Assembly: GCA_017620915.1 (NCBI GenBank)
Contig: JAFZSK010000051.1
Coordinates: 24,215 to 88,214, forward strand
Source: Clostridia bacterium
Lineage (GTDB): Bacteria; Bacillota; Clostridia; UBA1212; UBA1255
DNA: 64,000 nucleotides
Direction of reading: 5' to 3'
Shown here one piece after another: positions 1 through 64,000 of this stretch (within the stretch, counting starts at the first letter, position 1; the number at the start of each line of letters is the position of its first letter). Under the pieces are notes generated by a model, which saw only the letters and a list, made by a program, of their open reading frames with translations, did no database searches and was not told where the DNA came from. Both the position numbers and the translations under genes were made by a program.

Positions 1-666
1 TTCGGCAGCATTTTCGGCAGCTTCTTCCCGGAGGACGCGGTGGACGTGTTGTCCCAGAAAAAGGCGGCGGAGCTGGCGGGCGTCAATTATATTGCGCCCC
101 CGGAAGACGGCGGCAGCTTCGCGGCCAACGCGTATATCAAAGCCCGCGCGCTGGAGGAATTCGTATTGACCCGCGACGGGACGCGGACGTTCGCAGCGGG
201 GTACAAGGCGCTGTGCGTGATTGCCGACGATTCGGGGCTGTGCGTAGACGCGCTGGGCGGCGCACCGGGCATTTATTCGGCGCGGTATGCCGCGGCGCCG
301 GGGAGTTTTGACGACGCGTCGGACGCGGACAACGTTGACCTCCTGCTCAAGAACCTGACCGGTGTGCCGCAAGAACGCCGCACCGCTCGCTTCGAGTGCC
401 ACATTTCGGCGCTGCTGCGCTTCGGCCCCGGCTTCGCGTCGCAGGTGCGCACGGAGACCGCAGGGGATCTGAAAGGGCTGATCGCATTCGAACGCCACGG
501 GGGCGGCGGCTTCGGCTACGACCCGGTGCTGTTCCTGCCGGAATACGGTCTCACGGTGGCGCAGCTGGACGCGGCAGAGAAAAACCGGATCAGTCATCGC
601 GGCAAAGCGCTGAGAGCCGCGGCGGAGGAAGTATATGGTAATTTTAGAAAACTGTGCGTCGTATGA
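1..666 (+). CDS. rdgB: Non-canonical purine NTP pyrophosphatase (RdgB/HAM1 family), 5' end cut by window edge
   Basis: Frame is open from nt 1. HAM1 hallmarks are present: DDSGLCVDALGGAPGIYSARY, FGYDPVLF, NRISHRGKAL. The track 'M' at 40 is an internal GTG. Confidence 0.8.
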   Translation, partial: FGSIFGSFFPEDAVDVLSQKKAAELAGVNYIAPPEDGGSFAANAYIKARALEEFVLTRDGTRTFAAGYKALCVIADDSGLCVDALGGAPGIYSARYAAAPGSFDDASDADNVDLLLKNLTGVPQERRTARFECHISALLRFGPGFASQVRTETAGDLKGLIAFERHGGGGFGYDPVLFLPEYGLTVAQLDAAEKNRISHRGKALRAAAEEVYGNFRKLCVV

Positions 667-1783
667 CCACGATGCCGTAAAAGCCGCTGTAAAGGCCATA
701 TTCGACGCCTCCGGCGGAATAGAGAAATTGGTCACACCCGGCACGAAAGTGGCTTTAAAGCCCAATCTGGTGGCAAAACGCAAGCCTGAAGAGGCGGCTA
801 CGACCCACCCGGCGATATTACGGGCGGTGGCGGAGCTGTGCGCGGAGGCAGGGGGCGTGGTCACCGTGTGCGAGAGCCCCGGCGGCGTGTACGACAAAGC
901 GGTCCTGAAGGGCCTGTACAAAGGCACCGGCATCGAGGAAGCGGCGCAGGCGGCGGGCGCGGAGCTGAACTTCGATCTGTCCGTCACCAAAGTGGACAAT
1001 CCGGAGGCAATGTACCAGAAAACACTGGAGATATTGGCGCCTCTGGCCGAGGCGGACGTGGTGATCAACCTGGCCAAACTCAAAACGCACGGCATGATGG
1101 TGTACACCGGCGCGGTCAAAAACCTGTTCGGCGCGATCCCGGGCATCGGCAAGGCGGAATATCACTTCAAAATGCCGGATTACGCGTCGTTTGCCAACAC
1201 GGTCATCGATATTTTCCTGGCGGTCAAGCCCGCGTTTTCCATCATCGACAGCGTGGTGGGCATGCACAAAGACGGCCCCACCGCGGGGGAGCCCTTCGAA
1301 GCCGGGCTGCTGCTGGGCGGGGACAACGCCTTCGAAGTTGACCGCGTGGCCCTTGACCTGATCTCGGCGCGCACCGAGCGGGTGCCGATGGCGAAGGAGG
1401 CAATCAGCCGCGGCCTGATGCCGGCGGATATTGACGCCGTGGAACTGGCCGGAGACCTCAGCCTGACCGATGCCCGCAAGCGCCTTACCGGCTTCGTGGT
1501 GAAGTACAACGATGACTTTTCCCGCCTGCATTTTTCCGACGGCTTCCTGGGCAAGCTCATGAGCAAAATGGTCAAACCCAAACCGGTCTTCACGAAGAAA
1601 TGCCGCAGCTGCGGCGAGTGCGCGCGGCTCTGCCCGGTCAAGGCGATCACGGTGGAGAAGGGCAAACGCGCCAAAGCGGATCTGGACAAATGCATCCGCT
1701 GCTACTGCTGCCAGGAGCTGTGCCGGTTCAAGGCGGTCAAGATCAAAAAGACACCGATCACAAAGCTGGCGCAGAAGCTATAA
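635..1783 (+). CDS. DUF362 domain protein with C-terminal 4Fe-4S ferredoxin domain
   Basis: 382 aa. C-terminus has CRSCGECARLCP...CIRCYCCQELC, two CxxCxxCxxxCP-like clusters. The N-terminal 300 aa resembles the DUF362 family. Confidence 0.7.
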   Translation: MVILENCASYDHDAVKAAVKAIFDASGGIEKLVTPGTKVALKPNLVAKRKPEEAATTHPAILRAVAELCAEAGGVVTVCESPGGVYDKAVLKGLYKGTGIEEAAQAAGAELNFDLSVTKVDNPEAMYQKTLEILAPLAEADVVINLAKLKTHGMMVYTGAVKNLFGAIPGIGKAEYHFKMPDYASFANTVIDIFLAVKPAFSIIDSVVGMHKDGPTAGEPFEAGLLLGGDNAFEVDRVALDLISARTERVPMAKEAISRGLMPADIDAVELAGDLSLTDARKRLTGFVVKYNDDFSRLHFSDGFLGKLMSKMVKPKPVFTKKCRSCGECARLCPVKAITVEKGKRAKADLDKCIRCYCCQELCRFKAVKIKKTPITKLAQKL

Positions 1784-1815
1784 GTTACAAGTTTTAAGTT
1801 TTAAGTTTTAAGTTA
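1781..1815. repeat. Tandem heptamer repeat YAAGTTN x5 that forms the whole intergenic spacer
   Basis: taagtta caagttt taagttt taagttt taagtta read directly. It contains the TAA stop of the upstream gene and abuts the ATG of trmL. Confidence 0.85.
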
Positions 1816-2312
1816 TGGTACTGAATGTTGTTCTGGTGGAACCGGAAATACCGCAGAATACGGGGAATATTGCCCGCACGTGCGCGTGCACCGGCGCGCG
1901 GCTGCATCTGGTGAAGCCGCTGGGATTTGAGCTGGACGACCGCAAAATGAAGCGCGCGGGCCTGGACTACTGGTCCGAACTCAATGTCCGGCTGTACGAG
2001 AATTTCGACGAACTCCGCGCGGCGGCGGGGCCGGAGGCGCGTTTCTGGTTTTTTACGACTAAGGCGGCGCGGCGCTACACGGACGCGGCGTTCCGGGACG
2101 GGGATTATCTGGTGTTCGGGCGGGAAACGCACGGGCTGCCGGAGCCGCTGCTGAAGGACAATTACGACCGCTGCCTCCGCATTCCCATGGGCGCGCGGCT
2201 GCGTTCGCTCAATCTTTCCAATTCGGTGGCAATTGCCGTATACGAAGCGCTGCGTCAATCAGATTTTACCGGCCTCGAATCCCGGGGCCATCTTACGGGG
2301 CGGGCGGATTGA
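1815..2312 (+). CDS. trmL: tRNA (cytidine/uridine-2'-O)-methyltransferase TrmL (SpoU family)
   Basis: 165 aa. N-terminus LVEPEIPQNTGNIARTCACTGARLHLV, plus GRETHGLP and SLNLSNSVAIAVYEA, is typical of TrmL. Confidence 0.8.
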   Translation: MVLNVVLVEPEIPQNTGNIARTCACTGARLHLVKPLGFELDDRKMKRAGLDYWSELNVRLYENFDELRAAAGPEARFWFFTTKAARRYTDAAFRDGDYLVFGRETHGLPEPLLKDNYDRCLRIPMGARLRSLNLSNSVAIAVYEALRQSDFTGLESRGHLTGRAD

Positions 2313-2820
2313 CGGCATCGCCCGTCGCGGCGTTGTCAGCGGCGGGCTTGCCGCGGTACAGCAGCAGTTTGCGCATGCCGAAATTCCACACGAACACCAC
2401 CACGGTGGCAACAATTTTGCCGATGATATAGTACTTGTCCGCGTTGAGCCAGGCGCCGAGCACCTGCCGCGGACCGAGCACCTTTTCGAACAGCATGATG
2501 ATCAGATTGTTGAGTCCCAGCCCGATCAGGCTGATGACGGCAAACACCGCAAATTCCACGCCGCGCTTTTTGGTGTTGAGGCCGCGGAACGCCCAGAACG
2601 TGGACAACAGATAATTCGTTACCAGCCCCAATATATACGCGATGGTGGCGGCAATGACGGTATGGTCCCGCAGTCCAAGAAACTCTTTCATCACGACCAG
2701 CGAGCCCATGTCCACCAGGGTGGCAACGACTCCCACCACCAGCGACCGCGCCAGCTGCACTTTTCCTTCGGCGGGCGGATCGATCACGTATTTTCTGAAT
2801 AATTTATTTATCGCACTCAT
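2293..2820 (-). CDS. GtrA family membrane protein (polysaccharide synthesis associated)
   Basis: 175 aa with four predicted TM helices. YVIxG and FxxVGxxxTxxD-like GtrA motifs are present. Confidence 0.65.
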   Translation of the reverse strand: MSAINKLFRKYVIDPPAEGKVQLARSLVVGVVATLVDMGSLVVMKEFLGLRDHTVIAATIAYILGLVTNYLLSTFWAFRGLNTKKRGVEFAVFAVISLIGLGLNNLIIMLFEKVLGPRQVLGAWLNADKYYIIGKIVATVVVFVWNFGMRKLLLYRGKPAADNAATGDAVNPPAP

Positions 2821-2923
2821 TTTTCTGCGTTTCCTTCTGTTTGATGGATGTCAACACTTTGGCCTTGCATGCTGACCGCTGTGCCGATATATTACCACTT
2901 TTCGGGCCGCGGGGCAAGATGGG

Positions 2924-2965
2924 TAAGTTGTAAGTTGTAAGTTACAAGTTATAAGTTTTAAGTTG
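2924..2965. repeat. Tandem heptamer repeat YAAGTTN x6
   Basis: taagttg taagttg taagtta caagtta taagttt taagttg. Preceded by a GC-rich ccgcgggg block. Same unit and orientation as the array at 3721. Confidence 0.85.
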
Positions 2966-3494
2966 TGGTGCGGCCTCCTTACCAAGCGCTTGATCCGGCC
3001 GCGAATATCACGGGTTGGCTGAAATCAGTCACCATATCGATGAAGTTTCGCTCGTTTTTCGGGTTTGAATTCCGCTTGGACATAGCGAATCGCCGTTTTT
3101 CGGTTTTTGCTATGTCGGTTTTACCTGTTCTGGCTCATTCTTGCCACCTTATGCAATGTGAAAAACATAGCAATTCTTTGAATTTGGAGTTTTGCTATGT
3201 TTTTCATGAAAGTAGATCTCGATATTTCGAGCGTTGAAGGCGCCCGAAACGGATTAATATCTTATTGCTCACAAGGGTGTCTCGGAATTGTCGATTTATG
3301 TCGAAACATGTTGAAATTTGTCGAACTATTTTGCTTCCATTTCAGCTCCGAACGGTGGTAAAATCCACGGTGCACGCCGGTACTCCGGTTCTTTTACGGA
3401 GGCGGTTCCCTCAGGCTGACTTGTTGATTTATAGTCGAGAGGGTCGGTCGGTTGACATCTCTCTCAATCTGAAAAGGTGAGGAGGTGGGACGTT

Positions 3495-3599
3495 ATGATC
3501 ACACATAATGAGCTTTACGCTCTGGTCTCGCTGCTAATTGCGTTTGCCAGTCTTGTCATCTACATCACTCGTGGTGGAAATGGCTCAAAAAAAGACTAA
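3495..3599 (+). CDS. Small hydrophobic peptide (34 aa), type I toxin / holin-like toxin candidate; absent from the ORF track
   Basis: MITHNELYALVSLLIAFASLVIYITRGGNGSKKD: one TM helix with a charged C-tail. Strong SD GGAGGTG sits 7 nt upstream. It lies in an AT-rich cassette. Confidence 0.5.
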   Translation: MITHNELYALVSLLIAFASLVIYITRGGNGSKKD

Positions 3600-3681
3600 T
3601 CGCCTGCTCTTTGGTTAGGGATTAGGCGATTAGTCTGATTCATAGCCTGAGGGCAACCGCTATCGGCGTGCTCCTTTGACG
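3587..3681 (-). ncRNA. Putative cis-antisense sRNA convergent on the small toxin ORF (type I antitoxin-like)
   Basis: A minus-strand sigma-70 promoter is read directly: TTGACG(3711-3716)-17 nt-TATAAT(3688-3693). A minus-strand hairpin (arms 3593-3605 / 3624-3636) follows, then a T7 run (plus A-run 3587-3593) overlapping the last codons of the peptide ORF. Confidence 0.45.
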
Positions 3682-3687
3682 CTTTGA

Positions 3688-3716
3688 ATTATACCACATT
3701 GCGGCAAAAACGTCAA
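3688..3716 (-). promoter_or_regulatory. Sigma-70 promoter driving the antisense sRNA
   Basis: Minus strand reads TTGACG-17-TATAAT. Confidence 0.5.
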
Positions 3717-3720
3717 TAAA

Positions 3721-3845
3721 CAAGTTGTAAGTTACAAGTTACAAGTTACAAGTTTTAAGTTACAAGTTAAGGGGCGGCATTCGCCGCGGATCTCTTGGCT
3801 CCGCGAAGCGAACTTATAACTTATAACTTAAAACTTTAAACTAAA
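3721..3845. repeat. Composite element 1: 7 heptamers YAAGTTN, a GC-rich hairpin core (3770-3810, contains CCGCGGATCTC), then 5 inverted heptamers
   Basis: Read directly. Arms caagttg/taagtta ... versus aacttat/aacttaa. The core is ggcggcattcgccgcggatctcttggctccgcgaagcg, with two internal palindromes. Confidence 0.85.
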
Positions 3846-3855
3846 ATATGTGTTC

Positions 3856-3884
3856 TTGCCATTTTTCTTCCGGCATTATATAAT
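3856..3884 (+). promoter_or_regulatory. Sigma-70 promoter for the downstream lipoprotein gene
   Basis: TTGCCA-17 nt-TATAAT immediately after element 1. This implies the real start is ATG 3937 rather than the upstream in-frame ATGs. Confidence 0.55.
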
Positions 3885-3936
3885 GCATTCGGAAACAATA
3901 ATTGAATTTCATCTGATCCGCACGGAGGAACTTGGA

Positions 3937-5886
3937 ATGAGGAAATTGACGGGAGAAGGATTTGAGGAACGGAACAGGGCGGGCAGGAGATCGTCCGCGC
4001 TGGCAGTATGCGCTCTGATGCTGCTCACCGCGTTCGGCTGCAGACCGGGCAACGGTAAACCGGGGGACGGACCCGCGGCGCCCACAGAGAACACGCAGAC
4101 AATTACGGAGGAGCTGGAAACCATGGAACTGTACGGAAACGGCTACAATAACAACATGATCGTCGGCTTTGACGAATACGGCCGCACCGTGACCGCGGCG
4201 GCAGGTAAAAAAGACAAGCGCGACGTCGGTATCTTCTACTTTCTGTGGCTCGGGCAGCCGCAATCCAAAGACATCTACGACGTATCCAAACTGCTGGAGC
4301 AGTACGGCAAGGACATGGTGTTCCACGAAGAGGGCGGCAGCATCAGCCCCAACGGTCAGGCGCACTGGTGGGCAGAACCGCTGTACGGCTACTACAACAG
4401 CACCGACAAATGGGTCATCCGCAAACACATGGAAATGCTCACCGAGGCGGGCGTGGATTTCCTGATTTTCGACACTACCAACTGCGTGCTGTATGACGAA
4501 GTCGCGAAGAAAATAATGCGGATGAGCCAGGAGCTCCGGGACGAAGGCTGGGACGCGCCGCAGGTATGTTTCTATACGCATTCGCGTTCCATTGACACCA
4601 TCAAAAACATCTACAATAACTTCTATAAAAACGGCAATTATCCGGATTCCTGGTACCGCATTGACGGCCGCCCGATGATCATCGGCTACACCAGCGCCAA
4701 GCTGGATAAAAAAGAAGCGCGCAGCCGGGGCGACGATTCGTATGATCCCGAAGACCTGCCCCAGGATCTGCAGGACTTTTTCTATGTCAAAGAAGCGTGC
4801 TGGCCCAACGATTTCCACAACGCCAACTCCTTCCCGTACACCGAATGGACCTACCCGCAGCCGCTCAACGGCAACACGATGAACGTGTCCGTTGCCACCC
4901 ATCCGATGGTGCCGTTCAGCTTTTCATTGACCCATGAAAACTGGTGCAACTGGGGGCGCGGCTACGACGTCAACACCGGCGAAAACAAGCATGAAGACAT
5001 CTACCGTGGCACGTTTTTCCAATCCGAATGGGAGACCGTGTTTTCATCCGACCCGCAGCCCGAGATCCTGATGGTCACCGGCTGGAACGAATGGATCGCG
5101 TACAAACAGCCCTACGGCGGCGAGTACATGCTCTGCGACAACGTGGACATGGAATACTCCCGCGACATCGAACCAATGCAGGGCGGCTACGAAGACGCGT
5201 ATTTCATTCAGATGCTCATGAACATCCGCAAATACAAGTACAACGATTCCGACGGCGTGATCGCGGACAACGTTTACAAGACTATTGATCTCAGCGGCAA
5301 CGACGCGCAGTGGGACGAAGTTAAGGCCGTCTACCGCCACGTGGGCACGGTCAACGACAAACGCAACGCGTACGGCGGCGCTATGACGGTGCACTATTCG
5401 GTGCCTGCTGCGGACAACAACATTCTCTCTGTTAAACTCACCAACGACGCGGAGAACCTGTACTTCCGCATCGAATGCGCGGATCCGGTAAAGGTGACGG
5501 ACAACGCAAACTGGATGAACCTGTTCATCGGCACCGGCACGCCGGCGCAAAAAGGCTGGGAATCCTATGAATACGTGATCGGCCGCCGCCACGACACCGC
5601 GTCGGGTACCGCTACCGTTGAGCAGCTGCGCGCGGATTTCACCGGCAAACACGCGGGCGACGCCGCGTACGCCGTGAGCGGCAATACCGTGCTCTACAGT
5701 GTGCCGCTGGCTTCGCTGGGCATTGAAACCGGCAGCGCCGCCTCCGCGTTCCGCATTTATTTCAAAGTGGCGGACGGTGTAGAAGGCGCGGAAGAGATCA
5801 TGAACTACTATGTCTCCGGGCGCTGTCTGCCCATGGGCCGCCTGAGCTACGAGTACAAATTCAAACTGCCGGATACGGCAGACTGA
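3937..5886 (+). CDS. Secreted lipoprotein, putative glycoside hydrolase-like TIM-barrel protein
   Basis: The lipobox is LTAFGC after a basic N-terminus, with SD GGAGG upstream. The body (FYFLWLGQPQ, HWWAEPLYGYYNSTDKW, GVDFLIFDTTN) resembles GH99/GH71-like secreted hydrolases. Family assignment is uncertain. Confidence 0.55.
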   Translation: MRKLTGEGFEERNRAGRRSSALAVCALMLLTAFGCRPGNGKPGDGPAAPTENTQTITEELETMELYGNGYNNNMIVGFDEYGRTVTAAAGKKDKRDVGIFYFLWLGQPQSKDIYDVSKLLEQYGKDMVFHEEGGSISPNGQAHWWAEPLYGYYNSTDKWVIRKHMEMLTEAGVDFLIFDTTNCVLYDEVAKKIMRMSQELRDEGWDAPQVCFYTHSRSIDTIKNIYNNFYKNGNYPDSWYRIDGRPMIIGYTSAKLDKKEARSRGDDSYDPEDLPQDLQDFFYVKEACWPNDFHNANSFPYTEWTYPQPLNGNTMNVSVATHPMVPFSFSLTHENWCNWGRGYDVNTGENKHEDIYRGTFFQSEWETVFSSDPQPEILMVTGWNEWIAYKQPYGGEYMLCDNVDMEYSRDIEPMQGGYEDAYFIQMLMNIRKYKYNDSDGVIADNVYKTIDLSGNDAQWDEVKAVYRHVGTVNDKRNAYGGAMTVHYSVPAADNNILSVKLTNDAENLYFRIECADPVKVTDNANWMNLFIGTGTPAQKGWESYEYVIGRRHDTASGTATVEQLRADFTGKHAGDAAYAVSGNTVLYSVPLASLGIETGSAASAFRIYFKVADGVEGAEEIMNYYVSGRCLPMGRLSYEYKFKLPDTAD

Positions 5887-5917
5887 CTGCTATAACGCAC
5901 TATAAAAAAGGAGGGCA

Positions 5918-7321
5918 ATGGAAATGAACGGAACGAAAAAGAAACTGACGCTCACAGTGCCGGCTGTGTTCGTGTTGACTGCGATGCTTTTGACATCCTG
6001 TGTCCTGCCGTACAGCACCGTACATGAAGCGGAAACCGCACCGGCGGAAGAATTGACCGACGGACCGGACGGATCGTCAACAACTGCACCTACCACGGCC
6101 CCGACCACGGTTCCGACTGTCGCCCCGACCGCGGCACCTACCGACGCCCCGACGACTGCACCTACCGACGCCCCGACGGCTGTACCTACCGACGTACCTA
6201 CGGATCCGCCTACCCAGGCGCCCACCGAGGAACCCACGGAGGATCCCGCAGTGGTATCCGCCAGACTTGCGCTGGATTTTGTTCAGGCCCATATCGGAAC
6301 GTGGACCTCGTCTCAGGCACCGTATTTTATGAAATTTACTGTCTCCGGCGGCGTGCCGTACGTGACTATGGGCGACTGGACTACCGAGCGGCCTACCTTC
6401 ACCGGTAAAGTCACGGGTGCGGAATATGATGATGCCGGCAGGCTGCTGCTCATCTATGACTTCACCGGCACAAAGTGGACTTCGCAGAATGGCTATTATC
6501 GGGTCTACAGGGAGGAAGAACTCGACGGCAATCCGTCGCTGTTGATCAGCAATGTTGCCGCGGGAAAGGGGTTCAGCTTCATTAAATACCCGTACTTCCA
6601 GTATCCGATGAAGACCGCGACTTCCGGCTGCACGGTAGCTGAATTCATGGGTCTTATAAACGGTTACTGGAGTCAGTATCAGGATCAGTCCGGTGGTAAC
6701 GGCTATTTGTTCGCGTTCCTTGACGGAGACCGCGTCGTGATCCAGATCCGGGAGTGGGATACCGCGGAGATCGTCGATTCCTACACCGCGAAAAAGATAA
6801 CAAAAATCAACAGTGCGGTGGGCAACAGCTATAAGGTCGAGGCAATAAGCGATATCGTTGCCACGCAAGAAACGGCAACGTTCATATTTGCCGCCGACGG
6901 CTCGACCGTTAAAACAGATATCAACATAACTGTTCCCGGAACGAAAGAACCCTGGACGTACACGAAGGACAGCCCGGATAATCACAAAGAAGTGTTCGAT
7001 ATGTTTATGAGGCGATTCAAAGGCACCTGGTACAATGCGGCGGACAACACCTACATCCAGATCGGGTATGTTGACGGCAAGCCCTGGTTCCGGACCGGCA
7101 CCTGGGGCAGCGCTGCTCCGGATTTCTCCGGCGAGATCGCGGCCGCCGGCTTCCGCCAGAGTGAGGGCGCATACATGTTCGGAGCGCTGTATGAATACGG
7201 CAAAAAATATGTTGGCGCCATTATTTACGTAAACGGTACGACGGCGATGGTCAAGTATAGAGCCGGATTCAATGGTCAATTCGCCGAGTACAAGTACGAC
7301 GCTTCAAAGCAGCTGCCCTGA
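5918..7321 (+). CDS. Lipoprotein with Pro/Thr-rich linker, unknown function
   Basis: Lipobox LLTSC. The APTTAPTTVPTVAPTAAPTDAPT linker is encoded by a 24-nt DNA direct repeat. SD AAGGAGGG. Confidence 0.6.
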   Translation: MEMNGTKKKLTLTVPAVFVLTAMLLTSCVLPYSTVHEAETAPAEELTDGPDGSSTTAPTTAPTTVPTVAPTAAPTDAPTTAPTDAPTAVPTDVPTDPPTQAPTEEPTEDPAVVSARLALDFVQAHIGTWTSSQAPYFMKFTVSGGVPYVTMGDWTTERPTFTGKVTGAEYDDAGRLLLIYDFTGTKWTSQNGYYRVYREEELDGNPSLLISNVAAGKGFSFIKYPYFQYPMKTATSGCTVAEFMGLINGYWSQYQDQSGGNGYLFAFLDGDRVVIQIREWDTAEIVDSYTAKKITKINSAVGNSYKVEAISDIVATQETATFIFAADGSTVKTDINITVPGTKEPWTYTKDSPDNHKEVFDMFMRRFKGTWYNAADNTYIQIGYVDGKPWFRTGTWGSAAPDFSGEIAAAGFRQSEGAYMFGALYEYGKKYVGAIIYVNGTTAMVKYRAGFNGQFAEYKYDASKQLP

Positions 7322-7350
7322 TCCGGCGCTGCCGTAAGGACATTATAAAC

Positions 7351-7400
7351 CGGGGCCGCTGCTGCGTATCTGAACGCGGCAGCGGCCCCGCTGTTTTAAC
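7351..7400. terminator. Bidirectional intrinsic terminator between convergent genes
   Basis: ccggggccgctgctgcg-tatctgaa-cgcggcagcggccccg: a 15-bp stem with one wobble, followed by ctgtttt. Confidence 0.6.
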
Positions 7401-7412
7401 TGATCCGGGTCA

Positions 7413-8921
7413 TCAGAGTTTGTAGATCTCCCGGTATTTTTTGTTCAGGTAGGCAATGAACACTTCGGGCCGGAACTCGCCGCATGTGCGGCGGAACAGC
7501 TCAGACGGAGCGTACAGTTTGCCGTACTGCCAGATATGCTCGCGGAGCCAGCCGGATACCGGGCTGAGATCGCCTGCGGCCACCGCGGCGGCTACATCGA
7601 AGCTCTTGTTCATCTCTTCCAGATACTGTGCGCCGTACGCCGAACCGATGGCGTAGGACGGGAAATAGCCGATGGCGCCGAAGGACCAGTGGGAGTCCTG
7701 GAGGACGCCGCGTTTGTTGTCCGGCACGTCGATGCCCAGGTACTCTTTGTACAGGCGGTTCCAGGCTTCAGGCAGTTCTTTGGCGGTAATTGTCCCCGCG
7801 AACATCATGCGCTCCAATTCGTAGCGCACCATGATGTGCAGGCAGTACGTAAGTTCGTCCGCCTCGGTGCGGATCAGGGAGGGAGCGGAGGCGTTGACCG
7901 CGCGGTACAGCCGCTCCTGTGTCAGGCCGGAGAGCTGCGCCGGGAAGTGTTCCGTGAGCCAGGGCAGGATCACGCCGCAGAATTCGTAACTGCGCCCGAT
8001 GATGTTCTCGAAGAAGCGGGACTGGGATTCGTGGATCGCCATGGACACGCCGCCGCCCAGCACGGACATTGACAGCTTCTCGTCTACATTCAGTTCGTAC
8101 AGCGCGTGGCCGCCTTCGTGGATCACGGAGTACATTGACGGTATCGGCGTGTCTTCGTGATAGTGCGTGGTGATGCGCACGTCGTTGGGGGAGAAGTCCG
8201 TGGTGAACGGGTGTTCGGTCTCGCCGATGATGGAGCGCTCGCGGTCCATGCCCAGCACGCCCATGATGTAGTCGGAGAAATCGCGCTGCACCGGGATCGG
8301 GAAGGTGTTCTCGAACAATGGCTCCCGGACCTGGTGCGGGGAGGCAACGACCTCCGCCAGCAGCGGCACGATCCCGGCTCGGACGGTGGCAAAAAACTTG
8401 TCGCAGTCCGCCGTGGTCAGGCCGCGTTCGAACTGATCCAGCTGCGTGTTGTACGGGTCCGCATCGGGGTCAATGTACGTGGCCAGTTCCTTCGTCATAT
8501 CGAACATTTTCTGGAGCAGCGGTTCAAAGGAGGCAAAGTCGTTATTGACCTTCGCCTCATGCCACACCGCGTCCGATTCCACGCACAGTTTCTGGTACTC
8601 CACGAACCGGTCCATCGGGATCCTCCGCACGCGGTCGTAGTCCCGGAAGAGTTCTTCGGCTTTGCGCGCGTTGACGAAGTCCAGCTCCGTTTGGTGCGCC
8701 TTGAGCGTCTCGATCATCTCAACGGTGGCCGGCGACGTGGTGAGCTCGTACGAAATGCGCGACAGCTCGCTCTGAGTGACCGCCCGGGGGATCGCGGACT
8801 TTTTGGGGGCAACGGTCGAACCGTCGTAATTCAGGATCCCCATCGCGTGGCCCAGGGCGAATGCGGTCTGTTCATATTGTTTCAGCGCTTCCAGCGCCTG
8901 CTGTAGGGTCATAATGATCAA
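7413..8921 (-). CDS. Carboxypeptidase Taq (M32 family metallocarboxypeptidase)
   Basis: 502 aa. HEGGHALYE is the zinc motif, plus DxRxT and IRxxADE-like M32 blocks. Confidence 0.85.
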   Translation of the reverse strand: MIIMTLQQALEALKQYEQTAFALGHAMGILNYDGSTVAPKKSAIPRAVTQSELSRISYELTTSPATVEMIETLKAHQTELDFVNARKAEELFRDYDRVRRIPMDRFVEYQKLCVESDAVWHEAKVNNDFASFEPLLQKMFDMTKELATYIDPDADPYNTQLDQFERGLTTADCDKFFATVRAGIVPLLAEVVASPHQVREPLFENTFPIPVQRDFSDYIMGVLGMDRERSIIGETEHPFTTDFSPNDVRITTHYHEDTPIPSMYSVIHEGGHALYELNVDEKLSMSVLGGGVSMAIHESQSRFFENIIGRSYEFCGVILPWLTEHFPAQLSGLTQERLYRAVNASAPSLIRTEADELTYCLHIMVRYELERMMFAGTITAKELPEAWNRLYKEYLGIDVPDNKRGVLQDSHWSFGAIGYFPSYAIGSAYGAQYLEEMNKSFDVAAAVAAGDLSPVSGWLREHIWQYGKLYAPSELFRRTCGEFRPEVFIAYLNKKYREIYKL

Positions 8922-9559
8922 CCTTTCGTTATGTCGTTGTCCGCTGTCTTGAGTGCGTCGTACACCGCGGCCAGGGGCAATCCTACCACGTTGTCGTAGT
9001 TGCCTCTTATGCGGTCAATATGCACTGCAAACGCCCCCTGTATGCCGTACGCACCGGCTTTGTCCAGCGGGTCGCCGCTGCGGATGTAGTCGCCAATTTC
9101 ATTGTCGCTGAGCTCTGCCACGTGGACTTCCGTGGCCACACAATAGCTTTTAAGACGCGGCTTTGCGGCATTCCCGGCGCGGTATGCCAGCGTGAACCCC
9201 GTGAGCACCCGGTGCGTTTTGCCGGAGAGCGCCCGCAGCATTTTGCGCGCATCAGCCGCGTCGGCCGGTTTGCCCAGCATCACCGGTTCGCTGCCGTTAC
9301 TGCCGTCCAGCCACACGGACGTATCCGCGGTGAGTATCACTTCGCCGGGCCGCACGCCGCGCGCTTTTAATACCGCTTCCGCTTTGCCGCGGGAGATCTG
9401 TTCCGCGATCTTTCGCGGCCTTTGGGCGGTGTATGTCTCATCCGCCGGTATGGAAATGACGGTCAGCGGCAATCCCAGCCGCGCCGCCAGCTCTTTCCGC
9501 CGCGGCGATGCTGAGGCCAGACAGAGGGTCTCAATGTTCTTGAATACTGTTGAAGCCAT
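8918..9559 (-). CDS. maf: Maf-like nucleoside triphosphate pyrophosphatase (septum formation protein)
   Basis: LxLASxSPRRxELL near the N-terminus, GKPxDxxDA, AGAYGIQG. Overlaps the upstream gene by 4 nt. Confidence 0.85.
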   Translation of the reverse strand: MASTVFKNIETLCLASASPRRKELAARLGLPLTVISIPADETYTAQRPRKIAEQISRGKAEAVLKARGVRPGEVILTADTSVWLDGSNGSEPVMLGKPADAADARKMLRALSGKTHRVLTGFTLAYRAGNAAKPRLKSYCVATEVHVAELSDNEIGDYIRSGDPLDKAGAYGIQGAFAVHIDRIRGNYDNVVGLPLAAVYDALKTADNDITKG

Positions 9560-9574
9560 AGCGGTTCCGGCAGC

Positions 9575-10021
9575 TTATTCTTTGATCAGCTGCTTGATCC
9601 AGCGTTTTTCTTTGAGGGAAACTTTGCCGTCGATGGCGCACACCATCAGGCAGGTAGTGATGATGTCGTTCTTGAGGTCGTCCGACAGCAGGCCCAGGAA
9701 GTCCACCATGTAGTCGACGTCGCTCTTGAGTTCTTTGCTCATCGTCTTGTTTTCTTTGACCAGCGCCTTGCAGTAGTCGTAGTCAATGCCGGTGCCGAAG
9801 AACCGCCGGAGCGCGGGCTCCATGAACGCGTACTCTTCTTCGGACAATTTGCCGTCGGAGACAACGGCCCCCATCAGGAACCGCGCGAAGATCTGCTCGC
9901 TCTCGGCGGTGATGTACTGCAGCGCGGGAATGATGCGCGCGGACAACTCACCCAGTATCTCGTTATAGCTCTCTACGTCCATTTCTTCAAATTCTCTGCA
10001 AAGGTCGTTAAACTCTTTCAT
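9575..10021 (-). CDS. TerB-like (tellurite-resistance TerB family) protein
   Basis: 148 aa, acidic and helical, with two TerB-like half-repeats (VVSDGKLSEEE ... CAIDGKVSLKEK). Confidence 0.45.
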   Translation of the reverse strand: MKEFNDLCREFEEMDVESYNEILGELSARIIPALQYITAESEQIFARFLMGAVVSDGKLSEEEYAFMEPALRRFFGTGIDYDYCKALVKENKTMSKELKSDVDYMVDFLGLLSDDLKNDIITTCLMVCAIDGKVSLKEKRWIKQLIKE

Positions 10022-10234
10022 GCTCGGTCGCTCCTCTTGATATTGTATATTCTGCTTCTTCTGACGGATCGGCGGTCGCGCCGCGTCGTTTCACGAGGAT
10101 ATTATACACTTTTCATGGGAGAAATTGCAAACTGCGAACCGAGTGGTGACGCCGCATTTCCATTCGGGAGGCCGCAATCTTCAAAACAACGAATTGCGGC
10201 CTCCGCACCGCCTTCGGTGACCGCAAGCGATTGT

Positions 10235-10654
10235 TCAACTCGGACTTGAAACAGGCATTATCTCTATCTCCGGAAGCAGTCGGTCGTGTTTCATGGGTCT
10301 TCCGCCGTATTGACCGGTGAAGCAGACGTCAAACTCTTTTTTCTCGTTTGCACGGAGAAAGAAAACGGTCTCGAGCGCATCATCATGGGCAAATAATACC
10401 CGCTCTGTTAACAGATGCCCTTTAACATCGTCGTCAAAACAGCCCTTTATTTGAAACTCCATATCCCGCGATGTACAGTTCCTGAGAGACAGCGTGCAAT
10501 AGATGTAAACACTGTCGCCTTTCACTTCAAAGTCTGAAAAAAAGCTCTCGGAATCAATGACTATGATATCCTTATTGATTGCGGTTTTGGCACAGCCGGA
10601 AATCAGCAGGACCGGCAGCAACAGCAGGGCAAAAAAACGTTTATTTAGCGTCAT
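10235..10654 (-). CDS. Small lipoprotein, unknown function
   Basis: Signal peptide with LISGC lipobox. Overlaps the upstream membrane-protein gene by 14 nt. Confidence 0.5.
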   Translation of the reverse strand: MTLNKRFFALLLLPVLLISGCAKTAINKDIIVIDSESFFSDFEVKGDSVYIYCTLSLRNCTSRDMEFQIKGCFDDDVKGHLLTERVLFAHDDALETVFFLRANEKKEFDVCFTGQYGGRPMKHDRLLPEIEIMPVSSPS

Positions 10655-12224
10655 TGTTCTTATACTCCTTGTATGCGCGCTCCGCGCGGAGCTCAGGCAG
10701 GCTCAGTTCCCAGACTGAACGGTCTTTGTTGTCCCGCGCGTACTGTTCGAGCAGCGTCGCGGCATGACTGCGGACCATGTTGTCCGCGCGTTCGTCGGTC
10801 GCCAGTTGGCAGAGGGTGGGTATTGCCGACGGCCCGAGCTGCTCGAGGTAGTACACGTCGATCTCTTCTGTGCGTCCCGAAACGTAGCAGTCGTAGTTGT
10901 GCTCCGCGATCAAAGCGTCGGTATCGGGCACCGCCAGCAGCGCGAAGAACAGCACGAAGATCGCCAGCGCCGCGGCGGCGAAAGGCAGTTTCGTTACAAA
11001 CTGTTTAATTATCGCCAGGAAGAACAGCAGGATGATCAGCGCCATGAACCACAGCGTGTACAGGCGCAGGCGGGTGAGGCCGTACGCCGAGACGTACATC
11101 AGCATCTGCGAGATCGCCGTGGCCGAGATCACGATCGTGACCAGGGAAAGTACCGCGGTGCAGATCTTTACGACCGGAGAGATGCGGTCAGTTGACGTTT
11201 TGCGGGTGAATACGCGCAGCAGAATGAGGACAACGGCGTTGATCGCCGCCGCGACACACAGCCGGAAGAACCCGTCCCGCGCGAACTCCGCGTAAGTGTA
11301 TGCTTTCGGCAGCGCGCCGGAAAAAACTGCCTGATAGTAATCCGCGTGGGCAATGATAAATACGATGTACAGGAAAAGCAGCGGGATCAACGCCACGGCG
11401 CCCACCAGCGCGGGCATGAATTTCATTTTATTTTCTAAATTGATGCAGCTTTCGCGGGTGTAAGTGTCCGGCGCCGGATGTGCCCCCGTGTACAGCGCGC
11501 CGTAAACGAACATGCCCAGCGGAATGCCGAAGATCAGCGACCAGAGGCGGCTGAAGATCTGATCGAATACGTTCGCCCGGATATTTTCAAGGATCGTCGT
11601 GAAATTGGCGTCGTAGGAGAGCAGGCCGAGTACGAGCGTTGTCGGAATTATCGTCAACCCGATGCCCGCGAGGATCAACAGCAGCGTCTTGCCGAGTTTT
11701 TTGCCGCCCTTGTTCGAACCGATCGACCGTACCGCGGCGCCAATGCTCTTAAAAGGGGAGACCAGCAGCGCTTTGACGGTCTCAAGCACGTACAGCTGAC
11801 CCGCGCAGTCTTCGAGCGCAGTATCGGAACCCGTCTGACAAAACAGGAAGAAGGCAACGACCGCATACGTGAACACGCAAAACCGCAGCAGCGGACTGCC
11901 GTTTAAAAACAGTCCGGCGGAGAGCAGCAGCGCGCTGACCGGGTAAAAATAGCATCTTGCCTTGCGCCGCTGTTTCCCGAAAAACACAAAGGCGAAGGCA
12001 AACAGCAGGACCGTGAAGATCAGGCCCATGAAAGGTTTGTTCCATACGAAAAACGTGCGGCAGAACAGGTAGCCGACCAGTGCGGCGAGCCACGCCAGAA
12101 CTTTTTCCTTTGTACTGAATTCGGTTTTGGGCGGATCGTTCGCGGTAAAGGGTTCCGCCGACGGTGCAGCGTTAACAGTATTTTCAGTATTAGCAGTATT
12201 AGCAGTAGTTTGTTGTTCGTCCAT
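10641..12224 (-). CDS. Polytopic membrane protein (DUF4153-like), unknown function
   Basis: 527 aa with ~10 predicted TM helices and a soluble C-terminal helical domain. Confidence 0.5.
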   Translation of the reverse strand: MDEQQTTANTANTENTVNAAPSAEPFTANDPPKTEFSTKEKVLAWLAALVGYLFCRTFFVWNKPFMGLIFTVLLFAFAFVFFGKQRRKARCYFYPVSALLLSAGLFLNGSPLLRFCVFTYAVVAFFLFCQTGSDTALEDCAGQLYVLETVKALLVSPFKSIGAAVRSIGSNKGGKKLGKTLLLILAGIGLTIIPTTLVLGLLSYDANFTTILENIRANVFDQIFSRLWSLIFGIPLGMFVYGALYTGAHPAPDTYTRESCINLENKMKFMPALVGAVALIPLLFLYIVFIIAHADYYQAVFSGALPKAYTYAEFARDGFFRLCVAAAINAVVLILLRVFTRKTSTDRISPVVKICTAVLSLVTIVISATAISQMLMYVSAYGLTRLRLYTLWFMALIILLFFLAIIKQFVTKLPFAAAALAIFVLFFALLAVPDTDALIAEHNYDCYVSGRTEEIDVYYLEQLGPSAIPTLCQLATDERADNMVRSHAATLLEQYARDNKDRSVWELSLPELRAERAYKEYKNNDAK

Positions 12225-12239
12225 TGATTTACCCGCCTT

Positions 12240-12446
12240 TCATTCGTCTTTGCGGTATTCGATAATGTCGTTGACGTCGCAGTCCAGCGCGCGGCAGATC
12301 GCGTCCAGCGTGGAGAACCGCACCGCCTTGGCCTTGTTGTTTTTGAGGATCGAGAGGTTGGCCAGCGTGATGCCGACTTTTTCGGAGAGTTCCCCGAGCG
12401 ACATCTTGCGCTTCGCCATCATAACATCGAGATTGATGACTATCAT
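12240..12446 (-). CDS. XRE-family helix-turn-helix transcriptional regulator
   Basis: 68 aa. MSLGELSEKVGITLANLSILKNNKAKAVRFSTLDAICRAL is a Cro/C1-type HTH. Confidence 0.8.
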   Translation of the reverse strand: MIVINLDVMMAKRKMSLGELSEKVGITLANLSILKNNKAKAVRFSTLDAICRALDCDVNDIIEYRKDE

Positions 12447-12458
12447 GGGGCACTCCTT

Positions 12459-12932
12459 TCAGACCGTCAGGTCGTTTTCTTCTTTAATGTAGACCGCTTC
12501 TTCGATGACGTTCTTGACTACGCGGATTGTCAGTCCTACGAAGAGCACCGCGGCGCCCGCGATGACCGCGAGGAGCGTGCAGAAAGCGAGGGCCATCATG
12601 ATGAAGCCCATGAAGATCAGGCACCAGGAGATGTAGCGGATCAGTTCCACGGCGGGTCGGGTGAAGACGCGTCCTTTTTTCACCAGCAGGAGGAGCGCGA
12701 AGAGCATTGCCAGCCCCGCGGCCATCAGCGCGAGCTCGGCGTAGGCGGCTGCGTACACGATCACTTTCTGAGCGGGCAATAGATTCAGCAGCGCGCCGTG
12801 GCGGTCGGGCAATTTCAGCAGATATTCTATAAAGGACGGCATGAAGAAGGCCAGCACAACTGTTCCGCAGAACATCAGCGCGGTCAATACGATGGAGATG
12901 GTCACCGACAATTTTCTGTTGATCTTTAGCAT
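12459..12932 (-). CDS. DUF2975 family membrane protein (partner of the XRE regulator)
   Basis: 157 aa, four TM helices. The DUF2975 plus short XRE operon architecture is conserved. Confidence 0.65.
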   Translation of the reverse strand: MLKINRKLSVTISIVLTALMFCGTVVLAFFMPSFIEYLLKLPDRHGALLNLLPAQKVIVYAAAYAELALMAAGLAMLFALLLLVKKGRVFTRPAVELIRYISWCLIFMGFIMMALAFCTLLAVIAGAAVLFVGLTIRVVKNVIEEAVYIKEENDLTV

Positions 12933-12965
12933 AAAGCGCCTCCGTGATGTTTGATCTACGCAGGC

Positions 12966-13030
12966 ATCTTACCACGGCCCGAATCGAATGTCAATACTTT
13001 TTTATCGAAAAACAATAAAAATTTTTCGAT
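12966..13030 (-). promoter_or_regulatory. Promoter of the DUF2975-XRE operon with upstream 9-bp-arm palindrome
   Basis: Minus strand reads TTGACA-17-TAAGAT. Just upstream is the palindrome ATCGAAAAA-n9-TTTTTCGAT (13004-13030). Confidence 0.4.
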
Positions 13031-13455
13031 TGTCAAAAGTGCGGCCACCCGGCAGCGGATACCGGAGCATCTTAGAAAAGACCCGCTGCCTTAAGTCTGG
13101 GGAGCGCGATTGCGGCTTCTATTCGAATATTGTCGACCGGATGCAATGCCGCAATCTGATGCTGGAAAACGCATATGGCATGAGAGTCGAAGACTTCGGG
13201 GTCAACATAAGCTGCGGCGCGGACTATCGTTTGTTTTACGAGAAAGTGCTGGCGAATCTTGGCTGAGGCGCCCGACTCACTTTTTGAACTTGAAAAGCAC
13301 TTGAAACGCCATTGACCTATCAAAATTGGTCAGGCAAAAAAGAAAACGCAAAAAACCATGTGACTTTTCCGCCCGAATGGGGTACTATATGGGTGCAAGG
13401 ATAAAATTGTCCCGCTCCCGCCGGACAGGCGGACAGCAAAACGGAGGTATCTGAT

Positions 13456-14808
13456 ATGAAAAAGTTACTGATCATCGTGTTGACGATCTGCATGGTAGTG
13501 GTTGCCGGCTGCGCGACAGCGAAGAAGCCCGCGGCGCAGAACGGAAACGGCACGAATACCGAAAACGGCGGCAATACCGTTATTGACCATACCACCAAAC
13601 CCGGCGAGTACGCAGATGGCGTGATCGGCGAGAATAAGAGCGAGAGTTCCGAGCACGGTGATGGCATTGTCCCCGGTTCGGTGTATGACAAAGACGGTAA
13701 GATCCGTTATGACTCCGGTTATGCTACCGAGGCCATGCCCGCCGTGGATATCGATTACGGCGAATATCCGGTCGACGTGTACGTCCCCGAGCCGGTGTAT
13801 CCGGGCGGCATCGAAGACGGCCAGATCACGGCCGGCACGCTCACCGCGGGCGAGATCAAGGACCTGGACGATCTGGCGCACTGGCTCACGCTGTGGAACG
13901 AGGCCAGCTGGGACAACGTTAAAAAAGCGCGCGGCCTCAACGTCGAAAACGTGATCGCTGTGAAGGCGGCGCCGATGGCGGAAGTGAAACTGATTGACGG
14001 CGACAATACGCTGTACACCGCCGTTGCCGACATCTACGGCAACGCGTACCTGCTCTACAAAGCGGCGGACAACGGTAAGGCTGCGGCAGTTGTCAGCGGC
14101 TCCGACCGCAAAGAACTTACGCTTGCCCCCGGTGCGGTCGTCGAACTGACCCAGGCACAGGCTGTGAGCGCTGCAAAACTTGACCTGATGCTGATGATCG
14201 ACACCACCGGCAGTATGGGCGACGAATTGGAATACATCAAAGTCGAACTCAAAGATGTCATCGAGCGCGTGCGTAAAGAGCAGAACATTGACATCCGCAT
14301 CAGCGTCAACTTCTACCGCGACGAAGGCGATGAATACATCGTGAAGTATTACGACTTCCGCGAGAATATTGACGACTGCGTCGCGATCCTGTCCGAGCAG
14401 TACTCCAACGGCGGCGGCGACTACCCCGAGGCCGTGCACACCGCGATCAACAACGTGCTCCAGCACAACTGGCGCCAGGACGCCGTGAAGCTCTGCTTCT
14501 TCGTGCTGGACGCGCCTCCGCACTCCGAGGATGAGATCCAGAGCATCAACGCGGGCATGCTGAAAGACGTGGAATCCATGGCAGCGCAGGGCATCCGCTT
14601 TATCTCTGTGGTGTCTTCCGGCGCGGACAGCGATGTGGAAGTGCTGATGCGCAGCTTCGCCGTGATGACCGGCGGCACCTACCTCTTCCTGACCAACGAT
14701 TCCGGCATCGGCGGCGACCATCAGGAACCCACCGACACGCAGTACGAGATCGAACCGCTCAACGACTGCATGGTGCGCGTGATCAAGGATTACGTATTCG
14801 CAAAGTAA
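13456..14808 (+). CDS. von Willebrand factor type A (vWA) domain lipoprotein
   Basis: Lipobox VVAGC. The MIDAS-like motif LMIDTTGSMGDE lies in a Rossmann-like vWA region. SD GGAGG. Confidence 0.7.
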   Translation: MKKLLIIVLTICMVVVAGCATAKKPAAQNGNGTNTENGGNTVIDHTTKPGEYADGVIGENKSESSEHGDGIVPGSVYDKDGKIRYDSGYATEAMPAVDIDYGEYPVDVYVPEPVYPGGIEDGQITAGTLTAGEIKDLDDLAHWLTLWNEASWDNVKKARGLNVENVIAVKAAPMAEVKLIDGDNTLYTAVADIYGNAYLLYKAADNGKAAAVVSGSDRKELTLAPGAVVELTQAQAVSAAKLDLMLMIDTTGSMGDELEYIKVELKDVIERVRKEQNIDIRISVNFYRDEGDEYIVKYYDFRENIDDCVAILSEQYSNGGGDYPEAVHTAINNVLQHNWRQDAVKLCFFVLDAPPHSEDEIQSINAGMLKDVESMAAQGIRFISVVSSGADSDVEVLMRSFAVMTGGTYLFLTNDSGIGGDHQEPTDTQYEIEPLNDCMVRVIKDYVFAK

Positions 14809-14851
14809 AATTAGTTTTCGGACGATCCGCTTCGGATCCGGAGGCGTTGAT

Positions 14852-15724
14852 TTGCGCAAAGGAACAGTTTTCGTCCTCCTGTCTGCGGTGTTATTCGCGA
14901 CAGGAGGACTGTTTTTCAAGAAATGCAGCTGGAACGCGATGGCAATGAGCAGCGCACGCTCGATCATTGCCGGCACGCTCATTCTTTGCGTGATGCTCGC
15001 ACGAAAGCACAAGTTCAGGGTCAACGCGAGCGTGATCGCGGCGGCAATTGCCATCTCGGTGACCAACAACCTCTACGCGCTGGCCAATAAATTGACCACG
15101 GCGGGCAACACGATCGTTCTCCAATTCTCGATGCCCGTCTTCGTCATCATAATAATGGCGCTGCTGTACAAGAAAAAGCCCACGCCCCTCGAGCTGGTTA
15201 CTTGCTTCGCGGTCCTGGCGGGGATCATCTGCTTTTTCATCGATTCGCTCACGGCGGGCAACATGCTAGGCAACGCTCTGGCCCTCATCTCCGGCATTTC
15301 CTACGCCTGCTTTTTCATTTTCAACAGCCGCGACGACTCGGAGCCGTTCACGGCGATCCTGCTGTCGTATGTGTTGACCGCGCTGATCGGTCTGCCGTGG
15401 CTGCTCCGCACGAATATTGCCGCCACGCCGGCGAACGAGCTGCTTTGCGTCGCCGCTCTCGGCCTCATCCAGCAGGGCGCGGCGCAGATGTGTTTTGCGG
15501 TCGGGATCAAGCGCACTCCGCCCGTGGCCGCGTCGCTGATCTCCGGCATCGAGCCCATTCTCAATCCGGTGCTGGTCGCGGTATTCTACGGCGAGACGCT
15601 GACGTGGCTTTCGCTCGTCGGGGCGGCAATAGTTCTCGCCTCGGTCCTGTTATTCAACGTCCTTACGGCGCGTCGAGGGCCTGATGAAGATGCGGCGGAG
15701 ACCGAAACGGTGCCCGGAACATAG
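14852..15724 (+). CDS. EamA/DMT superfamily transporter
   Basis: 290 aa, 10 TM helices, two EamA repeats. TTG start with SD GGAGGCG. Confidence 0.75.
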   Translation: MRKGTVFVLLSAVLFATGGLFFKKCSWNAMAMSSARSIIAGTLILCVMLARKHKFRVNASVIAAAIAISVTNNLYALANKLTTAGNTIVLQFSMPVFVIIIMALLYKKKPTPLELVTCFAVLAGIICFFIDSLTAGNMLGNALALISGISYACFFIFNSRDDSEPFTAILLSYVLTALIGLPWLLRTNIAATPANELLCVAALGLIQQGAAQMCFAVGIKRTPPVAASLISGIEPILNPVLVAVFYGETLTWLSLVGAAIVLASVLLFNVLTARRGPDEDAAETETVPGT

Positions 15725-16051
15725 CCGGCTGCACTCGCGCATTTTACGGTCCCGGGCGCCTTCTCGAGCCGCATTAGAAAGCTAAAGTAAACAAAAAACC
15801 ATTGATCAATCGATTTATGTTTATGAAAACGTTTGCGGAGTAGGGCAATGTAAAGGAATATGAGCATGAAAGCCGGGATTTATAAACAAAAATGGCCAAT
15901 AACATGAGTTTTTGTTTATTTTGAAAGAAAAACCGCGTGAAAAATGAAAATGACAGGTATTGCCCCATTTCAGCAAGCGCCATCTGTTGCAAGGCTTGAA
16001 TCAAGCATTGACATAACGATTTCGGGAGCAGAGTCCCGGTCAATAAAACTA

Positions 16052-16080
16052 TTGACACCGCCAAACAATCTTGGTATAAT
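16052..16080 (+). promoter_or_regulatory. Sigma-70 promoter of tRNA-Ser
   Basis: TTGACA-17 nt-TATAAT, 14 nt upstream of the tRNA 5' end. Confidence 0.6.
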
Positions 16081-16094
16081 TGGCGCGTTCGACT

Positions 16095-16183
16095 GGAGAA
16101 GTACCCAAGTAGGTCGAAGGGGACGGTTTGCTAAACCGTTAGGTCGGGTTACCGGCGCCGGGGTTCGAATCCCCGCTTCTCCG
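16095..16183 (+). tRNA. tRNA-Ser (anticodon GCT)
   Basis: Cloverleaf read by hand: acceptor GGAGAAG/CTTCTCC, anticodon loop TTGCTAA, long variable arm, T-loop GGTTCGAATCC, discriminator G. No encoded CCA. Confidence 0.85.
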
Positions 16184-16225
16184 TAAAAATAAAGGGCACC
16201 TTCTGAGGTGCCCTTTATTTTTATG
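16184..16225 (+). terminator. Intrinsic terminator after tRNA-Ser
   Basis: aaagggcacc-ttctga-ggtgcccttt followed by atttttat. Confidence 0.7.
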
Positions 16226-16411
16226 CTCTGGGGGATTCGAACCGAGCGTCAGCACAACCGGGTACTCAGGAAAAAGGTAAGAAGTGCGTGGCGATATGCC
16301 GGGGGCATATCGCAGCGAGGAGGGCCCTTTAAGCAAATCTGACACACCCGGAGAAAACAGGGAAGATTTGCGTGGGCGAATCCCCGTCAATTATTATGAA
16401 AGATGAAATTA

Positions 16412-16804
16412 TCACCTTTTTGCTATAAGTAGTTTCTCGCGAAGTGCTTCTTGCAGCACTTGTGAAAAATTGATATTTGCCTGCTCCGCTTCTTTGCAGA
16501 GAAGCCAGGGGATAGTGCAATTCTTTTTTACCGCTCTGTTTTCATACGCTTTTCTGTATTGGTCAAAGTCGATATCAACAAGTGTAAGCAGTTCGCCTTT
16601 TTTAACCGGGTAAGTCATATGATGCGGGGAGGGAATGCTTTTTTTATCATAATAGTAATCAACACCCATCATTCCTATAGCGTCTCTTGCCATACCGATT
16701 GCTTCTGCCAGGGAATCACCTTGAGTATTGGCTTCAAAATCCGGTATATAAACGGAGTATCCTTTTGCTTCCGGGGTCAATATCACCGGGTATACTGTTT
16801 TCAT
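16412..16804 (-). CDS. hicB: HicB family antitoxin
   Basis: 130 aa. The N-terminus YPVILTPEAKGYSVYIPDF is a HicB RNase H-like fold. The C-terminus is an RHH-like DNA-binding tail. Confidence 0.8.
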   Translation of the reverse strand: MKTVYPVILTPEAKGYSVYIPDFEANTQGDSLAEAIGMARDAIGMMGVDYYYDKKSIPSPHHMTYPVKKGELLTLVDIDFDQYRKAYENRAVKKNCTIPWLLCKEAEQANINFSQVLQEALREKLLIAKR

Positions 16805-16814
16805 GTGTTGCCTC

Positions 16815-16988
16815 CTATTTTAAGTTGCGTCTTCTTATTATTGCCTGAGCCACTGCTTCTTTTATTTCGGTTTGCCTCGATATTGGCTCGATCTCTTTTC
16901 CGTTTGTATAGATATCATGATTGCCGCCATTCCGCTTTAGATACCACCCGTTTCTAAGTAATAGCTTTATCAGATCTTTACGTTTCAT
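16815..16988 (-). CDS. hicA: HicA family mRNA interferase toxin
   Basis: Start set to MKRKDLIKLLLRNGW (SD GGGAGGG 3 nt upstream). Carries the YcfA-like HicA signature GGNHDIY. The track ORF began at an upstream non-RBS start. Confidence 0.75.
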   Translation of the reverse strand: MKRKDLIKLLLRNGWYLKRNGGNHDIYTNGKEIEPISRQTEIKEAVAQAIIRRRNLK

Positions 16989-17007
16989 GTTACCCTCCCG
17001 GACATTA

Positions 17008-17036
17008 ATTATACGCCTTGAATACGTATTTGTAAA
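17008..17036 (-). promoter_or_regulatory. Sigma-70 promoter of hicAB
   Basis: Minus strand reads TTTACA-17-TATAAT. The predicted transcription start falls ~13 nt before the hicA ATG. Confidence 0.45.
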
Positions 17037-17176
17037 GCACATTTTAGCTTTTGTGGCACATCCCTTGACGTAAAATTGCCGGTATGCTATTCTTTATGTG
17101 CTGAGAGTATGCGACGTATTTCGGGAACGTTGCCCGCTAGGAGGCGAGCCTTATTAAAAGAAACATTTTTATACAT

Positions 17177-18667
17177 TTGATTATTGTTTTGTCGGTAACT
17201 GTTTGCCTGTCGCTGCTGTTTGCCTGCCAAACGGGGCAGGGCACGGGAAAGGGCGATGGACGGGACCATTCGCACGATATCAAATATTCGACCGCATTCA
17301 TGTCTTCCGCCGCGCCGGACGGCTACGCTACTCCGTACACCGTAGCATTTTGTTCGGGCTGCGGCACCGAAAGCGCCGTTGCCCAAAACGTGTCATTCGA
17401 GGAGATCGCGCAATTCTCCGCAGAGCTGGCGCATCCGCCGCGGACAGATCATTTCAACAGTTTCATTCCGGCTGAGCTGGATTCGCTGCTACCCGTACTG
17501 GACTATGCAATGTATAACGGATACGACCGGATCTGCGTTCCTTCTTCGGAGTTCGACGACGCGACGGTATTATCCGCGTCGCGGTATCTGAAGATGATAT
17601 ATTATGTCAATGACAACGGTATAACAGCCAGGAAGGTATCCGGTTTTGTCAACGATGCCGGCGAGACCGTCAACTATATCTACTTGTCGATCATGGGTCT
17701 GAACGGCGTTGACGCTGCACACTACCGTGAGGCGATCGACGAGGCAAAGCGGATCGTTGACACCGTGCCGGAGGATTACAACGAATACGAAACTGCAATG
17801 TATCTGTACCGCTATCTGACGGTTAACGTTGATTATTATTCCGGCGACTACTACGGCGATACGGACTGGAACCTGCTCTACGACGCGCTGATAAAAAAGA
17901 AGACGGTATGTGCCGGATACAGCGAAGCGATGTATGTGCTGTACAACCTGGCGGGGATCGAGTGCTTCCCCATTTACGGCTACATAAACGACAGCAGCTA
18001 CAGTTTTGATCCTTCAAAACCCTATCATGGCGGCCACGTCTGGAACATCGCAAAGCTGGGTGACACATACTATGAGTTTGATCCCACCTGGGATGCCGGA
18101 TCATTGATGGCCGATTTTTTGTTTTTCGCCGATTCGACAGATGATCTGTGCAGTTACTATCCCCGCGAAGTGGCCCAGTTCACGGATGATTATTGCGTAC
18201 CGCGCTCCGAATCCCTGTTCCCGCGCGTCGATCTGAATTACGATACTGTGGATCGTGAACTGTTGTCGATTGCCTGTACGGTATTTAATTACGCTCATAC
18301 AGATCCGCTCGAACTGCTTGCGCAGACCGGATATCAGACGAATATATTCTCCATAAAGGAGGCCGCGGACGGCTGGCTAGTTACACCGGTCGCATACGAA
18401 GAGTTTTACAGTATATTGCAGTTCTTTATCGCGGATGAGCTGATCGATATTTTCTTTGACGGCTATATCAGAAACGAAGATGGCAAGCTCGCTTTCCGGC
18501 CGGACCTGCCTTGCGGCGAGACGTACCGTTTTTGCAATGCGGAAAACGGCAATGCCGGGATCCTGATTTTTGATGAACGGGGCAACTTTACCCCGGTCAA
18601 CGCCTCATATCACATCGGGATCAAAGACGATCATTACGTACTTGACGCGTTATCCCTTTTAACGTAG
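17177..18667 (+). CDS. Transglutaminase-like domain lipoprotein
   Basis: Lipobox LLFAC. CAGYSEAMYVLYN ... HGGHVWN ... DPTWD is the Cys-His-Asp transglutaminase-core triad. Confidence 0.65.
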   Translation: MIIVLSVTVCLSLLFACQTGQGTGKGDGRDHSHDIKYSTAFMSSAAPDGYATPYTVAFCSGCGTESAVAQNVSFEEIAQFSAELAHPPRTDHFNSFIPAELDSLLPVLDYAMYNGYDRICVPSSEFDDATVLSASRYLKMIYYVNDNGITARKVSGFVNDAGETVNYIYLSIMGLNGVDAAHYREAIDEAKRIVDTVPEDYNEYETAMYLYRYLTVNVDYYSGDYYGDTDWNLLYDALIKKKTVCAGYSEAMYVLYNLAGIECFPIYGYINDSSYSFDPSKPYHGGHVWNIAKLGDTYYEFDPTWDAGSLMADFLFFADSTDDLCSYYPREVAQFTDDYCVPRSESLFPRVDLNYDTVDRELLSIACTVFNYAHTDPLELLAQTGYQTNIFSIKEAADGWLVTPVAYEEFYSILQFFIADELIDIFFDGYIRNEDGKLAFRPDLPCGETYRFCNAENGNAGILIFDERGNFTPVNASYHIGIKDDHYVLDALSLLT

Positions 18668-19461
18668 TGATAATACTCCACATTGTCCGCAGCCCCCGCA
18701 TGCGCCTTCATGAACGCGTACACTTTGTCGCGCAGCTCGGTCTTGGCCGCCTGAACGCTCAGCCCGGCGGAAGGCAGGATCGGCTCGGAGAATGTGACGG
18801 TCATGCCGGGCCGCTTGACCCAGGCCAGCAGACCGCGGCGCCTGCGGTAGGTGGTGACCATCGCTACGAGGGGAACGTTGTCCCGGATCGGGTGGTGGAA
18901 GGAATTGTCCGGAAAAGGCCGGATGCCGGTGTAGAACGGCCAGATGTGGCGCTCCGGGAACTCGGTGACGCAGCGCTTCTGGGAGATGCGCGTTGACAGC
19001 GCCTTCGTGAAGCCGCGGAGGCCGGACGGTTCGGTGGGGACGGGAATTGCTCCCAGCATCATGACGATATTCCGCAAGAACGGGATCGACACCGCGTCGG
19101 CGTTGGCAACGATATACGCCCGCTTCGGGAACGCCGCCAGCGCGGGGACAAAGGCATCCAGTTGCTGGGTGTGGTTGCCGTACAGATAAAAGCCGCTTTT
19201 GCGCAGGCCCTTCAAAGCGCGCCGGTTTTCGAACTTCAGGCCCAGGTAAAGCTTGGCCGCCAGGTACACCAGCGGCAGGGCGACAACGTAATACAGCACG
19301 AACGCGCACGCGTTCCAGAACGGGTTTTTGTGCACGAACGGGAAGGTGTGGTCGACGGTATTCGTGCTGATTTTTGTGCCCGCGAAGTCGTCGTTCAGCT
19401 CGTCGGAGTAGTATATGACGCGTTTGTACGCGCGGTTTTCCGGCTCGTTGACGGACTTCAT
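18634..19461 (-). CDS. Lysophospholipid (1-acyl-sn-glycerol-3-phosphate) acyltransferase, PlsC family
   Basis: Start set at MKSVNEP (4-nt overlap with the upstream GT4 gene). N-terminal TM helix. An acyltransferase-like HxxxxD block and PVPTEPSG-like motif are present. Confidence 0.6.
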   Translation of the reverse strand: MKSVNEPENRAYKRVIYYSDELNDDFAGTKISTNTVDHTFPFVHKNPFWNACAFVLYYVVALPLVYLAAKLYLGLKFENRRALKGLRKSGFYLYGNHTQQLDAFVPALAAFPKRAYIVANADAVSIPFLRNIVMMLGAIPVPTEPSGLRGFTKALSTRISQKRCVTEFPERHIWPFYTGIRPFPDNSFHHPIRDNVPLVAMVTTYRRRRGLLAWVKRPGMTVTFSEPILPSAGLSVQAAKTELRDKVYAFMKAHAGAADNVEYYHYVKRDNASST

Positions 19462-20618
19462 TCGGACATGCCCTCCGCGGCGCCGCGCTTCATTTTTACG
19501 GCGTCGAACAGCATCTGCTCCATTTCGTCCATGCACACGTCGAAATCGAAGCGGCGGGAATAGTCGAGGTAATCCGCGGAACATTTTGCGCGCGCCTCCG
19601 GGTGCTCGAGCCACCAGTCCATTTTGGCAGCCAGGTCGTCCGGGTCATTAAAATGAAACAAATTGGACTCCGTGAGGGCAAAGAATCGGGTAGCGCTGCG
19701 GGGAGAGTCGGCGATCAGCGGAACGACGCCGCAGGCAATTGCCTCCAGGCACGAAATAGCCTCTATCTCGATCTCGGCGGGGTGAACGTACAGATCCGCG
19801 CTGTTGATCACGTCGATCAGTTCATCGCGGCCGTAGAAGCGCATCACCGGCGGCAGCAAGCCCTTCTTCAGCGCCTGCTCGTATATTTCTTCACGTTTCG
19901 GACCGCTGCCCGCCAGCACCAGCTGGATCTCATCGCGGTGTTTCGAGCGGCTCACCGCCTCGATCAGCACGCCGTGGGACTTTTCCGGGCTGTAGCGGCC
20001 GGTGAAGAGCACGGTGTAATTGCCCGCAAACTCCGGCGGACGCGAAACGGCTTTTTTGCGGAACGCCTTGTTGACTCCGTTGGAGATCACGCGGTGCTCC
20101 GTCGGACCCACGACCTCCTCGAACGTGTTGCAGATGAACTGCGTGGGGTAGTGGATGATGTCAACGTACTGATACAGCCGCTTGTAAAAGATCCGGTAGG
20201 TCTCGTGATTGAGCGGTGTGAAATTCTTCATGAACGCGTGGCTGGTGATGTTCTCGGCCTGGCAGTGGAAGCTGGCGGTGAGCGGAATGCCGTGCTCGAC
20301 GGCGTAGTGCGCCGCCGCCTTGCCCAGCACGAAGGGCAGCAGAACGTGCACAACGTCCGCATCCTTCATTGCGGCTTCCAGCTTTTCGTGTTCGAGCCGC
20401 GCGACCGTCACGCCGTTCTTTTCGAGATAACGGTTGAACGGGCCGGCGTTCAGTTTCGGGACGACATAATAACCGGGCGTTCCGGCCTTGTCCTCATCCG
20501 GACACACAACGCGCACGTCGTGGCCTTTGGCTTTCAGCGACCTGATCAGGTTCATGGCGGCAATAGTGGTGCCGTTGTTCTCCTCGCCCAGCACGTCGCA
20601 AACGATGGCAATCTTCAA
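19458..20618 (-). CDS. Glycosyltransferase family 4 (glycolipid synthase-like)
   Basis: 386 aa with a GT-B fold. MKIAIVCD... is an N-terminal Rossmann domain. The C-terminus has ExFGxxxLEAxAxGxPVI-like motifs (EIEAISCLEAIACGVVPL). Confidence 0.75.
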   Translation of the reverse strand: MKIAIVCDVLGEENNGTTIAAMNLIRSLKAKGHDVRVVCPDEDKAGTPGYYVVPKLNAGPFNRYLEKNGVTVARLEHEKLEAAMKDADVVHVLLPFVLGKAAAHYAVEHGIPLTASFHCQAENITSHAFMKNFTPLNHETYRIFYKRLYQYVDIIHYPTQFICNTFEEVVGPTEHRVISNGVNKAFRKKAVSRPPEFAGNYTVLFTGRYSPEKSHGVLIEAVSRSKHRDEIQLVLAGSGPKREEIYEQALKKGLLPPVMRFYGRDELIDVINSADLYVHPAEIEIEAISCLEAIACGVVPLIADSPRSATRFFALTESNLFHFNDPDDLAAKMDWWLEHPEARAKCSADYLDYSRRFDFDVCMDEMEQMLFDAVKMKRGAAEGMSE

Positions 20619-20763
20619 TTCATATCATCCTTCCGGCGGGCCATACCGCCGTCAATAACTCTGCGCGCCCATGACGCGCCGACCAATTATACTTGAAAAC
20701 AAAATATAAATCAAATCTGCCGCTTTGAACATGGGGACAGACCCCGATTCAAAAGCCGCGGCG

Positions 20764-20793
20764 TTGAACTGGCCCCTCCGGCTGTGATATAAT
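20764..20793 (+). promoter_or_regulatory. Promoter of the suf operon (extended -10)
   Basis: TTGAAC-18 nt-TGaTATAAT, ~70 nt upstream of sufC. Confidence 0.45.
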
Positions 20794-20864
20794 AACAGCG
20801 GTCGCCGGTGCGGTCAGGACCGAACCGCAGCCGGGGCAAAAACATCAGATCAGGAAGGCGCAGA

Positions 20865-21587
20865 ATGCTAAAATTGGAAAACATTGCCTTCGCGGCCAAC
20901 ACGGAGCGGGGCAGAAAAGACATATTGAAAAATATCGATCTGGAGATCGGCGAGGGATTCACCGTTGTCACCGGACCCAACGGCGGCGGCAAGTCTTCGC
21001 TGGCCAAAGTCATCGCGGGGCTGTACAAGCCCACGGCCGGACGCATATTCTGGAACGGCGAGGACGTCACGGACATGAGCATCACCGAGCGGGCGAAAGC
21101 AGGCATCAGCTACGCGTTTCAGCAGCCGGTGCGGTTCAAGGGCATCACGGTGAGCGATCTGATCACGATCGCCGCCGGCCGCGACCTCAGTGTTTCGGAG
21201 GCGTGCGAGTACTTGTCCGCGGTGGGACTGTGCGCGCGGGATTATATTGACCGCGAGGTCAATGCCAGCCTTTCCGGCGGCGAACTGAAGCGCATCGAAA
21301 TTGCCACCGTACTGGCGCGCGGCACGGATTTCGCGGTGTTCGACGAGCCCGAAGCGGGCATCGACCTGTGGAGCTTCAACAGCCTGATCAAAGTGTTCGA
21401 ACGGCTGCGCACGCTGACGAAAGGCTCAATAATGATCATCTCGCATCAGGAACGGATACTGGAGATCGCGGACCGGATCGTGGTGATCAGCGGCGGCACC
21501 GTGGAGAAGGCGGGACCGCGGGATGAGATATTGCCCGAACTGATGTACGACCGGGCGTGTCCGCGGCTGGACAAGGTCAATTCGTAA
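20865..21587 (+). CDS. sufC: Fe-S cluster assembly ATPase SufC
   Basis: Start at MLKLENI (SD AGGAAGG). Walker A GPNGGGKSS, ABC signature LSGGELKR, Walker B FAVFDEPEAGID. Confidence 0.85.
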   Translation: MLKLENIAFAANTERGRKDILKNIDLEIGEGFTVVTGPNGGGKSSLAKVIAGLYKPTAGRIFWNGEDVTDMSITERAKAGISYAFQQPVRFKGITVSDLITIAAGRDLSVSEACEYLSAVGLCARDYIDREVNASLSGGELKRIEIATVLARGTDFAVFDEPEAGIDLWSFNSLIKVFERLRTLTKGSIMIISHQERILEIADRIVVISGGTVEKAGPRDEILPELMYDRACPRLDKVNS

Positions 21588-21602
21588 CAGGAGCATGTAC
21601 TT

Positions 21603-22544
21603 ATGGAAATAGATTTCAACATTTCAAAACTGTCGCTGGAAGGGCTGGGGCTGCTGGACAATATCGCCGGCCTCACAGATGTGCCGGACGGCGCGTTCAA
21701 TATCCGGGCCAACGGCATGTCGGTCGGGCGCGCGGTCACCAAGGCGGTGAATATTGTCAGCAAAAAGGACAAGCCCGGGATCGATATCATCATTGCCCCC
21801 GGCACCACCGGCGAGACCGTGTACATCCCCGTGATCTTAACTGAACCGGGGACAGACCTGGTGTACAACGATTTCTACATCGGCGAAGCCGCCACCGTGG
21901 AGATCATCGCGGGCTGCGGCATCCACAACGACGGCTGCACCGAGGCGCGCCACGACGGCATCCACACGTTCCACGTGGAGAAGAACGCGCACGTCAAATA
22001 CGTGGAAAAGCACTACGGCGAAGGCAGCGGCGAGGGCACGAACGTGATGAATCCTACCACCGTCGTGGAGCTGGCCAAGAACAGCTACATGGAGATGGAA
22101 ACGACGCAGATCAAGGGCGTGGACTCCACGGAACGCGTCACGCGGGCGAAAGTCGGCGAAGGCGCGCAGCTGGTGATCGCCGAAAAGATCATGACCCACG
22201 GCAATCAGCATGCCACCACGGATTTTTCGGTGGATCTGGACGGTGCCGGGAGCTCCGCCAACGTAGTCTCGCGTTCGGTGGCCCGGGACAATTCGCGCCA
22301 GCGCTTCACCGCCGATCTCCGGGGCAACAACCTCTGCCACGGTCACAGCGAATGCGACGCGATCGTGATGGACAACGCCGTTGTCTCCTCGCTGCCCCAG
22401 ATCACCGCGAATTCGGTTGACGCCGAACTGATCCACGAGGCGGCGATCGGCAAGATCGCCGGTGAGCAGCTGGAAAAGCTCATGTCCCTGGGCCTCACCG
22501 AGCACGAGGCGGAGACAAAGATAATTGATGGATTCCTGAAGTAA
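21603..22544 (+). CDS. SufB/SufD family Fe-S cluster assembly protein (short SufBD type)
   Basis: 313 aa. A beta-helix core with the conserved C-terminal SufBD motif (AIGKIAGEQLEKLMSLGLTEHEAETKIIDGFL). Confidence 0.75.
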   Translation: MEIDFNISKLSLEGLGLLDNIAGLTDVPDGAFNIRANGMSVGRAVTKAVNIVSKKDKPGIDIIIAPGTTGETVYIPVILTEPGTDLVYNDFYIGEAATVEIIAGCGIHNDGCTEARHDGIHTFHVEKNAHVKYVEKHYGEGSGEGTNVMNPTTVVELAKNSYMEMETTQIKGVDSTERVTRAKVGEGAQLVIAEKIMTHGNQHATTDFSVDLDGAGSSANVVSRSVARDNSRQRFTADLRGNNLCHGHSECDAIVMDNAVVSSLPQITANSVDAELIHEAAIGKIAGEQLEKLMSLGLTEHEAETKIIDGFLK

Positions 22545-22545
22545 A

Positions 22546-24675
22546 ATGATCACGTTAACGGCCGGAAAACTGCAGATCTCTATAGATTTTGAAGCGGGGC
22601 GGATCGCCGCGCTTTCGCTGAACGGCGCCGCACGGCTGGGCGGCAACGCGCCGCTGTTCCGTCTCGGACTCCGGCACACGGACGGGGAACTTGAAGTACT
22701 ATCTGCATACGACGCGCGCGCGTTTGAACCGCTTTCGGGATCGGACGGCGGGGTCTACCGCGGCTTTGAGAAATATCCCGAACTGACCGTGACCGCGAGC
22801 GTGCGCATCGCCGCCGCTTCCGGCGAGCTGGAGTGGGAGATCGCCGTTGACCACGTACCGGCCGGGCTCGTGGCGGAGTGGGTTGAGTATCCGCAATTGA
22901 TATTGCCCCCGACCGCGGACAATAACACAGCCGGTAACGGCGGCCGCATCCTGCTGCCGTACAACGAAGGCGTGCTGATCTCCGACGCGGTCCTGCGTCA
23001 ACGCACGGATTTCCGCCACTTCGAACCCGAATACCCGTCGCTGGGCTGCTATTCGGTATTCCCGAACATGCTCTGCTCCCAGTTCATGGCGTACCTCTGG
23101 GACGACGCCGGTCTGTATATCGGCGCCCATGACCCGGAGCGCGGCTTTAAACAGATCGATTTTTACCCGGTCGACGGCGGCGTGGCGATGCAGCTGCGTT
23201 TGTACACGGGGACAGACCCCGGTGAAGCATACCGGACCGGTTTTCCCATCGTGTGGGCCGCGGTCGCCGGTCAATGGCAGTCCGCCGCGGAGCGTTACCG
23301 CCGCTGGTTTGAAACCCATTTGCCGCCGGACGTGCGGAAGCTCGCTGACAACGCAGATCTGCCCGACTGGTACGCAGACCTGCCGCTGGTGGTGACCTAC
23401 CCGGTGCGCGGTGTCCATGACATGGATGAGATGACTCCGAACAAATTGTACCCGTACGCGAATGCGCTGCCGGTGCTGGAGGATATTGCCGCCGCGGCGG
23501 ACAGCCGCCTGCTGGTGCTGCTGATGCACTGGGAAGGCACCGCGCCCTGGGCGCCGCCGTACGTCTGGCCGCCCTTTGGAGGCGAGGCGGAATTCAACGC
23601 GTTCCGGGATGCGCTGCACGCGCGGGACATGCTGCTGGGCGTGTACTGCTCCGGCTTCGGGTATACGGACAAAAGCAACCTGATCGACAGTTACGACCGG
23701 CGCGAAGAATTTGCCGCCGAAGGGCTGGCGGGGGCAATGTGCGCGGGGCCGGACGGTATTGTCCGCAAGAGCCGCATCTGCACCGGGCAACGTTCCGGTT
23801 ACGATACCTGTCCCGCGTCTGAGACCGGCCGCGCGATCCTGAACGAGGCGTACGCGCCGCTGTTCGACAGCGGGCTGGATTACGCCCAGATCCTGGACCA
23901 GAACCACGGCGGCGGTCAATACCTCTGCTACAGCCGCACCCACGGCCACCCTGCGGCCCCCGGACCCTGGATGACGGCCAACATGCGCGCTCTGCTCTCC
24001 GACTGGAGCCGCCGGGCGGGTGCACGGTCTGCCGCTGACGGGCGGTCCGCCGCCGGCCGCATGCTGCTGGGCTGCGAGTCTGCCGCCGCGGAACCCTTCA
24101 TGGGCAGCCTACCGTTCAGCGACAACCGCTTCGAACTCAACTACTTCTACGGCACACCGGTGCCGTTGTACGCATACGTCTATCACGAGTACATCCGCAA
24201 TTTCATGGGCAACCAGTGCTGCCTCCCGCTGCCCATCGCCGAGGACACGCTGCGCGACCGCATTGCCTACGCCTTCTGCGCCGGCGACGTGCCGACGCTG
24301 GTGTTGACGCCGGAAGGGGAGTTGTCGCCTGCCTGGAGCACGCGGGACTTTTCGCACCTTCCGGATAAGGATGCGGCGCTGCGTTTTATTGCCAACCTGT
24401 CGCGCTTCTACCGCGAGGAGGCCAAGCCGTATCTGTACGGGGGCCGGATGATCGCCCCGCTGCCGCTCGAGTGCGCGGGCCGCGAAGTGGAGTGCCTCTA
24501 CTGGGGCCACCGCGTCACGCTCCCCGCCGTTTGCACTACCGCCTGGGAGGCCGCGGACGGATCCCGCGCGCAGCTCGTGGTCAACCCGGGCCTTTCGCCC
24601 GCCACGTTCACGCTGGGGGGCAATACGTATACGCTGGAACCGCTGGGAATTAGACTTTTTCCTTTGGAGAATTAG
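22546..24675 (+). CDS. Hypothetical 709-aa protein (possibly glycoside hydrolase-like), translationally coupled to sufBD
   Basis: Starts 2 nt after the sufBD stop. Features are HWEGTAPWAPPYVWPPFGGE, a CC pair and a CxxxxxC element. No confident family call. Its last 3 codons are encoded by the GAATTAGG repeat. Confidence 0.45.
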   Translation: MITLTAGKLQISIDFEAGRIAALSLNGAARLGGNAPLFRLGLRHTDGELEVLSAYDARAFEPLSGSDGGVYRGFEKYPELTVTASVRIAAASGELEWEIAVDHVPAGLVAEWVEYPQLILPPTADNNTAGNGGRILLPYNEGVLISDAVLRQRTDFRHFEPEYPSLGCYSVFPNMLCSQFMAYLWDDAGLYIGAHDPERGFKQIDFYPVDGGVAMQLRLYTGTDPGEAYRTGFPIVWAAVAGQWQSAAERYRRWFETHLPPDVRKLADNADLPDWYADLPLVVTYPVRGVHDMDEMTPNKLYPYANALPVLEDIAAAADSRLLVLLMHWEGTAPWAPPYVWPPFGGEAEFNAFRDALHARDMLLGVYCSGFGYTDKSNLIDSYDRREEFAAEGLAGAMCAGPDGIVRKSRICTGQRSGYDTCPASETGRAILNEAYAPLFDSGLDYAQILDQNHGGGQYLCYSRTHGHPAAPGPWMTANMRALLSDWSRRAGARSAADGRSAAGRMLLGCESAAAEPFMGSLPFSDNRFELNYFYGTPVPLYAYVYHEYIRNFMGNQCCLPLPIAEDTLRDRIAYAFCAGDVPTLVLTPEGELSPAWSTRDFSHLPDKDAALRFIANLSRFYREEAKPYLYGGRMIAPLPLECAGREVECLYWGHRVTLPAVCTTAWEAADGSRAQLVVNPGLSPATFTLGGNTYTLEPLGIRLFPLEN

Positions 24676-24717
24676 GGAATTAGGCTATTATCCTGTGTAG
24701 AATTAGGGAATTGGCGG
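24667..24717. repeat. GAATTAGG-family iteron cluster (solitary arm)
   Basis: gagaattagggaattagg ... tagaattagggaattggcgg: three or four units of the same family as 30085 and 50133. It marks the left edge of the low-GC islet. Confidence 0.8.
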
Positions 24718-25097
24718 AAGGGGCGTCCTTGTCTAAAGAAATTGCCATTTTGCTGTTTTTTATAGACGCGGATTCCTTCTTTTTTCGTTAGACGCGCCAG
24801 TCTGAGCCGAAACATCTTAAAATAGAGGTCAAAACTGCCTGGTTTTAACACAAAGCCGCTTTGCCTAAGGACTTGATCCGCTTGGAAAACCAATTCGCCT
24901 GATGGAATCGTGAATTTCAAGGTGATTTTGGATAAAAAAGCGCCTGACTCGGGATATTATCCATTCAATGACAATTTGACTACTTTGCTCGTCTTAAAAA
25001 TCAGGGAAAATGGGCATTTTTATAGACGGAGACGGCGCCCAGCAAAAAAGCTCGTGTCGAAATGGCTCGTGAAAAAAGTGCGGTTTGAAAAAAGTGC

Positions 25098-25126
25098 TTG
25101 CATTGTCCGAAACGCTGTGGTATAAT
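25098..25126 (+). promoter_or_regulatory. Sigma-70 promoter of the initiator-like tRNA
   Basis: TTGCAT-17 nt-TATAAT, preceded by an A-tract (aaaaaagtgcttg). The tRNA starts 41 nt after the -10. Confidence 0.6.
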
Positions 25127-25166
25127 ACGCTTCGCCGCTCGAAAAACGGCGGCAACAAAAACATAT

Positions 25167-25249
<83 letters not shown>

Positions 25250-25280
25250 ACAGGTCATGAGGCCTGTTATTTTTTATTGT
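25250..25280 (+). terminator. Intrinsic terminator after the tRNA
   Basis: aataacagg-tcatga-ggcctgttatt followed by ttttatt. Confidence 0.65.
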
Positions 25281-25393
25281 GAGGCAGCAGAAAACCGGAA
25301 AAGTGCAACCTTTTTCTTATTCACGTCGCCTTATATTATGCAGCTATAAGAGGGCTGCAATACAAATAACTTAAACGGAGACGAGGTCACTTT

Positions 25394-26050
25394 ATGGAAT
25401 CAAAGAGATACATTGACAAGTATAATACGCCAAGAGTATTTCAAATCATTACCACGATCGGATTTGTTATTCTTGTTGGACTAATGCTTAGCGTAACTGT
25501 AATTGTTACTTCTGTCACGACGTATAATCCTAAAACCTGGAGTATCAATACCTGGGAACATACTCGCGACACTGTTTTCGAAATGTTTGAAGCAAAAGTG
25601 GACTACACAGGATTTCTTTTAGGAGCGGTCGCTTTAATTGCGTCTATAGCAGGTATTGTTTTTATATGGTTAAACAGACCAAAACTGTCCGCAATTTGTG
25701 CGGGAATACTTTTAATTATTATGTTTTTGTCTCTGTTAGTTATTGGCGATCTGGGTATGGAGGATTACTTTGACTCATGGAACAATTACGATCGTCTTGA
25801 GGTTAGAGTGCAAGAAACATACTATTTACTTTGGGGATTGACCATCATATTAATCGTGTTCTCTATCATTTCCATTAAGACCACCAAAGAAGGACCGAGA
25901 CCGCCTAAGCTTGTTAGAATCGTCGAAAGCCCTGCGGCTACTCAACCCTCTGCAGCTGATGAACTTAAAAAATACAAAGAATTATTAGATTCGGGAGTTA
26001 TTACTCAAGAAGAATTCCAAGAAAAGAAAAAACAGCTATTAAATCTGTGA
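25394..26050 (+). CDS. Membrane protein with C-terminal SHOCT domain
   Basis: 218 aa, four TM helices. The C-terminus ELKKYKELLDSGVITQEEFQEKKKQLL is a canonical SHOCT motif. Low-GC codon usage. Confidence 0.6.
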   Translation: MESKRYIDKYNTPRVFQIITTIGFVILVGLMLSVTVIVTSVTTYNPKTWSINTWEHTRDTVFEMFEAKVDYTGFLLGAVALIASIAGIVFIWLNRPKLSAICAGILLIIMFLSLLVIGDLGMEDYFDSWNNYDRLEVRVQETYYLLWGLTIILIVFSIISIKTTKEGPRPPKLVRIVESPAATQPSAADELKKYKELLDSGVITQEEFQEKKKQLLNL

Positions 26051-26094
26051 ACGGCTATTTAGTGCTATCCGATCTTTTAGTATACACTCCGCGA

Positions 26095-26132
26095 AAAAGA
26101 GGCATCCTAACAGCAGGGTGCCTCCTTTTTCG
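26095..26132 (+). terminator. Intrinsic terminator
   Basis: gaggcatcc-taacagcaggg-tgcctc followed by ctttttcg. Confidence 0.5.
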
Positions 26133-26229
26133 CCGTGGAATAATCGACATTCAGAAGACTTTATGATATAATGAACAGGTTAAAACGTTACACCGAGGTT
26201 CGAACATAACGGGCAGAGGAGAAACAAAA

Positions 26230-27978
26230 ATGGGCGCGTATCTATTTGAGGACTTTGCGAAAGATCTTTTAAAAATCAAAAGTTTCAAGTATTTTGTTGA
26301 CCGGAGTCTGGATGACCCGGATCACGAGGCCGATGATCCGGAAGGAGAACTGAATAAGTGGATGACTGATGAAGAGCATGAAGGGCAAGAGTTTCTCTCC
26401 TATTCTTTGCCTTTTGTGCTAGCCTATAAGCTAGGTCGGAAGGAGCTGCTTGCGTATCTGAATCGCTATTTTGACCAGGCTTTGGAATGGTATCAGTATT
26501 GGGAGTACAGGCATAGCGGCTTCGGCAGCGGGTTCCACTGTTTTAATATCTTTAACTGTTACATCCTCGCTTTGTGTTCCAGATACTATGCCAGCATCAA
26601 GGAAACGAAGAAAGCGACCTTGGCCTGCTTTTTTTTCATGTGCTGTCTTTCGCACCATGGTGATCCGTCAGAAGAATACTATGAAGAAGACGAAGACCCG
26701 CCGGAAAATTATGAAGAACCGTACGATCTGGTCGATCTGTATGACGCTTTTGAGCCTTATTTCCATGCAATTAAGGAGTTTATCGGCCCTGACTGGCAGG
26801 CGGTCCACCCTTCGGTCACCTGGAATATCGGGAGATATTATTTGGCGAAAAACAATTACCGTAAGGCAAGAGAGTTCTTCTCCCTGGGGGCTTCGATCGA
26901 TTATGATGGACGTCAATCCGTGGAGCCTTTTAATGCCGTTGGCAAAAATCAGTACGAATACGGATTGACCTACTTGAAAGGCCTGGGCGTCAAAGTCAAC
27001 CCCAAAATGGCGCTGAAATATTTCGAAATGGCAGCCGAAAACGCCGGAGAACCGACAATTCCCATAATTCAGGATATGCGAAACGACGGCCTGCTGCCGG
27101 TTGAATGTGATCCGGTCATCGACAACCTGAACGGGTATGGCCGTTGTAACATTCACAATATTTACGATGACGTTTATTACAAAGAGCTTAACGAAGATCA
27201 GACCGAAAAACTGAAATTTTATGCTGATTATTATTTAACACATGAAGGTTTGCTTGATTTTGGCAGCCTTGATTTTTTGCGTGATGTTTACCGGTACCGT
27301 CTGCACGACTATGGAAAAATCAGTGAAGTGGAAGAGCGGATGGATCTGTTGATAGAATCGACCCCGGTCGAGGACAGAAGCAGCGAGATGGATGATTTTT
27401 ACATTTCCCGCTGGAAGGAAAAATGGAAAAAAACCGTCGAAAAGCCGACAACGAATTCCGGTGCGATCCCAAAGGATCCGAAACCCGGCGACACTTTCTT
27501 CTACGGTACAATCAACAACGAGCCTTTGGAATGGAAGGTTTTAGAGGTCAACGATTGCGGAGAGATATTTGTCATTACCACGAAGATTATCCTCAAAATG
27601 TGTTACGACGGCATTTTTGATTGGCTGAATACAGATTTCGTGGAAAACGTCTTCACGGACGATGAGAAAAAACATATCGTTGCCTACGATGATAATCCTT
27701 TTCGGAGAAATGCTCCTCTTTATGTTTATCTTCCAAACCGCAGTCAGATAGAAGAACTGGATGATCCCAATCAACCTGTTGAAGAAACGGATCTGGCAAG
27801 ATCATTGAGCAGCGACACATCATTCTACACCATCGACGGAAAATATATTAAACCCGGTGAAGGTCCTTGTTTTTATAAGGCAACGTATCATATCCGCGGG
27901 ATCCGTCCGGCAATGGATCTTCGCTTAAGGCTTCGGAAAAAGAGGTCGGATAAAGAACGGCGCGACAAAACAGATTGA
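26230..27978 (+). CDS. Hypothetical acidic 582-aa protein with Sel1-like repeat and C-terminal DUF-like domain
   Basis: Low-GC ORF. A Sel1/TPR-like block (GLTYLKGLGVKVNPKMALKYFEMAAENA). The C-terminal FFYGTINNEPLEWKVLEVND motif recurs in uncharacterised Firmicutes proteins. No catalytic motif was recognised. Confidence 0.5.
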   Translation: MGAYLFEDFAKDLLKIKSFKYFVDRSLDDPDHEADDPEGELNKWMTDEEHEGQEFLSYSLPFVLAYKLGRKELLAYLNRYFDQALEWYQYWEYRHSGFGSGFHCFNIFNCYILALCSRYYASIKETKKATLACFFFMCCLSHHGDPSEEYYEEDEDPPENYEEPYDLVDLYDAFEPYFHAIKEFIGPDWQAVHPSVTWNIGRYYLAKNNYRKAREFFSLGASIDYDGRQSVEPFNAVGKNQYEYGLTYLKGLGVKVNPKMALKYFEMAAENAGEPTIPIIQDMRNDGLLPVECDPVIDNLNGYGRCNIHNIYDDVYYKELNEDQTEKLKFYADYYLTHEGLLDFGSLDFLRDVYRYRLHDYGKISEVEERMDLLIESTPVEDRSSEMDDFYISRWKEKWKKTVEKPTTNSGAIPKDPKPGDTFFYGTINNEPLEWKVLEVNDCGEIFVITTKIILKMCYDGIFDWLNTDFVENVFTDDEKKHIVAYDDNPFRRNAPLYVYLPNRSQIEELDDPNQPVEETDLARSLSSDTSFYTIDGKYIKPGEGPCFYKATYHIRGIRPAMDLRLRLRKKRSDKERRDKTD

Positions 27979-28054
27979 CTTGATCCGTAATTATGAGTAC
28001 AATCGCAACATCTGAGAGGCGGCCGATACGCGCCGCGGCGGTGGAGGAATCTGA

Positions 28055-29176
28055 ATGCTCGAGATCAGAGAAGTAAAGACCCGGCGGGAGCAACGCGAGT
28101 TCGTGAAGCTGCCGCTTAAGTTGTACAAGGGCGATCCGTATTATGTGCCGATGCTGTACAGCGGCGAATTCGCGATATTCAAGCCCGATCACCCGTTTAA
28201 CAAAGTATGCGACACCGTGTGTTACACGGCATATAAAGACGGTGAGCCCGCGGGCCGCATACAGGGCATCATCCAGCGCGAGGCCAACCGGAAATGGGAC
28301 CAGAAGCGCGTGCGGTTTACGCGGTTTGACTGTATTGACGATGAGGAAGTCGCGGCGGCATTGTTCGCGAAAGTCGAAAGCTGGGCGAAGGACAAAGGCA
28401 TGGAGGAGTTCGTTGGCCCCCTGGGTTACTCCGACCTGGAGCGCGAAGGCCTGCTGATCGAGGGCTTCGACCAGCCCCAGACGTTTGAGGAACAGTACAA
28501 CTATCCGTACTATCAGCGGCTCATCGAGGCGTACGGGTTTGGAAAGGACGTGGACTGGCTGGAAAGCCGGCTGTACGAACCCGCGGAGGACAGCGAGCAG
28601 ATGATCGAGCTGGGACAGAAGATGCTCCGGCGGTACGGACTCCGGGTGTATCAGGCCAAAACACTGAACGAGCTGCTTAGCGAGCACGTTGACAAAATAT
28701 TCGACCTGATCGACAAAACTTACTCGCGGCTCTACGGCACCATGCCGCTCAGTGACGAGATCGTGGACAATTACGTCAAAGATTTCAAGATGATCGTGCG
28801 TGCGCAGGACGTAATGATGCTGTACGACAGTTCGGACAATCTCGTGGGCTTTGCGCTGATGTTTCCGTCAATTGCCGAAGCGGTCCGCAAGTCCCGCGGC
28901 TACATCACGCCCGCGTTCCTGGCGCGGTTTTTGAAGGCGAAGAAGCATCCGGAGATCATTGACCTCGCGCTGATCGGCATATTGCCCGAATGGGAGGCCA
29001 AAGGCGTCGCGGCGGTGATGATCGCGCTGCTGATGAAGATGCTCAAAGAGAGCGACCTGGATCACCTCGAGACCAACCTGATCCTGGAGGACAACTACCA
29101 CATGCAGAACCTGCTCAAACGCTTCAAACGCGAGCAGAACAAGCGCCGCCGCTGCTTCAAGAAACAGATCGGCTGA
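28055..29176 (+). CDS. GNAT-like acyl-CoA N-acyltransferase family protein
   Basis: 373 aa. The N-terminus MLEIREVKTRREQREFVKLPLKLYKGDPYYVPML is typical of a large GNAT-fold family. The C-terminal half repeats the GNAT-like fold. Confidence 0.45.
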   Translation: MLEIREVKTRREQREFVKLPLKLYKGDPYYVPMLYSGEFAIFKPDHPFNKVCDTVCYTAYKDGEPAGRIQGIIQREANRKWDQKRVRFTRFDCIDDEEVAAALFAKVESWAKDKGMEEFVGPLGYSDLEREGLLIEGFDQPQTFEEQYNYPYYQRLIEAYGFGKDVDWLESRLYEPAEDSEQMIELGQKMLRRYGLRVYQAKTLNELLSEHVDKIFDLIDKTYSRLYGTMPLSDEIVDNYVKDFKMIVRAQDVMMLYDSSDNLVGFALMFPSIAEAVRKSRGYITPAFLARFLKAKKHPEIIDLALIGILPEWEAKGVAAVMIALLMKMLKESDLDHLETNLILEDNYHMQNLLKRFKREQNKRRRCFKKQIG

Positions 29177-29201
29177 TTATACATATAAGGGGAGCTACTT
29201 T

Positions 29202-30104
29202 ATGAGACCATTTGCCATTATCACCGATTCCAGCTGCAATCTGGATTCCGCGCAGGCGCAGGAGTACGGCGTTGACGCCATCCTGCCGATGCATTTTTAT
29301 CTGGACGGCGTGGAGCACGACGCCAGCTGCGACTGGAAAGAGTTCAGCGCCAAAGATTATTATGCCGCCATCGGCAGCGGCGCCCGGATCAAGTCCTCGC
29401 AGGTCACGTCGTACCAGTATGAAGACGCGTTCCGGCGTTTCCTGGACCAGGGGTACGACATATTGTCAATATCCTGTGCGGAGGCGTTGTCCGGCTCCAT
29501 TCGGGAGAGCATCAACGCCGCCAAACGCATTGCCGGCGAATATCCGGACGCGAAGATATATTGCGTTGACAGCTACAACTGCTGCTACTCGCTGGCAATG
29601 GTGCTGATGGAAGCCTCAAAACTGCGGGCGGCGGGGGAGAGCATTGACAACGTGCGCGAATGGATCCTGACCAACCGCGAATTCTACAATGAAGTGGGCA
29701 CCGTGGATAAACTCATATATTTGCGCAACGCAGGCCGGGTCAGCGGGCCCGCCGCGCTGTTCGGCGGTATTTTCAGCGTCAAGCCCATCGTAGTGTACGA
29801 CGAGACCGGTCATAACGTCGCTGTCGAAAAAGTGATCGGCCGCCGCGGCTCTCTCGGGCGCGTGGCAGAGTACGTGAAGAAGTACGGCCGGCCGGAGGTC
29901 AACAACCACATCTACATCATCCACGGCGACTGCGCCGAAGACGCAGAGACGGTGGGCGAACTGATCCAGGCGCAGTTTCCGGATATTAAACTGGAGTTCA
30001 CATACGGCTACGTCGAATCCGGTGTGGGTTCGTCCGTGGGGCCGGGGACAATAATCGTTGACTTTTACGGCACCGGAGAACTTAGAAAATTAGGAAAGAA
30101 TTAG
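29202..30104 (+). CDS. DegV family fatty-acid-binding protein
   Basis: FAIITDSSCNL, the SSQVTSYQYEDAF region and SGSIRESINAAKRIAGEYPDAKIYCVDS are DegV/EDD signatures. The last 8 codons are encoded by the GAATTAGG repeat arm. Confidence 0.85.
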   Translation: MRPFAIITDSSCNLDSAQAQEYGVDAILPMHFYLDGVEHDASCDWKEFSAKDYYAAIGSGARIKSSQVTSYQYEDAFRRFLDQGYDILSISCAEALSGSIRESINAAKRIAGEYPDAKIYCVDSYNCCYSLAMVLMEASKLRAAGESIDNVREWILTNREFYNEVGTVDKLIYLRNAGRVSGPAALFGGIFSVKPIVVYDETGHNVAVEKVIGRRGSLGRVAEYVKKYGRPEVNNHIYIIHGDCAEDAETVGELIQAQFPDIKLEFTYGYVESGVGSSVGPGTIIVDFYGTGELRKLGKN

Positions 30105-30296
30105 GTTTAGTGCCTTAATAGAATTAGACTAATGCCTGAATAGAATTAGGCTTAGTGCTTTTATAGAATAAGGGAATTAGGGAATTGCGGAGCGGCCTAT
30201 TGACCGCGGATCTCACGCGCGGTAAGGAGCGGCGATCTCCTCGAGCGTGAATTCATCGCCGGCGGCGATACCGCAATTCCCTAATTCTATAAAAGT
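30085..30296. repeat. Composite element 2: GAATTAGG-type iterons (~22-bp period), 80-bp GC-rich core (30191-30270) with CCGCGGATCTCACGCGCGGT, then inverted terminal arm
   Basis: Left arm cttttatagaataagggaattagggaattgcgg. Right arm ccgcaattccctaattctataaaag is its reverse complement minus one unit. The core motif is at 30204-30223. Confidence 0.85.
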
Positions 30297-30306
30297 AAAA
30301 AAAGTG

Positions 30307-30335
30307 CTTGACAGTGAGCATACTTCGTGATATGA
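30307..30335 (+). promoter_or_regulatory. Sigma-70 promoter of the padR-DUF1700-DUF4097 operon
   Basis: TTGACA-17 nt-TATGAT, preceded by aaaaaagtgc, then SD GGGAGG before ATG 30366. Confidence 0.6.
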
Positions 30336-30365
30336 TGTATTCCACGAAGGGAGGTATGACGCGTC

Positions 30366-30683
30366 ATGGACATTCAACTCAAGCGCGGCCTTTTGGATGT
30401 GTGCGTGCTGGCGGCCATCAAGAATGAAGATTCATACGGGTACAAGATCATCAAAGATATGAAACCGTATGTCGAATTGTCCGAATCCACACTGTACACG
30501 ATATTGAAGCGGCTGGAGGCGGCGAGCATGTTGACCGTGCGCACCGCGGAACACGACGGCAGACTGCGGAAGTATTACCGCATCACCGGCGCGGGACTCC
30601 GGCGCATCGAGGCGTTCAAGGCCGAATGGAAAGAAGTCATATCTATTTACCGGTTTGTGTGCAAGGAGGACAACAATGCTTAA
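30366..30683 (+). CDS. PadR family transcriptional regulator
   Basis: 105 aa. LLDVCVLAAIKNEDSYGYKIIKDM ... STLYTILKRLE is a PadR winged HTH. Confidence 0.85.
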   Translation: MDIQLKRGLLDVCVLAAIKNEDSYGYKIIKDMKPYVELSESTLYTILKRLEAASMLTVRTAEHDGRLRKYYRITGAGLRRIEAFKAEWKEVISIYRFVCKEDNNA

Positions 30684-31278
30684 AACTGAATTTCTCGAAC
30701 AATTGCGGGCCGGGCTGGCCGGATTGCCGCAGGAGGATATTGACGGCCGCGTCGCGTTTTACAGCGAAATGATCGACGACCGCATGGAGGAGGGGCTTTC
30801 GGAAGAGGAGGCCGTGGCCGGCGCGGGAAAGATCAGCGATATCGTGACGGAAACGCTGAACGATATTCCGCTTAAAAAGATCGTGAAAGAGAATATGGCG
30901 ATCAAACGCTCGCGCAGCGGCTGGGAGATCGCGCTGCTCATACTGGGCTTCCCGCTGTGGTTCCCGCTGCTGGTCGCCGCGGTCGCGATACTGTTTTCGC
31001 TGTACATCGTGCTGTGGTCGCTGGTCATTACACTGTGGGCGATCGAAATGTCGTTTTGGGCGTGTGCGCTGGCCGGGCTCGTCATGGCGGTATTTTACGG
31101 CATTAAGGGCGATCTGCTGCCGTGCCTCGCGCTGCTGGGCCTCGGCCTGTTTGCCGCCGGGCTGTCAATACTGCTGTTCTTCGGCTGCGTCGCGGCCTCG
31201 AAGGGCATGATCCCGCTCACCAAAACGATACTGCGGGGCTTTAAAAAACTGTTCATCAGAAAGGAGCGCTCAAAATGA
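30676..31278 (+). CDS. DUF1700 family membrane protein
   Basis: Start at MLKTEFLEQL (SD AGGAGGA). Overlaps the padR end by 8 nt. Carries the conserved LxxLPxxEIDxxVAFYxEMIDD N-terminus plus a TM region. Confidence 0.7.
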   Translation: MLKTEFLEQLRAGLAGLPQEDIDGRVAFYSEMIDDRMEEGLSEEEAVAGAGKISDIVTETLNDIPLKKIVKENMAIKRSRSGWEIALLILGFPLWFPLLVAAVAILFSLYIVLWSLVITLWAIEMSFWACALAGLVMAVFYGIKGDLLPCLALLGLGLFAAGLSILLFFGCVAASKGMIPLTKTILRGFKKLFIRKERSK

Positions 31279-32120
31279 AAAAAGGATTTATTATCGCGGC
31301 GGTCGTGCTGATCGCGGCCGGGATCATACTGTTTACGGGGGCGCTGATCGCGGCGGATTTCGATACTACTAAACTGGGGACCGCAAAATACGAGACCAAC
31401 TCGTATACGCTCGACGAGCCGTTCCGAAATATAGATATCGATACGCACATTGCCGACATTATTTTTAAGCCCGCTGCGGACGGTATTGCCTGCGTGACGT
31501 GCTTCGAACAGACCAAAATGCGGCACACAGTGGCCGTAGAGGGCGGTACGCTCAAGATCGGCGTTGACGATGACCGCAGCCTGTTTGACCGCCTGTCGTT
31601 CTTTAACAAGCCATTGACCATAACAGTATACCTGCCTCAAAGCGAGTTTGACAATATCTCGATCCGTACTTCGACGGGCGACATACGGTTCGACAAGCTT
31701 TCGGCGAAGGAGATCAAGCTGAAAACGTCCACGGGCGATATTACAGTGAGTTCGGTCAACTGCTCCGGAACCGTTTCGGTGAAAGTCAGCACCGGCGATA
31801 TCAAATTCACCGATATCATGTGCAACACGCTGACGACCGAAGGCAGTACCGGCGATTTGTTACTTGACACCTGCATTGCCGCAAAATTCCGGATCAAAAC
31901 TTCCACCGGCGATGTGTGTTTTGACGGCAGCGACGCGGATGACATCACGGTCAAGACCTCTACCGGCGACGTGACGGGCTCGCTCCGCAGCGGCAAACGG
32001 TTCACGGTCAAGACCTCCACCGGCGATGTTTCCGTTCCGGCTTCCACGGACGGCGGCAATTGCGAGATCACGACGTCAACGGGAGACATTAATATTAAAG
32101 TGATTTGGTATATTGACTGA
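31275..32120 (+). CDS. DUF4097 family beta-strand repeat protein (putative adhesin-like)
   Basis: N-terminal TM helix, then repeated STGDI(x) beta-helix units. 4-nt overlap with the upstream gene. Confidence 0.7.
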   Translation: MKKGFIIAAVVLIAAGIILFTGALIAADFDTTKLGTAKYETNSYTLDEPFRNIDIDTHIADIIFKPAADGIACVTCFEQTKMRHTVAVEGGTLKIGVDDDRSLFDRLSFFNKPLTITVYLPQSEFDNISIRTSTGDIRFDKLSAKEIKLKTSTGDITVSSVNCSGTVSVKVSTGDIKFTDIMCNTLTTEGSTGDLLLDTCIAAKFRIKTSTGDVCFDGSDADDITVKTSTGDVTGSLRSGKRFTVKTSTGDVSVPASTDGGNCEITTSTGDINIKVIWYID

Positions 32121-32187
32121 TTCTACTAAGGTTGAAAGAAAGTCTGAAAAGTGGTATAATCCTTCTTGCAACAGGAGGTGCGGTACC

Positions 32188-33324
32188 ATGGTAAAAAACG
32201 GGTTTTTCCCGGAGATCAACGGCAACTTCGGTTTCGGATGCATGAGGCTCCCTATGAATGGGGACGAAGTTGACACAGAAGAGTTTGCGAGGATGGCGGA
32301 CGCGTTCGTTGACGCGGGGTTCAACTATTTCGACACCGCCCACGGGTACATCCGGGGCAAGTCGGAAACGGCCATCAGAGAAGTGGTAGCACGGCGGTAC
32401 GGCAGGGAGCGGTTCCTGCTGGCAAACAAGTTATCGGATCCATATTTCAGCAAAGAAGCGGACGTGCGGCCGCTGTTCGAGAAGCAGCTGGAGCTGTGCG
32501 GGGTCGAGTATTTCGACTTCTATCTGATGCACGCGCAGAACCGGAACAACTATTTAAAATTCAAAGAGTGCAAAGCGTACGAGACCTCCTTCCGGCTTAA
32601 GGAAGAAGGTCTTGTGCGTCATTTCTGCCTTTCATTCCATGACAAGCCCGAGGTGCTGGACATGATATTGACCGAGCATCCCGAGATCGAGGCGGTGCAG
32701 CTGCAGTTCAATTATATTGACTACGACGACCCGACCGTACAGGCGCGCGGAACGTACGAAGTGTGCGAAAAGCATGGCAAACCGGTGATCGTGATGGAGC
32801 CGGTCAAAGGCGGCAGCCTGGTGAATCTGCCGGAGGCGGCGGACAACGCACTGCGCGCCCTCGGCGGCGGGAGCAACGCCTCTTACGCGATCCGGTTCGC
32901 GGCAGGTTTCCCGAAGGTGGCAATGGTGCTTTCCGGCATGAGCAACTTCGACCAGATGGCGGACAATCTCGGCGCCATGACCGATTTCAAACCGTTGGAC
33001 GCCGTAGAACTGGACGCGCTCGCCGAAGTGTGCCGCGTGATCCGGAGCAGTAAGCAGATACCATGCACCGATTGCCGCTACTGCATCGAGGCCAACACCT
33101 GCCCGCAGGGCATCCAGATTCCGAAACTGTTCGCCGCGAAGAACACGTACGACATGTTTCACAACTGGAACACGAAATTTTACTACAATTCGGTGCTGAC
33201 GGGCGAGCAGCACGGCAAGGCCTCCGACTGCATACAGTGCGGCATGTGCGAGAGCGTGTGCCCGCAGGGGCTGGAGATCCGGCGGTTGCTGGAGACGGTG
33301 GCGGAGACGTTTGAAAAGCGTTGA
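32188..33324 (+). CDS. Aldo/keto reductase with C-terminal 4Fe-4S ferredoxin domain
   Basis: Start at MVKNGFF (SD AGGAGGTG). AKR core FDTAHGYIRGKSE. C-terminal CTDCRYCIEANTCP ... CIQCGMCESVCP. Confidence 0.75.
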   Translation: MVKNGFFPEINGNFGFGCMRLPMNGDEVDTEEFARMADAFVDAGFNYFDTAHGYIRGKSETAIREVVARRYGRERFLLANKLSDPYFSKEADVRPLFEKQLELCGVEYFDFYLMHAQNRNNYLKFKECKAYETSFRLKEEGLVRHFCLSFHDKPEVLDMILTEHPEIEAVQLQFNYIDYDDPTVQARGTYEVCEKHGKPVIVMEPVKGGSLVNLPEAADNALRALGGGSNASYAIRFAAGFPKVAMVLSGMSNFDQMADNLGAMTDFKPLDAVELDALAEVCRVIRSSKQIPCTDCRYCIEANTCPQGIQIPKLFAAKNTYDMFHNWNTKFYYNSVLTGEQHGKASDCIQCGMCESVCPQGLEIRRLLETVAETFEKR

Positions 33325-33348
33325 CCGCGTAAAAAACGAGAGGTGAGT

Positions 33349-34347
33349 ATGTTGACCGAACTGATCAAAAAAGGCTATATCGGCAACCCGGCGCAACTGG
33401 TGACGCTCCGGCGCGTGACCGTGGCGGAGGGCAAAGCGAAAGGCACCGGCATTATCGAAGTGCGCACCGCGGGCGGGCTGGAGCTGGACCTGCTGCCGGA
33501 CGCCGGTCTGGATATCGGGCAGTGCCGGTTCCGCGGTGTCAATATGAGCTGGATGAGCAAAAACGGCTACGACAGCCCGGCGGCGATATCGCCTTACGAG
33601 ACCGAATTCGTCAACACATTTCCGGGCGGCCTGCTGTACACCTGCGGCCTGCGCTCCGCCGGCCCCGCCAACCGGGACAACGGCGAATGGCACCCGCTCC
33701 ACGGCCGCTACCACAGCCTTCTGGCGGACAACATCACCACCGACATCAGCGGCGACGAACTGCTTGTCAAGGGAACGGTCCGCGAGACCGCACTGTTCGG
33801 CCACGTGCTGGAAGTGAAGCGCACGATCCGGATCCCGGTGCGGGGCGCATCGGTCACGGTGGAGGACGTGGTCACCAATCAGACCCATTTCGATGAAGAA
33901 ATAATGCAGATATATCACTGCAATTTCGGTTATCCGCTGCTTTCCGAGCGGGCGAAACTGGTATTGCCCTCCGCACGCCGTACGATCCCGCGCACCGAAT
34001 TTGCCGCCACCGGTCTGGGCCGGGAGTGCGTGTTTGACCCCCCGGTGCCCGGTGAGGAAGAGCGCGTATTCTTCCATCTGATGGAGCGGACATTTGCGGC
34101 GCGGCTGGAAAACCCGGAACTGGGCGTCAACATGAAGATCTCCTGGACCGGAGATACGCTGCCGGTATTATCCCAGTGGCGCTGCATGGCCGCGGGGGAC
34201 TACGTGCTGGGACTCGAGCCCACCAACTGCTATATTCACGGGCGGCACGAAGAGCGCGAGAACGGCACGCTGAAGGTGCTGCGCGCGTTTGAAAGCGTTA
34301 CAAATAAGGTAAAAATAGAGTTTTCGGAGGTTAAAAACAATGGCTGA
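33349..34347 (+). CDS. Aldose-1-epimerase-like (DUF4432/galactose mutarotase-like) protein
   Basis: Beta-sandwich family motifs HPLHGRYH, HCNFGYP, GLEPTNC. Confidence 0.55.
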   Translation: MLTELIKKGYIGNPAQLVTLRRVTVAEGKAKGTGIIEVRTAGGLELDLLPDAGLDIGQCRFRGVNMSWMSKNGYDSPAAISPYETEFVNTFPGGLLYTCGLRSAGPANRDNGEWHPLHGRYHSLLADNITTDISGDELLVKGTVRETALFGHVLEVKRTIRIPVRGASVTVEDVVTNQTHFDEEIMQIYHCNFGYPLLSERAKLVLPSARRTIPRTEFAATGLGRECVFDPPVPGEEERVFFHLMERTFAARLENPELGVNMKISWTGDTLPVLSQWRCMAAGDYVLGLEPTNCYIHGRHEERENGTLKVLRAFESVTNKVKIEFSEVKNNG

Positions 34348-35752
34348 GCTGAATAAGAAACTCACATTCGCACTGGCGTTCTGCAATCGCGGCTTCATGC
34401 CCGGCGAACTGATCTACGGCGCCCGGGACGATATGGTGAAAGCCGTTACCGACGCGGGATACGACTACATCATGATGGACGCTTCGCTCACCCGGTACGG
34501 CGGCATCGAGACCCGGGAAGAAGGCCTCTTGTACGCCCGCTGGCTCAAACAGCACGAAGGGGAGTACGACGGCGTGATATTCTCCATGCCGATATTTGCC
34601 GACGAAAACGGCGCGATCATGGCGCTGCAGGACGCGGGCGTGCCTATATTGATGCAGGCGTACCCCGACGAGATCGGAAAAATGGACTTCGCCCACCGCC
34701 GCGACGCGTACTGCGGCAAGTTCTCCGTCACCGACGTGTTCACCCAGTACGGCGTGCCGTTCACGGTGCTGAAGCCCCACGTGGTGCATCCGCTCACGCC
34801 GAAATTCCGGGAGAATCTGGACGAATTCGCCGCGGTGTGCCGCGTTGTCAACGGAATGAAGCGTTTCAACATCGGCTGCATCGGCGCCCGCACCACCGCG
34901 TTCAAGACCGTGCGGTTCGATGAGCTGGCGATGCAGAAATACGGCATCAACGTGGAGTCTTTTGACCTCAGCGAAGTATTCGCCAAGGTCGGGGCGAAGG
35001 CGGAAAACGACCCCGTTGTCTCCGCGAAAATAGAACACCTGAAAAATTACACCGACTTCTCCGGCGTGCCGGAACAGAACATGTTGACGCTGGGCAAGCT
35101 GGCGGTGGTCATTGACGAATATATCGCGGAGTACCGGCTCGACGCGCTGGCGCTGAGGTGCTGGAACGAGATGGAGACGTATCTCAGAGTGTGTCCGTGC
35201 GTGCTGCTCTCGGAACTGAACGACCGGGGCATCGCGGCGTCCTGCGAGATCGATATGTGTTCCGCAGTGAGCATGCGCGCGCTGACGCTGGCCTCCGGCA
35301 GACCTTCGGCGGTGCTGGACTGGAACAACAACTACGGCGACGATGAAAACAAAGTCATCCTGTTCCATTGCGGCCCCGTGGCGCAGGGCCTGATGACATG
35401 CAAGGGCACCGTCACCAACCACAAAATGTTCGACAAGACCGATCCGGGTTCGGGCTGGGGCTGCAACGAAGGCCGCATCAAACCGATGCCGATCACGATA
35501 TCCAACTGCCAGACCAAAGACGGCAAGATCGTGATGTACGCCTCCGAAGCGCGCTTTACCGACGAGCCCATCGAGGACGGTTTCTTCGGCTGCGGCGGCG
35601 TGGCGGAAGTGCCGGATCTCCAGAACAAGCTGATCAAACTGGCCCGCGGCGGATTCAAACACCATACCGCCGTAACGGAAGGACGCGTGCGCGACGTGCT
35701 CAAAGAGGCGTTCACCACGTACCTGCACTACGACTGGGTGGAGATCGAATGA
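34340..35752 (+). CDS. L-fucose/L-arabinose isomerase family protein
   Basis: 470 aa. FucI-like N-terminal Rossmann region (KLTFALAFCNRGFMPGE), and the C-terminal metal-site region HCGPVAQG ... WGCNEGR. Confidence 0.6.
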   Translation: MAELNKKLTFALAFCNRGFMPGELIYGARDDMVKAVTDAGYDYIMMDASLTRYGGIETREEGLLYARWLKQHEGEYDGVIFSMPIFADENGAIMALQDAGVPILMQAYPDEIGKMDFAHRRDAYCGKFSVTDVFTQYGVPFTVLKPHVVHPLTPKFRENLDEFAAVCRVVNGMKRFNIGCIGARTTAFKTVRFDELAMQKYGINVESFDLSEVFAKVGAKAENDPVVSAKIEHLKNYTDFSGVPEQNMLTLGKLAVVIDEYIAEYRLDALALRCWNEMETYLRVCPCVLLSELNDRGIAASCEIDMCSAVSMRALTLASGRPSAVLDWNNNYGDDENKVILFHCGPVAQGLMTCKGTVTNHKMFDKTDPGSGWGCNEGRIKPMPITISNCQTKDGKIVMYASEARFTDEPIEDGFFGCGGVAEVPDLQNKLIKLARGGFKHHTAVTEGRVRDVLKEAFTTYLHYDWVEIE

Positions 35753-37239
35753 AGATAGCGGGACTTGATATAGGCAGCACCGGCTGCAAATTCGTGGTCT
35801 TTGACGGAGCGGGCAACTACCTCGGCAAAGCGTACCGCGACTATCCGGTGCGGCGCAAAGTGGGAGGTCACGAAGTTGACGCCGCGGCGCTTATCGAGGG
35901 CATTTTCGAGGCGCTTACGGAGCTGGCGGCGCAGCATCCGGACATTGCCGGCATAGGCATCACCAGTTTCGGCGAGTCGTTCGTATTGACGGACGAACGG
36001 GGCGAACCGCTCCACGACGCCATGCTGTACACCGATCCCCGGGGCGCGGAAGAATGCCGCGAACTGACGGAGAAGCTCGGCGCGGACCGCATAATATCCA
36101 TCACCGGCCTGAAGCCCCACGAGATGTATTCCATCGGCAAGCTGATGTGGCTGAAGCGCCGCCGCCCGGAGGTGTACGCGCGGGCAAAACACGTCTGCCT
36201 GATGGCGGATCTTGCGGCAATGCGGCTCTGCGGCAGCTCGCTGATCGACTATTCGCTGGCCACGCGCACCATGGCGTTCGACATCAACACCCTCAGCTGG
36301 AGCCGGGAGATATTGACCGCGGCGGACATAGACGAATCGCTGTTTGACCGGCCGGTGCCCGCGGGCACGGTGGCGGGAAAGGTGCTGCCGGAAGTGGCGC
36401 GCCGCACGGGCATTGACCCGGAGTGTCGTATAATATTAGCGCCCCACGATCAGGTGGCCGCCGCGGTAGGTGCGGGGGCGTTTGACGGCAGTGTGGCGGT
36501 GGATGGCGCGGGCACGGTGCAGTGCCTGACCCCGATTTACGACAGCCTGCCGGACGCGCGGGTGATGAGCCGGGGCAATTTCTGCATTGTCCCACATGCC
36601 GTGCCGGGCAAGTACGCCACGTACGCGTTTTCGTACAGCGGCGGCGGACTGATGCAGTGGTACGTGGACAATTACGCCAAAAAAGAAGCGGAACTGGCCG
36701 CGGCGGAGGGGCTCACCGTACACAAATATCTCGAACGGCAATTCCGCTCCGAAGATCCCACCGGCATACTGGTGCTGCCGCATATTTCCGGCGCCGCCAC
36801 GCCGTACATGGATATCGGCTCCCGCGGCGCTTTCGTAGGCATCACCGCGGACACGGGCGTGACCGAACTGTACCGCGCCTGCATGGAGGGCGTGGTGTAC
36901 GAGATGCGGCTGAATTATGACGCGCTGAAGCCTACGGGCGTCCGTTTTACGAAGCTGAACGCCACCGGCGGCGGGGCAAAGTCCCGGATCTGGATGCAGA
37001 TGAAGGCGGACGTGCTGGGATTGCCCATCACCGCGCTCGAGACCGCGGACGCCGGCACGGTAGGGGCGGCAATGCTCACCGGCATCGCGGTGGGGCAGTT
37101 CCCGGACCTGGCCGCGGCGGCGAAGGCAATGGTGCGCGAGCGCGAAACGTATTACCCGCGGGCGGCAATGCACGCGAAATATATGGAGGTATACGAGCGG
37201 TACAGGAAACTGTACGAAGCGGTGCGGCCGCTGGTGTAA
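35749..37239 (+). CDS. FGGY-family carbohydrate kinase
   Basis: Start ATG overlaps the upstream stop (ATGA). N-terminus MKIAGLDIGSTGCKFVVFD. Motifs GGGA ... SRIWMQMKADVLGLPI. The long track ORF 35368.. is an upstream out-of-context extension. Confidence 0.75.
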   Translation: MKIAGLDIGSTGCKFVVFDGAGNYLGKAYRDYPVRRKVGGHEVDAAALIEGIFEALTELAAQHPDIAGIGITSFGESFVLTDERGEPLHDAMLYTDPRGAEECRELTEKLGADRIISITGLKPHEMYSIGKLMWLKRRRPEVYARAKHVCLMADLAAMRLCGSSLIDYSLATRTMAFDINTLSWSREILTAADIDESLFDRPVPAGTVAGKVLPEVARRTGIDPECRIILAPHDQVAAAVGAGAFDGSVAVDGAGTVQCLTPIYDSLPDARVMSRGNFCIVPHAVPGKYATYAFSYSGGGLMQWYVDNYAKKEAELAAAEGLTVHKYLERQFRSEDPTGILVLPHISGAATPYMDIGSRGAFVGITADTGVTELYRACMEGVVYEMRLNYDALKPTGVRFTKLNATGGGAKSRIWMQMKADVLGLPITALETADAGTVGAAMLTGIAVGQFPDLAAAAKAMVRERETYYPRAAMHAKYMEVYERYRKLYEAVRPLV

Positions 37240-37252
37240 GGAGAGTTTTTAA

Positions 37253-37972
37253 GTGGAAGTATTGAGGGAATTCAACTTTTTGTCCGTGTGCGTGCGGCTG
37301 CTGCTGGCGCTGGTCGCCGGCGGCGTGCTCGGTTTCGGGCGGGCGCGCAAGAAAGAGACCGCCGGACTGCGGACATATATCATTACCAGCGTGGGGGCGG
37401 CGTTGACCACACTGATCAGCTTTTATGTGTACGAGATGCTGAACGCGGACTGGGCCGCGGCCTCCGGGCTCGCCGAGATAAAATTCGACGGGTCGCGGTA
37501 CGCCGCGTGCGTCATCAGCGGCATCGGTTTTCTGGCGGCCGGCTCGATAATGCTGGTGATCCATCAGCAGGTGTCGGGATTGACCACGGCGATCGGGCTG
37601 TTCGTGTCCGCGTGCGTGGGCATTGCCGCCGGCATGGGCTTCTACGAAGCGGTGCTGGTATCGGTGGTGCTGATCGTGCTGGTAATGGAAGTAATGCATC
37701 CTCTGGAGATCACGTTCAAACGCAAGATGCGCAACATGACGATCCATGTGTACTTCGATGAACTGGAGCATCTGGATCTGATCACCGACACGGTGCGGGG
37801 AGAAGGAGCGACGGTGTACGAATTCGAACTGGAGGACCTCGCGGCAAGCAGACAGCAGGCTTCGGTAATTCTCACGGTCAAGCTGGCAAAGCGCAAAGCC
37901 TCGCACTCCGCTATTTTGTCGACCATTGCGGAACTGCCTTGCGTCACTTCGGTGCAGGAACTGATTTCTTAA
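37253..37972 (+). CDS. MgtC/SapB family membrane protein (paralogue 1)
   Basis: N-terminus LLLALVAGGVLGFGRARKKETAGLRTYIITSVGAAL, then the MgtC TM core and a C-terminal ACT-like domain. Confidence 0.75.
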   Translation: MEVLREFNFLSVCVRLLLALVAGGVLGFGRARKKETAGLRTYIITSVGAALTTLISFYVYEMLNADWAAASGLAEIKFDGSRYAACVISGIGFLAAGSIMLVIHQQVSGLTTAIGLFVSACVGIAAGMGFYEAVLVSVVLIVLVMEVMHPLEITFKRKMRNMTIHVYFDELEHLDLITDTVRGEGATVYEFELEDLAASRQQASVILTVKLAKRKASHSAILSTIAELPCVTSVQELIS

Positions 37973-37976
37973 GGGG

Positions 37977-38687
37977 GTGCTGTCAATGCTGCATTTTCTG
38001 GACGGAATAAGAGGCATCGACCTGGTGCCGGTGATCATAAAACTGTTGTGCGCGGTGCTGCTGGGCGGCATAATCGGCGTGGAGCGCTCGTATAAAAACC
38101 GTCCCGCCGGATTCCGTACGCATATTCTGGTGACGCTGGGCGCCACGGTGGCGTCCATGTCCGGCATATTTCTGTATGTTAAGGCGTCGCTGCCCGCGGA
38201 CGTGTCGCGTATCGGCGCGGCCGTGGTCTCCGGACTGGGCTTCCTGGGCGCCGGGACGATAATCGTAACGAAGAACTATACGGTGAAGGGATTGACCACT
38301 GCCGCGGGGCTGTGGACTTCGGGTATCATCGGCCTGGCGCTGGGCGCCGGATTTTACGAGGGGGCGGTAATTGCCACCGCGCTGGTGCTGCTGGCGGAAA
38401 CGACGCTGGGCAACCTGGTCAACAGCATTCGCCGCGACCCCGAGTTCTGCATCTCGGTGCTGTTCCGCGAGAAGACCGCGCTGGATCAGGTGATGCGCTG
38501 CTGCAAGAACCAGCGGATGGCAATAACGAACCTGCGGGTGGTGTCCGCGCTGAACGGCGGCGAGCCCTGCTATCGCGCGTTCGTGCGGCTGCGGCCGAGA
38601 ACAAAAGTTGACCGCGAGAAATTGTTCGGCGAGGTGCGCGCCGTGAACGGGATAATGGGGCTGGAAGAGGTTGAAGTCTCGGAATAG
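37977..38687 (+). CDS. MgtC/SapB family membrane protein (paralogue 2)
   Basis: N-terminus KLLCAVLLGGIIGVERSYKNRPAGFRTHILVTLGA. Same architecture as paralogue 1. The last codons run into the GAATTAGG repeat. Confidence 0.75.
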   Translation: MLSMLHFLDGIRGIDLVPVIIKLLCAVLLGGIIGVERSYKNRPAGFRTHILVTLGATVASMSGIFLYVKASLPADVSRIGAAVVSGLGFLGAGTIIVTKNYTVKGLTTAAGLWTSGIIGLALGAGFYEGAVIATALVLLAETTLGNLVNSIRRDPEFCISVLFREKTALDQVMRCCKNQRMAITNLRVVSALNGGEPCYRAFVRLRPRTKVDREKLFGEVRAVNGIMGLEEVEVSE

Positions 38688-38757
38688 AATTAGGTTTAGT
38701 CCTTGAATAGAATTAGGGAATTTGGTTTAGTCTTAGAATAGAATTAGGTAATTGAGG
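38682..38757. repeat. GAATTAGG-family iteron cluster (three units, 23-31 bp period)
   Basis: gaatagaattaggtttagtccttg / aatagaattagggaatttggtttagtcttag / aatagaattaggtaattgagg. It spans the stop of MgtC-2 and ends at the SD of the next gene. Confidence 0.8.
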
Positions 38758-38766
38758 TTGATCAAC

Positions 38767-39783
38767 ATGAAAAAGCGGGTGCTGATGCTGGTGATATGCC
38801 TGGCGGTGGCAATGAGTTTCGCGGCGTGCAAACAGGCGGGAAGTAGCGATAATAAGCCAACGGCCGCGCCGGCCGCTACCAACGTGCCGGCAGAAAAGGC
38901 CACTGATGCGCCGACGGAATTGCCGACGGAAGTGCCCACAGAGGCGCCCACCGAGGAGCCCAAGCCGCCCGTGGAAGCCGGGATGATGGTGTATTACGAA
39001 GACTTTTCGGGGTACGGCGACATTGACGATACGTACGACGTGACTAAAGCACTGGGGTGGGAGATCCTTACGGTGGCGATCGACAACGCCCAGAGCGACT
39101 GGACGGCGCAGCTGGCGATCAAGGACGACGCGCTGGTGGTCACCAACTTCTGGGAAGACACCGGCACCGGCGGCTCGGACGGCTACGCGCGGATCTTCGA
39201 CGAGATGACGATGAAGCGCGTGGAGAAGTTCGGCAGTTACACGCTCCAGTACGATGTGACCTTCAAGGCTTCGTACAATTATAAGCGATACCTCTGTTTC
39301 GTGACCGAATATGATGCCGAAGGCTACAATTCGTACCATTTCCGCATCGGCGGCTACGGCAACAACCAGACCTGGTACCAGGGCAAATGGTACACGCTGG
39401 ACGCCAACGACGAGAACGATCTGTACGCTGCGCGCAAGAAGAACAGTGAAACGGGCTCGACCATCGCGTACAAATTGCTGGGCATCGACGAGCCGATGGA
39501 CGAAAATACCCATAACAACTTCGAAAGTGTAAAAGTTACGATCCGCATTCAGCGCCTGAACGGACTGGCCACGATCTACATGAAGACCGTCGCGATGGAT
39601 GATTTTATCAAGGTGAGCGAGGCGTCCGAGAAGTCGGAGGACTACGGCATCGAAAAGAACCTGTACGGACTGGGCGTGTGCTTTAAAGTGGGCGGCGGGA
39701 TCAACGGGATCATTGACAACATTGCCATCTGGACCGGCACCGGCGAGATGCCCGCGGACAAAACGATAACCTATGTGCCGTGA
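38767..39783 (+). CDS. Lipoprotein with Pro/Thr linker, unknown function
   Basis: Start at MKKRVLML (SD GAGGT). Lipobox SFAAC. Linker APTELPTEVPTEAPTEEP. Confidence 0.55.
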   Translation: MKKRVLMLVICLAVAMSFAACKQAGSSDNKPTAAPAATNVPAEKATDAPTELPTEVPTEAPTEEPKPPVEAGMMVYYEDFSGYGDIDDTYDVTKALGWEILTVAIDNAQSDWTAQLAIKDDALVVTNFWEDTGTGGSDGYARIFDEMTMKRVEKFGSYTLQYDVTFKASYNYKRYLCFVTEYDAEGYNSYHFRIGGYGNNQTWYQGKWYTLDANDENDLYAARKKNSETGSTIAYKLLGIDEPMDENTHNNFESVKVTIRIQRLNGLATIYMKTVAMDDFIKVSEASEKSEDYGIEKNLYGLGVCFKVGGGINGIIDNIAIWTGTGEMPADKTITYVP

Positions 39784-39822
39784 CACATTGCCCGCGGCGC
39801 GGGACTGCTAAAACAGTCAAAC

Positions 39823-39862
39823 AAAAGCGGCGGCGCTCAGGCGTGCGCCGCTTTTATTTCTT
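39823..39862. terminator. Bidirectional terminator hairpin overlapping the stop of the minus-strand gene
   Basis: aaaagcggcggcgctcaggcgtgcgccgcttttatttc: a GC stem flanked by an A-run and a T-run. Confidence 0.55.
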
Positions 39863-40772
39863 CCGCCCGACGCGCGAACATCCGGCCGGACTTGGCGATA
39901 TAGCGCATCATGTCGGGGCAGAGTTCGTTGTCCACGGTGTTCCAGACGTTGAATGTTTCGAAGCTGAGAGTTTTGTCGTAATTGATCGCCGCCAGCCCCG
40001 CCACGAAGCGGTCCCAGTCCAGTATGCCCATGTACGGGGCCAGGTGCTGATCGCGGGTGCCGTTGTTGTCGTGGACGTGGAACGCCTCGATGCGGTCGCC
40101 CAGCTGCACAATGGTGTCGTAAATGTCTTTGCCCGCCAGCAGGATGTGGCCGGTGTCAAGACAGAAACCGAAGCGCTTTTCGCCGGCAATCTCATTGAGC
40201 GTGTCTACGTAACGGCAGGCAACGTCAATATCCGAGCAGCACGCGCCGTATATTTTGCCCTTGTAATTGCTGAACATATTTTCCAGGCAGATGATGACGT
40301 CGTATTTTTTTGCGGCATCGATCAGCGCAGAATAGCTGCGGATGTTCTGCTCCCACTCGGCTTCCGGACCGAGCCGCGCGGGCAGGCCGTAGAAGAAGGG
40401 GTGAACGATCAGCCTCCGGCAGCCGATGAACGCGGTGCACTGTATCGTCCGGATGAGGCAATGGATCAGATAATCGTTGTAATCCGGGAAGGCGGGGTCA
40501 ACGGGCAGCGCGGACGGGAACGGCGCGTGCGCCTGATAGTTCTCGAGCCCGTACTTTTCAGCGCCCTCTTTCCACGGACGGCAGGATTCCAGCATCGCTT
40601 CCTCCGGTCCGTCCAGCAGCGCCGAACGCATGTGCTGGCGTATTTCGTGACCGTGAAAAAGGTGGTCCAGGTTTGCGTCAACCGCGTCGAAACCCGTTTC
40701 TTTTATCATGCGGTAAGTGCCTTCGATACCGAGTCTTTCTTCCATTCCGCCGCTTTGTACCGCAATTTTCAT
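39837..40772 (-). CDS. Sugar phosphate isomerase/epimerase (xylose isomerase-like TIM barrel)
   Basis: Start at MKIAVQSGG. TIM-barrel motifs IICLEN, FGFCLDTGHILLAG, AFHVHDNNG. Confidence 0.75.
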   Translation of the reverse strand: MKIAVQSGGMEERLGIEGTYRMIKETGFDAVDANLDHLFHGHEIRQHMRSALLDGPEEAMLESCRPWKEGAEKYGLENYQAHAPFPSALPVDPAFPDYNDYLIHCLIRTIQCTAFIGCRRLIVHPFFYGLPARLGPEAEWEQNIRSYSALIDAAKKYDVIICLENMFSNYKGKIYGACCSDIDVACRYVDTLNEIAGEKRFGFCLDTGHILLAGKDIYDTIVQLGDRIEAFHVHDNNGTRDQHLAPYMGILDWDRFVAGLAAINYDKTLSFETFNVWNTVDNELCPDMMRYIAKSGRMFARRAEEIKAAHA

Positions 40773-40811
40773 GTGTAAATGCACCCCTTTTGTACGTTTT
40801 TGTATTGTCCG

Positions 40812-42113
40812 CTATGCACGTGTGAATGTGTGCGTTTCAGTGGTCACGTTGTCCGGTCCCAGATGCGCGGTCACGGAAAGCAGGCCGCGGCAGGTGGGGA
40901 CGCCCTCGATGCGGAGCGTCTGCCCGGCCAGCGCTTCGGGAATGTTGGGGGCAACGGTGACCGTGCCGGTCCAGACATTGTCCGAAATGCCGAACAACTC
41001 CTCGATGATCAGCTGGATGTACTGGGACGCGGTCCAGCCGTAGCGCTTGACGCCGTGCCCTTCGCCGGTGGAGGGGCTCATGAATTCGGCGTAATTGCCG
41101 CTGAATTCCGTGACGGTCTTGTACGCCAGCTCCGCTGCCGGCCCGTTGAGCCCGGACTCCCGCAGCCCGGTGGCAATGATCTCGTTCCGGAAGGTCCAGA
41201 TATTGCCCGACCAGCTGGTCCAGCCCTGATACACGCCCACGGTCTCCGTATATTCGCGTGATGCCCGTGACGCGGTCACCAGCGCGTATTTGCCGTGCAG
41301 ATCGAACTGCGCCGGATCTTCCAGCAGTTTTATCAGCGCCGGGATCCGTTCCGATGGCACGATGCCCCGCTTGAACACGTCGAACATCGAGTTATAAATA
41401 CGGTCCGTGTAGAGCCGGCGCTCTTTCGTCAGATAGGTATAGTAGCCGCCGTCGGCGCGGGAATACAGATACGCGTTGATGATTTCTTTCAGCGATTCGA
41501 AGGCCTTGGCCCAGGCCTGCGCTTCGTCATCGCGCCCCAGCTTCTGCGCCAGTTCCCGCAGCACGTCGGCGCCAACGCACACCTGCACGTTCAGATCCAC
41601 CGGCGCGGAGGTCAACTGCTCCGTCACGTCGCTGGGGTCGGATTCTTCGAATATGCCGCACACCAGCCCCGTAGCTGGGTCGCGCTTCACGTCCGACAGC
41701 CACCAGTCGAAGTACCGCGCGAGCATGCCGTAAACGGATTCGATCAGGTCGTTGTCCCTTGACCGCCGGAGCACCTTTAGCGCCGCCTCGAACAGTACCG
41801 GGATCGCGCTGAGCTGCTCGTCGTAATTGCCGACCCGGTCCGGCCCCCACAGCGGAATGCGGCCGTTCGGCCTTTGCACGAGAATGAAGTTGCGCAGCAC
41901 GTTTTCGGCAAATTTCTGATCGATCCATTTGTAGCCGGAGAGGGTGAGGGCGGTGTCGCGCTCCCACCAGCAGTTGCCGTACTGGCCGCCGGGCCCCATG
42001 AACGGATACACGAAGCCGAACCGCGGCAGCTCAGGCGAGATGCATTCTTCCAGTACTTTTACCGCGTCGTCAAAAGCTTCCTGGCTTGTTCCGGGCAGTC
42101 CTATTCTGATCAT
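40812..42113 (-). CDS. Six-hairpin glycoside hydrolase (GH63/mannosylglycerate-hydrolase-like)
   Basis: 433 aa. An (alpha/alpha)6 GH63-like fold is suggested by GNCWWERDTA, WGPDRVGNYDE and QGWTSWSGNIW. Family assignment is tentative. Confidence 0.55.
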   Translation of the reverse strand: MIRIGLPGTSQEAFDDAVKVLEECISPELPRFGFVYPFMGPGGQYGNCWWERDTALTLSGYKWIDQKFAENVLRNFILVQRPNGRIPLWGPDRVGNYDEQLSAIPVLFEAALKVLRRSRDNDLIESVYGMLARYFDWWLSDVKRDPATGLVCGIFEESDPSDVTEQLTSAPVDLNVQVCVGADVLRELAQKLGRDDEAQAWAKAFESLKEIINAYLYSRADGGYYTYLTKERRLYTDRIYNSMFDVFKRGIVPSERIPALIKLLEDPAQFDLHGKYALVTASRASREYTETVGVYQGWTSWSGNIWTFRNEIIATGLRESGLNGPAAELAYKTVTEFSGNYAEFMSPSTGEGHGVKRYGWTASQYIQLIIEELFGISDNVWTGTVTVAPNIPEALAGQTLRIEGVPTCRGLLSVTAHLGPDNVTTETHTFTRA

Positions 42114-42768
42114 TCAATCTAACCTCCGTCCGCTCTGCGTTGTCGTCAATACTTTACTACTTTTCCTTAAGTAATTCAAGGCGAATGCCCGTCTTTTTCA
42201 TTGGGGCTGCCTCATTTTCATTTTTTGAGCTGTATTTGGTATAAAACAGCCCGAACTTACGAAGTTTAGTACTAGTTTCTCCTTGCTCTCGCTCATTTTC
42301 AAAAATGCGAAATTGAAATAATGGTATAAAATAATTAATCTGGATCATATTAATCCTGTCTTTCGGAATGCTCTTGGTATAACTAATTGAATCTAAAGCC
42401 ATTTAATCCTAATCGCTCAAGATTCGATAGAGCCGGTAATCAAGAGAAGGCGCCAAATCTGGCATTAAATGTTTATAGAATTATATTTTTATCCGATCAG
42501 GCAATTAGGTCGGGTGTGCAAATTGCTTTTGAAGGCGCCTTGCATGGTATAAAAGAACAGGAAATAAGCATTTTAATCCAATTCTACCTTACAAACGGAT
42601 GAGCGCCGCTGGTCGCTTGTCCTGGCCCTGCTACGAAATCCGGAGTGGAGCCTAACTATAATATAAGCTTGCATTTTCCCTATAGGTATTATATAATTAT
42701 TATGTGTCGGTGCGGGCTGTTTTGGCGCCGCGCCGGGACAGATCATCAGCCGGAGACCGAACTTCAGA

Positions 42769-43638
42769 ATGGCAAACGAAAACGAGTACAATTACAGACG
42801 TCAGAATACCGCCGCGGGCACGGGCAGCCGGCCCGGATCGCACCGCAGCGCACTGGAGCAGGAGCGCGGCGGGACCGCGCCAACAAAGACCGCGGGCGCC
42901 GTGAGAACGGCTTCGACATCTACTGCCCGCGCCGGCGGGACTGCGCAGACCAGAACGACACGGACGCAGAATGTGGCCGCCGAAAGTGCCGCGGCCAAAG
43001 CCGCCGCGGCCCGCAAAGCCGAGCAGGAGAAAAAGCGCAAGATACGGCGCAAGTATATGATCCGGCGGATCGTGGTGTGTGTCATTGTCCTCGCGCTGCT
43101 GGCGCTGCTGATATTCGGGATCGTGAAGCTCGTCAAGCGCATCTTCACTCCGAAGCAGGTCGTCAAGAGCCCGGTAGTCACCGCTATCGACTGGGAAGCC
43201 GGCAGCGGATTCCCGGACGCGGAACTGTTCCTCTCCGAAACCGGAAAGACCGGGGCGGAGAGCGGCGCGCGGATCGCCCTCGAGACCGACCTGGCGCAGC
43301 TCAATTTCAATGTGCTCGGCGTGTATAGAGTGATGCTGCTGTATACGGGCGTTGACGGCAGCGAGACCCGGTACACATCCACCATAAACATAATAGACAC
43401 CACGCCGCCGCAGGGCGTTGCCGCCCCGGACCTGTGGACGTACGCGGGCAAACCGCTTCCCGTCATCAATTTCATCGAATCCGTTGACGACGCCACCGAC
43501 GTGGCGGTATCGCTGATCCGCGAGCCCGATTACAACACTATTGGCGTTCAGACCGTCGAGATCCTGCTGGAGGACCGCGGCGGCAACCAGACCAAACTCA
43601 CCACGCAGCTCACCGTGCTGGAAAAGCCGGCAGACTAA
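42769..43638 (+). CDS. Membrane-anchored protein with disordered N-terminus and C-terminal Ig-like (DUF5011-like) domain
   Basis: Basic, low-complexity N-terminus, one TM helix (IVVCVIVLALLALLIFGIV), then a domain with IIDTTPPQ typical of bacterial Ig-like modules. Confidence 0.5.
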   Translation: MANENEYNYRRQNTAAGTGSRPGSHRSALEQERGGTAPTKTAGAVRTASTSTARAGGTAQTRTTRTQNVAAESAAAKAAAARKAEQEKKRKIRRKYMIRRIVVCVIVLALLALLIFGIVKLVKRIFTPKQVVKSPVVTAIDWEAGSGFPDAELFLSETGKTGAESGARIALETDLAQLNFNVLGVYRVMLLYTGVDGSETRYTSTINIIDTTPPQGVAAPDLWTYAGKPLPVINFIESVDDATDVAVSLIREPDYNTIGVQTVEILLEDRGGNQTKLTTQLTVLEKPAD

Positions 43639-43662
43639 TGATAAAAACAGGAGGAATCGCTC

Positions 43663-45066
43663 ATGAGCACTAATAAGAAGGCAAAAACCGGTAACGGCCT
43701 TAAGGTCATGATAATCGTAATGCTGGCCATCATAGTCGGCCTGATCGTGATCATTGCCAAAGTGAGTTCCGACAACAAAGTTGATAAAAATTCCGATCAG
43801 GTGGTGAATAATCCCACGCGGGTGCCCGACGACAATACCGGCGAGCCCGTTGTCACCGCCGCGCCGGCCACCGGTGATGAGACCAGCACCGGCGCGCCGC
43901 AGAACACCGGCGGGCAGCCGACGGAAATTGCCCCCACCGCGGTCCCGGCTACGCCGACGCCCACTCCGGCCGGCGAACTGAAGCTGGTGGACTACACCGG
44001 CCATGTGGAGCACCTGTTCACGCACTCGCTGATCGCGTTCCCCGAGCTGGCGTATCCCACCGACTGCTCCGATGTGGACAAAGTCAAAAACACGTACTTC
44101 ATCGACTGCATCACGGTCAAGGAGTTCAAGCTGATCCTGGAAGCGCTTTACAAAGACGGGTACATGCTGGTCAACCTCAACTATGTATTCGAGATCGACG
44201 ACAACGGCGTACCGCAGCTCAAGAAATCCTTCAAATTCCCCGAGGGCAAAAAGCCGCTGGTGTTCTCCTTCGATGACACCAACTACTACAGCGCCAAGAT
44301 GGGTCGCGGCATGATCGACAAACTGATCCTGATCGACGGCAAGGTCGGCACGTACACCAAGCATAAAGACGGCACGGTGGTGCAGGGCTTCGACGAAGAG
44401 TACATTCCGATCCTCGACCGGTTCGTGGAGGAGCATCCGGACTTCTCCTTCAACGGCGCCAAAGGCATGATCTGTGTCACCGGTTTTGACGGCATCCTGG
44501 GCTACCGCACACAGCGCGTCAGCAGCGGCGACGGCCGCACCGAAGCCGACCGCAAGCGCGAGATCGAAGCGGTGAAGCCCATTATTCAGGCACTGAAAGA
44601 CACGGGCTGGTACTTTGCCAGCCACTCCTACAAGCACGGCGTGATGGAAAAATACTCCGAGGCGAACATGGAAGACTGTGCCTCCAAATTCTACGATGAA
44701 GTCATTCCGCTGATCGGCAAGACACAGATCTACGTGTATCCGTACGGCAGCTGGAAGCGTTCTTCCGACGGCAAGACCTGCCCCGCGGTGCAGCGCGTGC
44801 TGAACAATTACGGCTATAAATACTTCTGCAGCGTCGGCGCCAACTGGTACGCCAAGAACCGTTCCGACCTGGGCAGCGTCATACTGCAGGACCGTGCAAA
44901 TGTTGACGGCACCGCGTTCGTGTGGTTCCAGGATATTTTCAGTAAAGTAGAAGGTACCGATACGCCGCGCTTCCCGAGCATCAACTTCCGTGAGTTTTAC
45001 GACGATGCCCGCAACATTGACTACGATGATGCCGTGGCGGCGTACAAAGAGTGGAAGGGCAAATAG
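43663..45066 (+). CDS. Membrane-anchored polysaccharide deacetylase (NodB homology) family protein
   Basis: N-terminal TM helix and PT linker. NodB-like motifs FSFDDTNYY and HSYKHG. Confidence 0.7.
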   Translation: MSTNKKAKTGNGLKVMIIVMLAIIVGLIVIIAKVSSDNKVDKNSDQVVNNPTRVPDDNTGEPVVTAAPATGDETSTGAPQNTGGQPTEIAPTAVPATPTPTPAGELKLVDYTGHVEHLFTHSLIAFPELAYPTDCSDVDKVKNTYFIDCITVKEFKLILEALYKDGYMLVNLNYVFEIDDNGVPQLKKSFKFPEGKKPLVFSFDDTNYYSAKMGRGMIDKLILIDGKVGTYTKHKDGTVVQGFDEEYIPILDRFVEEHPDFSFNGAKGMICVTGFDGILGYRTQRVSSGDGRTEADRKREIEAVKPIIQALKDTGWYFASHSYKHGVMEKYSEANMEDCASKFYDEVIPLIGKTQIYVYPYGSWKRSSDGKTCPAVQRVLNNYGYKYFCSVGANWYAKNRSDLGSVILQDRANVDGTAFVWFQDIFSKVEGTDTPRFPSINFREFYDDARNIDYDDAVAAYKEWKGK

Positions 45067-45074
45067 TCGATTAA

Positions 45075-46043
45075 ATGGTTCATGACATGAGGATCTGTTA
45101 CGGTCTTGCGGGCGGTGACAATACCGACCGCGCCGGCTGTGCGCCCTCCGCGGTAGCGCTGGGCTTCTTCGACGGAGTGCATCTGGGCCACCGCCGCATA
45201 CTGGACGCGCTGGTGTCCCGCGGCCGGGAACTGGGTCTCCGGACGTGTGTGTACACGTTCGTGAATCAGCCTGCGAGCGTGTTTGGCGTTGACCGCAAGG
45301 CCCGATTGCTCTGCGACAACCGCCTGAAGGCGGAATATATTGCCGAAGCCGGCGTGGACGAGCTGTGCTTCGACTGGTTTGACCTGAAACTCAGCCGACT
45401 GGCGCCCGAAGAGTTCGTGCGCAGCGTGCTGGTGGGAAAATTCAACGCGCGGCTGGTCTGCGCGGGGGAGAATTATACTTTCGGTGCGGACGGGCGCGGC
45501 GACAGCGCGCTGCTCTCGGCGCTGGGCAGGGTCAACGGGTTCGAGACCCTGATACTGCCCTCGCTCTCCGCGGAGCTGGACGGCGGCAATGTGACAGTGT
45601 CCAGTACGGTGCTGCGGCAATTGACCGCGGCCGGCCGGTTCCGGGAATACGAACGCCTGGCGGGGCATCCGTTCCGGCTGGAGGGCACGGTTGTCCACGG
45701 CCGCGAAGTGGGACGCACGATCGGATTTCCTACGGCGAACCTGCTGCCCCCGCGCGGGATCGTGCTGCCGGCATGCGGCGTGTATGCCACGCGCACCGCG
45801 ATACGAGGGACAGACCTGGTTTTTAAAAGCATCACTAACGTGGGCTCCAATCCCACGTTTGCGGATACCGGCGGCGTGACGGTGGAAACGCACCTGCTGG
45901 ACCACGACGGAGCGCTGTACGGCGCGGAACTGCGGCTGGATTTTCTGGAGCGGCTGCGCGGCGAAAAAGTGTTTTCCGGCCCCGACGCGCTCAGCGCCCA
46001 GCTCACGGCGGATGCGTCAAAGCGCGCGCAGATGGACTTATAA
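45075..46043 (+). CDS. ribF: Bifunctional riboflavin kinase / FAD synthetase
   Basis: ALGFFDGVHLGHRRIL in the FAD synthetase domain. PTANL ... GVYA ... E(x)HLLD in the riboflavin kinase domain. The start may be ATG 45087. Confidence 0.85.
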   Translation: MVHDMRICYGLAGGDNTDRAGCAPSAVALGFFDGVHLGHRRILDALVSRGRELGLRTCVYTFVNQPASVFGVDRKARLLCDNRLKAEYIAEAGVDELCFDWFDLKLSRLAPEEFVRSVLVGKFNARLVCAGENYTFGADGRGDSALLSALGRVNGFETLILPSLSAELDGGNVTVSSTVLRQLTAAGRFREYERLAGHPFRLEGTVVHGREVGRTIGFPTANLLPPRGIVLPACGVYATRTAIRGTDLVFKSITNVGSNPTFADTGGVTVETHLLDHDGALYGAELRLDFLERLRGEKVFSGPDALSAQLTADASKRAQMDL

Positions 46044-46052
46044 CGGAGGATA

Positions 46053-47111
46053 ATGGCAATGGGCATATTGACGAAGGCGGCAACACTGCTGGCGGAAAAA
46101 GGCTGGGTGGAATTTCCGAACCTGTTCAAAAAACATGGCCTCAAGCTGAATATCGATGACGTGGTGTTCAGGATCGGCAGCCTCGAAGTGCGCTGGTACG
46201 GCCTGCTGATCAGCGGTGTGGTGGTGCTGTGCATCTTTCTGGGACTGAAGTCGTGCAAGAAGTACGGCATTGAACCTAACGACCTGCTGGACTACCTGAT
46301 CTTTTCGCTGCCCGCGGCGGTGATCGGACTCCGGGTGTATTACGTTGCCTTCAATTTCGAGGAGTACCGGGACAATCTATGGGATGTTTTCGCGTTCTGG
46401 AAAGGCGGGCTGGCAATTTACGGCGGCATTATCGGTTCGGCGATCGCGGTGCTGATCGTGGCCAAGGTCAAAAAGCAGAAAGTGCTCAAGATCCTCGACT
46501 TCCTGATCGGATATATCGCGCTGGGCCAGGCGGTCGGACGCTGGGGCAATTTCTTCAACCAGGAAGCGTTCGGCGGCCCCACCAAAATGCCCTGGGGCAT
46601 GACCGGCGATAAGATCGAGATCTTCGTCCGTTCGCAGGGCTGGCAGACGGGCACGCTGGTGCATCCCACGTTCCTGTACGAGTCGCTGTGGTGTTTTGTG
46701 GTTTTCGCGGTGATAATGCTGTACCGCCGCAGTAAATTTAAGAAGGTTGACGGCGAGTGCCTGGCGCTGTACATGATCCTTTACGGCGTCGAGCGCATGA
46801 TCGTAGAGGGGCTCCGGACGGACAGCCTGTACATCGGCAAGACCGGGATCCGCGTTTCGCAGCTGCTTTCCGCGATACTGGTGATCGTGGGCATCGCGCT
46901 GTTCATCGACTTTAAAGTGCGCTGGAAGAAGGCGGTGTACGAGGGGACCGCGGAAGGTGTTGACGCCGGCGAGAGCGGGTTTGCTGCCGCGCTGGAGGAA
47001 ATGAAGACCGGCGAGGCTGATGCGGAAGACGCGGAGGCAGTCACCGACGCCGCGGACGATGCCGCGGAGGATGTCGCCGACGCCGTAGAAAAAGCCGAGA
47101 CCGCCGGTTGA
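46053..47111 (+). CDS. lgt: Prolipoprotein diacylglyceryl transferase
   Basis: Lgt signature GRWGNFFNQEAFG and HPTFLYESLW. Acidic C-terminal extension. Confidence 0.85.
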   Translation: MAMGILTKAATLLAEKGWVEFPNLFKKHGLKLNIDDVVFRIGSLEVRWYGLLISGVVVLCIFLGLKSCKKYGIEPNDLLDYLIFSLPAAVIGLRVYYVAFNFEEYRDNLWDVFAFWKGGLAIYGGIIGSAIAVLIVAKVKKQKVLKILDFLIGYIALGQAVGRWGNFFNQEAFGGPTKMPWGMTGDKIEIFVRSQGWQTGTLVHPTFLYESLWCFVVFAVIMLYRRSKFKKVDGECLALYMILYGVERMIVEGLRTDSLYIGKTGIRVSQLLSAILVIVGIALFIDFKVRWKKAVYEGTAEGVDAGESGFAAALEEMKTGEADAEDAEAVTDAADDAAEDVADAVEKAETAG

Positions 47112-47118
47112 CCGCGCC

Positions 47119-48303
47119 ATGGCCCGATTCAGAAAAAGCAATTCACAGATCGTCAATAAAGACGAGCACCGTCTGTTCCGTGAGATATCCGTTACCAAAC
47201 CGGTGGATTATCTCATGGAATTTGACTATTTTCTGCTGATCATCGCGCTGGCGATCACGGTCATCGGGCTGATCTACCTGGGCAGCGCCATGAGCAATAT
47301 GTACGCGGACGGCGGCGCGTCGGCAATGAAGTCGCAGATCGTCGGCCTCGTCATCGGCGTGGTCCTGGCGCTGGTGCTGGCGTTTTTTGACTACGACCTG
47401 CTGAAAAAGATCACCTGGCCGTTTTTCGCGTTCAACGTGCTGCTGATGCTCAGCGTTTTCACACCGCTCGGCATCGAAGATTACGGCAGCCGGTCCTGGA
47501 TTGGCATCGGCAGTTTCACGTATCAGCCCTCCGAACTTATGAAGCTGGCAATGGTCCTGGTTATCGCCATCGAACTCGAAAAAGCGCAGGAGGAAGGCTT
47601 CAATTTCCGCCGCGTGCTGATCATTTCCGCCGCGTTTCTGGTGCCCCTCGGCCTGATCATCCTGCAGAAGGATATGGGTCAGGCGATGGTGCTGACCTTC
47701 GCGTTTTTAATGGTGTTGTTCGTGGGGCGGGCGAAGTGGTGGTATGTGTTGTCCGTGCTCGCGCTGGGCGGGGCGGCAATACCGTTCCTCTGGAAATTCT
47801 TCCTCAACGGCACGCGGCGGGCAAGGCTGTTTGCGTTTATTGACCCCGAAAAGTATCCGGATTACTCGCTCCAGCTGATCCGTTCGGAGACGGCGATCGG
47901 CTCGGGCGGCCTCACCGGCCAGGGCGTCGGGCAGGGGGCAATGAACAGCGGCAAAAAGATCCTGGTCAAAATGTCCGACTCGATCTTCGCCGTGATCGGC
48001 GAGGAGGGCGGCTTTATTATCGCCGCGCTGGTGGTAATATTGTTCGCGATCCTGCTGCTCCGGATGTGCTACATTTCGGCGCGGGCGCGGGACATGTTCG
48101 GCAAGTGTGTTGCCGCCGGCATCCTGGCGATGTTCCTGTTCAACATTTTTGAAAATATCGGTATGAATCTGGGCATAATGCCCATCACCGGCCTGCCGCT
48201 GCCGTTCATCAGCAAAGGCGGCAGCGCCATGATCACCAACTATATCTGTATCGGTCTGCTTTTGTCCGTGTCGCTGCGGCGGAAACGGGAGTTCTTCGAA
48301 TAA
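47119..48303 (+). CDS. FtsW/RodA/SpoVE (SEDS) family peptidoglycan polymerase
   Basis: ~10 TM helices. SEDS motifs GSRSWIGIGSFTYQPSE and PFISKGGSAMITN. Confidence 0.8.
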   Translation: MARFRKSNSQIVNKDEHRLFREISVTKPVDYLMEFDYFLLIIALAITVIGLIYLGSAMSNMYADGGASAMKSQIVGLVIGVVLALVLAFFDYDLLKKITWPFFAFNVLLMLSVFTPLGIEDYGSRSWIGIGSFTYQPSELMKLAMVLVIAIELEKAQEEGFNFRRVLIISAAFLVPLGLIILQKDMGQAMVLTFAFLMVLFVGRAKWWYVLSVLALGGAAIPFLWKFFLNGTRRARLFAFIDPEKYPDYSLQLIRSETAIGSGGLTGQGVGQGAMNSGKKILVKMSDSIFAVIGEEGGFIIAALVVILFAILLLRMCYISARARDMFGKCVAAGILAMFLFNIFENIGMNLGIMPITGLPLPFISKGGSAMITNYICIGLLLSVSLRRKREFFE

Positions 48304-48305
48304 TT

Positions 48306-48389
48306 GCAAATGGCAAATGGCAAAGGGCAAATGCTGAAAATCGGATGATGGCGCCGTACCTCAACTTAAAACTTAAAACTTATAACTTT
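48306..48389. repeat. Heptamer arms: GCAAATG x4, 27-bp spacer, inverted YAAGTTN x4
   Basis: gcaaatg gcaaatg gcaaagg gcaaatg ... caactta aaactta aaactta taacttt. The array supplies the last codons (FLKL*) of the minus-strand amidohydrolase gene. Confidence 0.85.
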
Positions 48390-49180
48390 AAAAAATTTAC
48401 TGCGTTTTCGTGCAGTATCAGCCTGCGCTCCTCCGGCGTGAGCGGCAGTTTGTTGAAGCGCTCCATCTCGCCCCGGTGGTTCCACATGGGGGAGTCGGTG
48501 CCGAAGAACACGCGGGAGACGCCATGGGCGCGGATGATATTGACCGCCTGTTCCGGCGGCACGAACATCAGCGCGCTGGAGGTGTCAATGTACACCCGGG
48601 GGTTGCCGTAATTGACCGCGGCATCCACCCAGTCCCGGTACCCGCCGAGGTGGGCGGCAATTGCCACCAGCTTCGGAAACCGCTCCAGCACACGCGCCAG
48701 GCGCTTGGGGCTTGAGAAATCGTACCGGTCGTCGCCGGTGTGGAACAGTATGGGCAGGCGGCCTTCCGCGGCTTCATAGATTGGGAACGCGCGCTCGTCG
48801 TCAATGTTGAACTTCTGAAAATCCGGGTGCAGCTTGATCCCGCGCAGCCCCAGCGACAGCATGCGGTCAATTTCCGCCGCCACATCCTCATAGTCCGGAT
48901 GCAGCGATCCGAAACCGATAAATTCGGGGTGCAGTCCGGCTTCGCGGGCAACGAAATTGTTGATCGACTCCACCTGATGCGCGGTGGTGGCGGTGGAGCA
49001 CACCAGGTATTTGCTCACGCCGACCGGCCGGCCGTCTTCGAGCAGATATTCGGACGTGCCTTTGTTCTGCATCGGTATATCGTAGAATGCGCCTATGGCG
49101 CTTACCGCTTTCTCCTCGATCTTATCGGGGAAGATGTGGCAGTGCATGTTAATGATGTTTTCGCGTTTCCGTCTTGCCAT
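48380..49180 (-). CDS. Amidohydrolase-2 family TIM-barrel metal-dependent hydrolase
   Basis: 266 aa. MHCHIF and HxH metal site. GIKLHPDFQ and ILFHTGDD are motifs of the PF04909-like family. SD GAGGG precedes the first ATG. Confidence 0.7.
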   Translation of the reverse strand: MARRKRENIINMHCHIFPDKIEEKAVSAIGAFYDIPMQNKGTSEYLLEDGRPVGVSKYLVCSTATTAHQVESINNFVAREAGLHPEFIGFGSLHPDYEDVAAEIDRMLSLGLRGIKLHPDFQKFNIDDERAFPIYEAAEGRLPILFHTGDDRYDFSSPKRLARVLERFPKLVAIAAHLGGYRDWVDAAVNYGNPRVYIDTSSALMFVPPEQAVNIIRAHGVSRVFFGTDSPMWNHRGEMERFNKLPLTPEERRLILHENAVNFLKL

Positions 49181-49193
49181 ATTGCCCTCAATT

Positions 49194-49236
49194 CATTTGC
49201 CCTTTGCCCATTAATTTGCCATTTGCCATTTGCCAT
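49194..49236. repeat. Inverted copy of the GCAAATG heptamer run
   Basis: catttgc cctttgc ... atttgcc atttgcc atttgcc is the reverse complement of the run at 48306. Together they bracket the amidohydrolase gene. Confidence 0.85.
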
Positions 49237-50039
49237 TATATTGTAATTGTCATCCCGTCCTGTGCCGGCGTGACCCCCAGCGGCGCCAGCTTTTTGACCA
49301 GTGTTTGATGATCCGTGTGCAGCGTCCGGGCCATGTGGGACGTGTAATAGCGCACATCGGGGGCAAAACAGTCGTATTTCCGGAACATCCGGAGCATCAG
49401 TTCCAGCATTTCGATGGTGTTGTGCTCGAAGATGCGCCAGTCGTCCGCTGCCGGCTCGCCGCAGGTGTCTTCCAGGACCAGAACATTGACCGGGAGCGTT
49501 TTTATCACGTTCCAGGATTCGGTAGGGATCCACGCACTGTCGCAGCCGTAGTACAGAATGCGACGCTCCGGCTCCGTTTCTTCGATGATGTACAGGCGGG
49601 TGGTCTCGGCGCTGTCGTCGGTGGCGTGGTTGCTGCGTAAGGGGCGGACAGCGTAGCTGTCGATGCGGTACGGCTCCGGCATCCGGACAAAAGTTTCGCG
49701 GAAGTCGATCTGCGCGGCCTTTTCGGGACCGAGCGTCCGTTCAAGTATGCGCAGACACGCCCGGTCGCCCCATAGCGTGCACGGCCTGCCGAAGCAGAGT
49801 TTCTCTACTGTTGCGGGACAAAAGTGGTCCGCGTGGGTATGGGTGACAATGATGTTTCGTACGCCGTCGAACATTTCCGGCCGGCCTGTGCTCCGGGCAA
49901 AGTGGAAAATGTGCGGTCCGGGGTCGATCAGCAGATCATCGTTCACTAATGCCGCCGAAAACCGCCGAAACTCTTTGTCCGGTTCGTACGCGTTGATGTC
50001 CCAGTCCGCCGCGCCGGTGCCCAAGAATGTCAATTTCAT
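49236..50039 (-). CDS. MBL-fold metallo-hydrolase
   Basis: MKLTFLGTGAA and the VTHTHADH metal-binding motif. Confidence 0.75.
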   Translation of the reverse strand: MKLTFLGTGAADWDINAYEPDKEFRRFSAALVNDDLLIDPGPHIFHFARSTGRPEMFDGVRNIIVTHTHADHFCPATVEKLCFGRPCTLWGDRACLRILERTLGPEKAAQIDFRETFVRMPEPYRIDSYAVRPLRSNHATDDSAETTRLYIIEETEPERRILYYGCDSAWIPTESWNVIKTLPVNVLVLEDTCGEPAADDWRIFEHNTIEMLELMLRMFRKYDCFAPDVRYYTSHMARTLHTDHQTLVKKLAPLGVTPAQDGMTITI

Positions 50040-50132
50040 ACTGCGCCGCCTCCGCTCTGACCGCCCGATGCGGTCAACGCAGACTATACCACCATTGGAC
50101 GCCGCCCGTCAATCATTATAGATTTTTACACA

Positions 50133-50318
50133 AATAGAATTAGGCTTTTATCTTGTGGGAATTAGGCTTTTTCCTTTGTAGAATCAGAGAATGAGAGAAT
50201 TGAGGTGTCGCCTTCGGAGACGATATCACACGCAAGGAAGTCGCTTCACCGCACCGCTCGTGAGATCCGCGGCCAGCCGGCCGCTCCGTAATTCTCTAAT
50301 TCCCCAATTGCAATTTCC
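50133..50318. repeat. Composite element 3: GAATTAGG-type iterons, GC-rich core (50207-50288) with inverted GAGATCCGCGG, then an imperfectly inverted AT-rich arm
   Basis: The left arm units are aatagaattagg / gggaattaggc / gagaattgagg. Core reverse complement ggccgcggatctcacgagcggtgcggtgaagcg matches the core of element 2 at 21 of 23 nt. The right arm is taattctctaattccccaattgcaatttcc. Confidence 0.85.
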
Positions 50319-50337
50319 CGCCGTTTTTGTGTATAAT
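50308..50337 (+). promoter_or_regulatory. Promoter of the tlpA operon
   Basis: TTGCAA-18 nt-TATAAT (TG adjacent) directly after element 3. SD GGAGG then a TTG start at 50361. Confidence 0.45.
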
Positions 50338-50360
50338 CCGGGGCAGAGGAGGCGATCAGC

Positions 50361-50939
50361 TTGAAACGAACGAAACCGGTGAAAGTGCTGGCGATTTTAT
50401 GTGCGGCGATGATGCTGCTCTTCGCGGCGTCGTGCGACAAACTGAAGCAGTTATACAACGGGATCAAAGATGAGATCGACGATCTGGCAAATCAGATCCA
50501 GGAAGAAGACGGCAGCGATGCCGGCAAGCGCGGCACGTACGATTTCGTTTCGCATGATATTGACGGAAACGAAGTAAAGTTGGCCGATTTTGCCTCCGCA
50601 AAAGTCATAATGCTCAATTACTGGGAGCCTTGGTGCCCGCCCTGCATCCGCGAGCTGCCCGAGCTGGAAAAGCTCTATGAGGCGTACAAGGACAAAGGTC
50701 TGGTCATCGTCGGCGTGTTCGAATCCACGGATATGGATGCCGACGCGCGCCGGCTGATCAGCCAGAACGGGCTCACGTACCCGATCGTACGCTACGAAGA
50801 TGCGCTCAAGAATTACAGCGCCTCCGCGGTGCCCACGACGCTGTTCGTGGACGCGAGCGGCAATCTGCTCGCCAAAGAAGTAGTCGGCGCCAACGACTAC
50901 GACGGCTGGAAAGCGCTCGTTGACAGCCTGCTGGGCTGA
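50361..50939 (+). CDS. TlpA/ResA-like thiol-disulfide oxidoreductase lipoprotein
   Basis: Lipobox FAASC. Thioredoxin active site WCPPC. Confidence 0.8.
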   Translation: MKRTKPVKVLAILCAAMMLLFAASCDKLKQLYNGIKDEIDDLANQIQEEDGSDAGKRGTYDFVSHDIDGNEVKLADFASAKVIMLNYWEPWCPPCIRELPELEKLYEAYKDKGLVIVGVFESTDMDADARRLISQNGLTYPIVRYEDALKNYSASAVPTTLFVDASGNLLAKEVVGANDYDGWKALVDSLLG

Positions 50940-50947
50940 GGCCTGCC

Positions 50948-51133
50948 ATGAAGACGCGGGCGGACCGGAAGCCGGAAGACGGCAATAAAAAGCGGATCGT
51001 GCGGATCGTTGTCCCCGCGCTGCTGATCGCGGCGGCGCTGGCGTTGATCGCCGTCGGCATCGCGTCAAAGCAGCTCACCGCCGTCTGGAGCAAGGCGGCC
51101 AAACTGTGTCTGGAGTGTGTGGGAATTGGCTAG
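50948..51133 (+). CDS. Small single-TM ORF, possibly the frameshifted N-terminus of the downstream 4Fe-4S protein
   Basis: 61 aa. KRIVRIVVPALLIAAALALIAVGI resembles the N-terminal helix of NapH/YccM-like proteins. Overlaps the downstream GTG-start ORF by 17 nt in another frame. Confidence 0.3.
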   Translation: MKTRADRKPEDGNKKRIVRIVVPALLIAAALALIAVGIASKQLTAVWSKAAKLCLECVGIG

Positions 51134-52544
51134 GGGAAAGTCGCGCAGAACTGAACTCGGGTCTGTCCCCCGTACAAAACACCGCCCTGCAGCGTTTTTT
51201 CAGCGTTACCGCCTGGTGTTTCAGGGCCTCGCCGCGCTCATTCAGAACGCAAATTTCAAAGGCTTCTTCACCGGCAAGCCCTTTACCGGCGCCTCCAAAG
51301 CCGTGTGCGTGCCCGGACTCAACTGCTACTCCTGCCCCGGCGCAGTCGGCGCGTGCCCGATCGGTTCGCTGCAGAGCTTCCTTAATTCCAAGAAATTCCG
51401 GTTTCCGTACTATGTGCTGGGGCTACTGATCTTCTTCGGCGCGCTGCTGGGCCGCGCGGTGTGCGGTTTCCTGTGCCCCTTCGGCCTGCTGCAGGATCTC
51501 ATCCATAAGATCCCGTTTTTCAAGAAGATCCGCACGTTCAAAGGCGACCGGCTGCTGCGCAAACTGAAATACGCGGTGCTGATCGTGACGGTGATCGTAT
51601 TGCCGCTCATTTTCAAACTGGTGCCGGTATTCTGCAAATACATCTGTCCGTCGGGGACAATATCCGGCCTGCTCGTGGGCATCGCGGACTCGTCCATTGG
51701 CCGGCTGTTCGGTGGTCAATTCATGTGGAAACTCTGCATCCTCGGCATCATCGTGCTGCTCTCGCTCTTGATCTACCGGCCGTTCTGCAAATACCTGTGC
51801 CCGCTGGGAGCGTTTTATGCGCCCTTCAACAAGATCTCCGCCGTACGGCTGGACGTGGACAATACCAAATGCGTCTCCTGCGGCGCCTGCGCGAGGGCGT
51901 GCGGCATGGGCGTTGACCCCACAATAAGCCCGGACGACACCGAGTGCATCCGCTGCGGCGAGTGTGCGCTCCATTGCCCCCGGTCCGCGATCCGCATCGG
52001 TTTCGGCGCGCCGCTAAAGCGCACGATCGCGGACAATGCCGAAGGAAAAGAACCGCTCGGCAGCAAAGTGATCATACTGGGTCCGTCCGGCAGCGGCAAG
52101 AGCACGTTCGCCCGCCGGCTGCACGCGCTGACCGGCCTTGCTCTATACCATCTGGACAACATCTGGTGGAGACCCGACCGGACGCACATATCCCGCGAGG
52201 AGTTTGACGCGGAACTGGCCAAACTGCTGGAGGGGGAGAAGTGGATCATCGACGGCGACTACAGCCGGACGTACGAGCCCCGGATCGCCGCCTGCGACAC
52301 CGTGTTTTTACTGGATTACAGCGAGGAGCAGTGCCTGGACGGCATTAAGGCGCGCGTGGGCAAAACGCGGAGCGATATACCCTGGACCGAGCAGGAGCTT
52401 GATCCCGAGCTGGTGGAGGACATCCGCAATTACGGCTCGGTCAAACGCCCGGTCCTTTATTCGCTGCTCCGAAAGTATTCGGACAAACGGATCATCGTCT
52501 TCAAAACGCGGGCAGAGTCTGAGGATTGGATCTCAAAAGTGTAA
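51117..52544 (+). CDS. NapH/YccM-like membrane 4Fe-4S binding protein fused to a P-loop NTPase (adenylate-kinase/FlaR-like) domain
   Basis: VCVPGLNCYSCPGAVGACPIG, CGFLCPFGLLQD and KYLCPLGAFY, plus CVSCGACARAC ... CIRCGECALHCP ferredoxin clusters. C-terminus: Walker A GPSGSGKST and a DGDYSRT ... kinase-like fold. GTG start. Confidence 0.6.
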   Translation: MWELARGKSRRTELGSVPRTKHRPAAFFQRYRLVFQGLAALIQNANFKGFFTGKPFTGASKAVCVPGLNCYSCPGAVGACPIGSLQSFLNSKKFRFPYYVLGLLIFFGALLGRAVCGFLCPFGLLQDLIHKIPFFKKIRTFKGDRLLRKLKYAVLIVTVIVLPLIFKLVPVFCKYICPSGTISGLLVGIADSSIGRLFGGQFMWKLCILGIIVLLSLLIYRPFCKYLCPLGAFYAPFNKISAVRLDVDNTKCVSCGACARACGMGVDPTISPDDTECIRCGECALHCPRSAIRIGFGAPLKRTIADNAEGKEPLGSKVIILGPSGSGKSTFARRLHALTGLALYHLDNIWWRPDRTHISREEFDAELAKLLEGEKWIIDGDYSRTYEPRIAACDTVFLLDYSEEQCLDGIKARVGKTRSDIPWTEQELDPELVEDIRNYGSVKRPVLYSLLRKYSDKRIIVFKTRAESEDWISKV

Positions 52545-52563
52545 ACTGATTTTGTATGCGTAT

Positions 52564-52595
52564 TGCTTGACATTTGCAAGCAAAAGATGTATAAT
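52564..52595 (+). promoter_or_regulatory. relBE promoter with overlapping operator palindrome
   Basis: TTGACA(52567-72)-17 nt-TATAAT(52590-95). The inverted repeat TTGCTTG-n6-CAAGCAA (52564-52583) straddles the -35. Confidence 0.55.
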
Positions 52596-52626
52596 ATTGT
52601 CGAAATCGGAAAGGATGGTGACTATT

Positions 52627-52932
52627 ATGGCAAATACTGCAGCTGTTTATGCACGTATCGATCCCAAATTGAAAAGCGATGCGGAGGAGATCCTATCAGA
52701 GCTCGGCTTAACGCCGTCATCTGTCGTGCAGATGCTTTACAGTCAAATCAGGCTTACCAGAAGTGTGCCTTTTGAAATCAAACTGCCTCCGCGGACGCCG
52801 GTTTCTGTTGCAGATTTAACGAACGAACAATTATCCGCAGAATTGCAAAAGGGCGTGGATTCGATAAAAGCGGGGAAAGTCCATTCGGCAGAAGAAGTTG
52901 ACGCTATTTTGCGGAAGGAGTTTGGGATCTGA
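52627..52932 (+). CDS. RelB/DinJ family antitoxin
   Basis: AAVYARIDPKLKSDAEEILSELGLTPSSVVQMLYSQI is a DinJ-type ribbon-helix-helix. Its stop overlaps the toxin ATG (ATGA). The long track ORF 52138..52932 is an out-of-frame upstream extension. Confidence 0.7.
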   Translation: MANTAAVYARIDPKLKSDAEEILSELGLTPSSVVQMLYSQIRLTRSVPFEIKLPPRTPVSVADLTNEQLSAELQKGVDSIKAGKVHSAEEVDAILRKEFGI

Positions 52933-53249
52933 TGGAGAGTTATCAAGTCCTTTATTCTGATGAAGCACTCGATGATCTGCGAGAGATCTACTCTTATATT
53001 GCTTTTGTGTTGAAAGAACCGCTCGTAGCGACAAGGCTTATTCAGCGTATACGAAAAGAAATCCAAACGCTTGGCCTTTTTCCGGATAAGTATCACGTTG
53101 TGACTATTGAGACAATGCGTTTGCTGGGCATGCGGCAAAAAACGGTCGGTAATTTTGTGATTTTTTATCTGACCGATTACAATAACCGGGCTGTCAACAT
53201 TGTCCGCGTACTCTACGGAAGACGCAATTTAAACGAGATAATTAAATAG
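52932..53249 (+). CDS. RelE/ParE family type II toxin
   Basis: 105 aa. DDLREIYSYI ... NFVIFY ... VNIVRVLYGRRNL is the RelE/ParE fold. Confidence 0.75.
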   Translation: MESYQVLYSDEALDDLREIYSYIAFVLKEPLVATRLIQRIRKEIQTLGLFPDKYHVVTIETMRLLGMRQKTVGNFVIFYLTDYNNRAVNIVRVLYGRRNLNEIIK

Positions 53250-53353
53250 TCCGGTTTGCATATTTAAACTGAAAATGATACAATATTGGACATCCCGGAC
53301 CGCCCGGAAACGGCCGGCGGACGGGTGTATATGACCGGGGAGGGACCCTTGAT

Positions 53354-55357
53354 ATGGCTGAAAAAAACAAGACTTATTACATCACGACACCGATCTATTA
53401 TCCCAGCGGGAACATGCATATAGGACATTCGTATACGACCGTCGCCGCCGACGCGGAAGCCAGGTACAGACGCCTTAAAGGGTACGACGTGATGTTCCTC
53501 ACCGGTACGGACGAACACGGGCAGAAGATACAGCGCAAAGCCGCGGAAAAAGGCGTCACGCCGAAGGAGTACGTGGACGAGATCGTTGCCAATACCAAAG
53601 AGCTCTGGAAGCTGATGAACGTCACCAACGACCGGTTCATCCGCACCACCGACGATTTTCATGTTGCCGCCGTACAGAAGATATTTAAACGCCTGTACGA
53701 TCAGGGAGACATATATAAGAGCGAGTACGAGGGCTGGTACTGCACGCCCTGCGAGTCCTTCTGGACTGAGACGCAGCTGGTGGACGGCAAGTGCCCCGAC
53801 TGCGGCCGCCCCGTGGAGCGCACCCGCGAAGAAAGCTATTTCTTCCGCCTTTCCAAATATCAGCAGCGCATAATCGACTACATCGAGAGCCATCCCGACT
53901 TCATACAGCCCGTATCCCGCAAGAACGAGATGCTGAACAACTTCCTGCGGCCCGGACTGGAAGACCTGTGCGTGTCCAGAACGTCCTTCGACTGGGGCAT
54001 CCCGGTCACCTTCGATCAGAAGCATGTGGTGTACGTGTGGGTGGACGCGCTCTCCAACTACATCACGGCGCTGGGATACGCGAGCGACGACGACAGCGCG
54101 TTCAAAAAGTACTGGCCGGCGCAGGTGCATCTGGTGGGCAAAGAGATCGTACGCTTCCATACCATCATCTGGCCCGCGCTGCTGATGGCGCTGGATCTGC
54201 CGCTTCCGGAGCAGGTGTACGGGCACGGCTGGCTGCTTATTGACGGCGGCAAGATGTCCAAGTCCAAGGGCAACGTCGTTGACCCCCGCATCCTCTGCGC
54301 CAAATACGGCTGCGACGCGATCCGCTATTTCCTGCTGCGCGAAGTGCCCTTCGGCGCGGACGGCGTGTTCACGAACGAAGCGCTGATCGGCCGCATCAAC
54401 GCGGACCTGGCCAACGACCTGGGCAACCTGGTATCGCGCTCGGTGTCGATGCAGCTCAAATATTTCGGCGGCGTGCAGCCGGCGGACAAGACCTTTGCGG
54501 CTCCGGATGAAGAGATCCGCGGTCTTTTTGCGGAGATCTACGCCAACGTGCAGACGCAGATGGACGCGCTCCAGTTCCCCTCGGCGCTCACCGAGATCTG
54601 GCGCGGAGTGTCGCGGCTGAATAAGTTCATTGACGAAACGGCGCCGTGGGTACTGGCCAAGACCGCCGATACTTCCGACGCGGACCGGGCGCGGCTCGCG
54701 GGCGTGATGTACACGCTGCTGGAAGGCATCCGAATCATATCCATACTGATCGAACCGTTCATGCCCGAGACGCCGGCGAAGATCCGGGCGCAGCTGGGCA
54801 TTGCCGGCCGGCACGAGCTGACCGCGTGGGAAAGCGCGGCGCAGTGGGGCGTGTACCCCGACGGTACCGCCGTGCAGAAGGGTGAGGCACTGTTCCCGCG
54901 CATTGACGCCAAAAAGGAACTGGAAGAGCTGGAGCGGATCCATCAGGAAGCCAAAGCGGCGGCAACGCAGACCGGCGCCCCCGCGAAAGAGGCCGGCGGC
55001 AGCGCGGCTCCGGCGGCGGGTGAGGACAACGCCAACCTGATCACCATTGACGACTTCGCCAAAGTGCAGATGAAGGTGGCGGAAGTTATTGCCGCCGAAA
55101 AAGTGCCGGATTCGGACAAACTTCTGAAACTCAGGCTGAACGTAGGCGCCGAAACGCGCCAGGTGGTATCCGGCATTGCGAAACAGTACAGCCCGGAAGA
55201 AATGGTGGGCAAGAAAGTGATCCTGATCACCAACCTGCAGCCCGCGGTGCTGCGCGGCGTGGAGTCGCAGGGCATGATCCTGGCCGCGACCAAGGGCAAA
55301 AAGCTGGTGCTCGTCACCGTGGACGGCGACATTCCGGCGGGCGCGGCGATCAGCTGA
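53354..55357 (+). CDS. metG: Methionine--tRNA ligase with C-terminal tRNA-binding domain
   Basis: HIGH motif YPSGNMHIGH, KMSKS motif, zinc knuckles CTPCESF ... CPDCG, and a C-terminal EMAP-like domain. Confidence 0.9.
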   Translation: MAEKNKTYYITTPIYYPSGNMHIGHSYTTVAADAEARYRRLKGYDVMFLTGTDEHGQKIQRKAAEKGVTPKEYVDEIVANTKELWKLMNVTNDRFIRTTDDFHVAAVQKIFKRLYDQGDIYKSEYEGWYCTPCESFWTETQLVDGKCPDCGRPVERTREESYFFRLSKYQQRIIDYIESHPDFIQPVSRKNEMLNNFLRPGLEDLCVSRTSFDWGIPVTFDQKHVVYVWVDALSNYITALGYASDDDSAFKKYWPAQVHLVGKEIVRFHTIIWPALLMALDLPLPEQVYGHGWLLIDGGKMSKSKGNVVDPRILCAKYGCDAIRYFLLREVPFGADGVFTNEALIGRINADLANDLGNLVSRSVSMQLKYFGGVQPADKTFAAPDEEIRGLFAEIYANVQTQMDALQFPSALTEIWRGVSRLNKFIDETAPWVLAKTADTSDADRARLAGVMYTLLEGIRIISILIEPFMPETPAKIRAQLGIAGRHELTAWESAAQWGVYPDGTAVQKGEALFPRIDAKKELEELERIHQEAKAAATQTGAPAKEAGGSAAPAAGEDNANLITIDDFAKVQMKVAEVIAAEKVPDSDKLLKLRLNVGAETRQVVSGIAKQYSPEEMVGKKVILITNLQPAVLRGVESQGMILAATKGKKLVLVTVDGDIPAGAAIS

Positions 55358-55382
55358 GCGCCGATCATTCCGGTTCCGAAAC

Positions 55383-56870
55383 ATGATCAGTAAAAACATA
55401 GATCGCTCCGCAGCGGGCACGATATCGCGAGGCAGAGGTCTGTCCCCGGTCAAAACGGCGGCAGTACTGGCTGCCTTGCTCGCGTTGTGCGGCGGTATTG
55501 CGGGCTGTAATACGACGCCGGCGGGGCCGCGGTTTACGAGCGGACCGCTGCCAACGGCAGATACTGATACAACGGAATTGCCCGCAACTGTGCCTGCCAC
55601 GGCCGCGCCGACAGAGGCCCCGACGGATACGCCGGTCACCGAAACCCCAACAGCCACGACCGCGCCCGCGGTCAATGGACTGTTCATTGGTTCTGACAAC
55701 CCTGCCGCGCTGGCGCTCATCGCAGGGCTGGCGGAGCCGGAAAGAGTGATAATGACGCCGGAGCAGATCGCCGCGGACAACGCGCGAATGCTCCGGGAAT
55801 GCGATAAATTGACCGGCCTCGCCGCAATGCCGGATACATTGTCGCGGGAAGAACTGCAGGCGCGGCTGAACGCCGCGAAACTGCCCGCGCTGCCCAAATA
55901 CGACAAGACCGGCCGCGCCATCACGCAGGAGGAATTCGACGCGATCTGTGAATTGCGGGATATTGACGCCGTACCGGGGCAAAACCCGGTGCGATACGGC
56001 ATCGTCGTGAAGCGCGCGGACCTGCGGCGGCTGCCTTCCGAACTGAGTTTTTACAATGCGCCGGACAACCCCCTCGACCGCATCCAGGAGACCGAACTGT
56101 ACGTGGGTATGCCGCTCCGGGTGCTGTGGCGCACCGCGGACAACGCATACTATTTCGTGGCCTCGTACTATTATTCCGGCTGGACGCGGGCGGACAACGT
56201 AGCGCTCTGCGCCACGGAAGCGGAATGGCAGGAATTCGCGGCGCCGGAGCGTTTCGCGGTGATCACCGATGCGCTGCTCGGGCCGGACAACGCAGGCGGC
56301 GAATATCTGGACATGGGCGTTAAGCTGCCGCTGCGCACCGCTGCGGAAAGCGCTGACGACGGCCTGACCGTGTGGCAGCCGGTGCGGAACGGCGCCGGAA
56401 TGCTGGAAAAGCGGGAATTGACGCTGCCGCGGGCCTCCGCGCATGAAGGATATCTGACGTTCACTTACGCCAACTTCATCGCACAGGCCTTCAAGTATGA
56501 AGGTACAATGTACGGCTGGGGCGGGCTGGACAACGGAGTTGACTGCTCCTCCTTCGTGGCGAGCGTGCTCCGCGCATTCGGGTTCTACGTGCCCCGGGAT
56601 ACGTCGGATCAGCGCACCGCGGTGGGCGATTCGCGGGATGCGGCCGTTCTGACCGACGCGGAAAAGCTGGCGTTGTGCGCCGAACTGTGGCAGCGCGGCC
56701 CGGTGGTCGTTTATTCGAAAATACATACGCTGTTCTACTTAGGCGAGCAGGACGGCCGGGCGGTGTACATCCACGCGCCGGGCGCCGGCAAAAAAGTCGG
56801 GATCGCGTACGACCGTACACTGGAAGATATAATATACATTTGCGGTATTTACGGGGAGAATCTATCATGA
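55383..56870 (+). CDS. NlpC/P60 (C40) family peptidoglycan peptidase lipoprotein
   Basis: Lipobox IAGC. PT linker. The C-terminal papain-like catalytic motif is GVDCSSFVASVLRAFGFYVPRDTSDQ ... H. Confidence 0.7.
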   Translation: MISKNIDRSAAGTISRGRGLSPVKTAAVLAALLALCGGIAGCNTTPAGPRFTSGPLPTADTDTTELPATVPATAAPTEAPTDTPVTETPTATTAPAVNGLFIGSDNPAALALIAGLAEPERVIMTPEQIAADNARMLRECDKLTGLAAMPDTLSREELQARLNAAKLPALPKYDKTGRAITQEEFDAICELRDIDAVPGQNPVRYGIVVKRADLRRLPSELSFYNAPDNPLDRIQETELYVGMPLRVLWRTADNAYYFVASYYYSGWTRADNVALCATEAEWQEFAAPERFAVITDALLGPDNAGGEYLDMGVKLPLRTAAESADDGLTVWQPVRNGAGMLEKRELTLPRASAHEGYLTFTYANFIAQAFKYEGTMYGWGGLDNGVDCSSFVASVLRAFGFYVPRDTSDQRTAVGDSRDAAVLTDAEKLALCAELWQRGPVVVYSKIHTLFYLGEQDGRAVYIHAPGAGKKVGIAYDRTLEDIIYICGIYGENLS

Positions 56871-59815
56871 ACGAATTGTCGAAAATCATTCTGGTGATTA
56901 CACTGCTGGCGGTGATCATAGGCATGAGCCTGCTGGCCAATCAGGCGGGCAAAGTTTCCGCGAGCGGCGGGAGTCCTTCGCTGGTGCGGTCCGCGCTGGA
57001 GCTGGTGATCGGGGAGGAAGATACGCTCACGCTCAAAAATGATCCGGGCGATGTGAGCTGGACGTCCTCCGACACTGGCGTGGTGAGCGTTGACAACGGC
57101 GGCAATGTGAAAGGTATTGCCGCCGGTACGGCGGAGATCACCGCGGCCTGGGACGGCGGCAGCGAAGTCTGCAAAGTGTTTGTGGCGGAGAAAGAATTCA
57201 GCTTCGACGACAACATCCTGATCTCGATCTTCTGGCCGCCCACGCACGATTACATCAACGACGAACAGTACAAATACATGGCGGATGCGGAGATCGACTG
57301 GGTCATGGGTTCCGGCGACAACATGGGCAGCAAGGAAGACCAGCTTAAGATGCTGGAGCTTTGCTACAAATACGGCATCCACATGACCGTGGGCGACAGC
57401 CGGTTCGGCGGCAATCTGCTCAGCATGTCCGACAAACAGATCGCCGCGCTGGTGGCGGAATACCGCAACGTGCCCGGCGCCAACGGCTACTACATGCTGG
57501 ACGAGCCCTTCAATCCCAACGAGTTTATTAACGCGTACCGGGCGCTGGTGGCGCTGGATCCGAATTCGTACATGCACCTGAATTTCCTGCCGTACGGTGC
57601 GTACAGCTCGCTGGAGATGTACAAGGCGCAGATGGACGACTGGCTCAAATTGTGCGCCTCCACCGGCGTGAAGCAGCAGTACCTGATGTTCGACATGTAT
57701 CCGTTTTCACTGCAGGCGGGGTCCTTCAATGCGGATATGTTCTACAACAACCTGAACGCGGTGCGCGAAGTGGGTCTGGCCAACGGCGTAAAGACCGCCG
57801 ATTACATTCAGTCGGTGGAGCAGAGCGTGGCGTTCCGTTCCATGAACGAAGATGAGACGCGCTTCGAGATCAATCTGTCGCTGGCGTTCGGGCTGAAGCA
57901 GCTTTCCTACTTTACCTGGTTCACGCCGTACAACCGTTCCGAGCCTTTTGCGGACGGCATCATCAGCTACACCGGCGTGCCGAATCCCAAGTACGAATTC
58001 ATCTGCCGCCTCAACAAAGAAGTGCACAATATCGGCCCGGTGCTGGCGAAACTGGACAGCTTAGAGGTGTACGTGAGCCGTTCGGCCGTTACGACCTCTG
58101 TGCCGGTGATCCCCGACGACTTCTTCGTGCACAGCGCCGAGACCAAAAAGAACTTTACTGTTTCGTACATGCGCGACCGGGAGAGCGGCCGCAACTACTG
58201 CATGGTGGTCAACAACAACTTCAGCAAACCGGTGGAATTCCGACTGCAGTTTGACTCCGCGATCACGTCGCTGGAGTACATTTCGGAGGCGGACGGCAAT
58301 GTGTACAGCCAGGCGCTGGGCGCGGACAACATTGCCGCCTTCGAACTCAAAGCCGGCGGCGCGCGGCTGTTCCGGCTGCCGGAGAGTTTTGACTTCGCCG
58401 AAAAGCGCAAATGGGTGCCGCAGACCGGCGAGAACCTGGCGCTGCACGCGCAGGTGTACTGCGATTCTTCGCTGGGCTCCGGCGGCTGGTATATGTCCGG
58501 CCTCAATGACGGCCAGCGCTTCTCCAACAAGAGCATTAAAGGCTGGCAGTCCGTGAAGGGCGCGGAGCAGGGCTTGATAACGCTGGATTTCGGTCAGGAT
58601 GTGACGTTCAACCGGATCGATCTGTTCCCCGCGGGCGATGACGTGGATTACGGCGAGGATATGCCGAAAAAGTTCGAAGTCGCCGTCTCCCGCGACGGGG
58701 AGAACTGGTATAAACTGGCCTCTGCGCAAGATTTCAAGATGGTGGGCCTCAACGTGCCGTCGCTGCAATTTAGCGCGGTCTCGGCGCGGTTCGTTCGCAT
58801 ACTTATTAGCGAATTCAACGGGGATAAGGTGCGGCTCGCCGAGATCGAGGTGTACGACGATGACGGCAGCGTGGGCGACGCGGTCTCGATACAGGATGTC
58901 GTGGTCGTGCCCCGGGGCAGCGTGGTCAATAAATATAAAGCAGGCGGCAACATTGCCCGCTCCAAAACAGTGATCACATCTTCGTATCCGGACGGCGGCT
59001 CGTACAAGAGCTGGGGCTGGTGGCCGGATTTCCTGGTGGACGGCAATTACGCCAGCGGCTGGACGTCGGACGTGAAGCGGCATATGGACAGCGCCAACAA
59101 TACGGAGTACGCCATCGTTGACCTCGGCGATCCGTACGCGATAAGCGAGATCCGCCTGATCCCGCTGGGCTGCTGGCCGGTGGATTTCACGTTGTCCGTT
59201 TCGAGCGACCGGAAAAACTGGCAGACCGTGGCTACCGAGACCAAGGCGAAAGAATGTAAAGACGAATATAACTGTAACGCAGGCGGCGTGGTTGGACGCT
59301 ACGTGATGGTGCGGGCCACGAAACTGCGGGGCACCTCCGCGGACGGCTTCATGCTGCAGCTGGGCGAGCTGGAGGTGTACGGCACTCCGGTCAAAGACGC
59401 GGATGAAGCCCGCGCGCTGATGGATGAGTTCCTGAAGGCGGGCGGCAATTCGAACAGCGAAAATTATAAAAACGCGGCGGCACTGCTGGACAACGAAAAC
59501 GCCACCCAGTCGCAGCTGGACGCGGCGCTGGTCGCCATGCTGGCCGAAGTGGGCAAAACGCTGGCGGAGCCGGAACAGAAGCAGCAGGATCCGTCGGTGT
59601 ACAAGTTTGAGTACGTGGAAAATGTCGGCGATATTGCCGCCTCCACGCCCTGTCCGACGCGGGAACCCGGCAGCACGCCGGAGAGCAGCGGCAACAACAA
59701 AAACGACAAAGCCGCGCGCAACGCCGCGATCATTGCCGCCGGCGCAGTGGCCGCGACGGCCGCGGCTATTGCCGTAACGGCCGCGGTAAAGTCAAAGAAA
59801 CGTAAAACGGAGTGA
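56868..59815 (+). CDS. Large secreted multi-domain carbohydrate-active protein: Big_2, GH-like TIM barrel, 2x F5/8-type C (CBM32-like), C-terminal hydrophobic anchor
   Basis: Start at MNELSKII with a signal/TM. A Big_2 Ig-like domain. Two discoidin blocks each ending in ...EIEVY/ELEVYG. The C-terminal AIIAAGAVAATAAAIAVTAAVKSKKRKTE tail has no LPXTG. Confidence 0.6.
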
Positions 59816-59819
59816 TTTT

Positions 59820-61793
59820 ATGGGCAGGATCATCGTTCTGGACGAACTCACCGCGTCGCAGATCGCGGCGGGCGAGGTCATAGAGAGACCGGCTTCAGTG
59901 GTGAAGGAGACGGTGGAAAACTCGGTCGACGCGGGGGCAACTTCTGTCACGGTCGAGATCCGCTCCGGCGGCATCAAGTATATCCGCGTCACGGACAACG
60001 GCTCCGGTTTCGAACCGGATGATGCCGTCATTGCCTTCGACAAGCACGCCACCAGCAAGATCCGTTCGGGTGAAGACCTGATGTCGGTATCTACGCTGGG
60101 GTTCCGCGGTGAAGCATTGGCGTCGATCGCGGCCGTGGCGGACGTGGAACTGCTCAGCCGCACCGAAAGCGAAGAGCAGGGAGTATATGTGCATATTCGT
60201 GGCGGCGACGTGCTGGAGTGTTCGCGGCGCGGCAGTCCCAAAGGCACGGTGCTGACGGTCCGGGATCTGTTCTACAATGTGCCGGCGCGCTATAAATTCT
60301 TAAAAAAAGACCAGACTGAGGCGGCATATGTGGCGGAAACGGTACAAATGCTGGCGCTGGCCAATCCGGACGTGGCGTTCCGGCTGATCTCAGGCGGGCA
60401 GGAGCTGCTGCGCACGCCCGGGAGCGGGCTGGAAGCAGCGGTGTTCAGCATTTTCGGACGGGAGGCAATGAAAGACCTGCTGCCGGTGGCGTACACCGAC
60501 GGGGAGAACACGGTCAAAGGCTTCACCGGCGTTCGCGACTGTATTTTCGGCACCCGTGGACGTCAATTCTTTTTCGTCAACGGCCGCTCGGTCAAAAGCC
60601 GCCTGCTGGCCTCCGCGCTGGACGAAGCGTACAGCACGGTCACGATGAAGCACCGCTTTCCGATGTGCGTGCTGAACGTGTCTGTCCCGTTGTCCAAACT
60701 TGACGTCAACGTCCATCCGGCCAAGACCGAAGTCCGCTTCGCCTCGGAGCGCGCGGTGTTCGGCGCGGTGCTGACGGCGGTCATAAACGCGCTGTTGTCC
60801 GAGAACCGCAGCGCCCCGGAGCCTGCGGAAAACCGCGTTTTCAGCAGGCCGGTTGTGGAAAACCCTGTGGAAAACCGGCGGGAAACGTGGAAAACCCCGG
60901 TCGTTCCTGTCGAAAACCGGCCGGTGGAGCTGGAAATACCGCCGCAGACGGCAGATGTTACGCCGCGGCTGCCGGATATCCCGCCGAGGCAGTTCGGCCA
61001 GACGCCGGCACAGCCGAATACGCTGCCGACCGCACCGGAAACACCGGCTGCCGGTACGGTGTATGAGCGTGTTGACCCCGCGCCGTACGAGGTGGCGGAC
61101 AACAAAACCGAAACGGGCGTTTATGAACAGGCGGGTATTGCCCCGTCTGTCGAAGGACCCACGGCTGCGGACGTTCCCGCGACCGGCACGTACAACGAGA
61201 CCGACGTGTATACCCGCGGCCGGATAATCGGCCAGTATTTAAAAACATACATCCTGCTGGAGATCGACGGCGAACTGGCTGTCATAGATCAGCATGCGGC
61301 CCACGAGCGCATCAAATACGAGGCGATCTGTGCGGCAATGGACCGCGCGGACGCGGCGCTGCCCGTCAGCCCGATGCTGATTCCGGCGACGGTGCGGCTC
61401 ACCGCGGCGGAAAAACTGTGGCTTAATGACAATATTGACAGCTTCACCGCGGCGGGATTCGAGATCGACGATTTCGGGCCGGATACCGTGATCGTGCGGG
61501 CGGTGCCGTCGGCGTTGTCCGAAGCGGACCCGGAAGAGATGCTGCTGGAAGGGATACGGGCGGCAATGTCCGCCAAAGGTCCGTCACAGGAAGTTTTCCG
61601 CACCGAGGCGCTCGATACGATGGCCTGCAAGGCGGCGATCAAGGCCAACCACGCTCTTACTTTCGACGAGATCCGCGGCCTGCTGGCGTCCCTGGCGAAC
61701 CTGAAAAACTCCGCCACCTGTCCGCACGGCCGCCCCATCGTGATACGCATAAAATCCCACGAACTGGAAAAGAGGTTCAAGCGATGCCTTTGA
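59820..61793 (+). CDS. mutL: DNA mismatch repair protein MutL
   Basis: GHKL ATPase motifs QIAAGEVIERPASVVKE and DNGSGF. The C-terminal dimerisation region has a low-complexity linker. Confidence 0.9.
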   Translation: MGRIIVLDELTASQIAAGEVIERPASVVKETVENSVDAGATSVTVEIRSGGIKYIRVTDNGSGFEPDDAVIAFDKHATSKIRSGEDLMSVSTLGFRGEALASIAAVADVELLSRTESEEQGVYVHIRGGDVLECSRRGSPKGTVLTVRDLFYNVPARYKFLKKDQTEAAYVAETVQMLALANPDVAFRLISGGQELLRTPGSGLEAAVFSIFGREAMKDLLPVAYTDGENTVKGFTGVRDCIFGTRGRQFFFVNGRSVKSRLLASALDEAYSTVTMKHRFPMCVLNVSVPLSKLDVNVHPAKTEVRFASERAVFGAVLTAVINALLSENRSAPEPAENRVFSRPVVENPVENRRETWKTPVVPVENRPVELEIPPQTADVTPRLPDIPPRQFGQTPAQPNTLPTAPETPAAGTVYERVDPAPYEVADNKTETGVYEQAGIAPSVEGPTAADVPATGTYNETDVYTRGRIIGQYLKTYILLEIDGELAVIDQHAAHERIKYEAICAAMDRADAALPVSPMLIPATVRLTAAEKLWLNDNIDSFTAAGFEIDDFGPDTVIVRAVPSALSEADPEEMLLEGIRAAMSAKGPSQEVFRTEALDTMACKAAIKANHALTFDEIRGLLASLANLKNSATCPHGRPIVIRIKSHELEKRFKRCL

Positions 61794-62749
61794 TCCCGGA
61801 ACTCAAAACTCGGGAGCGGCAGCCGGATAACGGGCTTCCGCACGTTTTGTGCATCGCGGGTCCCACGGCCAGCGGTAAAACTTCGCTGGCTGTCGAGGCC
61901 GCGCAGCTGCTGGGCGGCGAGATCATTTCCGCGGATTCCATGCAGATCTACAAGTATATGGATATCGGCACCGCCAAGCCAACGGCGGCGGAGCAGGGGG
62001 GGATCCCGCACCACCTTATCGATTTTCTGGAGCCCTCGGAGGAATACAGCGTGGTGCAGTACGTTGAGGCGGCCAAAGCGCTGATCACGGATATCTCGCA
62101 CCGCGGCCGGGTCCCCATTATCGCGGGCGGCACCGGGCAATACATCAGCGCGCTGGTGGATAATCTGGATTTCGACCGGTCCGAGCCGGATCCGGCAATA
62201 AAAGCAGAAGTGGAAGCGCAGCTCGCGGAGCGGGGGAGAGATCACATTCACGCGCGGCTCGCGGAACTGGATCCGGACGCCGCGGAACAGATCCACCCCA
62301 ACAACGTTAAACGCGTTGTACGGGCGCTGGAGATGCGGCTCACTACGGGGCTTACTCTGACCGAGCGCAACGCAAACTCGCGTAAGAGACCCGTTTTTGC
62401 GCGTTACAGCGTGTTTGGGATCGACGTTGACCGCACGGAACTGTATGCGCGCATCGACCGGCGCGTTGACGCCATGATCGCCGCGGGACTGGAAGCCGAA
62501 GCGCGCTTCGTGGCGACGCTGCATCCCGGCCGCACGGCCTCCCAGGCGATCGGTTACAAAGAATTCGCGCCGTACTTTGCCGGCGAAGCGACGCTCGGCG
62601 AAGTGACGGAACTGATCAAGAAAAACTCCCGCAATTACGCGAAGCGCCAGCTCACCTGGTTCCGGAGACCGGACTGGGTCAACTGGCGCACCGCCGACGA
62701 TATTTTATCTGTTTTAGCGCGTTATCCCAGTGTCACATCCACGTCGTAA
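61784..62749 (+). CDS. miaA: tRNA dimethylallyltransferase
   Basis: P-loop GPTASGKT. MiaA motifs DSMQIYK and LIDFLEPSE. 10-nt overlap with mutL. Confidence 0.85.
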   Translation: MPLIPELKTRERQPDNGLPHVLCIAGPTASGKTSLAVEAAQLLGGEIISADSMQIYKYMDIGTAKPTAAEQGGIPHHLIDFLEPSEEYSVVQYVEAAKALITDISHRGRVPIIAGGTGQYISALVDNLDFDRSEPDPAIKAEVEAQLAERGRDHIHARLAELDPDAAEQIHPNNVKRVVRALEMRLTTGLTLTERNANSRKRPVFARYSVFGIDVDRTELYARIDRRVDAMIAAGLEAEARFVATLHPGRTASQAIGYKEFAPYFAGEATLGEVTELIKKNSRNYAKRQLTWFRRPDWVNWRTADDILSVLARYPSVTSTS

Positions 62750-63933
62750 TAGCTGCCGCTCCAGTGTCCGAAATGCGAGCTCGTCAGCCGGTATATCCGG
62801 ATCGTGACCGTGTCGCCCGCGCTGCACTGATTCTTCAGCGCCACCAGGTCTTCCGCCTCGCGCACTTCCGTGCCGTTGAACGCCACGATGATGTCATCGG
62901 CGGCAATGCCCGCCTTCGCCGCGGGACTGTCCGCGATCACCGAACTCACCAGCAGACCGCCGGGATAGCCCAGTCTCTCGAGATACGCGGCGGAGTAGTC
63001 GCTGTTCAGTTCGACGCCCAGGTATGCGGTCTTGACGCTGCCGTTTTTGATGATGTCGGTGCAGATGCGGACAACGTCGTTGACCGGTATCGCGAAACCC
63101 ATGCCCTCGTATCCTTCCACGCTGACTTTCGCGCTGTTGATGCCGATCAGGCAGCCGCTTTCGTCCGTGGGCGCACCGCCGGAGTTGCCCGGGTTGATGG
63201 CTGCGTCGGTCTGGATGAGTTTCAGCGATTTATACGTGGTGTCGATCTGTATCGAGCGGTTTAGGCCGCTGATGATGCCCTGACTCACCGAGCCCAGGAA
63301 CTGGAGACCGCCCGGATTGCCGATCGCCACCGCCGTATCGCCGACATTTATTTTGTCCGAATCGCCGAGTTCGATGGGCGTAAGTCCGGTCTTATCGATC
63401 TTGACCACCGCCAGGTCCGCGCCCTGGTCGTAGCCGATGACCACGCCCGGGATCGCCGTATCGGGGTCGGTGTAAAGGAATATGTTGAGCGTAGCGTTCG
63501 GGTTGGTCTCGCCCGCGCCGGTCAATACCGCACTGATCACATGATAGTTTGTGATAATATATCCGTCGTCCGAAAAGATGACGCCCGAGCCCTCGCCGCC
63601 GGACACGGTGGTGCCGTAGCGGTACGAGGTGGAAGTGACTTTGACTTCGATGCCCACGACCGACGGGAGCACCTTGGCGGCGACTGCGGTGGCCGGGGAG
63701 GTGACGCCGTCAACGACTATGCTTACCTGAGAATCTGACCCGGGGACAGAGGTCTGCGAAGTACCGACGCCGGACAACCCCGTATCGGTGGCGGCCGGTT
63801 CGGCGGTGCCGGCAATAAGCGTATTGCCGTTTTTTTGTTTATCCAGTACGAGCAGTTTATAGCCGGCCAGACAGATCAGGCCGCTCAGCAGGCTGCAGAC
63901 CAGACAGAGCGCGATCACCGCCGGAATGCTCAT
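62722..63933 (-). CDS. HtrA/DegP-like S1C serine protease with PDZ domain (may extend beyond window edge)
   Basis: TM anchor. Catalytic His (TNYHVI), GDSGG-like GNSGGAP, and a C-terminal PDZ. The frame is still open upstream of ATG 63933 to nt 64000. 28-nt convergent overlap with miaA. Confidence 0.8.
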   Translation of the reverse strand: MSIPAVIALCLVCSLLSGLICLAGYKLLVLDKQKNGNTLIAGTAEPAATDTGLSGVGTSQTSVPGSDSQVSIVVDGVTSPATAVAAKVLPSVVGIEVKVTSTSYRYGTTVSGGEGSGVIFSDDGYIITNYHVISAVLTGAGETNPNATLNIFLYTDPDTAIPGVVIGYDQGADLAVVKIDKTGLTPIELGDSDKINVGDTAVAIGNPGGLQFLGSVSQGIISGLNRSIQIDTTYKSLKLIQTDAAINPGNSGGAPTDESGCLIGINSAKVSVEGYEGMGFAIPVNDVVRICTDIIKNGSVKTAYLGVELNSDYSAAYLERLGYPGGLLVSSVIADSPAAKAGIAADDIIVAFNGTEVREAEDLVALKNQCSAGDTVTIRIYRLTSSHFGHWSGSYYDVDVTLG

Positions 63934-64000
63934 CCGGCCCCGCGTGCGTTTGGAATCGGCGGCGCTGTTAGCGCCGGCGGATGCCGTGGTGCCCGCTGCC

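Follow-up and report, generated by a model that had tools for sequence, protein, structure and literature searches.

A clostridial operon with three separate genes and no frameshift: a possible iron-sulphur route for exporting reducing power to a TlpA-like lipoprotein

In the 64,000-nt stretch of Clostridia bacterium DNA analysed here (the window), a 61-aa open reading frame (ORF) overlaps by 17 nt, in a different frame, the much larger ORF that follows it. This arrangement raises the question of whether both are pieces of one gene broken by a frameshift or genes in their own right, and of what the region containing them could do. The three ORFs given by the initial annotation, together with their motifs and coordinates, were confirmed by ORF and profile checks, and all of them are on the forward strand. 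The first (50361–50939) starts with TTG and encodes a TlpA/ResA-like thioredoxin-fold lipoprotein of 192 aa with a WCPPC motif. After an 8-nt gap following its stop codon comes the gene for a small membrane protein of the CD1871A family (50948–51133, 61 aa). The third ORF, opened by GTG (51117–52544, 475 aa), joins a NapH-like membrane Fe-S module (51126–52004) to an adenylate-kinase-like P-loop domain (52062–52544) through a variable linker (52005–52061). A sigma-70-like promoter candidate, TTGCAA-18-TATAAT, identified by consensus match alone (10/12 positions), is located on the same strand at 50308–50337, 24 nt 5' of the tlpA-like start, and no riboswitch or leader RNA was detected 5' of this gene at the Rfam gathering thresholds. 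Our main reading, to which we give a probability of roughly 0.6, is that the region is a single operon, extending from the promoter candidate (about 50308) as far as the stop codon at 52544, composed of three separate genes without any frameshift and devoted to the electron relay proposed below. The same gene arrangement was found in more than 80 other genomes, and this set of ORFs and motifs, so arranged, is far beyond chance.

The 61-aa ORF had been taken for the N-terminal transmembrane helix of a NapH/YccM-type protein, separated from the rest by an authentic or programmed frameshift, or by a sequencing error, near 51100–51133. The overlap of the two ORFs in different frames, the transmembrane helix of the small one and the T6 run located downstream (51195–51200, forward strand) would all be compatible with one split gene. 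However, the small ORF belongs to a family of its own. It matched the NCBIfam profile NF040920, 'CD1871A family CXXC motif-containing protein', with 44.0 bits (cutoff 32, E 1.4e-11), and profile positions 2–38 of 38 were aligned to residues 25–61, the alignment ending at the stop codon and therefore exactly at the conserved C-terminus. Members of this family have roughly 50 residues, with a hydrophobic helix before the C-terminal motif; in the protein encoded in the window, a K/R-rich N-terminus precedes a single transmembrane helix, and the amphipathic tail ends KAAKLCLECVGIG-stop. A homologue ending KAxxxCxECxGxG-stop was found just 5' of the NapH-like gene, and never fused to it, in 82 of 84 related loci. 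Among these 84 loci the small ORF and the NapH-like gene are in different frames in most cases and at times in the same one, with a stop codon in between. A search for orthologues consisting of a single uninterrupted ORF gave 0 of 84 loci and 0 of the best 150 cluster representatives, and none of these 150 had the CxECxGxG motif inside the NapH-like protein. In all the tails compared (80/80), G(-25), C(-8), E(-6), C(-5), G(-3) and G(-1) were invariant, while V(-16), K(-13) and A(-12) were conserved in 76–77 of the 80. In addition, the dN/dS of the small gene was 0.25 in its own frame versus 1.4–1.5 in the other two, and RefSeq/NCBI list it as a separate gene both in the record of this organism and in that of a distant relative, Peptoclostridium acidaminophilum. 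Since the NF040920 match is above cutoff, selection acts on its own frame, homologues are present in 82/84 loci and the databases annotate it separately, the 61-aa ORF is an independent conserved gene and not a missing NapH-like N-terminal helix. What would speak against a split gene had been named beforehand as orthologues devoid of an upstream transmembrane extension together with an unconserved 61-aa ORF. Orthologues do begin at the equivalent of TTG 51126 with no such extension, but the 61-aa ORF is conserved, as a gene of its own. As for the T6 run, the Phe-Phe within a conserved block, AFFQRYR, is encoded there, and the run is therefore not a slippage site but ordinary coding sequence, without any frame change in the window or in the related loci L001, L002 and L005. 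The separate family, its distribution over the loci, the coding role of the T6 run and the conservation of the start site described next led to the rejection of slippage or a frameshift at 51100–51200, and a split gene is considered extremely improbable.

The start site of the NapH-like gene is embedded in the small gene. In 69 of 83 loci there was a start codon in the NapH-like frame at position -8, where the two genes share the final 8 nt of the small one (A-TTG-GNT-RR). In the window, the final codons of the small gene contain a coupling element (51112–51128, forward strand) consisting of GGAG at 51112–51115, a 10-nt spacer and TTG at 51126–51128, whereas GTG 51117 is only 1 nt from the same GGAG. 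This putative ribosome-binding site is built from Leu/Met-Glu codons of the small gene, and the codon usage there is strongly biased: the Glu codon was GAG in 76/82 cases (control 50%), the Ile codon was ATT in 68/74 (control 29%) and TGGAG was present in 73/82. The binomial p value of the GAG and ATT bias (<=1e-16) is overstated because the loci are related. Synonymous codon choice thus keeps GGAG and TTG within the small gene and, given also the GGAG spacing and the family-wide 8-nt overlap, GTG 51117 was rejected in favour of TTG 51126, which is most likely the functional start, with an overlap of 8 nt (51126–51133). The RefSeq annotation of P. acidaminophilum has an identical 8-nt overlap, and TTG-GNT-RR translates into precisely the N-termini found in the databases, MD[NKD], MA and MV. 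The public start call for the gene of this organism (443 aa) is probably too short. As both the start and the ribosome-binding site lie inside the second gene, the second and third genes are translationally coupled, and a complex between their products is probable.

Pfam analysis of the NapH-like protein gave matches to Fer4_5 (PF12801; 78.3 bits, gathering threshold 22) over three stretches and also to Fer4. Its scores were below the cutoffs of the NapH/MauN models (TIGR02163, 58.6 vs 213 bits; PRK09477, 52.4 vs 234 bits), by which the protein is NapH-like and not NapH; neither the window nor any of 83 related loci showed NapG, NapA, NapB or MauM neighbours. Numbering residues from the TTG start, four transmembrane helices were predicted at about 20–41, 93–108, 141–162 and 189–215, and the cysteines form a CX5CX2CX6CP loop (C61, C67, C70, C77), three CX3CP motifs (C113/117, C170/174 and C221/225) and two 4Fe-4S motifs, CX2CX2CX3C(P), at C249–259 and C274–284. 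All 18 of these cysteines reach a conservation of 90% or more among 82 family members. The predicted topology has the four-cysteine loop facing outward and the 2x[4Fe-4S] ferredoxin domain in the cytoplasm. Loop 2 is rich in K/R. The hydrophobicity of helix 1 is weak and there are about 4 K/R in loop 1, so the outward location of the four-cysteine loop is deduced from parity with the cytoplasmic C-terminus and not predicted directly. In a first AF2 run, on the full fusion and with a mixed alignment, the membrane part reached a pLDDT of 40–70; with a more diverse alignment, the N-terminal domain reached a pLDDT of 78 and a pTM of 0.75, the four-cysteine loop being poor. Structure comparison found no solved structure matching the membrane part.

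The TlpA-like protein matched AhpC-TSA/Redoxin in Pfam (E 1e-17; PF00578 with 64 bits and PF08534 with 59.5 bits), and Thioredoxin_8 was also above cutoff. Its N-terminus, MKRTKPVKVLAILCAAMMLLFAAS-C, fits the lipobox pattern (...LFAASC, as read from the sequence), and the protein is predicted to be anchored as a lipoprotein on the outer face of the membrane. The best family matches were the reductases ResA, StoA and TlpA, all of them under the equivalog cutoffs (86.6 vs 170, 59.5 vs 210 and 50.7 vs 230 bits, respectively); judged by these scores, the protein is only a general family member and no specific equivalog. NCBI gives the identical protein MBO5076798.1 the name 'TlpA family protein disulfide reductase'. 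Its gene showed a dN/dS of 0.11 with respect to L001. The TlpA-like and NapH-like genes are neighbours in 80 of 83 loci; the partner TlpAs mostly have the reducing motif WC[GSPT]PC, and a lipobox-like motif was present in 63/83. Regarding the mini-protein, the N-terminal flank of the single-helix forms has a net charge of +2.8 versus about 0 for the tail. Among the lineages examined, three fusion loci carry the CD1871A module as the C-terminal tail of a 5-helix membrane protein of 271–290 aa, in which K/R-rich loops place the tail outside. The N-terminus of the mini-protein is therefore predicted to be cytoplasmic and its CxEC-x-G-x-G tail, with the CXXC motif, to face outward. Direct fusions between the other two proteins are also frequent: NapH-like::Redoxin proteins made up about 38 of the best 150 representatives and at least 116 clusters at 90% identity. 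Five of them were examined, and each had an extra transmembrane helix, preceded by K/R, between the ferredoxin and Redoxin domains, which would thus be on opposite sides of the membrane.

The proposal that the module is an extracytoplasmic thiol-disulfide electron-delivery system was sustained as an inference, on the basis of the TlpA-like fusions and of the outward CXXC tail predicted from charge; the extra helix of these fusions would support a transfer of electrons from Fe-S clusters in the cytoplasm to a thioredoxin on the other side of the membrane. The operon probably moves reducing power across the membrane. The electron source would be a low-potential cytoplasmic donor: ferredoxin or else a GltD-like flavoprotein that depends on NAD(P)H. 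From this donor electrons would pass to the two 4Fe-4S clusters and then through the membrane via the NapH-like cysteine and CX3CP sites. The NapH-like protein would then reduce the CXXC of the mini-protein and this, in turn, TlpA, which would act on extracytoplasmic proteins by reducing their disulfides or oxidised cysteines. In this way the module would do the job of CcdA/DsbD while being unrelated to them. We put the odds of the full scheme, in which export is Fe-S-based, independent of CcdA/DsbD and passes from the NapH-like protein through a CXXC subunit of about 50 residues to TlpA outside, at slightly less than even. Outward electron flow is argued from redox potentials and WCGPC-type motifs only.

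Other roles for the same three proteins were considered. The architecture is symmetrical as to direction and could also work as a DsbA/DsbB-like oxidising system, with TlpA inserting disulfides and electrons flowing inward to the Fe-S clusters and an acceptor; the hosts are anaerobes, which may lack the quinones that DsbB would need. Nevertheless, the WCGPC-type motifs of most partner thioredoxins are typical of reductants, the best family matches of the TlpA-like protein are reductases and one representative has a GltD-like NAD(P)H flavoprotein fused N-terminally to the NapH-like protein, which suggests electron input. In addition, electron transfer to disulfides is thermodynamically downhill when low-potential Fe-S clusters are the donors, but not in the opposite direction, so that an oxidising role seems unlikely. 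About equally unlikely is a function in metal or metalloid handling, for instance as a CcoG-like cupric reductase, with the CXXC peptide as metallochaperone and TlpA keeping metal-binding cysteines reduced. Cupric reductase activity has been reported for CcoG/FixG, a membrane protein with two 4Fe-4S clusters; CXXC motifs in a terminal position are frequent binding sites for Cu or Zn, and the TlpA of Bradyrhizobium serves copper insertion into Sco and CoxB. Against this, the conserved neighbourhood of the three genes includes no gene for a metal transporter, Sco or an oxidase, Pfam found no FixG_C domain, and the recurrent partner is a thioredoxin-fold protein, which is even fused to the NapH-like one. 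Finally, a short peptide with an invariant Cys-rich C-terminus encoded beside an Fe-S protein could recall a RiPP precursor processed by that protein. This is highly implausible: Pfam detected no radical-SAM domain, and the CX3CX2C motif is missing; neither a peptidase nor an exporter is conserved nearby, the peptide has a transmembrane helix, conservation spans the whole tail, and in some lineages the peptide is a module of a polytopic membrane protein, as indicated above.

Extracytoplasmic thioredoxin-fold reductases of Firmicutes are thought to depend on thiol relays of the CcdA/DsbD type. With those systems and their partners ResA, StoA, TlpA and CcmG, the operon shares the same kind of membrane-anchored WCxxC acceptor and the same proposed job of electron export. 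However, none of its three proteins matched the DsbD/CcdA membrane domain (PF02683), and the likeness is functional only: the membrane component here combines an Fe-S protein bearing CX3CP motifs with a small CXXC subunit. One-electron Fe-S chemistry would therefore apply, such as that of ferredoxin:thioredoxin reductase or heterodisulfide reductase, and not a pure thiol-disulfide cascade fed by thioredoxin. Méheust et al. (2021, PMC8238504) describe NapH-like proteins as modular conduits for electrons across the membrane. The protein of the window has in common with NapH, NosR and PceC a Fer4_5/CX3CP domain in the membrane and, after it, a 2x[4Fe-4S] domain in the cytoplasm, but it contains three CX3CP motifs and an extra CX5CX2CX6CP loop, and its operon has neither an FMN-binding domain nor a NapG, NapA or NosZ partner. 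The outside partner here is a thioredoxin-fold protein with a CXXC mini-protein instead of a flavinylated domain or a respiratory reductase. Our literature search found no papers linking COG0348/NapH CX3CP proteins to thiol or thiol-disulfide chemistry and none mentioning CD1871A; those on 'CD1871' place the locus in a conjugative transposon of C. difficile or mean another gene. A 2025 preprint (bioRxiv 10.1101/2025.11.06.686285; PMC12637426) reports in gut Clostridia a 'novel three-protein operon' for a 4Fe-4S ferredoxin, a TlpA-family disulfide reductase and a CxxC protein. The gene families are the same, usually in the same order and in the same bacterial class, but the copy in the window adds a C-terminal P-loop kinase-like domain, which the preprint does not mention. 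That work is a correlative metagenomic association study of immunotherapy side effects, without mechanism, topology or start-site analysis. The operon has thus been flagged as a microbiome marker of these effects with no mechanism attached, and the present analysis adds testable specifics, namely a predicted topology, conserved cysteines, a coupled TTG start and fusions linking the parts. If the proposed relay is true, a widespread Fe-S alternative in gut and rumen Clostridia would constitute a distinct mechanism for bringing electrons to the cell surface.

The P-loop domain occupies residues 316–474 of the 475-aa ORF, with its Walker A motif (GPSGSGKST) at 52080–52106. The best NCBIfam match was PRK08118, 'DNA topology modulation protein', with 114.3 bits (cutoff 215), and Foldseek returned hCINAP/AK6, shikimate kinase, Fap7 and adenylate kinases (E 4e-5 to 1e-3). 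AF2 gave a pLDDT above 90 for the domain and below 50 for the linker. With FlaR/PRK08118 proteins these C-terminal 160 residues share the Walker A, a WIIDG(D/N)Y block and the adenylate-kinase-like fold, but the domain is below the equivalog cutoff and is fused to a membrane Fe-S protein instead of standing alone. The initial annotation held this fusion to be unusual, and with reason. In comparison with L001, the dN/dS of the domain was 0.125 versus 1.1–2.2 in the other frames, while the linker showed 61% nucleotide identity, an in-frame 3-nt indel and a dN/dS of about 1.3. The fusion was seen in at least five alleles of 91–100% identity, all in frame, with a dS of about 0.35; it is thus real, and the domain is under purifying selection. 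The suggested search for further NapH-like::P-loop fusions yielded these alleles of the same clade and none in other relatives: the fusion is confined to one clade of at least 91% identity, the nearest sister lineages lack it, and it was absent from the 150 best among 1.84 billion cluster representatives. An apparent second long fusion, L035, was discarded, since its match to query residue 437 was an alignment artefact in a 348-aa NapH-like protein with insertions.

In one species-level clade, a standalone adenylate-kinase-like gene has become joined in frame to the third gene, at the end that encodes the cytoplasmic C-terminus. Standalone P-loop homologues have 163–253 aa and 59–79% identity. 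An origin from adjacent genes was rejected: no P-loop gene was found within the available flanks of other loci (up to about 6 kb on each side), and the closest standalone homologue, P0121 (79% identity; PRK08118 122.7 bits, below cutoff), is in an unrelated context without a NapH-like gene. One could suppose that the fused domain is functionally integrated, ATP binding or phosphotransfer gating electron transfer through the NapH-like protein. The frame is kept across the alleles despite their dS, purifying selection acts on each of the two domains, and there is no evident internal start with its own ribosome-binding site. However, the restriction to one clade, the flanks of other loci free of P-loop genes and the unlinked closest homologue argue against integration, as do the other fusions of this P-loop family, which elsewhere is joined to GNAT, an IMP-cyclohydrolase-like domain, an M20 peptidase or DUF3795. 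Given that the family joins many unrelated partners, the fusion here may lack mechanistic meaning and may be fortuitous. Functional integration is accordingly unlikely, and that the domain makes the conduit nucleotide-responsive is a shade more doubtful still. The fusion is a curiosity of one lineage and the sole unusual feature of the operon.

The three-gene set itself is, from its distribution in sequenced genomes, widespread in gut and rumen Clostridia, the data comprising 80 loci, each from the representative genome of a separate species, and, for the NapH-like::TlpA fusions, over 100 clusters. Beyond the three genes, the sole conserved neighbour was a two-component system, present in 21 of 83 loci. 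Plasmid carriage was seen in one good match only, a Peptoclostridium megaplasmid.

Re-reading of the window sequence placed the three ORFs of the operon exactly where the initial annotation had put them. The first (50361-50939) encodes a TlpA-like protein of 192 aa with a thioredoxin fold, a WCPPC motif and an N-terminus fitting a lipoprotein signal (...LFAAS-C). This protein scored above the Pfam thresholds for AhpC-TSA, Redoxin and Thioredoxin_8 and under the equivalog cutoffs for ResA, StoA and TlpA. The second (50948-51133) encodes 61 aa, and the third (51117-52544), NapH-like and of 475 aa from a GTG at 51117, overlaps it by 17 nt. A promoter-like consensus match (TTGCAA-18-TATAAT) was identified at 50308-50337, and a perfect sigma-70 consensus (TTGACA-17-TATAAT, 12/12) at 52567-52595 serves the RelB antitoxin (52627-52932) and ParE toxin (52932-53249) gene pair directly downstream of the operon. 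Given these two separate sites, the three genes look like one transcription unit. A RelB gene is found at the equivalent position in the closest relative (L001) too.

The 61-aa ORF had been considered the detached first transmembrane helix of the NapH-like protein, split off by a frameshift near a T6 run. However, profile searches matched it to NF040920, the CD1871A family CXXC motif-containing protein (44 bits; cutoff 32), and the profile ended exactly at the stop codon of the ORF. To the 80 relatives of the large protein, drawn from genomes that each represent a different species (Lachnospiraceae, Oscillospiraceae and Christensenellales among them; 41-86% identity), four metagenome contigs were added, and 82 of these 84 loci carried just upstream of the NapH-like gene an ORF ending KAxx[ILV]C[LM]EC[VI]G[ILV]G-stop. 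The frame of the small gene usually differed from that of the NapH-like gene and was sometimes the same with a stop codon in between; a fusion of the two was never found among the 84 loci, and the CD1871A C-terminal motif was absent from the NapH-like proteins among the best 150 cluster representatives. Nor did the large-protein orthologues, which start 8-30 residues ahead of a conserved RLxxQGxAALxQNA block, possess any additional N-terminal helix. Measured against L001, the dN/dS of the 61-aa ORF was 0.25 in its annotated frame, and each of the remaining frames gave about 1.45. The protein has its own NCBI entry (MBO5076799.1) in the record of a "Clostridia bacterium" MAG from the same organism, and in Peptoclostridium acidaminophilum the same pair is annotated as two genes by RefSeq. 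Members of the family have a median length of 49 aa and consist of a K/R-rich N-flank (net charge +2.8), one hydrophobic helix and a neutral tail of 23 residues. Counted from the C-terminus, the invariant positions are G(-25), C(-8), E(-6), C(-5), G(-3) and G(-1); V(-16), K(-13) and A(-12) come close to invariance. A variant ending CRECVGISGK, instead of CxECxGxG-stop, occurs in locus L035 (3643-5940), where two TlpA-like paralogues of 388 and 278 aa lie upstream, the second with a Pro/Thr-rich linker.

The overlap itself is conserved. Of 83 loci, 69 have a start codon in the NapH-like frame exactly at the point where the last 8 nt of the small gene begin, with the layout A-TTG-GNT-(AA/AG/GA), so that the Ile-Gly-stop of the small gene is read as Met-x-x of the NapH-like gene; this explains the database N-termini MD[NKD], MA and MV. 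The same start was called by RefSeq in Peptoclostridium acidaminophilum. Codon choice within the small gene is also biased, its invariant Glu being GAG in 76/82 loci (50% in the adjoining NapH-like genes) and its penultimate Ile ATT in 68/74 (29% in the control), and TGGAG is present in 73/82. Through these choices, a GGAG precedes the TTG at a distance of 10 nt (binomial p-values of 1e-16 or lower, which are inflated since the loci are related). In the window, the GGAG ribosome-binding site is at 51112-51115 and the TTG, supported by it and by the family-wide 8-nt overlap, at 51126; the GTG at 51117 lacks a usable spacing from the GGAG. The T6 run (51195-51200) codes for the conserved Phe pair in AFFQRYR, and no relative changes frame there. 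The coupled GGAG/TTG start and the coding T6 run, together with the separate and never fused small gene, refute the frameshift. The overlap points instead to a conserved device for translational coupling, and the two products would probably form a stoichiometric complex. In the NCBI record of this organism, the Fe-S protein (MBO5076800.1) is given an internal start codon (window position 51213; MVFQG..., 443 aa), dropping about 29 residues, the K/R-rich N-terminus among them; the family-wide TTG start suggests that this call is too short.

The NapH-like protein contains three Fer4_5/CX3CP stretches (PF12801, 78 bits) and two 4Fe-4S motifs. Eighteen cysteines are conserved in the family: eight for the two 4Fe-4S clusters, three CX3CP pairs and the four of a CX5CX2CX6CP loop between helices 1 and 2 (their residue numbers count from the GTG; subtracting 3 gives the TTG-based numbering). 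Loop 2 is strongly K/R-rich and therefore predicted to be cytoplasmic, and with loop 2 and the C-terminus inside, the four-Cys loop and the middle CX3CP would face outwards. As helix 1 is weakly hydrophobic, we infer this outer placement with caution. Structure searches found no solved structure covering the NapH-like membrane domain.

Neighbourhood clustering revealed the TlpA-like gene as the sole consistently linked neighbour (80/83 loci), upstream in most loci and directly downstream in a subset. Most partner TlpAs have WCGPC-type reducing motifs and 63/83 have lipobox-like signals. The strongest functional evidence for the operon is provided by natural gene fusions. In about 38 of the best 150 representatives, the NapH-like protein appears fused C-terminally to one or two Redoxin/TlpA-like domains; such fusions form at least 116 clusters at 90% identity (527-752 aa; Clostridia, "Candidatus Coproplasma"). 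In the five that were examined, the ferredoxin and Redoxin domains are separated by a K/R-rich stretch plus one further transmembrane helix, which would put the Fe-S domain on one side of the membrane and the thioredoxin domain on the other. In three loci the gene abutting a NapH-like::TlpA fusion (L088 2184-2999, L089 2127-2999 and L091 2151-3008) encodes a protein of 271-290 aa that has five hydrophobic segments and lacks any Pfam match, and the last 37 residues of this protein match NF040920 above its cutoff. Its K/R-rich loops 2 and 4 would leave the CXXC tail outside, as is also predicted (N-in/C-out) for the form with a single helix. In all three, a serine dehydratase alpha gene lies upstream, and in L088 and L089 a very large Redoxin-containing protein (941-978 aa) is encoded on the opposite strand. 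At the other end, the 789-aa representative P0364 has a GltD-like NAD(P)H flavoprotein (Fer4_20 + Pyr_redox_2) fused N-terminally to the NapH-like module, hinting at a cytoplasmic electron source. Four other representatives (P0244, P0245, P0251 and P0254; 462-496 aa) bear, in place of the TlpA domain, a C-terminal extension that is about 180 aa long, adds 3-5 hydrophobic helices and matches no Pfam family.

Gene fusions, partner motifs and predicted topology make extracytoplasmic thiol-disulfide electron delivery, as initially proposed, the best-supported reading. The operon most likely encodes a transmembrane reductase in which, we infer, electrons would leave the cytoplasmic Fe-S clusters of the NapH-like protein, be taken by the CXXC mini-protein and be handed on to TlpA. 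This function would be analogous to that of CcdA/DsbD, although the proteins are unrelated. According to PMC8238504, NapH-like proteins are modular conduits across the membrane that mostly have flavinylated domains as partners; in contrast, the subfamily of the window scores far under the NapH cutoff and its partner is a thioredoxin. An OmpR-type two-component system is present in 21/83 loci, with response regulator and histidine kinase adjoining the three genes in, for example, L069 (3857-5005) and L070 (1-495), which suggests envelope-stress regulation of the module in some lineages; none lies next to the window copy.

The same set of 4Fe-4S ferredoxin, TlpA-family reductase and CxxC protein was reported in gut Clostridia, where the abundance of the operon was linked, without a mechanism, to immune-related adverse events in melanoma immunotherapy (PMC12637426). 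A literature search for "CD1871A" by name retrieved no paper. The namesake locus CD1871 is listed within a conjugative transposon of C. difficile 630 (PMC12772354) and, for this reason, the module may be mobile in some of its copies; the only plasmid-borne copy found was on a Peptoclostridium megaplasmid. The window locus is a P-loop-fused variant of a recognised, uncharacterised operon, and the interest lies in the operon family and not in this particular copy.

The fusion of the NapH-like protein to a P-loop domain, considered unusual from the outset, proved real. The domain begins at about residue 316, its top family being PRK08118 "DNA topology modulation protein" (114 bits; cutoff 215). 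Its predicted fold is confident (pLDDT above 90), and comparison of the model showed resemblance to hCINAP/AK6, shikimate kinase, Fap7 and adenylate kinases. An identical 472-aa fusion protein and at least four further alleles (91-95% identity, 442-473 aa), one named "adenylate kinase family enzyme/..." by JGI, occur in independent assemblies. Between the window and L001, the Fe-S part had a dN/dS of 0.20 and the P-loop part one of 0.125, with 1.1-2.2 in the other frames; the 20-residue linker, with a dN/dS of about 1.3 and an in-frame 3-nt indel, evolves freely. The distribution is narrow: the next relatives (86-88% and 80% identity) stop after the ferredoxin domain, no P-loop gene was found in the flanks of any other locus (up to about 6 kb on each side), and none of the best 150 matches among 1.84 billion cluster representatives combined both parts in one protein. 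Standalone P-loop homologues are plentiful (163-253 aa, 59-79% identity), the closest (P0121) sitting in an unrelated gene context, and the same family is elsewhere fused to GNAT acetyltransferases, an IMP-cyclohydrolase-like domain, M20 peptidase and DUF3795. In our reading, a recent gene fusion joined the P-loop domain to the cytoplasmic end of the protein, where it is tolerated or possibly useful. The fusion is probably incidental, and any role of the domain in the redox function is speculative.

Around the operon, lgt (prolipoprotein diacylglyceryl transferase) and a FtsW/RodA/SpoVE-family gene (46053-48303) lie 2-4 kb upstream of this operon with its lipoprotein gene. Two tRNA genes (16095-16183 and 25167-25239) were the sole Rfam matches in the window. 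Finally, a 912-aa ORF on the minus strand (53264-56002), antisense to metG (53354-55357) and an adjoining gene, has an Ala/Arg/Gly-rich, low-complexity composition; it is therefore almost certainly no gene but a shadow ORF, produced by the high G+C content of the genome.
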